In this document: positions 1 through 64,000 of the stretch, one piece after another | Layout of the letters: the number at the start of each line of letters is the position of its first letter | Numbering within the stretch: position 1 is the stretch's first letter | Sequence record: ON229909.1 | Strand: one strand, 5' to 3' | From: Escherichia phage vB_EcoM_CE1 | DNA: 64,000 nt | Made by a program: the position numbers and the translations under genes | The notes under the pieces: generated by a model | Told to the model about the DNA's origin: nothing | What the model saw: only the letters and a program-made list of their open reading frames with translations | Databases searched by the model: none

Positions 1-7
1 ATAAATA

Positions 8-337
8 ATGAACAAGTTAGAAATTATCAATGAACTTCGTCGTTGTGCAGAACCCACTCAAGAGGGGTGGGATATCTGGTACCATGGAGCTTATCTTGGA
101 ACTATCGTAAAGATTAAGACTGGTAAATACATGATTATTCGTGAAAGTAAAGATGCTCCAGTAGGTATTCGCAATAATTTCATGGCAGCTATAAGTTCCT
201 TTACGGATTCAGCTTACGAAATTTACCTTGCTGATTATAAAGAATTCCAGGAATCTCAACCAGTTATTCGCTCAATTGGTGTTAACAAAGCTCAACAGAA
301 AACTTTGTGGCAACGTATTAAAGGATGGTTTAAATGA
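8..337 (+). CDS. hypothetical early protein
   Basis: 109-aa ORF in track; lies in the small-ORF early region distal to arn as in T-even phages; stop overlaps next start. Confidence 0.5.
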
Positions 338-795
338 ATCCATTTATTAATCGTTTAAAAATGCTGAATGTTCCTTTATCTCGTGAAACTCCAGAAAGTC
401 TTGTTCAAAAATTTAAAGCACATGGTTATAAATGTACAGAAGAAGATATTCTGAAAGAAGTTCCTGAAATCTGTTGGCAGACCGCATACTGGGATGAAAA
501 CCAAAAGTACCAACGACGGATTGTTTGCGCAGCCAATCGTTTTAAATTAAAAGATGGACGAACTCTTATTATTCCGGGTGCTCGTCATTATTCTAAAGAC
601 ATGGCCGAAGTTTTAGATGTAGTTAAACCTCAATTAGTTACTCAGCAAGTTTGTGATGATGATCAAGGGTTTATTGACCAATATAGTAATTATTGGACAC
701 GTGAAGAAGCAATGATTATTGCAACTTACGCTGGACAAGTACGTATTGAACGCGGTGGTAGTGAAAAAGAACTTTACTCTGAGGACCTTTACTAA
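334..795 (+). CDS. hypothetical early protein
   Basis: 153-aa ORF; ATGA-type overlap with flanking ORFs suggests translational coupling. Confidence 0.5.
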
Positions 796-1091
796 TGAAT
801 ATTAAAAAGTTTCAAATTGATGGAATTATGAATCAAATCCAGGCACTGGAATATGCTAATAAAATGATGTCAACTAATTGGGGAATTTATGCCAATGAAC
901 CAGGATTTAAGTTCTGCGATATGGAATTCACTAAAAAGCTCGTAGGAAAAGATTATGTATGTCCATTTAGTTCTCCAGTAAATGGAATGCTAAAACCTGC
1001 TTTACGCGATCTTTATATTGCGATGAACGAAGAAATGATAAAAGAGTTAAAACGTCAACTGAAGGTGATTCAATTTGGCCAGGGAAATTAA
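795..1091 (+). CDS. hypothetical early protein
   Basis: 98-aa ORF, tightly packed with neighbours. Confidence 0.5.
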   Translation: MNIKKFQIDGIMNQIQALEYANKMMSTNWGIYANEPGFKFCDMEFTKKLVGKDYVCPFSSPVNGMLKPALRDLYIAMNEEMIKELKRQLKVIQFGQGN

Positions 1092-1293
1092 TTCAAAATC
1101 CGATTATTTTAACTCTCTCAATGATAAAGATAAAAATCTAATACGGCATTTTATCGTTGAGATGGGATATACTGATACATGTGATTTAAGAGAACATATA
1201 TTTGAATGTGGTGTAGCTAAAAAGTTTTCATTCACGTGCAAATGTTTAAGAGAGGTAATTCAGCACTATGAACAATTTAGTCGCAAAACATAA
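1075..1293 (+). CDS. hypothetical early protein
   Basis: 72-aa ORF; start may be an alternative codon. Confidence 0.4.
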   Translation: MAREINSKSDYFNSLNDKDKNLIRHFIVEMGYTDTCDLREHIFECGVAKKFSFTCKCLREVIQHYEQFSRKT

Positions 1294-1376
1294 TTTTAAT
1301 AAAGCTTCTGTTCATAAAGATAAGAAGAAAGCGTTTAAAGAATCTAATCGCAAACAGAAACATAAGGGGAAGGTCT

Positions 1377-1655
1377 ATGATTATTGATTCTCAATCTGTA
1401 GTTCAATATACAATAAAAATTGATATTCTAGAAAAGCTATATAAGTTTCTACCAAATTTATACCACTCAATTGTTAATGAATTAGTTGAAGAACTACATC
1501 TCGAGAATAATGATTTCTTGGTTGGAACTTATAAAGACCTCTCAAAAGCAGGATATTTTTACGTAATTCCAGCTCCAGGAAAAAGTATCGATGATGTATT
1601 AAAAACTATAATGATTTATGTCCATGATTACGAAATTGAAGATTATTTCGAATGA
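1377..1655 (+). CDS. arn: Arn anti-restriction protein (McrBC inhibitor)
   Basis: 92 aa, same length and position (next to asiA) as T4 Arn. Confidence 0.8.
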   Translation: MIIDSQSVVQYTIKIDILEKLYKFLPNLYHSIVNELVEELHLENNDFLVGTYKDLSKAGYFYVIPAPGKSIDDVLKTIMIYVHDYEIEDYFE

Positions 1656-1755
1656 GTCATAATCTTGAAAAGGTAATCGAGCATAATGTAGCTCAGGAAC
1701 GCGAGTCGTTCAAGGAATTCGTAGAAAAAATTTTTGAAGAAAATAACACAGACCA

Positions 1756-1786
1756 GTTTACAAATCAAGTGTCTGATGGTATTATA
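1756..1786 (+). promoter_or_regulatory. early-type sigma70 promoter upstream of asiA
   Basis: GTTTAC, ~18-nt spacer, TATTAT just upstream of asiA. Confidence 0.4.
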
Positions 1787-1816
1787 ATAAAGTCAACTAA
1801 TTGAGTGGTATAGTTA

Positions 1817-2089
1817 ATGAATAAAAACATTGATACAGTTCGTGAAATTATTACTGTTGCGTCTATTTTGATTAAATTTTCCAGAGAAGATATTGTTGAG
1901 AATCGTGCTAATTTTATTGCATTTCTGAATGAGATTGGAGTAACGCATGAAGGTAGAAAGTTAAATCAGAATTCATTCCGTAAAATTGTTTCTGAATTAA
2001 CTCAAGAAGATAAGAAAACCCTCATCGACGAATTCAACGAGGGTTTTGAGGGTGTATATCGATATCTAGAGATGTATACAAACAAATAA
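1817..2089 (+). CDS. asiA: AsiA anti-sigma70 factor
   Basis: 90 aa, sequence MNKNIDTVREIITVASILIKFSREDIVENRANFIAF... recognised as T4 AsiA. Confidence 0.95.
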   Translation: MNKNIDTVREIITVASILIKFSREDIVENRANFIAFLNEIGVTHEGRKLNQNSFRKIVSELTQEDKKTLIDEFNEGFEGVYRYLEMYTNK

Positions 2090-2746
2090 TTATTTAGCCC
2101 TTCCTAATATTCTGGCCGCCTGAGCACATATTGATTCAAGGCGGTCATTACTTATATGATCATTTCTATACCAGTACATGGTTATTGTTCCAGCATAGAT
2201 ATTATCCAAATTGAAATATGGACAACTGTACATGTAATTTATTTCGGGAGTAGGCTTTTTAGTTGGTAAAAAAGCAAATTTTGAGTCGGAATAATAATGA
2301 CGTCCATTTAAATGAACTGCATATTCATCCATAGTTTTATCAACAGGATATCCTCCAAGTGATTTTTCACTTATTGTTGAAGGTAATTTTCCTTCATATG
2401 CTATAATATCAACAAAATAGTTTAAGTTTTTAGGGCGGAAAGAATACACCGCACTAAAGTCTGCCTCAGATGATATGTGAACTATCTGGAGTTGTTCCAG
2501 GGCGACAGATTCAAAGCGTGCATTTCTTTCCTTTTCAATAATTTCACTGTATGTTTCATACTTTGATTGCTTATAGTACTCAAAGAAACTATCTCCCCTA
2601 TACCAAACAATCGCCATCATAAATAAAAGAATTACGACAGCTACCCGGGAAGCAAGAACTTTCCCGGTAGCGTTATCTTTGAACAAGCGATCTAGAACAC
2701 CCAACAGAATATCAGAGGGCGAAAATGATATTCTAGGTGCTGCCAT
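2090..2746 (-). CDS. t: holin T
   Basis: 218 aa, MAAPRISFSPSDIL... with single TMD (VAVVILLFMMAIVW); matches T4 holin; downstream of gene 38. Confidence 0.95.
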   Translation of the reverse strand: MAAPRISFSPSDILLGVLDRLFKDNATGKVLASRVAVVILLFMMAIVWYRGDSFFEYYKQSKYETYSEIIEKERNARFESVALEQLQIVHISSEADFSAVYSFRPKNLNYFVDIIAYEGKLPSTISEKSLGGYPVDKTMDEYAVHLNGRHYYSDSKFAFLPTKKPTPEINYMYSCPYFNLDNIYAGTITMYWYRNDHISNDRLESICAQAARILGRAK

Positions 2747-2777
2747 AGACCCTCCTTTTAAGGATATTTATTCAAAA

Positions 2778-3572
2778 TTATACCCTTGGACCATATATTA
2801 CTCCAACATTTTGCCATGTTGGAGCTGATCCTATAACAGCATATCCGGCAGCGCCACCAGCTCCAACTTTTAGAACTTTACCGCCATCATACCAGGCATT
2901 TTGTCCATTTGCGCCAGCATCACCACCCTGGCCAGAGTGAGCATTACCATAATTATAACCACCTCCTGGGCCATCATAAGAAGCTGCGCCGCCGGAATAA
3001 CCTCCGCCTCCTCCTGGGCCAAATGGTCTTCCTCCACCACCACCAATATCTTGCCATTTTGCACCAGAGTGAGGACGATAAGCGATACCACCTCCACCTC
3101 CACCTCCACCACAAATTACTCCACCGTTATTAATTCTTAATCGTCCACCGATGTCATTTTGAATACAATGACCACCTTGTTGACCATTACCATCTCCGCC
3201 GGAATGAGTCCATCCACCTTGTCCACCTCTACCCCACATATGGACGCCGCCACCAATATTCAACTGAACATATTCATTAGGTGTATCTCCGTACATGAAG
3301 AATAAAGGAACGTCTCTAGAATATGATACCAAATTTCCGGTAATATTAAACACTATAGGTGCACTACCTGCCTCAAAACATCTATCTCGGAACCATTGGC
3401 CATTGAAGTTATGGTCTGCTCCAAGCGTGTGAATTATTTCAACAGATCGACCTATCATATTACTCATCCAGAACGGAATGCCCATTCTTAATCGTTGGGC
3501 CGCGCCACCCATCCAATTTTGTCCTGTATTAACTACTGCAGACGATCCTACCCACGGTCCTGTTACTGCCAT
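2778..3572 (-). CDS. 38: gp38 long tail fiber adhesin, T2-type glycine-rich
   Basis: 264 aa from ATG with GGAGG SD (track ORF begins 4 codons earlier); poly-Gly motifs (GGGGGGGG, GGGGG) typical of T2/T6-type gp38 adhesins. Confidence 0.9.
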
Positions 3573-3603
3573 ATAAACCTCCAAGGGGCCGAAGCCCCTC
3601 TTA

Positions 3604-6600
3604 TTATTTTAACAACGATTTAACTAATGCTTTAAGTTCTTCGATTTCTGATTTAAGTTCTGCAATTTCTGCAGTATGCTCATTGATTGCGGCTGTATTT
3701 AAACCAATTACACCGTTATAGTTCAAACGAAGTAAAGCTTCGCCATCAGGGTCACCTTCAACTAATTCTGGCAAAATAGCTTGAACTTCTTGAGCTATCA
3801 AACCGGCGTTAGGTTCCCATTTCTGATTGCCTTCTTCATCTAGGCCTCGCTTCTGCATATAAGTGTAACCGTTAATTTTAGAAAGCTTCTGAGAAGCATT
3901 TTCAAATTTAACGAGGTCTTTTTTAACGCGAATATCAGAACGGACATAAACATCACGGACAAACGTTGAATAGCTATCATTTGCCTGAACGAGATGCCCA
4001 TGAGAAACAATTGCTTTACCGGCTTCTGTCCAAAAAGCACCGTATGAATCCCATAACCCCTCATGTGCCAGACGTTGAGACCCCCATGACGCAATATGAA
4101 CACCATCGGCAAACATGTTAATACGACCATCACCACCATGAACTAATCCTGTATCATTATCACCAATAGCAAGACACGCGCCGCCCCATACAGGGTCACC
4201 ACCGCCAGCTGATAATCTTCCAGTTTTAACCATGTTAGGAACATACATAACTCCATTGTGGTGGAATTCATAGATAGCTTGTGGGTCATGGCCATTTTCC
4301 TGGTTACCTACACGAATAATACCTTGTGCCCAGTTATTAGGAATGCGTCGCATACCGAAATCAACACCAGATACGTATCCTTCATTCGTAATAACAGATT
4401 TTCCTTTAATAATAGGATAATAACTATCATTACCGACGTAGCCAAAATCCACAAATACGGGAGCTTCTTGACGCCATTGATTTCCCCAATCGCCAGCCTG
4501 GTGACTGGTCCAGACAGAGCCATTAATAAAAAGTCGGTCCCTATTAAAATTAAATGTTCCTTGACCTTGAGGAGAAAGCGCTATTTCGCCGTTATTTGTT
4601 ATGTATACACCGCCTTGTGTAATGTAACTGTAAAAACCTAGACCATTATCGCCGCCGCCTTTGCCTATATACCAATTATTTGTACCACCTACATCACTAC
4701 GGATGTGCGATGAAGCGCCCACGCCTGCAGTTAAAACAAGGGCATCATTTCCAGCAGATAAAGTCAACCTACCGGTCATTGTATCGCCTTCTTTCGAAAC
4801 ACGAGTCGCAATAGCATCACGAATATTTGTAGTATCACCAGCAGAAGTAAACGGTTTCCAGATATCAGACCAGATGTTACCATTGCGAGCAATAGTAGCT
4901 TCACCTCCGCCGACAGAAACGTTATCTGGGAAGTTAACAGTACCGTCTTGATTAAAACGAGACGTATGGCCTTGTGAACCATCTTCTTTCAGATGATGAA
5001 TAACGAATGTACCCGAATTAATTTCAGTACCTAAAGACCAAACGCATTTACCGTTTAAGAATTTCTGTTTAACAATAGGATAATATTTACTTACCGCGTC
5101 ATCATCAATTTCTTGGAAAACAGGAGCTGCTTGTGCATATTGAATATCGTAACCGCCTGCACCTGCACCATGTCCACCGAATTTAATATAGCCGTTCGCA
5201 GCGAACGTATTGTAACTTGATTGTAAATCTGGAATAGTAACTTTACCGGTATCTAAAGCCATACTAAACGGGCGAAGTGGACCGATATCGCCATGTTTAC
5301 CTTCACCGTAAGCAGTTGGAATAATATGAAGACTGCCTTCTGAACGTCTAAAAATAGCTCCATAATCTGCATTCCAAATGCGAAGACCATTTACAGCATT
5401 TGTCGCGATTTCACCGGCTGCGCTGATTGTACCGTCAAATGTAGCATTTTTTACTACTGTCAAGTTTTCATTAACAATCTGGGTGCCATTTATAACCGAT
5501 TCGACTTTACCTGCAGTTGTTCGTTGAATATAGCTCATCCAACTAGTTGCGTCAGAAATTTCCATGACATTTTTACGAGTACCACCTACCGTAGTAAAAG
5601 TGTCACCCCAAACTTTGAGCTCTATATTATCAACTGAACTATATCCTATAGTATTTCCTTTAAAAAGCACAGTTGAAGCATTATTTCTACCATCGATATT
5701 AACAGAACCACCAATAACGTCAATATTACCAGGAGTGACTAATAAACCGCCGTGAGTATTAATGTTTGTAGTACCCTTACCGCGGAAATAATGATGATAA
5801 TTACCGCCTTGGTAATATCCTAAAAGAGTCTGACCATCTCCAAACGCGTTATTATCGTGATATGTCACGACAGTAGCAAGAGCATAGTTTTCAGTCGGAG
5901 GAGTAGTTAAATCTGTTCCATTAGTAGAATATCCAGCTACAAATTTTCTTAGGCTAGTTGTTTCGCTAGGGCTAAATAAAAATGTTTTCGTTCCATTATT
6001 GACGCTGAAATAATATCCATCCTGATGCCATTTTAGCCCGGTATCATTATCGCCAAGAGAAATTGAAGCAGTCCCTAATTCAGAGTATCCTTTAGAACCA
6101 CCTGGAAGACCTACAGAAATAGAATGACCGGCTTTCAATCCACCGGCCCAGTTAAACGACCAAAGATAAGTGTCTAAGCCATCTCCGGAATACCAGGTTA
6201 TTCCGTCATTAACATTAACTTCGTGGAAAATACCTGCTCCTACAGCATTTCGCATAACACGGAGGTGGTTAATAGCCGTTTCGCCTTCTTCAAATGGAGT
6301 ATTATTTGCTAATGAAGATATATCATAATCGCCCGTCTTCTTCCCATTTGTAATAACTTTATTGGTATAAATTACCGGAGTTGATACAGATTTCCACCCA
6401 AAAACTTCTGGTGAAGAAAACAAACCATTTCCATTAAAAGCGAAAGTGCTTTCTGAACCAGCTTTGTAATCTTGAACTCTAATATTAAGAACTTGTGTAG
6501 TTAATCCATCATTAGCAGGAGAAAAAATGATTCCACGTTCACGGTCAGCTAAATCATGAAAACGAACATGTGCTGTACCTGAACTTTTTGTAATAAGTTC

Positions 6601-6927
6601 GCCACCATGGGTCATTATCTGACCCGCAGCAATAATATCACGAGTTACGCGAGCAATACCCTTGAGATTGAAATCGCCAATTTGAGTGAAGGTGCCATTT
6701 AAAGTATAATCACCAGTTTGATTATAATTTCCTATATGAATAACATTCCCGTCAATACTACCGCCCTTAGCAAAACCCAGATCAATAATATTTCCTTGGT
6801 CATCTTTAGTAAAAAGTACACGGTCTTTTAAGTTTATAGCCAATTCACCTTCGGCTAATACTGAAGCGGCAGGACGTGCTCCTGCAGTTTTGCTTCTTTT
6901 AAATTGTATTTGTTTTAAAGTAGCCAT
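3604..6927 (-). CDS. 37: gp37 long tail fiber distal subunit
   Basis: 1107 aa, N-terminus [13 protein letters not shown]... as in T-even gp37; position between 36 and 38. Confidence 0.9.
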
Positions 6928-6935
6928 AAGTCCTC

Positions 6936-7592
6936 TTAATAATAGCCGAAATCTTGAACAGAATCCTTAATAACAATTTGATCAAATCGTGGAACATGCG
7001 AGGGTTGAGATGCAGGATTCTGTGAAAAAAGGTTTGGCGCAGTTAAATTTCCTGTCATAGTATCTCCAGAGCGTAATACTCTAGAGTTTGCGTTTGCTGT
7101 AACAATATTTATTGCTCCATCAACATAATCTTTCCTTGTAAGGTCATAATTATTTACTGGTGATAATGAAGTTGCGCGTATTTGTGATGCTTCAATTACA
7201 CCCTTTGAGCTAATATCTCCATTTCGCGTGTTAATTACTACAGTTCTACCTGCTGTTCCTTGTGATGATTTAAAACCAATACCATACCAAGAAACAATAT
7301 CCATATTTGTAGTATCATACGTGGCATTATCACCAGGACCAGCAAAAATACCATTGTCACCTGACCCTGCACCAGGAACAGTCATTCCTTTATTAAAAAT
7401 TACTTTATTTAAATACGTACCACCATTAGCTTTAGAAACGAAATCGTTATCAGCAGCTTGTGGTTTATTATATTCTGAATATATTTTAAATGATTTATAG
7501 AGTACATCGTCACCGGCTGGATTCAATGGAAAATTTCCTTGATGCCAAATGACAGAGCCTCCAGTTGTTGAACCTACTTTTAAATCAGCCAT
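6936..7592 (-). CDS. 36: gp36 long tail fiber hinge connector
   Basis: 218 aa (T4 ~221); synteny. Confidence 0.9.
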   Translation of the reverse strand: MADLKVGSTTGGSVIWHQGNFPLNPAGDDVLYKSFKIYSEYNKPQAADNDFVSKANGGTYLNKVIFNKGMTVPGAGSGDNGIFAGPGDNATYDTTNMDIVSWYGIGFKSSQGTAGRTVVINTRNGDISSKGVIEASQIRATSLSPVNNYDLTRKDYVDGAINIVTANANSRVLRSGDTMTGNLTAPNLFSQNPASQPSHVPRFDQIVIKDSVQDFGYY

Positions 7593-7615
7593 TGTATGCC
7601 CCTTTATTTTAATAG

Positions 7616-7623
7616 TATTTATA
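7616..7623 (-). promoter_or_regulatory. late promoter TATAAATA for gene 36
   Basis: plus-strand tatttata = minus-strand TATAAATA ~24 nt upstream of gene 36 start. Confidence 0.5.
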
Positions 7624-7629
7624 AAGAAA

Positions 7630-7651
7630 AAGGGAACCCGAAGGCTCCCTC
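7630..7651 (-). terminator. UUCG-loop hairpin after gene 35
   Basis: GGGAGCC-UUCG-GGUUCCC on minus strand followed by U-rich tract. Confidence 0.45.
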
Positions 7652-7654
7652 AAT

Positions 7655-8770
7655 TTAAACTTCTCTAAATTCTTGCCCAAATACTTTACCAGTTTTAGAC
7701 GATGCTTGTGTAGGAAGTACCATTATATCCGGAGGTGAAGCAGATTCACAGACATAATTAACTCGAATACCATTGACGCCAAATTCAGCAGGTTTTGAAA
7801 TTCCGCCATTTCTTGATACTTCAGAAAAGCTTAAATTTCTCATACCACCTTGACCTGCTTGTGCAGTTCTTTGTGCATATATCGTAAATCCTACTGCATT
7901 TTCTGGAATAACTACATAATCTTCCTTTAATTCCCATGACTCAGCTTGTCCGGTAAACTCAGCATGTGTTGAAGAAATATATCCATTCGATTCATCATAA
8001 AAACGGATAGATATATTTGTAGTTCCAAGCGCAAGTAAATCAGCATCAGCATATAGCTGTGCTTTAAGATAAAGAACATCACCAGGAATTAAATTATAAT
8101 CAGAGAGTTTACTTATCGCGGATGAAGTTGGTAAACGTGCAATTTCGTTATTAGTTCCACCAACCGCTGACATAAATTGCTCAACGCTTTCGTATGTTCT
8201 TTTAGGAAATCCCGTAGCTCCAACGTCTTCTAAACTATCAAATACAACATCTAAAATAGTTTGATAGTCATCTGTGCTTTTTCTATTACTTAGTTTAACA
8301 TGTTCTAATGCAATAGCTCTTTTAGAAGAAGTGTAAAAAGCAGCATATGATACGTCAAATCTTGACAATATAGAGTCAGATGGAAAAGCAGACGTTCCTG
8401 CGGTTCTTAACCAAGATACTACTTCAGGAGGAAAATTAACCTTTCCGTTAGTTAATATAGCAACAAGTCTATTGCTTGAAATAGAATTCATGAAGCTAAC
8501 AAAAGCGGCAGATGTAGTATCATTTGAAGTCGAAAAAGCATATGACTTATTATCAACTAATGCTCCTGTAGAAGGGTCAAAAACTCTTAAATGAAGGCCT
8601 GCGCTAAATGTTTGACTTCCGATAGGATTATCCTGAAATTTAACGTATGGTCCTGCTGTAGAAAGCGGGCAAGAACCCGCTATACTTATTTTATATCTTA
8701 CTGAATTACTTTCCGATAAAAATGGCGTTTGGACATATCCTTGTCCAAACTCTGCCATAAATTTTTCCAT
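7655..8770 (-). CDS. 35: gp35 long tail fiber hinge
   Basis: 371 aa (T4 372); synteny. Confidence 0.9.
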   Translation of the reverse strand: MEKFMAEFGQGYVQTPFLSESNSVRYKISIAGSCPLSTAGPYVKFQDNPIGSQTFSAGLHLRVFDPSTGALVDNKSYAFSTSNDTTSAAFVSFMNSISSNRLVAILTNGKVNFPPEVVSWLRTAGTSAFPSDSILSRFDVSYAAFYTSSKRAIALEHVKLSNRKSTDDYQTILDVVFDSLEDVGATGFPKRTYESVEQFMSAVGGTNNEIARLPTSSAISKLSDYNLIPGDVLYLKAQLYADADLLALGTTNISIRFYDESNGYISSTHAEFTGQAESWELKEDYVVIPENAVGFTIYAQRTAQAGQGGMRNLSFSEVSRNGGISKPAEFGVNGIRVNYVCESASPPDIMVLPTQASSKTGKVFGQEFREV

Positions 8771-8778
8771 AATACCTC

Positions 8779-11700
8779 TTATTCAACCCATTCAAATTTA
8801 ACCGTTTTATTCACTGGGTCAGGAATAATGCGAACATTACCAATTCGTAAGAAATCACGAATAGTAAGATTCCCCATTATAGCATTATCAGATGGTAAAG
8901 CACCAATATCAGATGGCTGAGGAGGGTTACCCCCATCAAATACCTGAACAAAACTTGACCAAGAGTTTTTGGTTTTCTGCCATGTACGCGTCCAGCGAGT
9001 GGTGCGCGCTTCTGGGGTCGTTGGATAAGTAATCCAATCTTGGTAAAGCGAATCGAGTGTGTTACCAAACTGAGTCAACGTACCAGGAGATTTAACCTCT
9101 TCGCCGCGTTCTAAGTATGGAAGCCCAGTCACTTCATTAGTTTTTTCAACCATCTTAAAATAACCCGGGAACTGGTTATAAGTGGCTGAATCATTAATAT
9201 CGATTGACCAGAATCCTACAGTATCAGATGTTGGCGCACGAGTATATAAATCAGAGGTTTTAGTACCCTGAGAACGAATTCTCGAGTTGACAGTTAAACC
9301 ACCTGAAGTTATAGTAGCACCTTTGGCAATAATTAAGCTTTCACCAATTGTAACCTGACCAGATTGATTATTAATTGATAATGGACGTAATCCATTAAAT
9401 CCACCAGTCTGATCGCCAGATGCAGTAAGCATAAAATAGGTGTTAGCAGCATCATTACGAATAAAGAATCCATAATCACCGTTTATTGCTCTAAAAGCAT
9501 TCGATGATTTACTGATAAATTCGCCATTAGCAGTAACTGAACTACCGAATGTTGCAACGCCATTCGCATTCAAAGAACCTAAAGCATTCACATTTATTGG
9601 CATTACAGTACCATTAATGCTAAATGCTATATTACCATCTTTATCGCGTTGAGAATAAAAGTGATAAGATGTTTCATCACTAACTTCAAATACGGTAGAA
9701 CGTGTTGTATCTGATCCCCCACTAAATTGATTCCCCCACACGCTGACTGTCATCGTTTGAGCTGGGTTCGTCCCAGTTTGAGGTCCTTTCTCAAAAATCA
9801 GACGAGTTGCTGTTCCAGTATTAGAAATGGTTAGTGTACTATTTGCTGAAACTGATCCACCAAACGTAGCAGTACTAGATGATACAAGAGGGGCACTCAG
9901 ATTCGTTTGTTGGGTTAAGGTTAGTGAACCATTAACCGTTTGTGCAATATCCCTACGAATGAACTGAGATGAATCTAGACCATCCAGTAAATTACTATCT
10001 ACAGCTTTTGCTTTTAATGGCAAATAATTTGCTAATACACGGTTTAATTCATATGGCGATACTGCATAGCTATTTTTCTCGTATAATTCTAATGACTGTG
10101 TTGAACCTACCGTATCATTACCAACGAATGTAATTGAACCAGATGAAGTTTTAACAAAACCTCTTACCAGGGTAGTAGCTGCCCAAGTAGGTTCACTCTG
10201 CACAATCCATTTTAAATTTTTTGGAGATACAGCAGTATTTGCTGACGTTCCAGCTACAGTTTCAGACTGAGTTGCAACTTTAATAACACCTTCCTGCGAT
10301 TCGGTAGATTTAGTACCTAAAAGCTTTTTAGGAGTTATTAAAACATTATCCAATGTTCCTGCAGCAGCTTCAACTTGTGTAGCTACACGAAGTGTACCAC
10401 GTTGTGTCTCATTTGCTTCAAGAATATTAAGGGTATAATGGTCCCAGAGAGTTCCTGATTCAACTAATCCAGATAGAGCAACAACAGAAGTACGATCAGT
10501 ACTATTAAATCTGGTTTTAATTTTTAATGGTGTAGAGATACGAGTATCGTCGACGCCTGCGTCGAATTCAACTTGCGTAGCAATTTCAGCTATACCACTT
10601 AAACTTTCAGTTGCTATACGGTCATTTAAAGTTTTCGGAGTGACTGCACGAGTATAATCAGTTCCTGTATTAACTTCACTTTGCGTAGCAATTTCAATTA
10701 AACCAATTCTTGCATCAGTTGATGTCTTTTTATGTAACGTTTCTGGCGTTACAACCGCATTTGCCCATCCTTCTTGGCTTTGTCCAGCAATTACTTCACT
10801 TTCAACTGCTAAAATTACTGCACCTTGCTGTGTTGGAGTAGCTTTATACTGATCTAAAGCTTTAGGCGAAACAACTAAATTATCAGTGTTTTTATTATAA
10901 ACATTCGTACCATTTAATTCACGGCTAGAAGCTGGAGTAGCACCTGCAGTAGATACAAAGGTTACAATACCAGATAATGATTCAGAACCTTGACGAGCTT
11001 GAAGCTTTTTAGGAGTGATGATTGTAGTATCATCAGTACCTGCGTTAGTTTCTTGCTGCGTAGCAATTTCAGCAACACCTCTACGAGTTTCTGTAGCAGT
11101 TCTTTCATTCAGCTTTTTAGGAGTGATGATAATATCATCAGCAAAAGAGAATGTAGTGTCCTGGTTCACTTGGGCAGTAGTTGCTATTCTTGCGATACCT
11201 CTACGAGTTTCTGTAGCAGTACGGTTAGCTAATGTTTCTGGTGTAATTGCTAATTCTTTTTGTGGAGAATTTTCTAAATCAGCATTAGCTTGAGCTTGTG
11301 TAGCTAAAGCAATTACGCCTAATCTTGCTCTAGTAGAATCATTTAAAGAATCAACTCTTTCTACAGTTGGCACGTTTTGTTGTACAACCCAGTATTTTCC
11401 ATCAGAATCTTCTATATAAGCAAGCTCTAAAACTGGAACATAATTAGTTTCACCATTAAAAACTAATTCTTGAACTGTAACCCATTTAGTTTCAGGCGGA
11501 TATTCTGAGCGTTTTGGGAATTGCAGCAATTGAACTGAAGAAGCAATTTTATCTTCACCGGCAGCTTTGATTTTAACTGTGTGTCCTTTTCTCATGTAAT
11601 TCATGGAAATTTTAACAGTATCACCAACAGAAATATCAGTCGGAAGCTGAAGTTCAATTGTCTGAGTTGTTCCGTTATTCGCACCAAATACCATAACTTC

Positions 11701-12648
11701 TTCATTTGGACGAATACTAGAATTAGTTGTTATAATACGTAAACGTGCTTTACTATCCCCGTCAAACAATCTCCACAATTTCTCATTATCATCAAACATC
11801 AAGAAACCGTCAATCGTTGTACGGCCTTCAATGGAATGAGTTCCAACTTCTTGTATTGAAGTCGTTTCATCGTATGTAGTAACAATTGTATGATAAAGCG
11901 GATTTAGTTTATCTAAATCAACGAAATTAATAATATCGCCATGATTAGCAAATCTTGGAAGTTTAACATTAATTGGTGCAGCAGAAGTAAATCTACGTAC
12001 GATAAAATCGTTAGATTGCGCCTGATAAAGACTTGCCGGTGTTACGACTACAGCTTCTCTGCTATAATCAGCAACATACATTTGCCACAGACGATTACTA
12101 AAAATTAAAACTATCTGCGATTTTGGATGAGTCATTAGTACTGAACGTACTTGTTCGCCTCTGAAGTTTACAATGCTTTGCACTGGAGCTACAATTAAAA
12201 CTTGGTTAACACCAGGTTTTCCACCAATATCTTGAAGAACGATAGTATCTCCATCAATTGGAGAAGATGGCAAAGTAAATGTAATGTCATTACCAGCTGC
12301 AGTATCAACTGAAATTGATTCGCCTGATTTTAATTGATAAGGTCCTGATGAAACAGTTGTCCAATTAGCATCGGTACGTAACGCTCTCCAGCGTACACTA
12401 TTAAAAGCTCCTGCTGGTTTTGGAATATCATTTATAGCAGCCCAAAAGCGGTTATCATAAATGATTACAAAATCTTTTAAATATCCACGAGTTGGATCAT
12501 ATTGTTGAACTGTGTTTTCTTGAATTAAGTAATCAACGTTAACACCGTCAGTTCCTACGGTACGATCAGCTAAAGCTACGTTGATTATTTTATCGCCACC
12601 TGCGTCCAGACCATCTTCTGCTCTGAACTTTCTTTTAATCTCGGCCAT
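8779..12648 (-). CDS. 34: gp34 long tail fiber proximal subunit
   Basis: 1289 aa, same length as T4 gp34; N-terminus MAEIKRKFRAEDGLDAGGDKIINVALADR...; internal TATETRRG repeats. Confidence 0.95.
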   Translation of the reverse strand: MAEIKRKFRAEDGLDAGGDKIINVALADRTVGTDGVNVDYLIQENTVQQYDPTRGYLKDFVIIYDNRFWAAINDIPKPAGAFNSVRWRALRTDANWTTVSSGPYQLKSGESISVDTAAGNDITFTLPSSPIDGDTIVLQDIGGKPGVNQVLIVAPVQSIVNFRGEQVRSVLMTHPKSQIVLIFSNRLWQMYVADYSREAVVVTPASLYQAQSNDFIVRRFTSAAPINVKLPRFANHGDIINFVDLDKLNPLYHTIVTTYDETTSIQEVGTHSIEGRTTIDGFLMFDDNEKLWRLFDGDSKARLRIITTNSSIRPNEEVMVFGANNGTTQTIELQLPTDISVGDTVKISMNYMRKGHTVKIKAAGEDKIASSVQLLQFPKRSEYPPETKWVTVQELVFNGETNYVPVLELAYIEDSDGKYWVVQQNVPTVERVDSLNDSTRARLGVIALATQAQANADLENSPQKELAITPETLANRTATETRRGIARIATTAQVNQDTTFSFADDIIITPKKLNERTATETRRGVAEIATQQETNAGTDDTTIITPKKLQARQGSESLSGIVTFVSTAGATPASSRELNGTNVYNKNTDNLVVSPKALDQYKATPTQQGAVILAVESEVIAGQSQEGWANAVVTPETLHKKTSTDARIGLIEIATQSEVNTGTDYTRAVTPKTLNDRIATESLSGIAEIATQVEFDAGVDDTRISTPLKIKTRFNSTDRTSVVALSGLVESGTLWDHYTLNILEANETQRGTLRVATQVEAAAGTLDNVLITPKKLLGTKSTESQEGVIKVATQSETVAGTSANTAVSPKNLKWIVQSEPTWAATTLVRGFVKTSSGSITFVGNDTVGSTQSLELYEKNSYAVSPYELNRVLANYLPLKAKAVDSNLLDGLDSSQFIRRDIAQTVNGSLTLTQQTNLSAPLVSSSTATFGGSVSANSTLTISNTGTATRLIFEKGPQTGTNPAQTMTVSVWGNQFSGGSDTTRSTVFEVSDETSYHFYSQRDKDGNIAFSINGTVMPINVNALGSLNANGVATFGSSVTANGEFISKSSNAFRAINGDYGFFIRNDAANTYFMLTASGDQTGGFNGLRPLSINNQSGQVTIGESLIIAKGATITSGGLTVNSRIRSQGTKTSDLYTRAPTSDTVGFWSIDINDSATYNQFPGYFKMVEKTNEVTGLPYLERGEEVKSPGTLTQFGNTLDSLYQDWITYPTTPEARTTRWTRTWQKTKNSWSSFVQVFDGGNPPQPSDIGALPSDNAIMGNLTIRDFLRIGNVRIIPDPVNKTVKFEWVE

Positions 12649-12682
12649 TCTCCCGGGCTCCTATTGTGTTTTCAATAATAAG

Positions 12683-12690
12683 TATTTATA
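12683..12690 (-). promoter_or_regulatory. late promoter TATAAATA for gene 34
   Basis: TATAAATA on minus strand ~35 nt upstream of gene 34 start. Confidence 0.55.
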
Positions 12691-12693
12691 CTT

Positions 12694-12721
12694 GTTTACT
12701 TTAAGATTTGGATGGTATAAT
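12694..12721 (+). promoter_or_regulatory. early-type promoter for rnh
   Basis: GTTTAC, 16-nt spacer, TATAAT; divergent from gene 34. Confidence 0.5.
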
Positions 12722-12750
12722 AGAAATCTCACTAATTGAACGAGGTTCAT

Positions 12751-13668
12751 ATGGATTTAGAAATGATGCTGGATGAAGATTACAAAGAAGGAATTTGCTT
12801 AATTGACTTTAGTCAAATTGCGCTTTCAACTGCTCTAGTAAACTTCCCAGATAAAGAAAAAATTAATTTATCAATGGTTCGTCATTTGATATTGAACTCA
12901 ATTAAGTTTAATGTCAAAAAAGCAAAAACGCTTGGATACACTAAAATTGTACTGTGTATTGATAACGCGAAATCTGGATACTGGCGTCGTGATTTCGCTT
13001 ATTATTATAAGAAAAACCGCGGAAAGGCACGAGAAGAATCTACTTGGGACTGGGAAGGTTATTTTGAATCCAGCCATAAAGTTATAGATGAATTAAAAGC
13101 TTATATGCCATACATTGTTATGGATATTGATAAGTATGAAGCAGATGACCACATTGCTGTTCTTGTTAAAAAGTTCTCTTTAGAAGGACACAAGATTTTA
13201 ATCATTTCATCGGATGGTGACTTTACACAGCTTCACAAATATCCAAATGTTAAGCAATGGTCACCGATGCACAAGAAATGGGTTAAAATTAAAAGCGGTT
13301 CTGCTGAAATTGACTGTATGACTAAAATCCTTAAAGGCGACAAAAAGGATAACGTCGCTTCAGTTAAAGTACGATCTGACTTTTGGTTTACCAGAGTTGA
13401 AGGTGAACGAACTCCTTCAATGAAAACATCTGTTGTTGAAGCTATTGCTAATGACCGTGAGCAAGCTAAGGTGCTTCTCACTGAATCTGAATATAATCGA
13501 TACAAAGAAAATTTAGTTCTAATTGATTTTGATTATATTCCTGATAATATTGCTTCAAACATTGTGAATTACTATAATTCATATAAATTACCACCGCGTG
13601 GCAAAATTTATTCATATTTTGTAAAAGCGGGTCTTTCTAAATTAACTAATAGCATTAATGAATTTTGA
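12751..13668 (+). CDS. rnh: RNase H (5'-3' exonuclease)
   Basis: 305 aa from ATG with GAGG SD (track ORF starts at an upstream TTG); MDLEMMLDEDYKEGICLIDFSQIALSTALVNF matches T4 RNase H. Confidence 0.95.
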   Translation: MDLEMMLDEDYKEGICLIDFSQIALSTALVNFPDKEKINLSMVRHLILNSIKFNVKKAKTLGYTKIVLCIDNAKSGYWRRDFAYYYKKNRGKAREESTWDWEGYFESSHKVIDELKAYMPYIVMDIDKYEADDHIAVLVKKFSLEGHKILIISSDGDFTQLHKYPNVKQWSPMHKKWVKIKSGSAEIDCMTKILKGDKKDNVASVKVRSDFWFTRVEGERTPSMKTSVVEAIANDREQAKVLLTESEYNRYKENLVLIDFDYIPDNIASNIVNYYNSYKLPPRGKIYSYFVKAGLSKLTNSINEF

Positions 13669-13676
13669 GGTGAATA

Positions 13677-13946
13677 ATGGCTAAAAAAGAAATGGTTGAA
13701 TTTGATGAAGCTATCCATGGCGAAGACTTAGCTAAATTTATCAAAGAAGCATCTGATCATAAACTGAAAATTTCTGGTTATAATGAATTGATTAAAGATA
13801 TTCGAATTCGTGCTAAAGATGAACTTGGCGTTGATGGTAAGATGTTTAATCGTCTGTTAGCTTTGTATCATAAAGATAACCGTGATGTGTTTGAAGCTGA
13901 AACCGAAGAGGTAGTTGAACTTTATGACACAGTTTTCTCTAAATGA
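13677..13946 (+). CDS. dsbA: DsbA double-stranded DNA binding protein
   Basis: 89 aa, T4 DsbA length and position between rnh and 33. Confidence 0.8.
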   Translation: MAKKEMVEFDEAIHGEDLAKFIKEASDHKLKISGYNELIKDIRIRAKDELGVDGKMFNRLLALYHKDNRDVFEAETEEVVELYDTVFSK

Positions 13947-14262
13947 TATTCGTCCGGTCGATGAGACCGGTCTTTCAGAAAAAGAACTTTCAATTAAGAA
14001 AGAAAAGGATGAAATTGCAAAGCTTCTTGATCGTCAAGAAAATGGATTTATTATTGAAAAAATGGTAGAAGAGTTTGGAATGAGTTATCTTGAAGCTACA
14101 ACAGCATTCTTAGAAGAAAATTCTATTCCTGAAACTCAATTTGCTAAATTTATTCCTTCGGGTATAATTGAAAAAATTCAGTCAGAAGCTATTGACGAAA
14201 ATCTTTTACGTCCTTCTGTTGTTCGTTGTGAAAAAACTAATACATTAGATTTTCTACTATGA
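13924..14262 (+). CDS. 33: gp33 late transcription co-activator
   Basis: 112 aa from internal ATG (MTQFSLNDIRPVDETGLSEKELS...), matches T4 gp33. Confidence 0.9.
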   Translation: MTQFSLNDIRPVDETGLSEKELSIKKEKDEIAKLLDRQENGFIIEKMVEEFGMSYLEATTAFLEENSIPETQFAKFIPSGIIEKIQSEAIDENLLRPSVVRCEKTNTLDFLL

Positions 14263-14912
14263 TTAAACTCCGCATGCCTGCTGGTGGTGAAAGATACATT
14301 GATGGTAAATCAGTTTATAAATTATACTTAATGATAAAACAACATATGAATGGAAAGTATGATGTAATTAAGTATAATTGGTGCATGCGGGTGTCTGATG
14401 CCGCTTATCAAAAGCGAAGGGATAAGTATTTTTTCCAGAAGTTATCAGAAAAATATAAATTAAAGGAACTTGCTTTAATCTTTATAAGCAATCTTGTTGC
14501 TAACCAAGATGCTTGGATTGGTGACATCTCTGACGCTGATGCACTTGTGTTTTATCGTGAATATATCGGACGCTTAAAGCAAATTAAATTTAAGTTTGAA
14601 GAAGATATTCGCAACATTTATTATTTTAGTAAAAAAGTTGAAGTTTCTGCTTTTAAAGAAATCTTTGAGTATAATCCAAAAGTTCAATCAAGTTATATTT
14701 TTAAACTACTTCAATCGAATATAATTTCGTTTGAGACGTTTATCTTGCTTGATTCGTTTTTAAATATAATTGATAAACATGATGAACAGACTGATAATTT
14801 AGTCTGGAATAATTATTCTATAAAGTTAAAGGCTTATAGAAAAATTTTAAATATTGATTCGCAGAAAGCCAAAAGTGTTTTCATTGAAACTGTGAAATCT
14901 TGTAAGTATTAA
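14259..14912 (+). CDS. 59: gp59 helicase loader
   Basis: 217 aa, MIKLRMPAGGERYIDGKSVYKLYLMIKQHMNGKYDVIKYNW... matches T4 gp59. Confidence 0.95.
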   Translation: MIKLRMPAGGERYIDGKSVYKLYLMIKQHMNGKYDVIKYNWCMRVSDAAYQKRRDKYFFQKLSEKYKLKELALIFISNLVANQDAWIGDISDADALVFYREYIGRLKQIKFKFEEDIRNIYYFSKKVEVSAFKEIFEYNPKVQSSYIFKLLQSNIISFETFILLDSFLNIIDKHDEQTDNLVWNNYSIKLKAYRKILNIDSQKAKSVFIETVKSCKY

Positions 14913-14920
14913 TTGCTTAT

Positions 14921-14928
14921 TATAAATA
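14921..14928 (+). promoter_or_regulatory. late promoter TATAAATA upstream of gene 32
   Basis: exact TATAAATA on plus strand ~85 nt upstream of gene 32 ATG. Confidence 0.4.
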
Positions 14929-14945
14929 GATTATAATTATCTCAC

Positions 14946-15011
14946 TGACCAGCTATGAGGTCATACATCGTCATAGCACCAACTGTTAATTAAATTAAAA
15001 AGGAAATAAAA
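14946..15011 (+). promoter_or_regulatory. gene 32 autoregulatory translational operator (pseudoknot plus AU-rich leader)
   Basis: UGACC/GGUCA and AGCUAUG/CAUAGC stems followed by UUAAUUAAAUUAAAAAGGAAAUAAAAAUG, as in the T4 gene 32 leader. Confidence 0.6.
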
Positions 15012-15920
15012 ATGTTTAAACGTAAATCTACTGCTGAACTCGCTGCACAAATGGCTAAACTGGCTGGAAATAAAGGTGGTTTTTCTTCTGAAGATAAAGG
15101 CGAGTGGAAACTGAAACTCGACAATGCGGGTAACGGCCAAGCAGTAATTCGTTTTCTTCCGTCTAAAAATGATGAACAAGCACCATTCGCACTTCTTGTA
15201 AATCACGGTTTCAAGAAAAATGGTAAATGGTATATCGAAACATGTTCATCTACCCACGGTGATTACGATTCTTGTCCAGTATGTCAGTACATCAGTAAAA
15301 ATGATTTGTACAACACTGACAATAAAGAGTACGGTCTTGTTAAACGTAAAACTTCTTACTGGGCTAACATTCTTGTAGTAAAAGACCCAGCTGCTCCAGA
15401 AAATGAAGGTAAAGTATTTAAATACCGTTTCGGTAAGAAAATCTGGGATAAAATCAATGCAATGATTGCAGTTGATGTTGAAATGGGTGAAACTCCGGTT
15501 GATGTAACTTGTCCGTGGGAAGGTGCTAACTTTGTACTGAAAGTTAAACAAGTTTCTGGTTTTAGTAACTATGACGAATCTAAATTCCTGAATCAATCTG
15601 CGATTCCAAACATTGATGATGAATCTTTCCAGAAAGAACTGTTCGAACAAATGGTTGACCTTTCTGAAATGACTTCTAAAGATAAATTCAAATCGTTTGA
15701 AGAACTGAGCACTAAGTTCAGTCAAGTTATGGGAACTGCTGCTATGGGTGGTGCCGCAGCAACTGCCGCTAAGAAAGCTGATAAAGTTGCTGATGATTTG
15801 GATGCATTCAATGTTGATGACTTCAAAACAAAAACTGAAGATGATTTTATGAGCTCAAGCTCTGGCAGTTCATCTAGTGCTGATGACACGGATCTGGATG
15901 ACCTTTTGAATGACCTTTAA
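15012..15920 (+). CDS. 32: gp32 single-stranded DNA binding protein
   Basis: 302 codons, [50 protein letters not shown]... matches T4 gp32. Confidence 0.97.
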
Positions 15921-15942
15921 TAGATTATATTACTAATTAATT

Positions 15943-15970
15943 GGGGACCCTAGAGGTCCCCTTTTTTTTA
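15943..15970 (+). terminator. rho-independent terminator after gene 32
   Basis: GGGGACC-CUAGA-GGUCCCC hairpin followed by T8. Confidence 0.7.
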
Positions 15971-15993
15971 TTTCAAAAATTTTTCACAAAACT

Positions 15994-16023
15994 GTTTACA
16001 TCTCTGTTCTTCTATGGTACTAT
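15994..16023 (+). promoter_or_regulatory. early-type promoter
   Basis: GTTTAC, ~18 nt, TACTAT downstream of the gene 32 terminator. Confidence 0.4.
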
Positions 16024-16066
16024 ACAACTATCGGCAATACTGCTGATGATTAAAGAGGAAAATAAT

Positions 16067-16294
16067 ATGGCTAAAGTTGATATTGACATCGTTGATTTTG
16101 AATATATTGAAGAAATTATTCGTAATCGTTATCCTGAACTTAGTATCACAAGCGTACAAGATTCTAAGTTTTGGAGTATTCAAATCGTTATTGAAGGTCC
16201 TCTTGAAGACCTCACCCGCTTTATGGCTAATGAATATTGCGATGGCATGGATGCTGAAGACGCAGAATTTTATATGGGACTGATTGAACAATAA
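16067..16294 (+). CDS. hypothetical protein (frd-proximal small ORF)
   Basis: 75 aa from ATG preceded by AGAGGAAA; the track ORF 15941..16294 begins at an upstream alternative start. Confidence 0.55.
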
Positions 16295-16339
16295 TTATCA
16301 AGGGGCTATTACAGTCCCGTTAAAATGAGGAAAATCAAA

Positions 16340-16726
16340 ATGGAAATCGGCAAAAAATATGAGTTAAATCCACACCGTATTAAATCTTTCATTGATATTA
16401 GTTCATCAAATGCTAATATGGTCAGCATCATTCAAGAAAATGGCGGTTGGTTTGAAGTTAAATCAATATCAAGTTTAGATGGCTTTGATTATGTAACCGA
16501 AATCATTTGTGCTAATGGCGAAATCTATTATAATGATGGCATAGGTGATGATTATTTTGAACTTAGTGAAGAAGAGTTTTATTGTTTCCGCGAGTATAAA
16601 GAACCGACTTCTGAAGAAGATGAAGTCGAAGACAAGATTTCTGGCGTAACAAAAATTCACTGCATTGTAGACGAAAACAATGTAGATGAAATCATTGAAC
16701 TTTTGCGAAAAACTTTCAAAAAGTAG
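16340..16726 (+). CDS. hypothetical protein (frd-proximal small ORF)
   Basis: 128 aa from ATG preceded by GAGGAAA (track ORF 16325..16726). Confidence 0.55.
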   Translation: MEIGKKYELNPHRIKSFIDISSSNANMVSIIQENGGWFEVKSISSLDGFDYVTEIICANGEIYYNDGIGDDYFELSEEEFYCFREYKEPTSEEDEVEDKISGVTKIHCIVDENNVDEIIELLRKTFKK

Positions 16727-16755
16727 TTTACAGTAGGGTAGTAGTGTGATACTAT
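16726..16755 (+). promoter_or_regulatory. early-type promoter
   Basis: GTTTAC, 18 nt, TACTAT upstream of ORF 16781. Confidence 0.4.
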
Positions 16756-16780
16756 TACCCTATCAACTAAGGAGAATAAA

Positions 16781-17023
16781 ATGAGATTACAACGCCAGAG
16801 CATTAAAGATTCAGAAGTTAGAGGTAAATGGTATTTTAATATCATTGGTAAAGATTCTGAACTTGTTGAAAAAGCTGAACATCTTTTACGTGACATGGGA
16901 TGGGAAGATGAATGTGATGGATGCCCTCTTTATGAGGATGGAGAAAGCGCAGGATTCTGGATTTACCACTCTGACGTTGAACAGTTTAAAGCTGATTGGA
17001 AAATTGTGAAAAAGTCTGTTTAA
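16781..17023 (+). CDS. hypothetical protein
   Basis: 80-aa ORF with GGAGAA SD. Confidence 0.55.
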   Translation: MRLQRQSIKDSEVRGKWYFNIIGKDSELVEKAEHLLRDMGWEDECDGCPLYEDGESAGFWIYHSDVEQFKADWKIVKKSV

Positions 17024-17033
17024 GGAAAATAAT

Positions 17034-17276
17034 ATGATTTTTGTATTTGAATTTATGAATGATGAATTCGATTATGCAATTTTTAACGCATTGCATAATC
17101 CTGATTTAAATGAATTTAATGAAATGTTTTCTGACGCTTTGAGTATGTCAGAAGAATACTGTGGAGAGTGTCAACGTGTTTGTGTGACAGTTTTTGAAAA
17201 CAAAGAAAAGACATATGAAGAATTATTCTTTGATGCTAATAAAGCCGCTGAATGGTTTATTGAAAGGGGGTTTTGA
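17034..17276 (+). CDS. hypothetical protein
   Basis: 80-aa ORF immediately upstream of frd. Confidence 0.5.
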   Translation: MIFVFEFMNDEFDYAIFNALHNPDLNEFNEMFSDALSMSEEYCGECQRVCVTVFENKEKTYEELFFDANKAAEWFIERGF

Positions 17277-18066
<790 letters not shown>

Positions 18067-18067
<1 letters not shown>

Positions 18068-18615
18068 TGAAACAATACCAATTTTTAATTAAAGATATCC
18101 TGGAAAACGGTTATGAAACCGATGACCGAACAGGCACAGGAACAATTGCTTTGTTCGGTACTAAATTACGTTGGGATTTAACTAAAGGTTTTCCTGCAGT
18201 AACGACTAAGAAGCTCGCCTGGAATGCATGTATTTCTGAGTTATTGTGGTTCTTATCAGGAAGTACTAACGTAAATGATTTGCGATTAATTCAACATAAT
18301 TCATTAATTCAAGGCAAAACAGTCTGGGATGAAAATTACGAAAATCAAGCAAAAGATTTAGGATATCATAGCGGTGAACTTGGTCCAATTTATGGAAAAC
18401 AATGGCGTGATTTTGGCGGTGTAGACCAAATTATAGAAGTTATTGATCGTATTAAAAAACTGCCGAATGATAGGCGTCAAATTGTTTCTGCATGGAATCC
18501 AGCTGAACTTAAGCAAATGGCATTACCGCCTTGTCACATGTTCTATCAGTTTAATGTGCGTAATGGCTATTTGGATTTGCAGTGGTATCAACGTTCTGTA
18601 GATGTTTTCTTGGGT
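18067..18615 (+). CDS. td: thymidylate synthase, exon 1
   Basis: 183 codons MKQYQFLIKDILENGYETDDRTGTGT...QRSVDVFLG; exon ends CTTGGGT as at the T4 td 5' splice site. Confidence 0.9.
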
Positions 18616-18877
18616 TAATTTAGGCCTGAGTATAAGGTGACTTATACTTGTAATCTATCTAAACGGGGAACCTCTCTAGTAGACAATCCCGTGCTAAATT
18701 GTAGGACTTTGGTTCTACATAAATGCCTAACGACTATCCCTTTAGGGAGTAGGGTCAAGTGACTCGAAACGATAGACAACTTGCTTTAGCAAGTTGGAGA
18801 TATAGTCTGCTCTGCATGGTGACATGCAGCTGGATATAATTCCGGGATAAGATTAACGACCTTATCTGAACATAATG
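18616..18877 (+). ncRNA. group I self-splicing intron in td, ORF-less
   Basis: 262 nt, begins TAATTTAGGCCTGAGTATAAGGTGACTTATACTTG and ends GATTAACGACCTTATCTGAACATAATG, matching the T4 td intron core; no ORF in the P6 loop. Confidence 0.85.
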
Positions 18878-19189
18878 CTTCCATTTAATATTGCATCATA
18901 TGCTGCGTTAGTTCATATTGTAGCTAAGATGTGTAATCTTATTCCAGGAGATTTGATATTTTCTGGTGGTAATACTCATATCTATATGAATCACGTAGAA
19001 CAGTGTAAAGAAATTTTACGTCGTGAACCTAAAGAGCTTTGTGAACTGGTAATAAGTGGTCTACCTTATAAATTCCGCTATCTTTCTACTAAAGAACAAT
19101 TAAAATATGTTCTTAAACTCAGGCCTAAAGATTTCGTTCTTAAAGGTTATGAATCACACCCTCCTATTAAAGGAAAAATGGCAGTGTAA
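18878..19189 (+). CDS. td: thymidylate synthase, exon 2
   Basis: 103 codons LPFNIASYAALVHIVAKMCNLIPGDLIFSGGNTHIYMNH...; exon1+exon2 = 286 aa as T4 TS. Confidence 0.9.
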   Translation, partial: LPFNIASYAALVHIVAKMCNLIPGDLIFSGGNTHIYMNHVEQCKEILRREPKELCELVISGLPYKFRYLSTKEQLKYVLKLRPKDFVLKGYESHPPIKGKMAV

Positions 19190-19212
19190 TTAATTATTAA
19201 TTGTGAGGATAT

Positions 19213-19476
19213 ATGATTTTACGATTTAAAGATACTTCTGGTGTAGTTCTTTTTACACTTCCTAATCCAAGTGAGCTAGAAGTTCCAGGACCAAATCAGC
19301 CTATTATCATTTATGGCAAAAAATATTATACTCATAAAATGACTCGTGAGTATTTTGATAATAAAATTTCCACAGTTAAAACTTCTTCTGACTGTTACTA
19401 CGATATTACTGTTTTAACGGAAAAACAATATGCCGAATTATCACCGCGCGGGCCGTCTATGTCGGGTAGTGAATAA
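19213..19476 (+). CDS. hypothetical protein
   Basis: 87-aa ORF between td and nrdA. Confidence 0.5.
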
Positions 19477-19756
19477 ATACAAATCCGACTTTGATGTTAA
19501 TATTCACCGTGGTACATTTTGGGGAAATTACGTCGGTAAAGATGCTGGCAGCCGGGAGGCTGCCATTGAATTATTCAAAAAAGATTTTATACGTCGAATT
19601 AAATCCGGAGAAATAACTAAAGCACATTTAGAGCCTTTACGTGGAATGAGGCTAGGATGCACATGTAAACCAAAGCCGTGTCATGGTGATATAATAGCTC
19701 ATATAGTTAACCGATTGTTTAAAGACGATTTTCAAGTTGAGGACTTATGCAATTAA
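19430..19756 (+). CDS. hypothetical protein with [11 protein letters not shown] motif
   Basis: 108-aa ORF; overlaps previous ORF and nrdA start; true start uncertain. Confidence 0.45.
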
Positions 19757-22011
19757 TTAATGTTATCAAAAGTAGTGGTGTTTCTCAGAGCTTTGACCCG
19801 CAAAAAATTATTAAAGTTTTATCTTGGGCAGCTGAAGGAACATCTGTAGATCCTTATGAATTATATGAAAATATTAAATCATATCTCCGTGATGGAATGA
19901 CCACTGATGACATTCAAACTATTGTAATTAAGGCTGCTGCGAATTCTATTTCAGTTGAAGAGCCTGATTACCAATATGTAGCTGCACGCTGTTTAATGTT
20001 TGCTCTTCGTAAACATGTGTACGGACAGTATGAGCCCCGTTCATTTATTGACCATATTTCTTACTGTGTAAATGAAGGTAAATACGATCCTGAATTGTTG
20101 TCAAAATATTCTGCAGAAGAAATTACATTTTTAGAATCAAAAATTAAGCACGAGCGGGATATGGAATTTACTTATTCCGGGGCGATGCAATTAAAAGAAA
20201 AATATCTCGTTAAAGATAAAACCACTGGTCAAATTTATGAAACTCCACAGTTTGCATTTATGACTATTGGAATGGCATTGCATCAAGATGAACCTGTTGA
20301 CAGATTAAAACATGTTATTCGTTTTTATGAAGCAGTATCTACTCGACAGATTTCATTGCCAACTCCTATTATGGCTGGATGTCGTACTCCGACTCGGCAA
20401 TTTAGTTCATGTGTTGTTATTGAGGCAGGTGATTCGCTGAAGTCTATCAATAAGGCTTCTGCTTCAATTGTTGAGTATATTTCTAAACGAGCTGGAATCG
20501 GCATTAACGTTGGTATGATTCGTGCCGAAGGTTCTAAGATTGGCACAGGTGAAGTGCGTCATACTGGCGTTATTCCTTTTTGGAAACATTTTCAGACTGC
20601 TGTTAAATCATGTTCACAGGGCGGAATTCGTGGCGGCGCTGCTACTGCTTATTATCCTATTTGGCATTTGGAAGTTGAAAATCTTCTCGTTTTGAAAAAT
20701 AACAAAGGTGTAGAAGAAAACCGTATCCGTCATATGGATTATGGCGTCCAGCTGAATGATTTGATGATGGAACGATTCGGAAAGAACGATTACATTACTT
20801 TGTTTAGTCCGCATGAAATGGGTGGCGAACTTTATTATTCTTATTTTAAAGACCAAGACCGTTTCCGTGAATTATACGAAGCGGCAGAAAAAGATCCTAA
20901 TATTCGTAAAAAGCGTATTAAAGCCCGTGAACTATTTGAATTGCTCATGACTGAACGCTCAGGAACAGCAAGGATTTATGTGCAGTTCATTGATAATACG
21001 AATAACTATACTCCGTTTATTCGTGAAAAGGCGCCTATTCGCCAGAGTAACTTGTGTTGTGAAATTGCTATTCCAACAAATGATGTGAATGGACCTGACG
21101 CTGAAGTGGGCCTCTGCACTCTTTCTGCCTTTGTTCTTGATAACTTCGATTGGCAAGACCAAGATAAAATTAATGAATTGGCAGAAGTTCAAGTTCGTGC
21201 TCTTGATAATCTGTTGGATTACCAAGGATATCCAGTTCCTGAAGCAGAAAAAGCTAAAAAGCGTCGAAACCTTGGCGTAGGTGTTACTAACTATGCAGCT
21301 TGGCTGGCAAGTAACTTTGCTTCTTATGAAGATGCTAACGATTTAACACATGAACTATTTGAGAGATTACAGTATGGGCTCATTAAAGCATCCATTAAGC
21401 TCGCCAAAGAAAAAGGACCTTGCGAATATTATTCAGACACTCGTTGGTCTCGAGGCGAATTACCTATCGACTGGTACAATAAAAAGATTGACCAAATCGC
21501 AGCTCCAAAATACGTTTGTGACTGGTCGGCGCTGCGGGAAGACCTTAAGCTCTTTGGCATCCGTAATAGCACATTATCAGCACTTATGCCATGTGAGTCA
21601 TCTTCCCAAGTTTCTAACAGTACAAACGGTATCGAGCCTCCACGTGGACCAGTCTCTGTTAAAGAGTCAAAAGAGGGTTCCTTTAATCAAGTCGTGCCCA
21701 ATATTGAACATAACATAGATCTATATGATTATACATGGAAATTAGCTAAGAAAGGTAATAAACCTTATCTTACGCAGGTAGCTATTATGTTGAAATGGGT
21801 GTGCCAATCTGCTTCTGCTAATACTTACTATGACCCGCAGATTTTTCCAAAAGGAAAGGTTCCAATGTCAATAATGATTGATGACATGCTATACGGATGG
21901 TATTATGGCATTAAAAATTTCTATTATCATAATACCCGTGATGGTTCTGGTACTGATGATTATGAAATAGAAACTCCAAAAGCTGAAGATTGTTCATCCT
22001 GTAAATTATGA
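19747..22011 (+). CDS. nrdA: aerobic ribonucleotide reductase large subunit
   Basis: 754 aa, same length as T4 NrdA. Confidence 0.97.
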   Translation: MQLINVIKSSGVSQSFDPQKIIKVLSWAAEGTSVDPYELYENIKSYLRDGMTTDDIQTIVIKAAANSISVEEPDYQYVAARCLMFALRKHVYGQYEPRSFIDHISYCVNEGKYDPELLSKYSAEEITFLESKIKHERDMEFTYSGAMQLKEKYLVKDKTTGQIYETPQFAFMTIGMALHQDEPVDRLKHVIRFYEAVSTRQISLPTPIMAGCRTPTRQFSSCVVIEAGDSLKSINKASASIVEYISKRAGIGINVGMIRAEGSKIGTGEVRHTGVIPFWKHFQTAVKSCSQGGIRGGAATAYYPIWHLEVENLLVLKNNKGVEENRIRHMDYGVQLNDLMMERFGKNDYITLFSPHEMGGELYYSYFKDQDRFRELYEAAEKDPNIRKKRIKARELFELLMTERSGTARIYVQFIDNTNNYTPFIREKAPIRQSNLCCEIAIPTNDVNGPDAEVGLCTLSAFVLDNFDWQDQDKINELAEVQVRALDNLLDYQGYPVPEAEKAKKRRNLGVGVTNYAAWLASNFASYEDANDLTHELFERLQYGLIKASIKLAKEKGPCEYYSDTRWSRGELPIDWYNKKIDQIAAPKYVCDWSALREDLKLFGIRNSTLSALMPCESSSQVSNSTNGIEPPRGPVSVKESKEGSFNQVVPNIEHNIDLYDYTWKLAKKGNKPYLTQVAIMLKWVCQSASANTYYDPQIFPKGKVPMSIMIDDMLYGWYYGIKNFYYHNTRDGSGTDDYEIETPKAEDCSSCKL

Positions 22012-22062
22012 TATAATTTGACTCATGGACGAGTCACCAACTATTAACTAAGTGGAAAATTT

Positions 22063-22738
22063 ATGAGCACAGTTTTTAATACAAATCCAGTTGATGTTTT
22101 AACAGAACCTATGTTCTTCGGTTCAGGTCTTGGAATTGCACGTTATGATATTCAACGACATAAGGTATTTGAAGAACTTACAGAGAAGTCCTTATCATTT
22201 TTCTGGCGTCCTGAAGAAGTAAACTTAATGATGGATGCTGCACAGTTTAATAAGCTTCCTCAGTATCAGCAAAATATTTTTACTAATAATCTGAAGTATC
22301 AATCACTTTTGGATAGCATTCAGGGTCGTGCGCCGTCTGCTGTACTTATGTCATTAATTTCAGACCCAAGCCTTGATACATGGGTTGCTACGTGGACTTT
22401 TAGTGAAACTATTCACAGCCGTTCATATACACATATCATGCGAAATCTTTATACTGATCCATCGAAGGTATTTGATGAGATTGTATTAGATGAAGCTATT
22501 ATGAAACGTGCTGAATCCATTGGGCGTTATTATGATGATGTTCTTATTAAAACCCGTGAATGGGAAAATGCTAAAGAATTTGTAGAACTAGCTAAAGAAT
22601 CTCCTGATGCTGATTTTCGTTTAAACCGAGCTATTAAACAAGAAGCCGAAGCTAAACGTGCTTTAATGAAATCTCTTTACCTCTGTTTGCACGTTATTAA
22701 TGCCTTAGAAGCTATTCGTTTTTATGTATCTTTTGCGT
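22063..22738 (+). CDS. nrdB: ribonucleotide reductase small subunit, exon 1
   Basis: ORF ends ...AIRFYVSFA; conserved R2 motif continues (C + TFNF...MEGNAKI) only after removing 304 nt. Confidence 0.85.
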
Positions 22739-23042
22739 AAAATGCGCCTTTAAACGGTAACGTTTATCGAAAACTCCTTTAATTGCTGGAAAGTCCTTTA
22801 TAGGAAAACTAGCAGCCAAGGTTTTGCTTGCACCTTTAATTAGTATAATATAAATGATTATACTTTTAAGAGGATGCACAATTGCAAAGCAAGGTTCAAC
22901 GACTAGTCTTCGGACGTAGGGTCAAGCGACTCGAAATGGGGAGAATCCCTCTGGGATTGTGATATAGTCTGGTCTGCATAGTAATATGTAGCAGTTCATA
23001 AGAGAACGGGTTGAGAATTAGCGAGCTCAATCGAACATAACG
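22739..23042 (+). ncRNA. group I intron in nrdB, ORF-less
   Basis: 304-nt interruption at the nrdB intron site; 5' exon ends in U with GCGU complementary to intronic GCGC (P1); intron ends ...CGAACATAACG (terminal G); splicing restores a TGT Cys codon and frame; no ORF over 60 codons. Confidence 0.65.
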
Positions 23043-23545
23043 GTACCTTTAACTTCCATAAGAACATGGAAATCATGGAAGGTAATGCCAAGATTATGAA
23101 GTTCATTGCACGTGATGAGCAGCTTCACCTTAAAGGCACCCAATATATTATTCGTCAACTTCAACTTGGCACTGATGGTGATGAATGGGTTAAAATTGCT
23201 CAAGAGTGTGAACAAGAAGCAGTTGATATTTTCATGGAAGTTAACCGCCAAGAAAAAGACTGGGCAGTTCATTTATTTAAAGATGGCGATGTTCCTGGAT
23301 TAAATACAAATAGCATGTGGAGCTTTATTGATTACTTAACTGTATCTCGTATGAAACAGTGTGGTCTTCCATGCCCAATTACCGATGCTCCGGTTAAACA
23401 CCCATATCCTTGGATTCGTGAATATCTTAATTCTGATAATGTTCAATCCGCGCCACAAGAAGTAGAACTGTCATCTTACCTTGTTGCACAGATTGATAAT
23501 GATGTTGATGATAAAGTTATGATGAGTTTTAAAAAATACTTTTAA
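23043..23545 (+). CDS. nrdB: ribonucleotide reductase small subunit, exon 2
   Basis: in frame with track ORF 23066..23545 (MEGNAKIMKFIARDEQLHL...); total about 392 aa. Confidence 0.8.
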
Positions 23546-23550
23546 GGAGT

Positions 23551-23564
23551 GGGCCGCAAGGCCC
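23551..23564 (+). other. GCAA-tetraloop hairpin between nrdB and denA
   Basis: GGGCC-GCAA-GGCCC immediately after nrdB stop. Confidence 0.4.
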
Positions 23565-23572
23565 ATTTTATT

Positions 23573-25160
<1,588 letters not shown>

Positions 25161-25163
25161 GCT

Positions 25164-25221
25164 GTTTACAAGTCCCTCGTGTTGTGTTATAGTAGTCTTA
25201 CTGACATAACACGAGGACTTT
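25164..25221 (+). promoter_or_regulatory. early-type promoter embedded in an RBS-sequestering hairpin, upstream of alc
   Basis: GTTTAC, 17 nt, TTATAG/TATAGT; inverted repeat CCTCGTGTT...AACACGAGG covers the GAGGA SD; 48-nt block repeated at 38573. Confidence 0.5.
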
Positions 25222-25224
25222 ATG

Positions 25225-25728
25225 ATGGATTTACAACTTATTACTACTGAGATGGTCGTTGAAGCATACGGTGATACTACAGATGGGATTTCTGTATTCA
25301 AAGGAAATCGTCGAGTTGGATATATCACCGATCTTAAGAAAGATTTAGCTAAGCAAGTCAAGCGGAAAACGACCATTAAAGAATATCGAAATCGTCGTCT
25401 TGAGCAAGCCCGTGATATGCTTCCTGATGCGGTTGAAGAGATGAAAGTCTTTTTAGAAAATCAGCTTGCGAAATACGATTGTGATGTGTTCATTAATCAG
25501 ACTCAACCTAATGTTCACATTAATAGCTGTAAATGCTATATCATCGTTAATCCTTTGACGGGAAAACATCGTCTTGGAATCAGTAATCCAAATCGTAGCG
25601 CATCAGATATGGCAGAAGATGTTGAGGCATGCTTTAAAATTTCTAAATCTCCAGCTGAACATCATATTTTAATTAACGGTCTTTCTCAAGACGATATTGT
25701 AGAGGTTATTAAAACTTTATGCATGTAA
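25225..25728 (+). CDS. alc: Alc transcription terminator/unfolding of host nucleoid
   Basis: 167 aa from MDLQLITTEMVVEAYGDTTDG...; matches T4 Alc. Confidence 0.9.
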   Translation: MDLQLITTEMVVEAYGDTTDGISVFKGNRRVGYITDLKKDLAKQVKRKTTIKEYRNRRLEQARDMLPDAVEEMKVFLENQLAKYDCDVFINQTQPNVHINSCKCYIIVNPLTGKHRLGISNPNRSASDMAEDVEACFKISKSPAEHHILINGLSQDDIVEVIKTLCM

Positions 25729-26072
25729 GTAATTTTACAGCTGGATTGCTATTACTTGTAATAGCATTTGGCGGAACATCTATTATTTTAAAAAATAAGG
25801 TAGAAAGATTAGAAACATCGGTTACTGAAATTACAAAAACGGCCAATGAAAACGCCTTAGCATTAAATAATTTGCGAATTCAGTATAATTATATTGATGC
25901 GATGAATAATAAAAATCGTGAGGCAATTGCTGCTATTGAGCGTGAAAATGAAAAACTGCGCAAAGACGCAAAGAAGGCGGATGTGGTGGTTCATAAGCCA
26001 GGATTGGTTGAAAAACAAATCAACAACTCCTTCAACAAGTTCGCAGAAGACATCCAGGACCTTTCTAAATGA
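25719..26072 (+). CDS. pseT.3: i-spanin (Rz-like)
   Basis: 117 aa, N-terminal TMD (TAGLLLLVIAFGGTSIIL) then coiled-coil region; overlaps alc stop. Confidence 0.8.
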   Translation: MHVSNFTAGLLLLVIAFGGTSIILKNKVERLETSVTEITKTANENALALNNLRIQYNYIDAMNNKNREAIAAIERENEKLRKDAKKADVVVHKPGLVEKQINNSFNKFAEDIQDLSK

Positions 26073-26368
26073 TTAAACTATCAGCAGTAATATTATCTAT
26101 TGGTCTTCTAGTTGGTTGTTCGACAAAGCCTCTAGAAGTAAAGAAAGAAACAGTTCATCCTAATTGGCCTGTACAAATAAAGTCATATGATGAAGCTAAA
26201 CTATCTTGGCAAGTTAAAGTTATTGATGGTAAAGCTTGGGTCGGTATGCCATTTGAAGATTCCCAGGAATTTCGCATTTGGCTTAATGATGTAAAACGAT
26301 ATGTACATGATCAGAAAACTATGATATGTTATTATCGTCAAGAGTTAAAAGAGGATAAATGCAAATGA
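26069..26368 (+). CDS. pseT.2: o-spanin lipoprotein (Rz1-like)
   Basis: 99 aa, signal peptide with lipobox LLVGC; ATGA overlap with i-spanin. Confidence 0.8.
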   Translation: MIKLSAVILSIGLLVGCSTKPLEVKKETVHPNWPVQIKSYDEAKLSWQVKVIDGKAWVGMPFEDSQEFRIWLNDVKRYVHDQKTMICYYRQELKEDKCK

Positions 26369-26591
26369 TTTCATGGCATCAATTTGAACATCTCAAAGGA
26401 TTGATTTATGAATCCGAGATGGCTGCAATGATTTATGGACGCCAGATTCAACGGTTAGAATCTTTACCTCCAACTAATGATGTTTTATTAGCTCAATCAC
26501 GTGCTAATCTCAAAAATGAATATCAAAATAAGTGGGGTAAAGCATCTAAAGACCTGCATGATTATATTCAATCATTGGTTGAGAAAAATAA

Positions 26592-26595
<4 letters not shown>
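26359..26595 (+). CDS. hypothetical protein
   Basis: 78-aa ORF in pseT cluster. Confidence 0.5.
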
Positions 26596-27798
<1,203 letters not shown>

Positions 27799-27799
<1 letters not shown>

Positions 27800-27996
27800 T
27801 GGCTTTGCATCATGAAACTTGGGCTATTGTTATTGTAAATAGCGGTTTAGTTGGTACTAGTAATGGGCAATTTTGTGTATTCACTAGTGAAATTAGAGCT
27901 TGGGAGGAATGTCTTAAATTAAGAGAAAAGAATCCTGATGTTGAACTAACAGTAAAGAAAACTAAACTGCCTTTACCATGGAAAACTTATGAATAA
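27799..27996 (+). CDS. hypothetical protein
   Basis: 65-aa ORF between pseT and cd. Confidence 0.45.
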
Positions 27997-28189
27997 CTTA
28001 GAAAAGATTTATCGTCTTTGCGATAAGATTGAAAAAGAAAAGAAATATCTATTTTGTCTATGGCCTATTGTTGATGGAAGAGTAGGCTTAGATGTTCTTG
28101 ATTATGAAACAGAAGACAAAGTAGATGGTTCAATTTTTGATAACGCTTTGGATGTTATTGATTGGCTTGAAGAAAATTATGTGAGGTAA
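27989..28189 (+). CDS. hypothetical protein
   Basis: 66-aa ORF. Confidence 0.45.
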   Translation: MNNLEKIYRLCDKIEKEKKYLFCLWPIVDGRVGLDVLDYETEDKVDGSIFDNALDVIDWLEENYVR

Positions 28190-28191
28190 AT

Positions 28192-28467
28192 ATGTTTCCG
28201 ACTTACTCTAAAATCGTAGAAGTAGTGTTTAGCCAAATTATCGCTAATAACATGTTTGAAAAGCTTGATAATGCAGCTGAACTTCGAATCCACGCTCAAG
28301 TGACTCATGTATTGAACGCTTTGCTTCCAGACCAAGTGGATTCTATTGCAATTACGCTGTATCCAGGTTCCGCGCATATCATTGTCGTATTCGGTCTTGA
28401 TGCTGAGCTAGTCATCAAAGGCGATATTCGCTTTGAATCACAGACATCAGAATTCAAAGCAATTTAA
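28192..28467 (+). CDS. hypothetical protein
   Basis: 91-aa ORF. Confidence 0.5.
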   Translation: MFPTYSKIVEVVFSQIIANNMFEKLDNAAELRIHAQVTHVLNALLPDQVDSIAITLYPGSAHIIVVFGLDAELVIKGDIRFESQTSEFKAI

Positions 28468-28469
28468 TT

Positions 28470-28499
28470 GTTTACAACATGGTAGAGTTGTGATATTAT
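28470..28499 (+). promoter_or_regulatory. early-type promoter
   Basis: GTTTAC, 18 nt, TATTAT; flanking inverted repeat GGTAGAG/CTCTACC. Confidence 0.4.
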
Positions 28500-28529
28500 A
28501 GCTCTACCAAAACAAATGAGGAAATAGAA

Positions 28530-28766
28530 ATGCTAAGTGAAAAACCAATTACTGTTAAAGAATTCCAAGAAAAAGTTAAACTATTTGCTCAGGAATTGGT
28601 AAATAAGGTTTCTGAACGATTTCCAGAAACATCGGTTCGTGTTATTACCGAAACTCCTCGTTCAGTATTAGTAATTGTGAATCCAGGTGATGGTGACCAA
28701 ATAACACATCTCAAATTGGATTTTGATGGATTAGTTGAAGCACAAAGGGTGTATGGCGTACTATGA
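28530..28766 (+). CDS. hypothetical protein
   Basis: 78-aa ORF with GAGGAAA SD. Confidence 0.5.
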   Translation: MLSEKPITVKEFQEKVKLFAQELVNKVSERFPETSVRVITETPRSVLVIVNPGDGDQITHLKLDFDGLVEAQRVYGVL

Positions 28767-29101
28767 TGAATTTAACTGATATAATTGATAATTGTCTTGA
28801 AAATGATACTGGTGATCATAGAGCGCTTGACTCTGAAACAGCAAAGTTCATTAGAATAACTTTAATGAATGATACTCTAGTGAATAGTATTCATCCTTCT
28901 GTGTATGATGCTATTATTGTGACGAAGTATCCAGTTGAGCTTCACAAAAAGATGACTGGTGCAATTTTTATTGATAAGAAAAACCGCTTTAAAGATGGGC
29001 AGAATATAATTAGTTCTGTTATTAAAAGTATAACTAAACTTCGTCACGAAATTTATCGTGTTGAAACTACTAAATCTACTTATCTGGTGATTATGAAATG
29101 A
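28763..29101 (+). CDS. hypothetical protein
   Basis: 112-aa ORF, overlaps neighbours by 4 nt. Confidence 0.5.
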   Translation: MMNLTDIIDNCLENDTGDHRALDSETAKFIRITLMNDTLVNSIHPSVYDAIIVTKYPVELHKKMTGAIFIDKKNRFKDGQNIISSVIKSITKLRHEIYRVETTKSTYLVIMK

Positions 29102-29679
29102 AAGCGAGTACAGTACTTCAAATTGCATATTTAGTATCACAAGAATCAAAATGTTGCTCCTGGAAGGTAGGAGCAGTAATTGAAAAGAATGGACGTATTA
29201 TTTCTACTGGGTATAATGGTTCGCCTGCAGGTGGTGTGAATTGCTGTGATTATGCTGCTGAGCAAGGTTGGTTGCTGAATAAGCCTAAACATACTATCAT
29301 TCAAGGCCATAAGCCTGAATTCGTATCATTTGATTTAACTGATCGTTTTGTCTTGGCGAAAGAACACCGTAGTGCTCACTCTGAATGGTCGTCTAAAAAT
29401 GAAATTCATGCTGAACTAAATGCGATTTTGTTTGCTGCGCGAAATGGTTCTTCAATTGAAGGTGCTACTATGTATGTAACACTTTCTCCTTGCCCAGATT
29501 GTGCAAAAGCGATAGCTCAATCTGGAATTAAAAAGTTGGTTTATTGCGAAACATACGATAAAAATAAACCTGGCTGGGATGATATTCTGCGAAATGCGGG
29601 TATTGAAGTGTTTAATGTTCCTAAGAAAAACTTAAATAAGTTAAATTGGGAAAATATCAACGAATTCTGTGGTGAATAA
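29098..29679 (+). CDS. cd: dCMP deaminase
   Basis: 193 aa; zinc-binding motifs HAELNA and SPCPDCAKAI; matches T4 Cd. Confidence 0.95.
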   Translation: MKASTVLQIAYLVSQESKCCSWKVGAVIEKNGRIISTGYNGSPAGGVNCCDYAAEQGWLLNKPKHTIIQGHKPEFVSFDLTDRFVLAKEHRSAHSEWSSKNEIHAELNAILFAARNGSSIEGATMYVTLSPCPDCAKAIAQSGIKKLVYCETYDKNKPGWDDILRNAGIEVFNVPKKNLNKLNWENINEFCGE

Positions 29680-29915
29680 TGAAATTTCGTTTGGTACAGC
29701 TCACAGCAATTAGTTCTTATTCTAACGAGAACATTTCATTTGCTGTAGAGTATAAGAAATATTTTTTCTCTAAATGGAAGCAGTATTATAAGTCAGAATG
29801 GGTTTGTATTGATAGACCGTATAGTTGGAAATCTGATTTAGAAAAATGCCAAAAATTGCTTTCCACTCTTAAAGAACGTGGAACAACCCATATTAAAACT
29901 GTGATAGGTAAATAA
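29679..29915 (+). CDS. hypothetical protein
   Basis: 78-aa ORF. Confidence 0.5.
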   Translation: MKFRLVQLTAISSYSNENISFAVEYKKYFFSKWKQYYKSEWVCIDRPYSWKSDLEKCQKLLSTLKERGTTHIKTVIGK

Positions 29916-30224
29916 ATGAAACTGACGACTGAGCAAAAAGTAGCAATTCGTGAAATTTTGAAAACTAAATTGTCCATGGGTATTTCAAACGTGGTTTTTG
30001 AAAAGTCTGATGGTACTATTCGTACTATGAAAGGCACTCGTGATGCAGACTTTATGCCAACCATGCAAACTGGTAAATTGACTGAATCTACTCGGAAAGA
30101 ATCTACTGATATGATTCCGATATTTGATGTTGAACTCGGTGCATGGCGAGGTTTTTCTATTGACAAATTGATTTCCGTTAATGGCATGAAAGTTGAGCAT
30201 TTGCTTCAATTTATTGGTAAATAA
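29916..30224 (+). CDS. hypothetical protein
   Basis: 102-aa ORF. Confidence 0.5.
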   Translation: MKLTTEQKVAIREILKTKLSMGISNVVFEKSDGTIRTMKGTRDADFMPTMQTGKLTESTRKESTDMIPIFDVELGAWRGFSIDKLISVNGMKVEHLLQFIGK

Positions 30225-30225
30225 A

Positions 30226-30250
30226 TGCTTTAAGAATTATTTGTTATTAT
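30226..30250 (+). promoter_or_regulatory. putative MotA-dependent middle promoter for gene 31
   Basis: TGCTTTA MotA-box-like element, 12 nt, TATTAT. Confidence 0.35.
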
Positions 30251-30280
30251 TAATTCATCTGTTAACAAAAAGGAAAAACG

Positions 30281-30616
30281 ATGTCTGAAGTACAACAGCT
30301 ACCAATTCGTGCTGTCGGTGAATATGTTATTTTGGTTTCTGAACCTGCACAAGCCGGTGATGAAGAAGTTACAGAATCAGGACTTATTATCGGTAAACGT
30401 GTCCAAGGTGAAGTTCCTGAACTGTGTGTAATTCACTCTGTTGGTCCTGATGTTCCTGAAGGTTTCTGCGAAGTTGGTGATTTGACTTCTCTGCCAGTTG
30501 GTCAAATTCGAAACGTTCCGCATCCTTTTGTAGCTCTGGGTCTTAAGCAGCCAAAAGAAATTAAACAAAAATTCGTAACATGTCATTATAAAGCTATTCC
30601 ATGTCTTTATAAGTGA
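30281..30616 (+). CDS. 31: gp31 GroES-like co-chaperonin
   Basis: 111 aa [22 protein letters not shown]...; matches T4 gp31. Confidence 0.95.
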
Positions 30617-30763
30617 TATAAATAATAATATGAATTGGGTGTCGGAATAATAAGTTAACCGAACAATTCTACGTGGTAGTCTACAACTGAGAGATCTGTC
30701 GAAAGAAGATGAAATTCAGAAGAACGTGACTACCGAGTTTTAATCTCTAACGAGAATTTTTAA

Positions 30764-31012
30764 ATGATTAAACAATTACAACACGCTCTTGAACTGCAAC
30801 GAAACGCATGGAATAATGGTCACGAAAACTATGGCGCATCTATTGATGTTGAAGCCGAAGCTCTTGAAATCCTGCGTTATTTCAAACATCTGAATCCTGC
30901 TCAAACTGCATTAGCTGCTGAGCTCCAGGAAAAAGATGAACTTAAATATGCTAAGCCTCTGGCTTCTGCTGCACGAAAAGCAGTTCGTCACTTTGTGGTA
31001 ACACTGAAGTAA
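30764..31012 (+). CDS. rIII: rIII lysis inhibition accessory protein
   Basis: 82 aa, position after gene 31 as in T4. Confidence 0.8.
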   Translation: MIKQLQHALELQRNAWNNGHENYGASIDVEAEALEILRYFKHLNPAQTALAAELQEKDELKYAKPLASAARKAVRHFVVTLK

Positions 31013-31132
31013 GTATGATGACGGGTTTATGGTTATCCTGGTCGTTAAATATCCAAAAACCTATGTTCCCCTTGAGGGCTTGCGCAGGCAATGCCAATAA
31101 GTCCTGCATTTTCATTTAAAAGAGAATTTATA

Positions 31133-31309
31133 ATGGCAAAACAAGCTAAAGCAAAGAAAGCAGTTGAAAAGAAAGTTGGTGATTCTAAACGCGCTGGTTA
31201 CAAGCGTGGGTCGAACTCTCGTATCAATCAAACTGTTGAGAAGATCATGCGCCGAGCACGTGCGGTTCTTCGAGATGATGCTTCTCGTTTTGGTAAGCAG
31301 AAAGCATAA
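31133..31309 (+). CDS. small basic hypothetical protein
   Basis: 58 aa from ATG MAKQAKAKKAVEKK...; part of track ORF 31091..31309. Confidence 0.4.
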   Translation: MAKQAKAKKAVEKKVGDSKRAGYKRGSNSRINQTVEKIMRRARAVLRDDASRFGKQKA

Positions 31310-31312
31310 GTT

Positions 31313-31340
31313 GAGGACTCCTTCGGGAGTCCTTTTTTAT
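31313..31340 (+). terminator. rho-independent terminator
   Basis: GAGGACUCC-UUCG-GGAGUCC hairpin followed by T-run. Confidence 0.6.
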
Positions 31341-31362
31341 TTTCCAAAGATTGCACAAAGTT

Positions 31363-31395
31363 GTTTACAGTATGGTTCCTTTGTGATAGTATTAT
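31363..31395 (+). promoter_or_regulatory. early-type promoter
   Basis: GTTTAC, 17-18 nt, TAGTAT/TATTAT. Confidence 0.45.
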
Positions 31396-31419
31396 CTTAC
31401 ACAAACAAAGGAGAATAAA

Positions 31420-31752
31420 ATGAAAACGATTAATCTGAACGCCACAGTTAAAACTAAATGCTTCAATGGTAAATATGATGAAACTATGTGGTTCTTAATG
31501 GCAGTTGAAGGTGATATTATTGAAGTAGAAACAACAGAAGGTATGGGAACAGATTTCACCTTTACAATCCAAGTTCATAATTTCTTTACTGGTTGGATTT
31601 ATGAACTGAATACGGTAATCGTTGGAAAAATTGAACAAAATGAATTGGGTGAATGGTATTATGTTACAGCTCGCCAACGTGCCGAACGCTTAATTGAGAA
31701 GATGAAAAAAGTTGGCAAACTTGACATGAAGCATTGGAAATTAGTAAAATAA
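31420..31752 (+). CDS. hypothetical protein
   Basis: 110-aa ORF with GGAGAA SD. Confidence 0.55.
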   Translation: MKTINLNATVKTKCFNGKYDETMWFLMAVEGDIIEVETTEGMGTDFTFTIQVHNFFTGWIYELNTVIVGKIEQNELGEWYYVTARQRAERLIEKMKKVGKLDMKHWKLVK

Positions 31753-31754
31753 TT

Positions 31755-31783
31755 GTTTACTTTGGTACAGGATATGATATTAT
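31755..31783 (+). promoter_or_regulatory. early-type promoter
   Basis: GTTTAC, 17 nt, TATTAT. Confidence 0.45.
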
Positions 31784-31820
31784 ATACCTGTACCGCAATT
31801 AAACATCTCGGAGAATAAAA

Positions 31821-32186
31821 ATGAACTACATTAACTTTGAACGTAAATATGTTTCTAACGGTATTGCAGGTTCTATTGATACTATCTGCCTTTGGAAACA
31901 TCAAAATGGATCAGTATGCGAAATTGAACAGTATATGACTCCTAACTACGTTTATATGCGATTTGAAAATGGCATCACGGTTTCAATCACGAAAGAAGGT
32001 TCTTCTTTTAAAATCGCATTAGATGATGATTTCCGTCAACGCGATTTAGGTACTCATCCTTGTTGGAATGGCGTCAATCGTAAGCTTCTGGTTAAAACTT
32101 GGATTCGTCATATTCTGAGTAACAGAGCTAAACCTGAGCATCTTGAAGCAATCTTTGATGTAGTTCTTAACGAATTTGATATTTAA
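31821..32186 (+). CDS. hypothetical protein
   Basis: 121-aa ORF with GGAGAA SD. Confidence 0.55.
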   Translation: MNYINFERKYVSNGIAGSIDTICLWKHQNGSVCEIEQYMTPNYVYMRFENGITVSITKEGSSFKIALDDDFRQRDLGTHPCWNGVNRKLLVKTWIRHILSNRAKPEHLEAIFDVVLNEFDI

Positions 32187-32226
32187 AATAAAACAGGGGC
32201 TTCGGCCCCTTACTGAGGAAAATACT

Positions 32227-32514
32227 ATGTTTATGACTACTTATTTTGATACCCGCAAAAATTTCTGTGAAGTGGTTTTCTCTAAGGCGCCTAAAGACCT
32301 TCCTGCTCATTTGCAGCCTACCAGTGAATCGATTAAAAACTACGTTAATGTAGTATGTCCTTTAGAGTTCCGTACTGTAAATGGACGTGATACTCTAGCA
32401 ATCATTAAACTCAATCGTGAAATTGACATTGACCCTTCAATCGCGCGCGAAATTAATATTTCTGATATTGGCGGCGGTAATGTTAAATCGCACGGTTTTC
32501 AGATGAGGTTCTAA
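32227..32514 (+). CDS. hypothetical protein
   Basis: 95 aa from ATG preceded by GAGGAAAA (track ORF starts earlier). Confidence 0.5.
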   Translation: MFMTTYFDTRKNFCEVVFSKAPKDLPAHLQPTSESIKNYVNVVCPLEFRTVNGRDTLAIIKLNREIDIDPSIAREINISDIGGGNVKSHGFQMRF

Positions 32515-32711
32515 TGAAATTCTTTTTGGGTCAAACTGTTGAATTAAAGGGAGTTGGTATACCTGGATTAATTTCTAAGGTTCTACCTCCATTTAAATGG
32601 AGTGGTATTCAAATAAAAGAGGCTTATATTGTTTCCTGGGTAGATGGAAATGAAGACCTTCGTATGGGTGATGAATTATCTCCTATTTACGGATTAAAGG
32701 AATTAGTATGA
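32514..32711 (+). CDS. hypothetical protein
   Basis: 65-aa ORF. Confidence 0.45.
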   Translation: MKFFLGQTVELKGVGIPGLISKVLPPFKWSGIQIKEAYIVSWVDGNEDLRMGDELSPIYGLKELV

Positions 32712-32914
32712 ATATAATTAATAAGATTTTTGGAATTCAGTACATTAAGGTCACATATAAAGTAACGTATAAAGGTCCGTATACCGATGAACATGAAGAG
32801 CCACAAGTTCAGTCTATTATATTAGAAAAGGACCCTAACTGGCCAGTTGAATTTCGTCTTCCTTGCTATGGTCATTGGGCTGATGTTGAAATTATAAGCA
32901 TTGAAAATGTCTGA
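32708..32914 (+). CDS. hypothetical protein
   Basis: 68-aa ORF. Confidence 0.45.
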   Translation: MNIINKIFGIQYIKVTYKVTYKGPYTDEHEEPQVQSIILEKDPNWPVEFRLPCYGHWADVEIISIENV

Positions 32915-33365
32915 GCTAGAGATAAGAAGCAATTTTAGATGGCCATCATGCGCATTAAGTAATTTCGCTCAATGGCCTTTCGTTATGGATGGTATTCAAT
33001 TTGGAGGTCTCGAAGGATTCCTCCAAGGGTGTAAGGTGAAAAATGTTGAACAACAAAGACGTATATTTGGGTTATCCGGGCTTGCCGCTCAACAAGCTGG
33101 AAGGTCTTATGCTAGAGCTCAGGATCGTGGCACGTTGTTCTGGCTTGGAGTTCCGTTTTCAAGATACTCCCCGGCGTGGAAAGAATTATACACAAATGCA
33201 TATTTTGAAGCAGCGATCCAAAACAGGGGTTTTCGTGATGCATTACAAGCCTCGAAAGGAAAAGTTTTGAAGCACAGCATGGCTAGTGGTCTAACAAAAG
33301 ATGATACAATACTAACCGAAGCTGAATTTATTGATGTGTTAAACCTATTAAGAGACTCTCTATGA
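32901..33365 (+). CDS. conserved hypothetical protein (T4 30.3-like)
   Basis: 154-aa ORF in the gene 30 distal cluster. Confidence 0.55.
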   Translation: MKMSELEIRSNFRWPSCALSNFAQWPFVMDGIQFGGLEGFLQGCKVKNVEQQRRIFGLSGLAAQQAGRSYARAQDRGTLFWLGVPFSRYSPAWKELYTNAYFEAAIQNRGFRDALQASKGKVLKHSMASGLTKDDTILTEAEFIDVLNLLRDSL

Positions 33366-34201
33366 AGCCAACTATTTTGACTGATATTGATGGTGTATGT
33401 TTAAGCTGGCAATCAGGCCTTCCTTATTTTGCTCAGAAATATAATCTTCCATTAGAACATATTTTAAAAATGATCCAAGATGAGAAATTTATTTCTCCGG
33501 GTAAACTCTTTAATTGTGACGAAGAACTTGGCGTCAAGTTAATTGAAAAATACAATCGTTCAGATTTTATTCGTTACTTGTCTCCGTATAAAGATGCCCT
33601 GTGTGTAATTAACAAATTAAAAGAAGATTATAATTTTGTAGCTGTTACAGCATTAGGTGATTCTATTGACGCTCTGTTGAATCGTCAATTTAATTTGAAT
33701 GCTCTTTTTCCTGGTGCCTTCTCAGAAGTAATGATGTGTGGTCATGATTCTTCAAAAGAAGAGTTGTTCAAAAAGGCAAAAGAGAAATATAACGTAATTT
33801 GTTATATTGACGATCTCGCTCACCACTGCGACCACGCGAGTGAAATATTAAATGTTCCGGTTTATTGGATGGCTCGAGGAGAGCGTGACAATATTCCAAA
33901 AACTGCGCAGCGAGTTTATACATGGAATGATGTAGAGAATAAGCTTTTTCCATCGAAGGAAAATAAAGAAAGTTTTGATCGTGAAAAAGCTATAAAAGAT
34001 GTAATTGAAAAGATGATTAAAAACGATTCTTTTCCTTGGAACACTACCTGGAGAACTCCTGGATTTAATCCTTATAATCATCTATATCATCCATATCAGA
34101 CGCATCCGTTTCAGACATGGAACTATATTAAACCCGGCGGTATAGAGTATTTGTATAATAGACCTACTTGTGGTGATAATATTTTCCAAGGAGCATTCTA
34201 A
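33362..34201 (+). CDS. conserved hypothetical protein (HAD-like, T4 30.2-like)
   Basis: 279 aa, N-terminal DIDGV motif typical of HAD hydrolases. Confidence 0.55.
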   Translation: MKPTILTDIDGVCLSWQSGLPYFAQKYNLPLEHILKMIQDEKFISPGKLFNCDEELGVKLIEKYNRSDFIRYLSPYKDALCVINKLKEDYNFVAVTALGDSIDALLNRQFNLNALFPGAFSEVMMCGHDSSKEELFKKAKEKYNVICYIDDLAHHCDHASEILNVPVYWMARGERDNIPKTAQRVYTWNDVENKLFPSKENKESFDREKAIKDVIEKMIKNDSFPWNTTWRTPGFNPYNHLYHPYQTHPFQTWNYIKPGGIEYLYNRPTCGDNIFQGAF

Positions 34202-34470
34202 TGTTTGTTGTTCATACTATTTATGAAAATGAAGGTAATACTACACGTGATTACGGTCACGTAAATCAATTTTTTAGATGCAATCCAGAATTCCGAGCTC
34301 AAAAAGACGAACGAATTTTTAAAAAATGTGTAGAGCAAGGTTTCATTTATATCAAGCACTGGATGCAAGGAAATAAAGTTAGAACTACATATCATAAGTC
34401 TTTGCCTGAGCTTAATGATGAATTGATTTATAATAGAAATGTAAATCAAACTCTGAAGGATGAACAATGA
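34201..34470 (+). CDS. hypothetical protein
   Basis: 89-aa ORF overlapping ligase start. Confidence 0.5.
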   Translation: MFVVHTIYENEGNTTRDYGHVNQFFRCNPEFRAQKDERIFKKCVEQGFIYIKHWMQGNKVRTTYHKSLPELNDELIYNRNVNQTLKDEQ

Positions 34471-35927
34471 TTCTTAAAATTCTGAATGAAATAGCATCTA
34501 TTGGATCAACTAAGCAGAAACAAGCAATTCTTGAAAAGAATAAAGATAATGAATTGCTTAAACGAGTATATCGTCTGACTTATTCTCGTGGGTTACAGTA
34601 TTATATCAAGAAATGGCCTAAACCTGGTATTGCTACCCAGAGTTTTGGAATGTTGACTCTTACCGATATGCTTGACTTCATTGAATTCACATTAGCTACT
34701 CGGAAATTGACTGGAAATGCAGCAATTGAGGAATTAACTGGATATATCACCGATGGTAAAAAAGATGATGTTGAAGTTTTGCGTCGAGTGATGATGCGAG
34801 ACCTTGAATGCGGTGCTTCAGTATCTATTGCAAACAAAGTTTGGCCAGGTTTAATTCCTGAACAACCTCAAATGCTGGCAAGTTCTTATGATGAAAAAGG
34901 CATTAGTAAGAATATCAAGTTTCCAGCCTTTGCGCAGTTAAAAGCAGATGGAGCTCGGTGTTTTGCTGAAGTCCGAGGCGATGAATTAGATGATGTTCGT
35001 CTTTTATCACGAGCTGGCAATGAATACCTAGGATTAGATCTTCTTAAGGAAGAGTTAATCAAAATGACCGCTGAAGCCCGCCAGATTCATCCAGAAGGTG
35101 TGTTAATTGATGGCGAATTGGTATACCATGAGCAAGTTGAAAAGGAGCCAGAAGGCCTAGATTTTCTTTTTGATGCTCCTGAAATTAGTAAAGCCAAAGA
35201 ATTCGCCGAAGTAGCTGAATCACGTACTACTTCTAATGGAATCGCCAATAAATCTTTAAAGGGAACCATTTCTGAAAAAGAAGCCCAATGTATGAAGTTT
35301 CAGGTCTGGGATTATGTTCCGTTGGTAGAAATATACGGTCTTCCTGCATTTCGTTTGAAATATGATGTACGTTTTTCTAAACTAGAACAAATGACATCAG
35401 GATATGATAAAGTAATTTTAATTGAAAACCAGGTAGTAAATAACCTAGATGAAGCTAAGGTAATTTATAAAAAGTATATTGACCAAGGTCTTGAAGGTAT
35501 TATTCTCAAAAATATCGATGGATTATGGGAAAATGCTCGTTCAAAAAATCTCTATAAATTTAAAGAAGTAATTGATGTTGATTTAAAAATTGTAGGAATT
35601 TATCCTCACCGCAAAGACCCTACTAAAGCAGGTGGATTTATTCTTGAGTCAGAGTGTGGAAAAATTAAGGTAAATGCTGGTTCAGGCTTAAAAGATAAAG
35701 CCGGTGTAAAATCGCATGAACTTGACCGTACTCGCATTATGGAAAACCAAAATTATTATATTGGAAAAATTCTAGAGTGCGAATGCAACGGTTGGTTAAA
35801 ATCTGATGGCCGCACTGATTACGTTAAATTATTTCTTCCGATTGCGATTCGTTTACGCGAAGATAAAACTAAAGCCAATACATTCGAGGATGTATTTGGT
35901 GATTTTCATGAGGTAACTGGTCTATGA
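34467..35927 (+). CDS. 30: ATP-dependent DNA ligase
   Basis: 486 aa, MILKILNEIASIGSTKQKQAILEKNKDNELLKRVYRL...; matches T4 gp30. Confidence 0.97.
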   Translation: MILKILNEIASIGSTKQKQAILEKNKDNELLKRVYRLTYSRGLQYYIKKWPKPGIATQSFGMLTLTDMLDFIEFTLATRKLTGNAAIEELTGYITDGKKDDVEVLRRVMMRDLECGASVSIANKVWPGLIPEQPQMLASSYDEKGISKNIKFPAFAQLKADGARCFAEVRGDELDDVRLLSRAGNEYLGLDLLKEELIKMTAEARQIHPEGVLIDGELVYHEQVEKEPEGLDFLFDAPEISKAKEFAEVAESRTTSNGIANKSLKGTISEKEAQCMKFQVWDYVPLVEIYGLPAFRLKYDVRFSKLEQMTSGYDKVILIENQVVNNLDEAKVIYKKYIDQGLEGIILKNIDGLWENARSKNLYKFKEVIDVDLKIVGIYPHRKDPTKAGGFILESECGKIKVNAGSGLKDKAGVKSHELDRTRIMENQNYYIGKILECECNGWLKSDGRTDYVKLFLPIAIRLREDKTKANTFEDVFGDFHEVTGL

Positions 35928-36112
35928 AAGCTTACTTAGAAACAATTGTCGTTGCTCAAAAAGAAGGTGGAGATGTTTCTACTTCTGTATCACAAGTCAT
36001 TCTCGAATTTGTAGATGCATATGCTTATAATAAATTCACAGAAACATTTGATGCCTATGAAAAAGGTCCAAAGTTTGAAATATATCGTACTCTCTTACCG
36101 TTAGATTATTAA
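35924..36112 (+). CDS. hypothetical protein
   Basis: 62-aa ORF overlapping ligase stop. Confidence 0.45.
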   Translation: MKAYLETIVVAQKEGGDVSTSVSQVILEFVDAYAYNKFTETFDAYEKGPKFEIYRTLLPLDY

Positions 36113-36130
36113 AGGCCTTCGGGCCTTTAA
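36111..36130 (+). terminator. UUCG hairpin terminator
   Basis: AAAGGCC-UUCG-GGCCUUU followed by AT-rich tract. Confidence 0.5.
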
Positions 36131-36133
36131 TTT

Positions 36134-36141
36134 TATAAATA
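36134..36141 (+). promoter_or_regulatory. late promoter TATAAATA for alt
   Basis: exact TATAAATA ~24 nt upstream of alt ATG. Confidence 0.45.
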
Positions 36142-36164
36142 GAATAAACACTAGAGAGGATATG

Positions 36165-38213
36165 ATGGAACTAATTACAGAATTATTTGACGAAGATACT
36201 ACTCTTCCAATTACAAACTTAAATCCAAAGAAGAAAATACCGCAAATTTTTTCAGTTCATGTTGATGACGCAATTGAACAACCAGGCTTTCGTTTATGTA
36301 CCTATACATCTGGAGGTGATACTAATCGTGATTTAAAGATGGGCGATAAAATGATGCATATTGTTCCTTTTACATTAACCGCTAAAGGTTCAATTGCTAA
36401 ATTGAAAGGTCTTGGTCCAAGCCCAATTAATTATATCAATTCAGTTTTTACTGTTGCAATGCAAACAATGCGTCAGTATAAAATTGATGCTTGTATGCTT
36501 CGTATTCTTAAGTCTAAAACCGCTGGTCAAGCTCGACAAATTCAAGTTATTGCTGATAGACTTATCCGTAGTCGTTCAGGTGGCAGATACGTCCTTCTTA
36601 AGGAACTCTGGGATTATGATAAAAAGTATGCATATATTCTTATACATCGCAAAAATGTATCACTAGAAGACATTCCAGGGGTTCCGGAAATTAGTACCGA
36701 GCTCTTTACTAAGGTTGAATCGAAGGTCGGTGATGTTTATATCAATAAAGATACTGGAGCTCAAGTAACTAAAAATGAGGCAATTGCAGCATCTATTGCA
36801 CAAGAAAATGATAAACGTTCTGACCAAGCTGTAATCGTTAAAGTTAAAATTTCCCGTAGAGCAATTGCACAAAGTCAGTCATTGGAATCTTCTAGATTTG
36901 AAACACCAATGTTTCAAAAATTTGAGGCTTCAGCAGCAGAATTAAATAAACCCGCCGACGCGCCTTTAATTTCTGATGCTAACGAATTAACCGTTATTTC
37001 TACTTCAGGATTTGCATTAGAGAATGCTCTTAATAGTGTTACAGCTGGAATGGCATTCAGAGAAGCTTCTATAATTCCTGAAGATAAAGAATCTGATGTT
37101 AATGCAGAAATAAAAAATAAAGCTTTAGAAAGATTACGAAAAGAATCTATTACTTCAATAAAAACTTTAGAAACTATTGCTTCTATAGTCGATGATACTT
37201 TAGAAAAATATAAAAGTGCTTGGTTAGAAAGAAATATTAGCAAGCATTCGCATTTAAATCAAGATGCTGCAAATGAGTTAGTGCAAAATTCTTGGAATGC
37301 AATAAAAACAAAGATTATTCGAAGAGAATTACGTGGATATGCTCTTACCGTTGGATGGTCATTGCATTCTATAGTCGAAAATAAAGATTCATCTAAATAC
37401 ACACCGGCTCAAAAACGCGGAATTCGTGAATATGTGGGTTCAGGATATGTAGACATGAATAATGCTCTTTTGGGATTATATAATCCAGATGAGCGTACAA
37501 GTATTTTGACAGCACCCGAAATAGAACAAGCCATCGATAATTTAGATTCAGCCTTTAAAAATGGTGATCGATTGCCAAAAGGTATTACTTTATATCGTTC
37601 GCAACGAATGTTACCTTCAATATATGAAGCATTGGTAAAAAATCGAGTTTTTTATTTTAGAAACTTTGTGTCAACATCATTATATCCAAATATTTTTGGT
37701 ACTTGGATGACTGATTCATCTATAGGTGTTTTACCAGACGAAAAGCGTCTAAGTGTTTCTATTGATAAAACTGATGAAGGGCTTGTTAATTCTAGCGATA
37801 ATTTAGTCGGAATTGGATGGGTTATTACTGGGGCTGATAAGGTCAATGTTGTTTTACCCGGTGGAAGTTTAGCGCCTTCAAATGAAATGGAAGTCATTTT
37901 GCCACGTGGATTAATGGTCAAAGTTAATAAAATAACCGATGCATCTTACAACGATGGAACAGTTAGAACTAACAACAAGCTTATTCAAGCTGAAGTTATG
38001 ACTACAGAAGAACTCACCGAATCGGCAATTTATGACGGTGACCGTTTAATGGAAACTGGTGAATTGGTTACAATAACAGGTGATATAGAAGATAGAGTTG
38101 ACTTTGCATCATTTGTTTCATCAAATGTTAAACAGAAAGTAGAATCATCTCTTGGAATTATTGCGTCTTGCATAGATATTGCAAACATGCCTTACAAGTT
38201 CGTTCAAGGATAA
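36165..38213 (+). CDS. alt: Alt ADP-ribosyltransferase (packaged)
   Basis: 682 aa from MELITELFDEDTTLPITNLNPKKKIPQIF...; matches T4 Alt. Confidence 0.95.
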   Translation: MELITELFDEDTTLPITNLNPKKKIPQIFSVHVDDAIEQPGFRLCTYTSGGDTNRDLKMGDKMMHIVPFTLTAKGSIAKLKGLGPSPINYINSVFTVAMQTMRQYKIDACMLRILKSKTAGQARQIQVIADRLIRSRSGGRYVLLKELWDYDKKYAYILIHRKNVSLEDIPGVPEISTELFTKVESKVGDVYINKDTGAQVTKNEAIAASIAQENDKRSDQAVIVKVKISRRAIAQSQSLESSRFETPMFQKFEASAAELNKPADAPLISDANELTVISTSGFALENALNSVTAGMAFREASIIPEDKESDVNAEIKNKALERLRKESITSIKTLETIASIVDDTLEKYKSAWLERNISKHSHLNQDAANELVQNSWNAIKTKIIRRELRGYALTVGWSLHSIVENKDSSKYTPAQKRGIREYVGSGYVDMNNALLGLYNPDERTSILTAPEIEQAIDNLDSAFKNGDRLPKGITLYRSQRMLPSIYEALVKNRVFYFRNFVSTSLYPNIFGTWMTDSSIGVLPDEKRLSVSIDKTDEGLVNSSDNLVGIGWVITGADKVNVVLPGGSLAPSNEMEVILPRGLMVKVNKITDASYNDGTVRTNNKLIQAEVMTTEELTESAIYDGDRLMETGELVTITGDIEDRVDFASFVSSNVKQKVESSLGIIASCIDIANMPYKFVQG

Positions 38214-38216
38214 ATC

Positions 38217-38565
38217 ATGGAACTTATTACATAATTATTTGACGGCGCTTCGGCGCCGGTTGTTAACTTAAATCCTAAGCATAAAATACCGCAAATTTTT
38301 GCTATTCAAGCCGGCGAAGAAAGCGTGCTTCCTGGATTTAGATTTTGTACATACACCTCTGGCGGTGATACAGATAAAACGTTAAACCAGGCGACAAAAT
38401 GATGCATATCGTAATGATAGGTGTTAATGAGAAACTATCATTAGTTAAGCTTAAAAACTTGGGTGGAAATCCAATTGGTGTCATTAATGCTGTTTTGATA
38501 CTGCTCTTCAAACAATGAAACAGTATAAAATCGACGCATGCCTATTACGCGTACTAAAAAGTTCA
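38217..38565 (+). pseudogene. degenerate duplicate of the alt 5' region
   Basis: starts ATGGAACTTATTACATAA (MELIT then stop); downstream frames encode LFDGASAPVVNLNPKHKIPQIF, GFRFCTYTSGGDT, MMHIV, KQYKIDACLLRVLK, all alignable to Alt residues 1-125 but broken by a stop and frameshifts. Confidence 0.7.
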
Positions 38566-38572
38566 AAATGTA

Positions 38573-38633
38573 GTTTACAAGTCCCTCGTGTTGTGTTATA
38601 GTAGTCTTACTGACATAACATGAGGAACACAAA
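38573..38633 (+). promoter_or_regulatory. second copy of the 48-nt early promoter/hairpin block
   Basis: 48 nt identical to 25164..25211, followed by GAGGAA SD and ATG at 38634. Confidence 0.5.
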
Positions 38634-38924
38634 ATGAAATCTTCTTTACGCTTTTTAGGTCAAGAACTTGTAGTTGAAGGCGTTATTCCTGCTGATAATG
38701 CTTTTAATGAAGCAGTTTATGATGAATTTATCAAAATTTTCGGAACAGATAAAAAGTTTGGAATTTTTCCTTCTGAAAATTTTTCAAAGCCAGAACAGAC
38801 TGAAAGTATTTTCCAAGGTGTAGTAACAGGCAAATTTGAGTCAGAAGCTCCGGTAAAAATTGAAGTTTATATTGAAGACAGTTTAGTTGCTTCAGTTGCT
38901 GCTTTCATTTCATTCCGTAAATAA
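38634..38924 (+). CDS. hypothetical protein
   Basis: 96-aa ORF with SD, driven by the duplicated promoter block; followed by a hairpin. Confidence 0.55.
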   Translation: MKSSLRFLGQELVVEGVIPADNAFNEAVYDEFIKIFGTDKKFGIFPSENFSKPEQTESIFQGVVTGKFESEAPVKIEVYIEDSLVASVAAFISFRK

Positions 38925-38930
38925 AAATAT

Positions 38931-38948
38931 GGGGACCTTTCGGTCCCC
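38931..38948. terminator. bidirectional hairpin between convergent ORF 38634 and gene 54
   Basis: GGGGACC-UUUC-GGUCCCC. Confidence 0.5.
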
Positions 38949-38952
38949 ATTG

Positions 38953-39918
38953 TTATATTGCTCCTAATATTTTACTCTGCGAATTGACAATCCCTGTCAT
39001 AGTATTAATGTTTGAAATGCTTCCTGAGGTTCCTCCTAGTCTACTAAGTCGTGAAAGCGAATTAGATAGTCCAGTAACACCTCCACTATTTCCGAGAACG
39101 CTTTGAATGCCATTTATAGCAGCAGATTCAAGCCATTCAAGCGCAGCTTGTCTATCAACTGCTCCAGCCTGCATGACTCTATACGCAAAAGTAACATCAA
39201 ATGTAGTTATTTGGTTATCTCCATCATATGATAACTCAGGAGCGCTCACTGATATCGGAATGCATCCGGTGAACATCACCGCAGTATGAGGCAATCCATT
39301 ACGAGCATGAAGATTAACCTGAATGTCTGCTTCAACATCTTGCGGCAAAGCACGTAATCCAGTTACTGGGTCTTGAACAGCGTTAACCCAGTCTTGCATC
39401 GCACGATAATTACAAGCTTCTGAATCCATTCTAAATGAAATAACCAAAGGGTCTAATTCTCTCCCAGTTATACGAATATTAGGAGAATTATAGTTCCAGT
39501 CAGTTTCATAGGATAATCTATTCTCTGGCATTTTTACAGAGTATATCATCAATCCAGATGAGTTATATGCCATGTTAAAGAAGTCAATTAAATATGTACC
39601 AACTGTGAATGAGCCTAATAAACTTTGAACTGTACGTTGACTCATGGCACCAATAAGATATTTACTAACCCCTGATTTTCTTATCAGTTTTTGTGTGCCA
39701 GCAGTAATTAGCGTGGTAATTCCCTGATTAATATCGCCTTGAGTCAATCCTAACCAATTTGAATTTAGGCCCAAGTTATTATAAGAAAAGTTGCTAATTG
39801 AACTTATCAACGAAGAGCTTTTAGTTGATGGAGTTGTTGCAAAAACGCAGCTAAACATATTATTACGTTGGAAATCTGCGTTTATTGCTTGATTATTAAA
39901 TTCCTCTAAAGAATACAT
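38953..39918 (-). CDS. 54: gp54 baseplate tail tube initiator
   Basis: 321 aa; synteny 54-48-29-28-27-51. Confidence 0.9.
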   Translation of the reverse strand: MYSLEEFNNQAINADFQRNNMFSCVFATTPSTKSSSLISSISNFSYNNLGLNSNWLGLTQGDINQGITTLITAGTQKLIRKSGVSKYLIGAMSQRTVQSLLGSFTVGTYLIDFFNMAYNSSGLMIYSVKMPENRLSYETDWNYNSPNIRITGRELDPLVISFRMDSEACNYRAMQDWVNAVQDPVTGLRALPQDVEADIQVNLHARNGLPHTAVMFTGCIPISVSAPELSYDGDNQITTFDVTFAYRVMQAGAVDRQAALEWLESAAINGIQSVLGNSGGVTGLSNSLSRLSRLGGTSGSISNINTMTGIVNSQSKILGAI

Positions 39919-41012
39919 TAAAAAGTCCCCGCATATAAAGAAGCACGGTTTAACGTGATAATTTCTCTCATAGTAATCTCAAGAGTAAATGTACTAGGGA
40001 GGTTTGGAGCAATAGCTAATCCGTTAAAGTTACCATTAGGTGTTTTATCAAATCTGATGCTTTGTATTTGGCATGGGCCAAATATTTCCGTTTTTCCATC
40101 AAACTTAGATGTTGCGCCAAAGTTTTTCACCATCCAAATTGTCGGGTTTGAAACCACTAGAACGTTAGTTAAACTCGATGTCATTTTCTCAAATAGTGTT
40201 TTATTTTTAGCTGCGTCTTCCGGAGATAAAGGTTCAATTAACGTAGAACGATACCAATCATCTAAATACCCCTTTATTTCAGCAGCATATTGAGATTTGC
40301 CCGTTTCACCATAAGAAAAATAGTTAAAATATTGATAGATATTAATAATAGCCATTAAATCTTCTGTGGAACGTGGAGTCAAATCCCATGTAAACACTTT
40401 AGTTCTATTCTCAGCACCGCCATACATACTTCTGGCTGTCGTATAAATCTGTTCATTATTATCAGCCATTATACCTTGTGTTATACTTTCCAGTGCCCCA
40501 AATACTGCGGTTGAAGCAATATTACTTAGCACACCGGTAGCAGTACCTCCGCCTCTACTGATAAGGCTTTCTTGAACATCATTAAATCTATGTGTTGATG
40601 TATCAACATCAGATTTAGATCTCGGTAAAAGAATGTTTGCGACAGGAGCTTTACTTATTGTTCCTGAATTATTATTTGATATTAATCCATTTGATAGTTT
40701 TGATACTGTACTACTAATAGTGTTTCTAGCTGTACTTAAAATACTCGAAGATGAAGAAGAGTAGTTAGATCTCATCGATCTAAGACTTCCAGAATCCCTA
40801 GATGACATATTGTATGCAGTAAATAATAATCCATTCTTATATAGATCTGTTACCTGGAAGTCCCCTGTAGTGTCATTACCACTAGCACGCCCAGTTGGAA
40901 ACTGGGCAGTGTATGTTTTAGTTACTACTTCTGATTTAGTGCTCTGTCCGGCTGAAATTTTCTCACCGGACTTTTTAATTAAATCAGTAGTTATTTCTTT
41001 AACAATTGCCAT
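39918..41012 (-). CDS. 48: gp48 baseplate tail tube cap
   Basis: 364 aa as in T4. Confidence 0.9.
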   Translation of the reverse strand: MAIVKEITTDLIKKSGEKISAGQSTKSEVVTKTYTAQFPTGRASGNDTTGDFQVTDLYKNGLLFTAYNMSSRDSGSLRSMRSNYSSSSSSILSTARNTISSTVSKLSNGLISNNNSGTISKAPVANILLPRSKSDVDTSTHRFNDVQESLISRGGGTATGVLSNIASTAVFGALESITQGIMADNNEQIYTTARSMYGGAENRTKVFTWDLTPRSTEDLMAIINIYQYFNYFSYGETGKSQYAAEIKGYLDDWYRSTLIEPLSPEDAAKNKTLFEKMTSSLTNVLVVSNPTIWMVKNFGATSKFDGKTEIFGPCQIQSIRFDKTPNGNFNGLAIAPNLPSTFTLEITMREIITLNRASLYAGTF

Positions 41013-41020
41013 ATTATTCC

Positions 41021-42793
41021 TTAATTAACTCCTGTCGCGTCAAATACACCAGGAGCAGTTGTACTCGTAACAGGTGTCATATTATGAACGACAGTATTTT
41101 TCTTAATAACATTATTAGTATTATTGATTGAAGGAGATGCTTGCTGAACAGGAGCTTGCTGTGCTTTGTTCTTTTCAATAACCTGGACCTGTTTCGCTTC
41201 TGGCGATTTAGCAGAAGTTTCAGGTTTGGCATTAGGCTGATTTTTCTTGAGTTCTTGATAAGTAGCATCAATTTTAGAAAATCTAGCAGCAAGTTCTTTT
41301 TTAACTGCCGGTGAATTGTTTAAATCCGGGTCATCCATCCGTTTTTTAAGGTCTTCATAGGCAGCTTCAACAGATTTAACCGTTGAGTCTTTACTCATAT
41401 CAGCTGAATCAGCATATTTTTCAAAACGAATCATCGCGGCCCGAGCTTCATTAGCCTTCATTAAAGCATTTTTTCTTTCTTCTGGTGAAAGTTGCTTTAA
41501 TTTTTCTTCTTCTGCTGCGCGTTCTTCGTCGGTAGTTAGTGCTTCTTTATTATCAACGCCACGAATCCAGTTAGATGCACGAGTTTTCCAATTAGCAATT
41601 TTATCTAATCCTTTTGCTATCGGACCAAGGTCTCCGTTCATTCGTTTATCTTGATAATTTGCAACTTTTTCCTGGTCTTCTTTATTGAGAGATGCTCCAG
41701 TAGAATTTTGGAAATTTTCTAGTGCTCTTCCTTCTACTTCATCAGCGGTATCCTTCATGCCAGGAATGACTCGAAGAATTGCAGCAGATAATTTAGCCAT
41801 TCCAAGCTGAATAAGTTCTCCTAAATTATAAAGAACCTTTCCAAGCCCTTCTACAATAGCTACCGTCAAACCGCCCCAATCTCCCTCTTCCCAGAATTTT
41901 TTAATTTCATCAATAGAACTAAAGATGCTCTGTAATAAAGGACCCCATGTTCCGGTTTCGCTAGAGAATTTAGTAAAGTTTGAACTAAACAAATCCCAAG
42001 CCTGTGAAAATTTATCTGACCAATATTTGAAATGAACCATCAACAGGTCTATTCCAACAACAACAGCCAATATCATTGCAGTCATTTTAGCAGCTTCAAT
42101 AGCAGCACTGACGGTATACTTAAATAGCATGCTTGATATTTTATCAGTAATTGAAATAGATTTCTTAAATCCGAAATCAACAGTCTTTGTTAATTTATCT
42201 AAAGCTTGAGATAATTTTAAGTTAAATGCGTCTTTTTTCTGTTTTTCTTCTGGCGATTCTTGTTTAGGTTCAACTGGCTGAGGGGTAGGGAAAAAATCAG
42301 CATCAGGATCATTATTAACTGCTTCAGGAGCCGGTAATAAAGGACCCACAGATTCAGCTGTATCGTCCTCAACAACTTTAACAGGAATAGCGCTTTCAAC
42401 CGTAGCTAAACTAGTTCCTGTTTGTTGAATTCCGGCTGTCTGGATTTTTTGCTCGAGTAAACTTGTTAATTTATCTAATTTGCTCCCGAGCGATTCACCG
42501 ATTTCTTTATTAATATTATTGCCAATTTCGACAGTTTCAGCAATTAACTCAGAACCAGCAGTAGTATCACTCACTGCGCTTTCTACATTGTCAATTGCTC
42601 CAATTATTTCATTCGATTTTTCTTCGACAGTTTGAGCTATTAATTCAGAAGCAGCTTGAGCATCATCCAATTTCGTAGATATATCATTAAGGCCAGATAA
42701 AGTGTTGGAAGCGGATTTAGCCGCTTCCTGTGTTGGTTTATTATCTGAAATAACTTTTCTACGCATCGTTTGCATTTCTTGTGGCTTTTTCAT
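41021..42793 (-). CDS. 29: gp29 tail length tape measure/baseplate hub
   Basis: 590 aa as in T4. Confidence 0.9.
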   Translation of the reverse strand: MKKPQEMQTMRRKVISDNKPTQEAAKSASNTLSGLNDISTKLDDAQAASELIAQTVEEKSNEIIGAIDNVESAVSDTTAGSELIAETVEIGNNINKEIGESLGSKLDKLTSLLEQKIQTAGIQQTGTSLATVESAIPVKVVEDDTAESVGPLLPAPEAVNNDPDADFFPTPQPVEPKQESPEEKQKKDAFNLKLSQALDKLTKTVDFGFKKSISITDKISSMLFKYTVSAAIEAAKMTAMILAVVVGIDLLMVHFKYWSDKFSQAWDLFSSNFTKFSSETGTWGPLLQSIFSSIDEIKKFWEEGDWGGLTVAIVEGLGKVLYNLGELIQLGMAKLSAAILRVIPGMKDTADEVEGRALENFQNSTGASLNKEDQEKVANYQDKRMNGDLGPIAKGLDKIANWKTRASNWIRGVDNKEALTTDEERAAEEEKLKQLSPEERKNALMKANEARAAMIRFEKYADSADMSKDSTVKSVEAAYEDLKKRMDDPDLNNSPAVKKELAARFSKIDATYQELKKNQPNAKPETSAKSPEAKQVQVIEKNKAQQAPVQQASPSINNTNNVIKKNTVVHNMTPVTSTTAPGVFDATGVN

Positions 42794-43323
42794 TCAAATA
42801 ATCCAATAATATTGCCAATTCCAGTTATTGGACCATTAGGGCCAGGAATTGCTAAAGTTGTAAAAATATCATTTGCCCATTTTAAAACGAATGCTGGCAT
42901 CTCAAGAAAATTAATTTCTTTAACTTCATCATTGACCTTAAGCAAGCATTTGGATAACATATCGCTCACCGTTAAAAATTGTTCAAATTTTCCAGGAGGT
43001 CTAAAATAAAATGTATTTCCTTGGTATTGAAATTCTAATCTTTGGCATACATAAACATCATTAATGTCATAAGTATAGCCATCTATTTCTTTACGAGATT
43101 TAATCTTTCCATTAAATTCCAATAAATGAATAGAAACGAAATCAACTTCTGCCGGTGATAAATTTGGACAAATAGAATCGATCAAAAGTTTTAAATTTTC
43201 ATCAGGACCTTTAACATCTTTTAAAATGTTATAATGTTTAAGACCCATTTTAGGAATAGAAACTTCTTTATTGCTTATTGGAAGAACTACTTTCTTCAGT
43301 GGTAGTATCAGATTTAAATTCAT
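42790..43323 (-). CDS. 28: gp28 baseplate hub distal subunit
   Basis: 177 aa; overlaps 3' end of gene 27 as in T4. Confidence 0.85.
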
Positions 43324-44443
43324 TTTTAACCTTAACTGGGTCTATTGTTTCCAGTTTCGTTGCATTAGTGAACATATATAGATGAGTTACTGAATTATTA
43401 TTGGATAATTCATGGATAACTTCATCAACGTAAAATTCCGTTTTAAATTGGTTTTTACTATCATTAAAAATAATTTTAACGCCAGGTGTCAAGTTAAAAT
43501 TACCGACAGTAGAACATTTAGCATAGCCGTCATATTGCGCCATAGTTTGAAGACGAATAGCTTCTTCATATCCATTCCTATAAGTCATTTCAGAATAAGC
43601 ACCTGACCTTGACACTACAATAGAGTTTTCACCCTTTCCTGTAGTAATCATTGGCAATGAAGAATCTAAAAATGAATGCGCATAGATAGTAGCGTTTTTC
43701 ATTGGGTCACGTTTGTGAGGATTCGATTTAGTCAACCAAACGAAATCATATGCTAATGGATATTTTAATTCTTGGATGAATTGACCTATTAAAGATGGCT
43801 CACCGACAATCATTGGATACGGTTCTTGATTTATCATCATATCATAGTCCATCATGTTAACTCCCATGATGTCTTGCCATACAAATACAAATTTGTCACT
43901 TCCTACAGCTAGAGCAACTTCTCTAACATATGACAAATAGTTTTCAAATGTGCTAGTCCACGGAATATCAGGAACATAAGCATTTATAGCATTTATCGCT
44001 GGAGTTAATAGCGTGCGGTCTTGATAAATGACGCCAAGCATTTCTTTTATAGATTCACCTGCATCAGGGAAAAATGGTCTACCAAATTTAAGATTTTCTA
44101 TAGAATGAATAGTTCCCAATTCAATAGCAATGATGTTATCACCTTTTGAATCTACTGACACGGAAAAATGCTTACATCCATAAATTCGTGTTTTAACATT
44201 ATTAATATCATTTGCATTAGCTACAGAAATCTGAATTATTTCATTTCCATCCATTTTTGTATGAATGTTTTTAGAATCATAAAACTGCAGCATTCCTTCA
44301 TTTCGGCCATAAAGAGAATCCCGCATAGTTAATGTGGTAATAGTAGCAGCTAATTCAACAAATCTATTATTACTCCAAGCGTCGTAGCTATCAAATAATT
44401 TAACGCTGAGATTTGGATATCCTGGGCGTTGCAACATACTCAT
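43268..44443 (-). CDS. 27: gp27 baseplate hub
   Basis: 391 aa as in T4. Confidence 0.9.
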
Positions 44444-45192
44444 TATTGTTTATCCTTCTCAATCAGTTTTAATACGAATCCGCGCTCGGCAGGAATCATT
44501 TTCATTATTGAATTTAAACTATAATTACTTTTTACGAGCGTGTGATTGATTTGATAAAAAGTAAATATTTCATCTGGGTTAACTAATAGCTTAAACACAT
44601 CTACTATATCAGTGTATTTTTTTACATACTTATTACAGCATGACATATGCAATGTTAAATTAATAGGATTCATTGCATCGAGAATTTTTTCTAATGTTTC
44701 TATCTCGATGGCGTCAACGAGTTCTATTTGACTGGACTCGCTAATTTCCTTCCAATCATACCACATTTCATCTACTTGAACAGAATGAATATTTTCAGTA
44801 ATCATCTTTGCTTTATTTTCATAAAACTCAGAAGGAAACTTTAATTTAATTTTAACATTAGCTACATCAAAAACAGGTTCCTTTAATTCTTTTTGATATA
44901 TTTCAAATGGAACTGTCTTTTCTTTTTTACATTTTGGACATACAAATGTGACCGGTACTTTAGTTTTACCTATTGACCCTACAAATACCTGTAAAAATAT
45001 AAATGGTTGCCAAGTCTTCGGATAGTCTCCAAAATAATCGGCAATTAAGTCAGCAATTATTTCTTTTTGTTCTTGTGGTGACCGATGTTCTATATCGTTT
45101 CGAACTAACAAAAAATCTCGATAATCTTCTACCGTAAATGGTTTAAAACGATGAACACCATCTGGTAATTTACAACGAATAATGTTTGCCAT
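44443..45192 (-). CDS. 51: gp51 baseplate hub assembly catalyst
   Basis: 249 aa as in T4. Confidence 0.9.
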
Positions 45193-45209
45193 AGATGCTC
45201 CTTTTATTC

Positions 45210-45221
45210 TATTTATAAATA
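45210..45221. promoter_or_regulatory. overlapping divergent late promoters (genes 51 and 26)
   Basis: tatttataaata contains TATAAATA on both strands, offset by 4 nt. Confidence 0.5.
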
Positions 45222-45242
45222 TGATAAATAAAGGAGCTAAAT

Positions 45243-45869
45243 ATGTATGAATACAAATTTGACGTGAGAGTTGGTTCTAAAATAATCAACTGTCGCGCAT
45301 TTACTCTTAAAGAATATCTAGAACTTATTACTGCTAAAAAGAACGGTTCAGTAGAAGAGATCGTTAAAAAGCTAATCAAAGACTGTACAAATGCAAAAGA
45401 TTTAAACCGCCAAGAATCAGAACTACTGCTGATTCATTTATGGGCACATTCTCTTGGAGAAGTTAATCACGAAAACTCCTGGAAGTGCACCTGTGGAACT
45501 GAAATACCAACCCATATAAATCTATTACATACACAAATAGATGCACCAGAAGACCTCTGGTATACACTGGGTGACATCAAAATTAAGTTCCATTACCCTA
45601 AAATTTTTGATGATAAAAATATAGCCCACATGATAGTATCATGCATAGAAACGATTCATGCTAACGGGGAAAGCATTCCAGTTGAAGACTTAAATGAAAA
45701 GGAACTGGAAGATTTATATTCTATCATCACAGAGTCAGATATTGTAGCTATAAAAGATATGCTTTTAAAGCCTACTGTTTATTTGGCTGTTCCAATTAAG
45801 TGTCCAGAGTGTGGAAAATCTCACGCTCATGTAATAAGAGGACTCAAAGAATTCTTTGAGCTATTGTAA
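45243..45869 (+). CDS. 26: gp26 baseplate hub
   Basis: 208 aa as in T4. Confidence 0.9.
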
Positions 45870-46267
45870 TGGCAAATATTAATAAGCTTTATTCTGACAT
45901 TGACCCAGAAATGAAAATGGATTGGGACAAAGACGTTTCTAGATCTCTTGGATTAAGGTCAATTAAAAATAGCCTTTTGGGAATTATTACAACCAGAAAA
46001 GGGTCAAGGCCATTTGACCCAGAATTTGGTTGCGATTTATCTGATCAGCTTTTTGAGAATATGACTCCTCTTACTGCTGATACTGTTGAGCGTAACATTG
46101 AAAGCGCAGTAAGAAACTACGAGCCACGTATTGATAAATTAGCAGTTAATGTAATACCAGTTTATGATGATTATACTCTGATAGTAGAAATACGCTTTTC
46201 GGTCATCGATAACCCTGATGATATTGAACAGATAAAACTACAATTGGCTTCCAGTAATAGAGTATAA
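45869..46267 (+). CDS. 25: gp25 baseplate wedge
   Basis: 132 aa as in T4. Confidence 0.9.
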   Translation: MANINKLYSDIDPEMKMDWDKDVSRSLGLRSIKNSLLGIITTRKGSRPFDPEFGCDLSDQLFENMTPLTADTVERNIESAVRNYEPRIDKLAVNVIPVYDDYTLIVEIRFSVIDNPDDIEQIKLQLASSNRV

Positions 46268-46293
46268 TGCTTCACGTGTAAACGTGGTATAAT
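46268..46293 (+). promoter_or_regulatory. MotA-dependent middle promoter for uvsY
   Basis: MotA box TGCTTCA, 13 nt, TATAAT. Confidence 0.55.
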
Positions 46294-46333
46294 GAATCTA
46301 AGTCCATCCAATAACAATTGAATAGAGAACAAT

Positions 46334-46747
46334 ATGAGATTAGAAGATCTTCAAGAAGAATTGAAGAAAGATGTGTTTATAGATTCGACTAAATTACAGT
46401 ATGAAGCAGCTAATAATGTGATGTTATATAGTAAATGGCTTAATAAGCATTCAAGTATTAAAAAGGAAATGCTTAGAATTGACGCACAGAAAAAAGTTGC
46501 TCTTAAAGCTAGATTAGACTACTACTCGGGACGAGGAGATGGTGATGAATTTAGTATGGACCGTTATGAGAAATCAGAAATGAAGACAGTTCTATCAGCT
46601 GATAAGGATGTTTTAAAAGTTGATACTTCATTACAATATTGGGGAATTTTATTAGATTTCTGTAGCGGAGCTCTTGATGCTATTAAATCACGTGGATTTG
46701 CTATTAAGCATATTCAAGACATGCGAGCATTTGAGGCTGGAAAATAA
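46334..46747 (+). CDS. uvsY: UvsY recombination mediator
   Basis: 137 aa as in T4. Confidence 0.9.
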   Translation: MRLEDLQEELKKDVFIDSTKLQYEAANNVMLYSKWLNKHSSIKKEMLRIDAQKKVALKARLDYYSGRGDGDEFSMDRYEKSEMKTVLSADKDVLKVDTSLQYWGILLDFCSGALDAIKSRGFAIKHIQDMRAFEAGK

Positions 46748-46971
46748 TGAAATATAGCATTGATGATGCTTTTAATTATGAAGAAGAATTCGAAACGGAA
46801 ATTCAATTCTTAATGAAAAAGCATAATCTTAAGCGTCAGGATATTCGTATCCTGGCCGACCACCCGTGTGGTGAAGATGTCCTTTATATTAAAGGAAAAT
46901 TTGCCGGATATCTTGATGAATATTTTTATTCTAAAGATATGGGCATTGATATGCATATGAGAGTTATATAA
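46747..46971 (+). CDS. hypothetical protein (uvsY-distal)
   Basis: 74-aa ORF; ATGA overlap with uvsY. Confidence 0.55.
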   Translation: MKYSIDDAFNYEEEFETEIQFLMKKHNLKRQDIRILADHPCGEDVLYIKGKFAGYLDEYFYSKDMGIDMHMRVI

Positions 46972-46974
46972 ATA
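46967..46974 (+). promoter_or_regulatory. late promoter TATAAATA
   Basis: exact TATAAATA upstream of small ORF 47000. Confidence 0.4.
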
Positions 46975-46999
46975 GATATATAATTTAGAGGAGACAATC

Positions 47000-47167
47000 A
47001 TGTCAGATAAGATTTGTGTTGTCTGTAAAACTCCAATCGATTCTGCATTGGTTGTTGAAACAGACAAAGGTCCTGTACATCCTGGGCCTTGCTATAATTA
47101 CATCAAAGAACTACCAGTTTCAGAAAGTTCGGAAGAACAATTAAATGAAACACAACTTTTGCTATAG
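47000..47167 (+). CDS. small cysteine-rich protein
   Basis: 55 codons, GGAG SD, CxxC...C motifs (MSDKICVVCKTPIDSALVV...PGPCYNY); below the track length cutoff. Confidence 0.45.
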   Translation: MSDKICVVCKTPIDSALVVETDKGPVHPGPCYNYIKELPVSESSEEQLNETQLLL

Positions 47168-47190
47168 TGTGACCTTTAGTCTATAGTTTT

Positions 47191-47219
47191 GGCCCTTCCT
47201 TTTTGGTTGGGCCTTTTTT
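47191..47219. terminator. hairpin terminator between convergent genes
   Basis: GGCCC...GGGCC stem followed by T6. Confidence 0.45.
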
Positions 47220-47222
47220 AAT

Positions 47223-47453
47223 TTAAAAGCTTTCTTCTACTTCATCGTCTGAATCTTCTAATTCAGCTCTTTTTCCTGCCAAAGCATCTCTCACAGAGAT
47301 GTCATCAGTATCTTTTAATTCAGTTTCTTTAACTCTTTTCTTATAATAAGCTTCAAGTTCTTCTAAACCTTCTAATGTTTGACAAGAGGCAATTTTACCC
47401 ATAAATTCATCAATAGAAGCTTCATAAAGAAATTGTTTAAATCCTAGTAACAT
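47223..47453 (-). CDS. uvsW.1: UvsW.1
   Basis: 76 aa from ATG with GGAG SD (MLLGFKQFLYEASIDEF...); track ORF begins at upstream TTG. Confidence 0.8.
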   Translation of the reverse strand: MLLGFKQFLYEASIDEFMGKIASCQTLEGLEELEAYYKKRVKETELKDTDDISVRDALAGKRAELEDSDDEVEESF

Positions 47454-47478
47454 CTTTTTCTCCAAAGGGCCGAAGCCC

Positions 47479-48990
47479 TTATAAATTAACTGTTTTCATT
47501 ACGTAATTAAATTTTTCATCTGCGTAGCGCTGAATACGATCAATGCCGTGTTTTAAAAGATAGTTCAAATGAACGTATTTCTTTTTCGTATTAGCAGATT
47601 TTGGTCTAACGCCCGCGTCATCTATGAGGTCCCAGACCGTTGCGATTGTTTTAGAACCATGCTTACGTAATACACGACCGATTGTTTGTAATACAATGAT
47701 TTTTGATTTAACGCCGTGCGCTAAAACAACATGATGCAGATTTTTAACTGAAATACCAGTAGAAAATACACCATAACTAGCTACTATAATTATTCCTTTA
47801 CCGTTTTCAGCTAAAGTTTTCATTACGTTGCGTGTTTCAGTATCAACTTCCCCTGATACGTAATAAACTTTATCGTATTCATTTTTAATTAAATCGAAAA
47901 TAGCTTTACCATGCGATACATGTTTAAACATGACAAAAGCGTTTTCATCTTTTTGCGCAAGTTTAATAGCTAATTTAGCGATCCATTTATTTCTTTTACT
48001 GAGCCCAGTAATAATTTTTATTTCTTCTTGGTAAGTTTTTCCCTTTAATTTAGCAGTGAACTCATCGGGATAGCGAAGAAAAATACTATTAATTTTTAGC
48101 TCAGTTACTTGTCCATCTTCCATTAATTTAGAAGTCGTTACTGGCTTAAATATTTCACCAAACATTCCAACATACTGCATGATATTGGCTTTGCCATCAC
48201 GTAATGAACCAGACAAACCGAATTTGAACATGCAGTTATTTAAACCTGATATGATAGATGAAATACTTTTTCCTGTAGCAAGATGGCATTCATCATTCAT
48301 CATCATTCCAAACTGTGAGAACCATTCTTTCGGTTGTTTTACTACAGTTTGCCATGTACCAACAACGACTGGTGCATCATTTTTATATTTATCATCTTTT
48401 GATGCTCCGCCACCAATTTTCTTTATCATTGCATGACTGAATAAACGATAGTCAACAAAGTCATCAGCCATCTGAGTTGTCAGAGCAGTTGTTGGAACAA
48501 TGATAAGAATTTTACCTTCATAATTTTCCAAATAATATCGCGCAAGCAAAGCTTGAATTAAAGATTTACCTGCAGATGTTGGAAGATTAAGAATTCTACG
48601 ACGATTAACTAATCCTTCGAACACTGCATCTTTTTGATACCAGTGTGGTTCAATTCTTTTATTTCCTGAATAGATTTCTAATTTAGAAAGCCATTCATCA
48701 AAATCTTTTCTTGATAATTCTTCTTTTTCGTTAATTTGTGGGTCAATCCAGGCTTTATAGCCAAAGTTATCACAGAACTTTTTAATTTGCCCGACTAAGC
48801 CGAATGGAAGAAGACGATTATAATCTAAAAGACGGATTCGTCCATCCCAGTTGCCATATCTGAAGCGAGGATTAAAACGATACCCATCAGCTTCAAAGCT
48901 AAAGAAATCACGGAGTTCATGAAATGTACTTTCTTCACAATCAATTCTCACGTGACTAAAATCATAAAAATGTACTTTAATGTCAGTCAT
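47479..48990 (-). CDS. uvsW: UvsW DNA helicase
   Basis: 503 aa as in T4; helicase motifs (NLPTSAGKS Walker A, DECH). Confidence 0.95.
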   Translation of the reverse strand: MTDIKVHFYDFSHVRIDCEESTFHELRDFFSFEADGYRFNPRFRYGNWDGRIRLLDYNRLLPFGLVGQIKKFCDNFGYKAWIDPQINEKEELSRKDFDEWLSKLEIYSGNKRIEPHWYQKDAVFEGLVNRRRILNLPTSAGKSLIQALLARYYLENYEGKILIIVPTTALTTQMADDFVDYRLFSHAMIKKIGGGASKDDKYKNDAPVVVGTWQTVVKQPKEWFSQFGMMMNDECHLATGKSISSIISGLNNCMFKFGLSGSLRDGKANIMQYVGMFGEIFKPVTTSKLMEDGQVTELKINSIFLRYPDEFTAKLKGKTYQEEIKIITGLSKRNKWIAKLAIKLAQKDENAFVMFKHVSHGKAIFDLIKNEYDKVYYVSGEVDTETRNVMKTLAENGKGIIIVASYGVFSTGISVKNLHHVVLAHGVKSKIIVLQTIGRVLRKHGSKTIATVWDLIDDAGVRPKSANTKKKYVHLNYLLKHGIDRIQRYADEKFNYVMKTVNL

Positions 48991-49019
48991 GTCTAAATAC
49001 CATGTAATAAATATATCTA

Positions 49020-49027
49020 TATTTATA
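49020..49027 (-). promoter_or_regulatory. late promoter TATAAATA for uvsW
   Basis: TATAAATA on minus strand ~30 nt upstream of uvsW start. Confidence 0.45.
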
Positions 49028-49040
49028 CTGAGGAAATATT

Positions 49041-49721
49041 ATGATAGATAAAGATTATATTGCAGAGCTGAAGGCTCTTGATGATAATAAAGAAGCTAAG
49101 GCTAAATTAGCTGAATATGCTGAACAGTTTGGTATAAAGGTCAAAAAGAATAAATCTTTTGATAATATCGTTATTGATATTGAAGAAGCCCTCCAGAAGC
49201 TCGCTAGTGAACCTATGCCAGAGACTGATGGGTTATCTATTAAAGACTTAATTAATGCTGCTGATGCTGCAGAGGGATTAAAATATGACGATGAAGAGGT
49301 CAATCCAGAAGCAGCACTTCTGATTGATTCTCCGGTTAAATCTGATATTAAAATTGAAGTGGTAGAAACGGATAAAATTCCTGAAAATACTGACGTTTTG
49401 ATTGAAGATACTCCTTTTGTTGAAGAAAAATTCGAACAGGCTGTAGCTGAGATTATTGAATCTGAAAAGCCGTCTGTATTTACTCTTCCGGAAAACTTTA
49501 GTCCGAATCTTCAGCTGATTGGAAAAAATCCAGGATTCTGCACTGTTCCTTGGTGGATTTATCAATGGATTGCTGAAACTCCGGATTGGAAATCTCACCC
49601 AACTAGTTTTGAACACGCGTCGGCACACCAAACTTTATTTAGCTTAATTTACTACATTAACCGTGACGGATCAGTTCTAATTCGTGAAACACGTAATTCT
49701 TCTTTCGTAACATTAAAATAA
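49041..49721 (+). CDS. inh: Inh inhibitor of prohead protease
   Basis: 226 aa as in T4; between uvsW and hoc. Confidence 0.85.
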   Translation: MIDKDYIAELKALDDNKEAKAKLAEYAEQFGIKVKKNKSFDNIVIDIEEALQKLASEPMPETDGLSIKDLINAADAAEGLKYDDEEVNPEAALLIDSPVKSDIKIEVVETDKIPENTDVLIEDTPFVEEKFEQAVAEIIESEKPSVFTLPENFSPNLQLIGKNPGFCTVPWWIYQWIAETPDWKSHPTSFEHASAHQTLFSLIYYINRDGSVLIRETRNSSFVTLK

Positions 49722-49730
49722 GGATAACTT

Positions 49731-50860
49731 ATGACTTTTACAGTTGATATAACTCCTAAAACACCAACGGGGGTTATTGATGAAACCAAGCAGTTTACTG
49801 CTGCACCCAGTGGTCAAACTGAAGGTGGAACTATTACCTATGCTTGGAGTGTAGATAATGTTCCACAGGATGGAGCTGAAGCAACCTTTAATTATGTACT
49901 AAAAGGACCTGCCGGTCAAAAGACTATTAAAGTGGTTGCAACCAATCAAGTTGCCGATAGTAGTCCCGAAACAGCAGAAGCTTCTACAACTATCACAGTT
50001 CAAAATAAGACACAGACAACTACCTTAGCTGTAACTCCTGCTAGTCCTGCTGCTGGAGTAATTGGAACTCCTGTTGAATTTACCGCTACTTTAGCTTCGC
50101 AGCCATCGGGCGCAAACGCCACATATCAGTGGTATGTAGATGATTCTCCTGTGAGCGAAGCAACTAGTGCTACATTCAATTACACTCCTACTACAAGCGG
50201 AGTTAAAAAATTAAGTGTGTAGCTCAAGTAACAGCGACAGATTATGATACAAAAGAAGTTACTTCTAATGAAGTATCATTGACAGTTAATAAGAAGACAA
50301 TGAATCCACAGATTGCATTGACTCCTCCTTCTATTAATGTTCAGCAGGATGCTTCGGCTACATTTACTGCTAATGTTACTGGCGCACCTGACGCAGCACA
50401 AATTACTTACTCATGGAAGAAAGATTCTTCTCCTGTAGAAGGGTCAACTAACGTATATACTGTCGATACCTCATCTGTTGGAAGTCAAACTATTGAAGTT
50501 ACTGCAACTGTTACTGCTGCTGATTATGATAGCAAAACTATTACAGCAACAGGTCAAGTTCAGGTAACTGATAAAGTTGCTCCAGAACCAGAAGGTGAAT
50601 TGCCTTATGTCCATCCTCTTCCACATCGTACTTCAGCTTACATCTGGTGCGGTTGGTGGGTTATGGATGAAATTCAAAAAATGACTGAAGAAGGTAAAGA
50701 TTGGAAAACTGACGACCCAGATAGTAAGTACTACTTGCATCGTTACACTCTTCAGAAGATGATGAAAGACTATCCAGAAGTTGATGTTCAAGAATCGCGT
50801 AATGGATACATCATTCATAAAACTGCTTTAGAAACTGGTATCATCTATACCTATCCATAA
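49731..50860 (+). pseudogene. hoc: hoc (outer capsid protein) interrupted by a 1-nt frameshift
   Basis: ORF 49731..50222 (163 aa) stops at TAG; the remainder continues in the +1 frame to 50860; 163 + 213 codons = 376, the length of T4 Hoc. Confidence 0.75.
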
Positions 50861-50865
50861 TCTCA

Positions 50866-50885
50866 GGGGCTTCGGCCCCTTTCTT
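50866..50885 (+). terminator. UUCG hairpin terminator after hoc
   Basis: GGGGC-UUCG-GCCCC followed by T-rich tract. Confidence 0.55.
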
Positions 50886-50948
50886 CATTTTGAAAGCACA
50901 CAAAACACAATCAGAAAACGATGTATATAATGGCACCAACTCGATAAC

Positions 50949-51164
50949 ATGAGATTGATTATGAGAACTGAGGTTGTGGTGTTTACACTCCATGAGTCTG
51001 GAAAGTCATTCATTGAAATTGCTCGTGAATTGAACTTACAGGCAAAGGAAGTGGCTGTATTATGGGCTCGAGCTATGACTGCTAAGAATAAATTTGAGAC
51101 TCGAGAAAAAGTTGTCTATAGAAAAAGACATATTAATAAGAAGGTGAAAAATGGAACAGTATGA
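50949..51164 (+). CDS. hypothetical protein
   Basis: 71-aa ORF; start uncertain. Confidence 0.4.
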   Translation: MRLIMRTEVVVFTLHESGKSFIEIARELNLQAKEVAVLWARAMTAKNKFETREKVVYRKRHINKKVKNGTV

Positions 51165-51429
51165 TCTTTATGAAAATGAATCTTTTGCTAATCAATTACG
51201 CGAAAAAGCCCTTAAAAGTAAACAGTTTAAATTAGAGTGTTTTATTAAAGATTTTTCTGAACTTGCTAATAAAGCAGCTGAACAAGGTAAAACATATTTT
51301 AGTTATTATTGTACTGCTCGTGATAAATTGATTACTGAAGAAATTGGTGATTGGCTGAGAAAAGAAGGATTTAGCTTTAAAGTCAATAGTGATCAGCGTG
51401 ATGGTGATTGGTTAGAAATTACATTTTGA
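51151..51429 (+). CDS. hypothetical protein
   Basis: 92-aa ORF upstream of rnlB. Confidence 0.5.
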   Translation: MEQYDLYENESFANQLREKALKSKQFKLECFIKDFSELANKAAEQGKTYFSYYCTARDKLITEEIGDWLRKEGFSFKVNSDQRDGDWLEITF

Positions 51430-51438
51430 GGATTAATT

Positions 51439-52443
51439 ATGTTTAAAAAGTATAGCAGTCTTGAAAATCATTACAATTCTAAATTCATTGAAAAACTCTA
51501 CAGTTTAGGATTGACTGGTGGCGAATGGGTAGCTCGTGAAAAGATTCATGGCACAAATTTCTCACTGATTATTGAACGCGATAAAGCAACTTGTGCTAAA
51601 CGTACTGGTCCTATTCTTCCTGCTGAAGATTTCTTTGGGTATGAAATTATTCTAAAGAATTACGCTGATTCCATTAAAGCAGTACAAGATATTATGGAAA
51701 CCTCAGCGGTTGTATCTTATCAAGTCTTTGGCGAATTCGCTGGACCTGGCATTCAGAAGAATGTTGATTATGGTGATAAAGATTTTTATGTATTTGACAT
51801 TATTGTTACTACCGAAAGTGGTGATGTGACTTATGTCGATGATTATATGATGGAATCATTCTGTAATACATTTAAATTTAAAATGGCTCCACTTTTGGGT
51901 CGCGGTAAATTTGAAGAGCTTATTAAATTGCCAAATGATTTAGATTCTGTCGTCCAAGATTATAATTTTACAGTAGACCATGCTGGATTAGTTGATGCAA
52001 ATAAATGCGTTTGGAATGCCGAAGCAAAAGGCGAAGTATTTACTGCTGAAGGATATGTATTGAAACCTTGTTATCCTTCTTGGATGCCTAATGGCAATCG
52101 CGTAGCCATCAAATGCAAGAACTCTAAATTTAGTGAAAAGAAAAAGTCTGATAAACCTATTAAAGCTAAAGTTGAGTTGTCAGAAGCTGATAATAAATTG
52201 CTGGGAATTTTAGCTTGCTACGTTACACTGAACCGAGTAAATAACGTTATTTCTAAAATTGGCGAAATTGGTCCAAAAGATTTTGGAAAGGTGATGGGAC
52301 TAACTGTTCAAGATATTTTGGAAGAAACTTCTCGTGAAGGTATTACTCTAACTCAAGCAGATAATCCTTCTTTGGTTAAAAAGGAATTAGTTAAAATGGT
52401 ACAAGATGTACTTCGTCCGGCTTGGATTGAATTGGTAAGTTAA
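51439..52443 (+). CDS. rnlB: RNA ligase 2
   Basis: 334 aa as T4 Rnl2; KIHGTN nucleotidyltransferase motif. Confidence 0.9.
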
Positions 52444-52447
52444 ATAA

Positions 52448-52469
52448 AAAGGGACCGAAAGGTCCCTTT
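52448..52469. terminator. bidirectional hairpin between rnlB and gene 24
   Basis: AAAGGGACC-GAAA-GGUCCCUUU. Confidence 0.55.
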
Positions 52470-52472
52470 GTT

Positions 52473-53756
52473 TTATTCATCAACGATAATTTTTGGTAGC
52501 TTAACACCTAATAAAACAGACAAATCTGAACGACCCGCCATTTTATCCATGTCTCCACCATCAATTATTCTTGCTTCTTTTTCATCTTTTGCTACAGTGT
52601 AAGGATTTGCTGATAAAGCATATCTAACTAATAAACCGATAGATGGCTGCAAACTTTCTGGGTCAACTACAACTTTAAATGCACCTACATGTTCAGGGTC
52701 ATCTAAGTCAAGACCTTCTGTATACGGAGCATAGAAAATTGATCCAACAATTTCTTTTTCGCCAATATTTTCTACCACACCAACGATTACATAATCTAAT
52801 GGGCTGTTAGTATCACAATAAAGCGGTAAACCATTAGCTAAGAACCCATAGGCATTTTGTGAAAGATATTTGTCATCTTCTGGTTTATGTTTTAACCAAC
52901 CTGATGCAGCAAGAATCGCGGCGGCACGAGCTGAAGCAACACAGAACGTTGCTGTATAAGTTGATTCTTTTTGGATATGTGAAACCATTTCACATACCAT
53001 TCGGTATAATGAACGACCAGCTTCAGGTGCAGATGCATAACTCAAATCAATGAATCCAGTATCAGTAATTCCTGTAACTTTATAGCGTTTTGACACTGTA
53101 ATCAAAGACTGTAGAATATCTTTATTGATTTCATCCGCCATTTCAGTTGCAAGCAAATCTTCCAAGAAATTAGGAGCATCGAATCCATTTGCTTCTAAAT
53201 CTTGTGCTAATTCAACTGTGATGCCAGTTTTAAGTTTACGAGATTTAACTGCGGTTTGCCATTTATTAATCTGGAATCTAGCATCCGCAATTTCACTATC
53301 AGAGCTTTCAAATTTGCTTGTTGACGCTGCGTCAGAAAATAGACGAACCTTTAAAAGAACAATTGCAATCTGAAGAGCTAATTCTAAATCACTTTCTTCA
53401 ATGGTAGCAAATGGTGTATCTTCTAATACTTTATAAACGATATTATTATATTTGAATAAATCGCCTTTATTGAGAGTTAATTTAGACTCTTCTGTTAATT
53501 CTGTGATTTGTTCTCGGTCTACATATCCAGCTTCGCCAGCGTAAGTAGCACCAGTTTTAAATGTAAATTCGTTATCTGGGTTAAGGTATTTGATACCGTA
53601 AAAAGCAGCAACAGGTTGATTAGTTCTTTGCGTTGCTACAATGTCAGAATATATTAATTTAGTGGTAGCGCGAGTCAAAGCAACGAGATTTGGGCGACCG
53701 ATTGAGTTGCTATTCGTTGTGGTTGATTCGCGCAGAAGTTCGTTGATTTTAGCCAT
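52473..53756 (-). CDS. 24: gp24 capsid vertex protein
   Basis: 427 aa as in T4. Confidence 0.95.
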   Translation of the reverse strand: MAKINELLRESTTTNSNSIGRPNLVALTRATTKLIYSDIVATQRTNQPVAAFYGIKYLNPDNEFTFKTGATYAGEAGYVDREQITELTEESKLTLNKGDLFKYNNIVYKVLEDTPFATIEESDLELALQIAIVLLKVRLFSDAASTSKFESSDSEIADARFQINKWQTAVKSRKLKTGITVELAQDLEANGFDAPNFLEDLLATEMADEINKDILQSLITVSKRYKVTGITDTGFIDLSYASAPEAGRSLYRMVCEMVSHIQKESTYTATFCVASARAAAILAASGWLKHKPEDDKYLSQNAYGFLANGLPLYCDTNSPLDYVIVGVVENIGEKEIVGSIFYAPYTEGLDLDDPEHVGAFKVVVDPESLQPSIGLLVRYALSANPYTVAKDEKEARIIDGGDMDKMAGRSDLSVLLGVKLPKIIVDE

Positions 53757-53783
53757 TGCGCTTTCCTTTTGGTTTATATGATT

Positions 53784-53791
53784 TATTTATA
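53784..53791 (-). promoter_or_regulatory. late promoter TATAAATA for gene 24
   Basis: TATAAATA on minus strand ~30 nt upstream of gene 24. Confidence 0.5.
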
Positions 53792-53805
53792 CCATAAAAA
53801 CAACT

Positions 53806-53826
53806 AAAGGGACCCGAAGGTCCCTT
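53806..53826 (-). terminator. terminator hairpin after gene 23
   Basis: AAGGGACC-UUCG-GGUCCCUU on minus strand immediately after gene 23 stop. Confidence 0.6.
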
Positions 53827-53839
53827 AAATCGTCAAAGA

Positions 53840-55405
53840 TTAGATACCTTTAACATATACACGGCGGAAGTAAGCGTTTTTACCAAGGCTATTCAGAATA
53901 GAAGGCATACCGCTCTGGATGCGAGAAGCCGGAGCCTGAGCAGCGGATTCTGCAAATGGGTTGATACCGATACCGTAACGAGTTTTGAATCCCATTACTG
54001 GTTGGAAGTTCTTCGGATCGGAACCACGCAGCGGAGTCAGAGCTACATATGGAGCATAGTAAATACCAGCATCCATTTCGTTCGGACCTTTATAACCTAC
54101 AGTGAAATAATCCTGTTTAGCATACTGGTCGATATATACACGGTATTTACCACCCAGAACACCAGCAAATACTGACTTGGTAGTATCAGTGTTAAAGCCG
54201 GTAGCCAGACCCTGTGCAGCATAAGAAATGCCGGTATCAACTGAAGCCAGAACGTTAACTACGTTACGGGAAGCGATAATGAAGTTACCTTCACCACGAC
54301 CGGTCTGACGAGCAATTTCAACTGCTTCTTTGTCAATCTGGAACAACAGAGCTTTAAAGGATTCACCCGCCCAGCGAGCACCACGAATATCAATCGGATC
54401 CTGGAAGTCAAATACACCAGCTTTAGAACCCGGAGTCAGGGTCATACCAGATTTACCAACCTGAGCTGAGTAGTTAATCCAATCAACAACTTCGCGGTTG
54501 ATTTCCAGCATGATTTCGGTAGCTAGAATACCAGACAGTTCAGCATCAGCATCCATACCGTGAACAGCGCGGAGGTCTTGTGCTAATTCGATAGAGTAAG
54601 CAGCTTTCAGCTGGCGAGATTTAGCTTCGATAACTTGTTTATCGATACGGAAGCCCATTTCATTCCATGGGTTATCGGTAGAACCGTTGAAACCTTCCTG
54701 AAGTTCAGCGATAGAAGTAGCCATACCTTCAGCGATTTCTACCAGTACACCAGCTTCCATTTGTTTCTTAATTTCAGCATCTAATTTAGCTACGTCAGAT
54801 GCAGTGGAATCAATTTGTTTAGCTTCTGTAGCTTGCAGATACACAGTACCAGTGTCCTGGAAGAAGTGGGTGTAAATAGTTCCAACTTCAAGAGTATCAC
54901 TTGCTTTCAAAGCAGCGAATTTCTTAGCAGCACCCTGACCAGAGAACATTGCATCTGGACCATACATTGGGTGGAATGCTTCTTTAGCGCCGGCAGCGAT
55001 TGGGTCTTTACCATATACTGCGCGCAGTGCGAATACCTGACCAGTTGGGCTGTTCATCGGCTGAACACCGCAAATATCGAAAGCAATCAGGTTAGGAATA
55101 GCACGACGTACCATACCCATAACAGCTGGGCCAATCTGAGTTACTGCGCCAGAAGTCTGACCAGCAGCGATGTTAGTAGCGTTGTAACCGTGGTCACCAC
55201 CGATTTCAGCTTCTGTTAAGAAAGAACCGAATGCCTGAGCAATTTTTTCGTCTTTGTACTCTGGAGCTGTCTGGAAATCTTTTTCCTGGTTTTCAAAGAT
55301 TTTAGCGATAATCGCTTGTTTGCTATTAGCAATTTCCGGTAAACCTTCACCTTCCAGTAATGGCTTCCATTTGTTCAAAAGTTCAGCTTTAGTTTTGATA
55401 GTCAT
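53840..55405 (-). CDS. 23: gp23 major capsid protein
   Basis: 521 aa, MTIKTKAELLNKWKPLLEGEGLPEIANSKQAIIAKIFENQEKDFQ...; matches T4 gp23. Confidence 0.97.
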   Translation of the reverse strand: MTIKTKAELLNKWKPLLEGEGLPEIANSKQAIIAKIFENQEKDFQTAPEYKDEKIAQAFGSFLTEAEIGGDHGYNATNIAAGQTSGAVTQIGPAVMGMVRRAIPNLIAFDICGVQPMNSPTGQVFALRAVYGKDPIAAGAKEAFHPMYGPDAMFSGQGAAKKFAALKASDTLEVGTIYTHFFQDTGTVYLQATEAKQIDSTASDVAKLDAEIKKQMEAGVLVEIAEGMATSIAELQEGFNGSTDNPWNEMGFRIDKQVIEAKSRQLKAAYSIELAQDLRAVHGMDADAELSGILATEIMLEINREVVDWINYSAQVGKSGMTLTPGSKAGVFDFQDPIDIRGARWAGESFKALLFQIDKEAVEIARQTGRGEGNFIIASRNVVNVLASVDTGISYAAQGLATGFNTDTTKSVFAGVLGGKYRVYIDQYAKQDYFTVGYKGPNEMDAGIYYAPYVALTPLRGSDPKNFQPVMGFKTRYGIGINPFAESAAQAPASRIQSGMPSILNSLGKNAYFRRVYVKGI

Positions 55406-55423
55406 TTGTGTTAACCTTTAAAA

Positions 55424-56233
55424 TTAGAAACGAGATGCGACTTTCGCATATACACTTACAATATCTTCTGCACCAGGTGCAGCTTTATCTTCTACAGCTT
55501 CAGTGACGAAATTCAGTCCGGCTGCTTCAGTATCAGGAGTATTTATACCCTCAGTAATAGTGCTTTCATCTTTATTAGACTTCTTCACCATTTCTACGAT
55601 GGCACTCAATTTACTTGAGAATTCATCTGAATAATCCATACCTTCGACCAGAGCAGAGACTTTTTCTTTTTGAGACTCAGTCAGATCTTTAGTACTTTCG
55701 CTCAATGCCACTTCACGCTGCACATAATTGATATATGCGTCACGCTTATTGAGTTCTTCGAACAGACGAGCTGATTCTTCTTTATGTTCTTGCAGCTCTT
55801 CTTCCATTTCAGCCACAACATCAACTGATTCTTCTGGAACAACAACGTTGTGTTCAACAAAGAGCTCTTTTAATCCACCAAGCATGGATTCAAACAGTTC
55901 GGCTTTGATGCCTTTATCAACTGCTAATTTATTTTCAGCGAGCCATTCTTTCGCAAGATGGTCGATGAATTTAGAAGCTTGCTCAGCGATTTTCTTCTCA
56001 GCTTTTTCTTCGGCTTCTTCTTTATTTTTTTCTACTTCTTCTTCTGCTTTTTCAGCAATTTTAGCGATATGAGATTCAGCTAATTTAACGGCGTGCTGCT
56101 TGACGGTAGCTTCGAATACAGTGCCGAAAGTTTCTTTTGCTTCCGGAGAAATATTAACTGATTCGAAAATACTATCAAGAGCAACGGAAGCATCAATTTT
56201 TTGCGCTTCAGCAATCAGTTGTTCTTTAAGCAT
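55424..56233 (-). CDS. 22: gp22 prohead core scaffold
   Basis: 269 aa as in T4, acidic coiled-coil. Confidence 0.9.
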   Translation of the reverse strand: MLKEQLIAEAQKIDASVALDSIFESVNISPEAKETFGTVFEATVKQHAVKLAESHIAKIAEKAEEEVEKNKEEAEEKAEKKIAEQASKFIDHLAKEWLAENKLAVDKGIKAELFESMLGGLKELFVEHNVVVPEESVDVVAEMEEELQEHKEESARLFEELNKRDAYINYVQREVALSESTKDLTESQKEKVSALVEGMDYSDEFSSKLSAIVEMVKKSNKDESTITEGINTPDTEAAGLNFVTEAVEDKAAPGAEDIVSVYAKVASRF

Positions 56234-56260
56234 TTTGTAGTCCTGTTGTTTAGATAATAA

Positions 56261-56268
56261 TATTTATA
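56261..56268 (-). promoter_or_regulatory. late promoter TATAAATA for gene 22
   Basis: TATAAATA overlapping gene 21 stop. Confidence 0.45.
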
Positions 56269-56902
56269 ACGCTTTTTTCATGGCCTCTGCGAGAGCCATA
56301 TAGGCGTCATCGGCACTTGTATCGGCTTCCGCCGTCTGTGATTCGGTAATTTCCTTAGGAGTTACCCATGCATCTGGAGCACTTGGACCCCATACTGCAT
56401 CAACACCTACAGTTAATTTGAATCCTTCGTTTACGATACGATAACCTTTATTTGTGTCAGTCAATGAACCTAATCCACGAGAAGAAACTCCTGGAATCCA
56501 TCCGGCACGAATATTAGCTGCTAATTTATCTCCAGGACCGTGGTCACCTTCAATAACACGAGCTCGTCCGTATACGTCATTTCCTTTCCACCACATATCT
56601 TCTATAATGATAGCGGCTTGCATCGGGTCAACATTAGCGCGTGGAGGATGATTTAATTCTCCGAGAGCTTGTTTAGTTAAAACTTGCTCATTAATATAGT
56701 CTTTTACTGCTTTTTCTAATATGCGTTTTGGATAAAGACGTTTATTTCTATTGACGACTTCTGCTTGCATGAATATTCCTTCGATGTATAAACCAGGTTT
56801 TAAACCTAAGTCTTTTCCATCATGGGATTCAAGCATTGGCACACCATCAATAATTTCGCCAGGTTGACCCCAAGTTTCAATTAGTAATTGGGGTTCATTC
56901 AT
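56264..56902 (-). CDS. 21: gp21 prohead protease
   Basis: 212 aa as in T4. Confidence 0.9.
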   Translation of the reverse strand: MNEPQLLIETWGQPGEIIDGVPMLESHDGKDLGLKPGLYIEGIFMQAEVVNRNKRLYPKRILEKAVKDYINEQVLTKQALGELNHPPRANVDPMQAAIIIEDMWWKGNDVYGRARVIEGDHGPGDKLAANIRAGWIPGVSSRGLGSLTDTNKGYRIVNEGFKLTVGVDAVWGPSAPDAWVTPKEITESQTAEADTSADDAYMALAEAMKKAL

Positions 56903-57327
56903 TAGCTTAATCCTAATGCTTTACGGCGTTTAAGAGCTTTTTTACGCTTACGCTGAGCACGAGATTGACCTGCTGGATTGGCAATCTTCGTTTTGGTAGC
57001 TTTGCGAGCAATTTGTCTACGTTTTGCTTTAGACAGCCCAGTGGTTTGAAATGCATTACGTTCGCGTGTTTTGCGGTCTTTAGTACGTGTAATTTCACCA
57101 CGAGCTGAAACATGCTTAACAATAAATTCATTTAACGGCATATTTTCATTAATAGAAGCTAATGCAACTGCTAAATCAGTTTCATCATCAAGCATATTCT
57201 CGACAATTGTATTTATATCGTCTTTATTTAAAGCAGAAGACAATTCGTCAAAGCGACCCTGTGCTTCAGGAATAAGTGCTTCGACATTCTCGAGAACTAA
57301 TTCATGAGTTTCAGGGATCAGAAGCAT
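56902..57327 (-). CDS. 68: gp68 prohead core protein
   Basis: 141 aa as in T4. Confidence 0.85.
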
Positions 57328-57568
57328 TATTCATCATCCTCGTCTTCGTCATCTTCGTCAGAGTCTTTGTCTTTTTTGTCGTCTTTATCATCACTATCTT
57401 CGTCATCATCCTCGTCTTCAGGTTCTTCACCTTCGATTAAGAAATTACGAGCGATAGCGATTTTTTCTTCTTTAATTAAATCAATCGTTCTTGCAGCCAT
57501 GGCTTCAGCAAATAATTTACGAGCGGCTACGAGGTCGTTTGATTTAATAGCTTCAATTAAACCTTCCA

Positions 57569-57569
<1 letters not shown>
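57327..57569 (-). CDS. 67: gp67 prohead core protein
   Basis: 80 aa, highly acidic C-terminus ([13 protein letters not shown]...). Confidence 0.85.
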
Positions 57570-59194
<1,625 letters not shown>

Positions 59195-59205
59195 TTAAGC
59201 AGGAT

Positions 59206-59219
59206 GGGGATTTCTCCCC
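59206..59219 (-). terminator. hairpin after gene 19
   Basis: GGGGA-GAAA-UCCCC on minus strand. Confidence 0.45.
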
Positions 59220-59226
59220 ATTCATT

Positions 59227-59718
59227 TTATTCCCAATAATCGAGAGCGAGAGTTACTTCAAAGGTTTGGATTTCATTGTTTGAATCCCAATCTAATTGAA
59301 GTTCACCCACGTTGGTAGGCCACAGGCCTTTAATTTCGACTTCTTTTGTTACAGTTTTAGCGTCACGAGCATATTGGCGTACAATAGCACTCTTTTTATA
59401 CTCTGCTGGTTTTCCACCAGTAATTTCGTTTCCTTGCCCAGCAGCAATGCTTTGCCAATCAACAAACTTCTGACGTGCATCATGCGCCTCATCATTCATT
59501 ACTGTAATAGTCCAGTCATCGAATGTACGATCGCCTGCTACGTTAATTTTACGGTTCATAAATCCGACTGGAATTTTTTCTACAATACCAGCTGGTAAAG
59601 CAGTGGCTTTGCATTGAAACGTAAAATTTTGTCCAAGATAAGAAATTTCTACTTGGAATAAGTTAGGTCGAGCAAAATCACCAGATTCAAACGCTCGTGT
59701 TACATCATCTACAAACAT
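59227..59718 (-). CDS. 19: gp19 tail tube protein
   Basis: 163 aa as in T4. Confidence 0.95.
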   Translation of the reverse strand: MFVDDVTRAFESGDFARPNLFQVEISYLGQNFTFQCKATALPAGIVEKIPVGFMNRKINVAGDRTFDDWTITVMNDEAHDARQKFVDWQSIAAGQGNEITGGKPAEYKKSAIVRQYARDAKTVTKEVEIKGLWPTNVGELQLDWDSNNEIQTFEVTLALDYWE

Positions 59719-59732
59719 ATTAGCCTCTGTAG

Positions 59733-59740
59733 TATTTATA
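59733..59740 (-). promoter_or_regulatory. late promoter TATAAATA for gene 19 (proximal)
   Basis: TATAAATACTACAGAGGCTAATATG on minus strand. Confidence 0.5.
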
Positions 59741-59791
59741 TCCCTATGTTTAACCTAGGGCATATAGAATTAAAGAATTAAGGATATAGTG

Positions 59792-59799
59792 TATTTATA
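59792..59799 (-). promoter_or_regulatory. second late-promoter-like element (distal)
   Basis: ATATAAATACAC on minus strand, 59 nt upstream of the proximal copy. Confidence 0.4.
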
Positions 59800-59800
59800 T

Positions 59801-59818
59801 GGCCTGCCGAAACAGGCC
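59801..59818 (-). terminator. hairpin after the HNH ORF
   Basis: GGCCUG-UUUCGG-CAGGCC on minus strand. Confidence 0.45.
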
Positions 59819-59825
59819 TTTAGAA

Positions 59826-60431
59826 TCATTCTAGTAAATCCCAAAGATCTACGCTATTTCTTTTTGACTTTTCTCGGTTAGATTCCCAAGTGATTATTTC
59901 TAAATTTTTTACGCTTGCTATAATTTCCGGCGGAATTAAATTATCAAATCCATATTTGATAGATACTTTATGATCGAGTTGGTAAGCACCTTCTACACCG
60001 CACACTCCTATTTTATCAGCATTCGGCCATTTTGACCAAATTTTTCTTATTTTAGCTGACTTAGTTATAGAATGAACTCTACTAGCATATAATGCAAACT
60101 CTTTTCTTTTACCAGTCCATCGAGGGTGTTTATCGCCTCTTTGCCATGGTCTGCTTATTCCGGATTGAACTTCCGAATTTTTAATAGCAACTTGTTTAAT
60201 GCTACATTTTCTACATGCATGTGTAGGTGTTCTATTTAAAAGCTGAATGCTTCTACTAAATTTAATACCGCACAAATCACATTTAGCGTCAACTATTTTA
60301 TTACTATTCTTTGGCATTAATTCTATTGGAACAGATACTGTATCATGATATGATACTTTATATCCTAGAATTGTCGACCACATTTTTGAATGATTTCTTG
60401 GTTTTATTGTAACAAACTTAGAAATAATCAC
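59826..60431 (-). CDS. putative HNH-family endonuclease with zinc ribbon, inserted between genes 18 and 19
   Basis: track ORF 59826..60470 (214 aa); likely start is GTG at 60431 after GAGGAAA; CDLCG...CRKC zinc-ribbon-like motif and LDHKVSIKYGFDN...NLEIITWESNREK HNH-like motif; no gene here in T4. Confidence 0.6.
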   Translation of the reverse strand: MIISKFVTIKPRNHSKMWSTILGYKVSYHDTVSVPIELMPKNSNKIVDAKCDLCGIKFSRSIQLLNRTPTHACRKCSIKQVAIKNSEVQSGISRPWQRGDKHPRWTGKRKEFALYASRVHSITKSAKIRKIWSKWPNADKIGVCGVEGAYQLDHKVSIKYGFDNLIPPEIIASVKNLEIITWESNREKSKRNSVDLWDLLE

Positions 60432-60448
60432 TTGTTTCCTCGAGAATA

Positions 60449-60462
60449 GGGGCCGAAGCCCC
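60449..60462 (-). terminator. UUCG hairpin after gene 18
   Basis: GGGGC-UUCG-GCCCC on minus strand. Confidence 0.5.
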
Positions 60463-60474
60463 ACAATCAATCAA

Positions 60475-62454
60475 TTAACCTGCAAGACCAGTTAACTCAT
60501 CGAAATCTGCACCAGTAGCAGTTGCGACGAAATTAAGTTGGATATAATTTATACTGCGCGCCGGTTGGATGTAGAATGTTGCAACAAACTCATTTCTATC
60601 AATTACTGACGGAGTGTTATTTGTTGTATCGCAAACTACACGATATTCATAAATTCCACCGAGAGCTTTAATTCCCTGTAAGTACTGGGCAGTTTCTGTG
60701 CGGAATGATGAACGAGTAAACGCGTTGTTTAATTCGAACAAACGATATTTTGAACTACGTCCGATATTCGTTTTCAACATATTAAACAGACGACGAACGT
60801 TAATACGATCAAATGGAGAAGGAACAGAAGTAGCTGTTTTATCACCATACAATACGTAACCATCACCACCTGTACCAGTTACCGGGTTGATAGCTTCTTG
60901 GTATAAACGGTCGCGCTGAGCCTGGCGAGTTTCAATAGCAAGTTTAATAACGTTAAGAATCTGACCACGATTATAACCAGCTGGAGACATCCAAGTCTGA
61001 GATACGTTATCAGTTCTTGCGCATAAACCAGCAATATCAGCTGCTAATGGAACCCAGCGATTGACATCATTATATTTGTCATACTGATATTTGTAGTTAC
61101 CATCAATTGCTGCATAGGTTGAACTGATATTAAAGTTATTATCAGTGTATGAACCTGTTGCGGTTCTCCAATTGACTAAGTTATCAACAGCGCGAGTTAC
61201 AGGAATTCCAACTACAGTTTCGCGCGGTGGTGAGCACAATACTAAGCAATCCTGGCGAGCATCCCCGATTGAAACGACGTGTTTTTGGACAGTAGATGCT
61301 GTTTCTAAAGATTCACCGGCGCAAGAACCAGCAATAAACAACTGAACATCAACGGATTCACGGTCAGCAAAGAAGTCCCAGGCTTCCATTAAATCTCCTG
61401 CTGTTACTTCAGCATTTGATGATAATCCACCAGACAGAGTTAAAATTCCAGAGAAGCCTTCTGGCCAGTTTTGTGCAGTTGCAAAAATATATTCTGAACC
61501 ACCTTTTGCGAAAAAGTCATCGATATAGATGTTACTATCGTAAATATCTTTTTCACCGCGCTTTGTTGAAAGAACAACGCTTTGAACAATAGCATCATTA
61601 CGACGAACTATAATAGCGTACTGTGAATCAGTTTGTGGTCCATATCCAAACACAGTTTTAGCAGTAGATGCACGAGTACCACCGCCTGGATAAATTGGGA
61701 GTAATGCAGAAGCACCTTTTGCATAGTCAGCTTTAGATACTATTTCAATTTCAATTTTATCGCCTAATTCGCCTGGATAAAGCGCTACTACTCCTGGAAT
61801 TCCGTATTTTTCGAGATTTGCTTGAAAGCCAACCTCTGTCATAGCAGCTTCAGCATTTTCAATTTCAGCTAATAAAATACCAGAATCAGTAATAATTTTT
61901 CCAAGAGTTATTACTGCAGCTAAACCAGAGGAAGATGAAGAAATTTCCGCAGTCCAGTTAGAACCTAATTCCGGATATTCACCGACTTCTTTCGCTTTAG
62001 CGATAATTTTTGCGGTAGGAATATTAATTTTCTTAATTTTTCCATCAGCATCTACTTCGGTAATTTTACCTTCCGTTTCAATGTCTTCTGAAACATACTT
62101 AACTGTGATTTTATCTCCAACCGCGTAGTTACTACCTGGAGTAGAAATAGTGTATTCAATATTACCAGCAATCGGAGATGAGTTTTTAGCGGTATCTCTA
62201 TCGACAGCACGCACAACTCGCAAATCATTTCCATATTGTAAGAAATTCATTGCAGACATAAAATAGTCAGCAGTTTCAGCTGTAGGTTGACCAAAAGTAT
62301 TAACTAAATCTACTTCATTTGTAACCTGTTTGATCTGAAAAGCAGGACCCCACTGGAATTTACCGGCCAAAGCTGCTGTACCAGTAGAGTTATTAACCAC
62401 GGTGCTTTGAACCGTAGTTTCTTTGAGCTCAATGCCCGGAGATAATAAAGTCAT
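60475..62454 (-). CDS. 18: gp18 tail sheath protein
   Basis: 659 aa as in T4. Confidence 0.97.
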   Translation of the reverse strand: MTLLSPGIELKETTVQSTVVNNSTGTAALAGKFQWGPAFQIKQVTNEVDLVNTFGQPTAETADYFMSAMNFLQYGNDLRVVRAVDRDTAKNSSPIAGNIEYTISTPGSNYAVGDKITVKYVSEDIETEGKITEVDADGKIKKINIPTAKIIAKAKEVGEYPELGSNWTAEISSSSSGLAAVITLGKIITDSGILLAEIENAEAAMTEVGFQANLEKYGIPGVVALYPGELGDKIEIEIVSKADYAKGASALLPIYPGGGTRASTAKTVFGYGPQTDSQYAIIVRRNDAIVQSVVLSTKRGEKDIYDSNIYIDDFFAKGGSEYIFATAQNWPEGFSGILTLSGGLSSNAEVTAGDLMEAWDFFADRESVDVQLFIAGSCAGESLETASTVQKHVVSIGDARQDCLVLCSPPRETVVGIPVTRAVDNLVNWRTATGSYTDNNFNISSTYAAIDGNYKYQYDKYNDVNRWVPLAADIAGLCARTDNVSQTWMSPAGYNRGQILNVIKLAIETRQAQRDRLYQEAINPVTGTGGDGYVLYGDKTATSVPSPFDRINVRRLFNMLKTNIGRSSKYRLFELNNAFTRSSFRTETAQYLQGIKALGGIYEYRVVCDTTNNTPSVIDRNEFVATFYIQPARSINYIQLNFVATATGADFDELTGLAG

Positions 62455-62482
62455 TTTTAATCCTCTTTAATATGCTTTAATA

Positions 62483-64000
<1,518 letters not shown>

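Follow-up and report, generated by a model that had tools for sequence, protein, structure and literature searches.

A probable homing endonuclease gene of the T6 ORF19.1 family between the tail sheath and tail tube genes of a T6-like phage

The window analysed here, a stretch of 64,000 nucleotides of Escherichia phage vB_EcoM_CE1 (record ON229909.1), carries between the tail sheath gene 18 and the tail tube gene 19 an open reading frame that, judging from comparisons of its sequence, is likely to be a free-standing homing endonuclease gene of an HNH (His-Me finger) family that includes ORF19.1 of phage T6. The gene, already recorded in T6, belongs to a familiar class, of which it is an uncharacterised representative, and is not a new kind of element. 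What is new here is the definition of the family, its fidelity to a single locus, its domain-swapped alleles and the prediction of a target.

Results

Locus and borders of the insertion

The window belongs to a T6-like Tequatrovirus in which the late genes lie on the minus strand, and in the 2-kb stretch around the ORF the identity is 99.3% with phage PD112 and 98% with T6. The features of the locus are collected in Table 1. The product of gene 18 was recognised by the Pfam models Gp18_dom_I, Phage_sheath_1, Phage_sheath_1C and related ones (E 1e-39 to 1e-15). The original prediction had placed an ORF between the tail sheath and tail tube genes, at a position where T4 has only a short intergenic region. 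Both statements were confirmed, the ORF being present and intact on the minus strand and the T4 spacer between genes 18 and 19 measuring 116 nt. The ORF can be read as 214 codons from a TTG at 60470 or as 201 codons from a GTG at 60431; the TTG start was dropped and the GTG preferred, which is also the start proposed by the depositors of T6 ORF19.1.

Table 1. Features of the gene 18-gene 19 region in the window.
Feature	Position	Strand	Evidence
Gene 19, tail tube protein, 163 aa	59227-59718	-	Pfam Phage_T4_gp19 E 2.6e-15; T4 and T6 annotation
Proximal TATAAATA box, 5' of the gene 19 ribosome-binding site	59733-59740	-	Pattern search; identical in T4
Distal TATAAATA box, T4 late-promoter consensus	59792-59799	-	Pattern search; identical in T4
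Resident spacer hairpin GGCCUGUUUCGGCAGGCC, directly 3' of the ORF stop	59801-59818	-	-12.8 kcal/mol, z -3.7
ORF19.1-family gene, 201 codons plus TGA, GTG start	59826-60431	-	ORF list; T4/T6 alignment; PHROG 5104
Inserted cassette relative to T4, around 648 nt	59827-60474	-	Three-way alignment of window, T4 and T6
Putative HNH / His-Me finger catalytic core, D153-H154, N176, N185-R186-x-K188	59868-59975	-	Family alignment
Four-cysteine zinc finger C51-x2-C54 ... C73-x2-C76, N-terminal domain	60204-60281	-	Family alignment
Shine-Dalgarno-like GAGGAA, 4 nt 5' of the GTG start	60436-60441	-	Read from sequence
UUCG-tetraloop hairpin GGGGCUUCGGCCCC, cassette 5' end	60449-60462	-	-10.8 kcal/mol, z -2.1
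Gene 18, tail sheath protein, 659 aa	60475-62454	-	ORF list; Pfam; T4 and T6 annotation
Hypervariable, nearly all-synonymous patch of gene 18, codons ARSINYI(Q/T)LNFV	60523-60568	-	Diversity scan

In a three-way alignment with T4 and T6, the ORF proved to be a real insertion relative to T4, within a block whose borders are exact to 1-2 nt. The cassette stands in the place of the T4 sequence TACGGTGC (8 nt), immediately 3' of the TAA stop codon of gene 18, and the split matches given by megablast put the breaks in the T4 junction at query positions 61 and 69. From ATTCTAAAGG to the ATG of gene 19, a distance of 108 nt, every base is the same in T4, which has no ORF there, and the final base of the TGA of the ORF is the first base of the spacer DNA common with T4. 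Within the cassette, stop codons in all three frames after gene 18 are followed by the UUCG hairpin, the ribosome-binding site and the ORF, the whole forming a compact insertion that has the stop codon of gene 18 on one side and, on the other, the resident spacer of gene 19 with its hairpin and late-promoter boxes. The comparison of this region across T-even genomes, which had been proposed as a check, defined the same insertion borders in all of the 10 carriers aligned.

Hairpins, late-promoter boxes and expression

Both hairpins reported to flank the ORF were found. The UUCG hairpin lies between the stop codon of gene 18 and the ribosome-binding site of the ORF and is probably a transcript-end or attenuator element; the record of phage G2133 annotates it as a putative terminator, no run of T follows it and no classical terminator was found. 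The second hairpin, which none of 200 shuffles matched in folding, is not a part of the insertion, because it is identical in T4. The two TATAAATA boxes were likewise present, 59 nt apart, but their reading as a short duplication at the insertion junction was refuted: the 108-nt segment that holds them is identical in T4, which lacks the ORF, so that a tandem duplication is ruled out and the boxes are resident, late-promoter-like elements of the spacer.

A pattern search from gene 18 to the ORF detected no TATAAATA box, and sigma-70-like matches for a promoter of the ORF did not exceed the chance level. As the cassette brings no TATAAATA box with it, we infer that the ORF would be transcribed late, when the late transcript of gene 18 is extended beyond the UUCG hairpin, which possibly dampens such read-through. 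No significant fold of the leader RNA was found, beyond the hairpin, that could hide the ribosome-binding site (z -0.5), and an Rfam search of positions 59000-64000 detected no group I intron and no other family.

A zinc finger followed by a putative nuclease domain

The two motifs that had pointed to an endonuclease are present and conserved throughout the family. The first is the CxxC...CxxC motif formed by C51, C54, C73 and C76, and the N-terminal zinc finger that it defines is presumed to be a DNA-binding or specificity module. The second is the HNH-like motif LDHKVS...NLEIITWESNREK, in which D153-H154 lies at the end of strand 1, N176 before strand 2 and N185-R186-x-K188 on the next helix, these residues mapping to a predicted strand at 150-154, a second one at 177-181 and a helix at 182-188. 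D153, H154, N176, N185, R186 and K188 are invariant among 42 sequences with 35-68% identity to the window protein, and N176 and N185 are separated by 9 residues, the same N-x8-H/N spacing as in classical HNH proteins. Residues and spacing, as read from this 42-sequence alignment and from the predicted secondary structure, are thus those of the HNH / His-Me superfamily.

In searches with profiles, 16 of 22 C-terminal domains matched PHROG 1035 'endonuclease VII' (best E 2.6e-7) and 5 of the 22 matched the HNH PHROG 6050 (best E 1.3e-5), while the window protein matched PHROG 5104, whose function is unassigned, with an E of 5e-82. The check by Pfam model PF01844 and related HNH models gave no match (nor did PF13391, PF13392, PF13395 or PF14279): the window protein showed only weak zinc-finger matches in Pfam, as did the 42 family members, one of which touched HNH_4 with an E of 0.078. 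A search of the window protein against NCBIfam gave nothing. At present the ORF19.1 family is missed by Pfam and NCBIfam, and its HNH assignment rests on evidence other than these models. Sequence searches of the PDB, both single-sequence and profile, returned only zinc-finger proteins, mS66, L31 and spurious leucine-rich-repeat proteins, and Foldseek against the PDB ranked Cas9 HNH domains at the top, at a level that was not significant. Similarity in fold to solved HNH nucleases was nevertheless found, the two closest structures being 4h9d and 5h0o. Three independent lines of comparison thus assign the C-terminal half to the His-Me/HNH superfamily, as a nuclease domain of predicted activity.

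These two structures, Gme HNH (4h9d) and GVE2 HNH (5h0o), are small phage-type HNH nicking enzymes, and the GVE2 enzyme is one that we take to belong to the terminase-associated class. Having in mind that gene 17 lies upstream of gene 18, the ORF product might be an HNH nuclease that takes part in packaging, comparable to HK97 gp74 or GVE2 HNH, and works with the terminase encoded two genes upstream. However, gene 18 intervenes before gene 17 and around 76% of the close relatives lack the gene, which is dispensable, whereas Gme HNH and GVE2 HNH have another genomic context and role; their identity to the ORF19.1 protein is 9-19%, and they have no equivalent of its N-terminal zinc finger. A role in packaging appears extremely unlikely.

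The protein could also bind nucleic acids through its zinc finger and regulate late tail-gene expression, with an HNH-like motif that is non-catalytic. The ORF lies between two late structural genes and beside late-promoter boxes, and its N-terminal domain resembles the zinc fingers of an RNA-binding mitoribosomal protein. Nevertheless, most relatives, with an 18-19 spacer that is identical in all other respects, can do without the gene, and the invariance of the candidate catalytic residues D153, H154, N176 and N185 down to 35% identity argues that catalysis would have been retained, in such a way that we consider a purely regulatory protein highly improbable.

Distribution, alleles and genomic context

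The window protein is 98-99.5% identical to T6 ORF19.1, being the same gene at the same position. T6 ORF19.1, the first member of the family to be recorded, has been on record since the 1990s without a function. The homologue is labelled '19.1' in one Shigella phage record, hypothetical protein in many others and, occasionally, HNH endonuclease or homing endonuclease; further homologues appear as type II restriction endonuclease, holin or head morphogenesis protein. A profile search with the C-terminal domain gave at least 461 relatives, nearly all of them around 190-210 aa long and without Pfam domains (two are named McrA in the JGI source), and a translated search detected the family in 242 phage records.

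Within Tequatrovirus, 382 records have an uninterrupted T4-type junction and around 117 an occupied one (about 500 records, around 24% of them carriers), with the T6-type allele in 69 records and the RB5/pSs-1-type in around 48. Among the matches in Klebsiella phages (around 111, Jiaodavirus), the junction is occupied in 39. This sporadic presence among near-identical genomes comes with exact, repeated borders, and the gene is free-standing, lying between the stop codon of gene 18 and the promoter spacer of gene 19 with no intron.

The RB5-type and T6-type alleles have in common, at around 90% nucleotide identity, the leader and the last 225 nt, while the middle differs; the proteins are 51% identical overall and nearly identical past residue 130. 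Between the window and pSs-1, gp18 and gp19 are 99% identical and the N-terminal domains of the inserted proteins only 34%. The RB5-type N-terminal domain instead shares 58-61% identity with its counterparts in Jiaodavirus and Gelderlandvirus, and the T6-type one is 54% identical to that of Karamvirus. Such closeness to other genera, within flanks that are 99% identical, indicates that N-terminal domains, or at least modules, have been exchanged between phage genera.

The original prediction described the site as non-canonical, a description that does not hold, as all of the contexts that were opened have the family gene directly after the sheath gene. This is the case in Tequatrovirus (RB5, pSs-1), Jiaodavirus Merci, Gelderlandvirus STP4-a, Winklervirus CHI14, Dhakavirus Bp7, Karamvirus KMB20 and Ceceduovirus (Aeromonas phage AS-zj), and in three metagenomic T4-like contigs, where the gene lies between sheath and gp19-like tube genes. 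In Sinorhizobium phage phiM7 it also follows the sheath gene directly, the next gene there encoding a larger tail protein and not a tube protein of gp19 size. Since every context examined places the gene there, the sheath-tube junction is the normal home of the family. Such strict fidelity to one locus across distant phages could also mean vertical inheritance with repeated loss, which is a counterpoint to homing.

In Karamvirus KMB20 the site is occupied by two diverged, tandem paralogues (hhalign E 1e-33). These tandem copies, together with the conflict between the tree of the gene and those of its flanking genes, point to lateral movement. Another ORF of KMB20, located between genes 19 and 20, was considered and turned out to be unrelated to the ORF19.1 family.

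Homing endonuclease genes commonly degenerate after fixation, and many annotators label this one hypothetical protein, so an inactive, decaying remnant was also considered. Against this, the ORF is intact in all of the 10 genomes checked, the catalytic motif is invariant and the gene is not fixed, being present in around 24% of records. Synonymous codon differences far outnumber non-synonymous ones among T6-type alleles, with ratios such as 10:1, 13:0 and 14:2. As judged from these codon changes, the gene is under purifying selection and is taken to be functional and not decaying, which leaves a remnant very unlikely.

A recoded patch at the 3' end of gene 18

Nucleotide diversity was scanned in 17 genomes (7 empty, 5 with the T6-type and 5 with the RB5-type allele), taking in 800 nt to either side of the junction. 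It reaches 0.18, the peak of the whole 1.6 kb, in a patch of 46 nt located 50-95 nt upstream of the insertion site (49-94 nt before the end of gene 18), against values of 0.003-0.05 nearby; the 18-19 spacer is almost invariant across the same genomes. The differences in the patch are nearly all synonymous, because the encoded peptide varies at a single residue (T/Q).

The recoding tracks the presence of the gene. The Ile-Asn-Tyr codons read ATA-AAT-TAT in the aligned carriers of both genera, with the exception of sb2, and ATT-AAC-TAC in T4-like empty genomes. In a Tequatrovirus sample spaced evenly along the match ranking, the T4-type patch was present in 0 of 14 carriers and in 30 of 46 empty genomes (Fisher p 1.7e-5, a value that, like the other p-values for the patch, overstates the support because the genomes are related and partly duplicated in the database). 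Over the 117 carriers, at most 4 have a T4-like patch, these being sb2 and three relatives. In sb2 an intact gene stands beside a T4-like patch with changes of its own, including one from Arg to Ser; the idea that its gene is broken was discarded, the ORF being intact and only the deposited annotation truncated. Around one third of the empty genomes already have a patch of the carrier type.

In Jiaodavirus a similar pattern was detected. Carrier and empty genomes differ by 12-13 mismatches in the same 45-nt window; the windows between -770 and -140 have 0-5 mismatches and the last window 1-6. In Merci, a Jiaodavirus carrier, the GCGCGCAGTATAAATTATAT string is the one found in the carriers among E. 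coli phages. Because the variant tracks the gene in two genera, the patch is a plausible candidate for the target site of the nuclease or for the footprint of co-conversion. That the gene 18 patch is the specific target is a narrower claim, which we put forward as a serious possibility that falls somewhat short of an even chance. A polymorphism located less than 100 bp from an insertion is linked to it under any mechanism.

Discussion

The ORF was originally put forward as a candidate free-standing homing endonuclease gene, and the population genetics fit this proposal: a presence of around 24%, exact borders, a conflict between alleles and phylogeny, and a gene 18 patch that tracks the gene. 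We consider that it is probably an active homing endonuclease gene. In a mixed infection, the enzyme would probably nick or cut the gene 18 DNA of phages without the gene. The likely place of this cut lies 50-95 bp upstream of the insertion point, within the codons for ARSINYI(T/Q)LNF or close to them. Repair by recombination, drawing on the carrier genome, would afterwards transfer the cassette, along with markers close by, to the recipient. The synonymous recoding of the patch, with ATA-AAT-TAT for ATT-AAC-TAC, would make carriers immune, and short conversion tracts would produce resistant empty genomes. The pattern of the patch is the one expected if the cut falls in a neighbouring gene, if recoded carriers are protected and if short tracts leave resistant empty genomes behind.

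This proposed mode is the same as that of SegF and SegG of T4, whose intronless homing involves a cut in a conserved neighbour gene, tens to hundreds of bp from the insertion site, co-conversion of the flanking markers and protection of carriers by differences in the target sequence. For ORF19.1, target and transfer are deduced from polymorphism only. The catalytic fold of SegF and SegG, GIY-YIG, is moreover unrelated to the His-Me/HNH fold of ORF19.1.

By architecture and distribution, the gene resembles MobA-E of T4, which are also free-standing genes of the HNH superfamily located between conserved genes, sporadic in close relatives and encoding a nuclease with a zinc finger (PMC2988022, PMC10055350, PMC13096335). 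Mob proteins, however, have an N-terminal catalytic domain of the HNH_3 type and, at the C-terminus, a zinc-finger or DNA-binding region (PMC10055350), whereas in ORF19.1 the zinc finger (51-76) comes first and the putative catalytic core (153-188) second; in addition, ORF19.1 has no Pfam HNH_3 match, and its motif is H-N-N without flanking cysteine pairs. With the domain order reversed and no HNH_3 match, the protein is set apart from the T4 Mob family by the published descriptions. The best annotated profile match of the C-terminal domain is the T4 endonuclease VII family (PHROG 1035), of the same His-Me superfamily, but the ORF19.1 protein has a PHROG of its own, 5104, differs in architecture and position, and is not encoded by gene 49.

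One unnamed 'other HNH' gene was listed for T6 by Petrov et al. 2010 (PMC2993671), and a review of the mobile elements of T4-related phages leaves genes 18, 19 and 19.1 unmentioned (PMC2988022). In the literature searched, no cleavage, homing or other experimental characterisation of the ORF19.1 family was found.

Homing-endonuclease-like genes can become domesticated (PMC10055350), and the strong purifying selection on the gene and its unvarying location across all lineages examined, very distant ones included, would also suit a nuclease that is domesticated or beneficial, has ceased to home and is kept for a function of the phage itself, through old vertical inheritance and frequent loss. 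Possible functions of this kind include the exclusion of co-infecting relatives, the degradation of foreign DNA and the countering of host defence. This explanation has to face the fact that around 76% of Tequatrovirus records, T4 among them, lack the gene with exact borders, that the alleles and the flanking genes give conflicting trees, that Karamvirus has two tandem copies, and that the adjacent synonymous recoding tracks the gene in two genera. We regard it as rather unlikely, and it overlaps with the explanation by homing, because the exclusion of competitors is an expected by-product of an active homing endonuclease.

Returning to homing, a broader and more tentative scenario, which we hold to be doubtful, is that a single ancient lineage of homing endonucleases has been kept at the sheath-tube junction across the T4 superfamily, with the final 30 codons of the sheath gene as its opponent in an arms race. 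Targets would escape by synonymous recoding of ARSINYI(T/Q)LNF, and the nuclease would answer by swapping its N-terminal zinc-finger domain between genera. The domain swaps to be read in this light are the three domain classes, the two alleles of Tequatrovirus and the tandem copies of Karamvirus. If true, this would be a natural case, resolved at the level of sequence, in which a nuclease has co-evolved with the site that it targets in a core structural gene.

T-even phages are a model for homing without introns, and here an optional gene of T6 has never been given a function and has often been mislabelled. If it belongs to an HNH homing family that is settled at the sheath-tube junction, around 240 phage records could be correctly annotated, and the prediction would be cleavage at the 3' end of gene 18 in T4-type phages, with ATA-AAT-TAT sequences being resistant. 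Were this prediction true, part of the marker exclusion and local mosaicism in the tail gene block in crosses between T-even phages would come from the enzyme, and changes of specificity in such enzymes would be illustrated by the paired alleles, whose N-terminal domains have been exchanged.

Conserved DNA beside the hypervariable patch, and the patch's link to the ORF19.1-family gene

The nucleotide conservation adjoining the hypervariable patch of the tail sheath gene 18 is unusually strong. As listed in the table, both the end of gene 18 and the spacer before the tail tube gene 19 are near-invariant among the 17 Tequatrovirus genomes compared, in such a way that the near-invariance extends even to wobble positions, and Klebsiella Jiaodavirus phages share, without a single difference, a 23-nt stretch within this DNA, ACTGGTGCAGATTTCGATGAGTT. 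Over the whole window, TATAAATA was observed 18 times versus 9 expected from shuffles, an excess that fits the late-gene region of a T4-type phage.

The link between the presence of the ORF19.1-family gene and the patch variant has an exception in Shigella phage sb2, which has a T4-like patch, yet its RB5-type gene is intact. The sb2 patch also bears its own changes, including an Arg-to-Ser replacement in a gp18 peptide that is invariant elsewhere, and the deposited annotation of this phage cuts short both gene 18 and the ORF.

Coordinates of the features (for phages other than CE1, in the sequence compared)
Feature	Sequence	Position	Strand	Remark
End of gene 18, near-invariant	window	60478-60522		last ~45 nt; 17 Tequatrovirus genomes
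Spacer before gene 19, near-invariant	window	59719-59826		all 108 nt; 17 Tequatrovirus genomes
Gene 17 (terminase large subunit), split	window	62486-64000	minus	broken in two
ORF of the gene 17 C-terminal part	window	62486-63871	minus	
Intact RB5-type gene with adjoining patch	Shigella phage sb2 (L024)	1405-2162		patch T4-like, ATT-AAC-TAC
First ORF19.1-family paralogue	Enterobacter phage KMB20 (L011)	2501-3100		tandem, diverged; between sheath and tube genes
Second ORF19.1-family paralogue	Enterobacter phage KMB20 (L011)	3210-3902		tandem, diverged; between sheath and tube genes
ORF labelled "HNH endonuclease"	Escherichia phage Bp7 (L010)	3769-4350		between gene 19 and split gene 20

A split terminase gene

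Gene 17 is also interrupted in the window, which stops within the insert. The ORF encoding the C-terminal part starts with around 117 amino acids that are absent from T4 gp17, give no Pfam match and terminate as ...NNVESHN/CAFIPNF, and in-frame stop codons are found upstream of this part. From its residues, His-Asn followed by Cys, this junction looks like the C-terminal end of an intein. The record of phage PD112, which is 99% identical, annotates in order a terminase N-terminal part, an "endonuclease" (600 nt) and a terminase C-terminal part. The insert is rare in related records (16 of 509). The arrangement looks like a "fractured gene", in which a split intein is accompanied by an endonuclease gene that stands free.

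Putative nuclease genes between genes 18 and 20 in other genera

Enterobacter phage KMB20 carries two ORF19.1-family paralogues, the second with an hhalign E-value of 1e-33; another ORF, unrelated to this family, separates its genes 19 and 20. In Bp7, the labelled ORF matched a single Pfam entry, the SegE GIY-YIG domain, and only weakly (E 0.0046). The block spanning genes 18 to 20 appears, in other genera, to be a hot spot at which nuclease genes insert.
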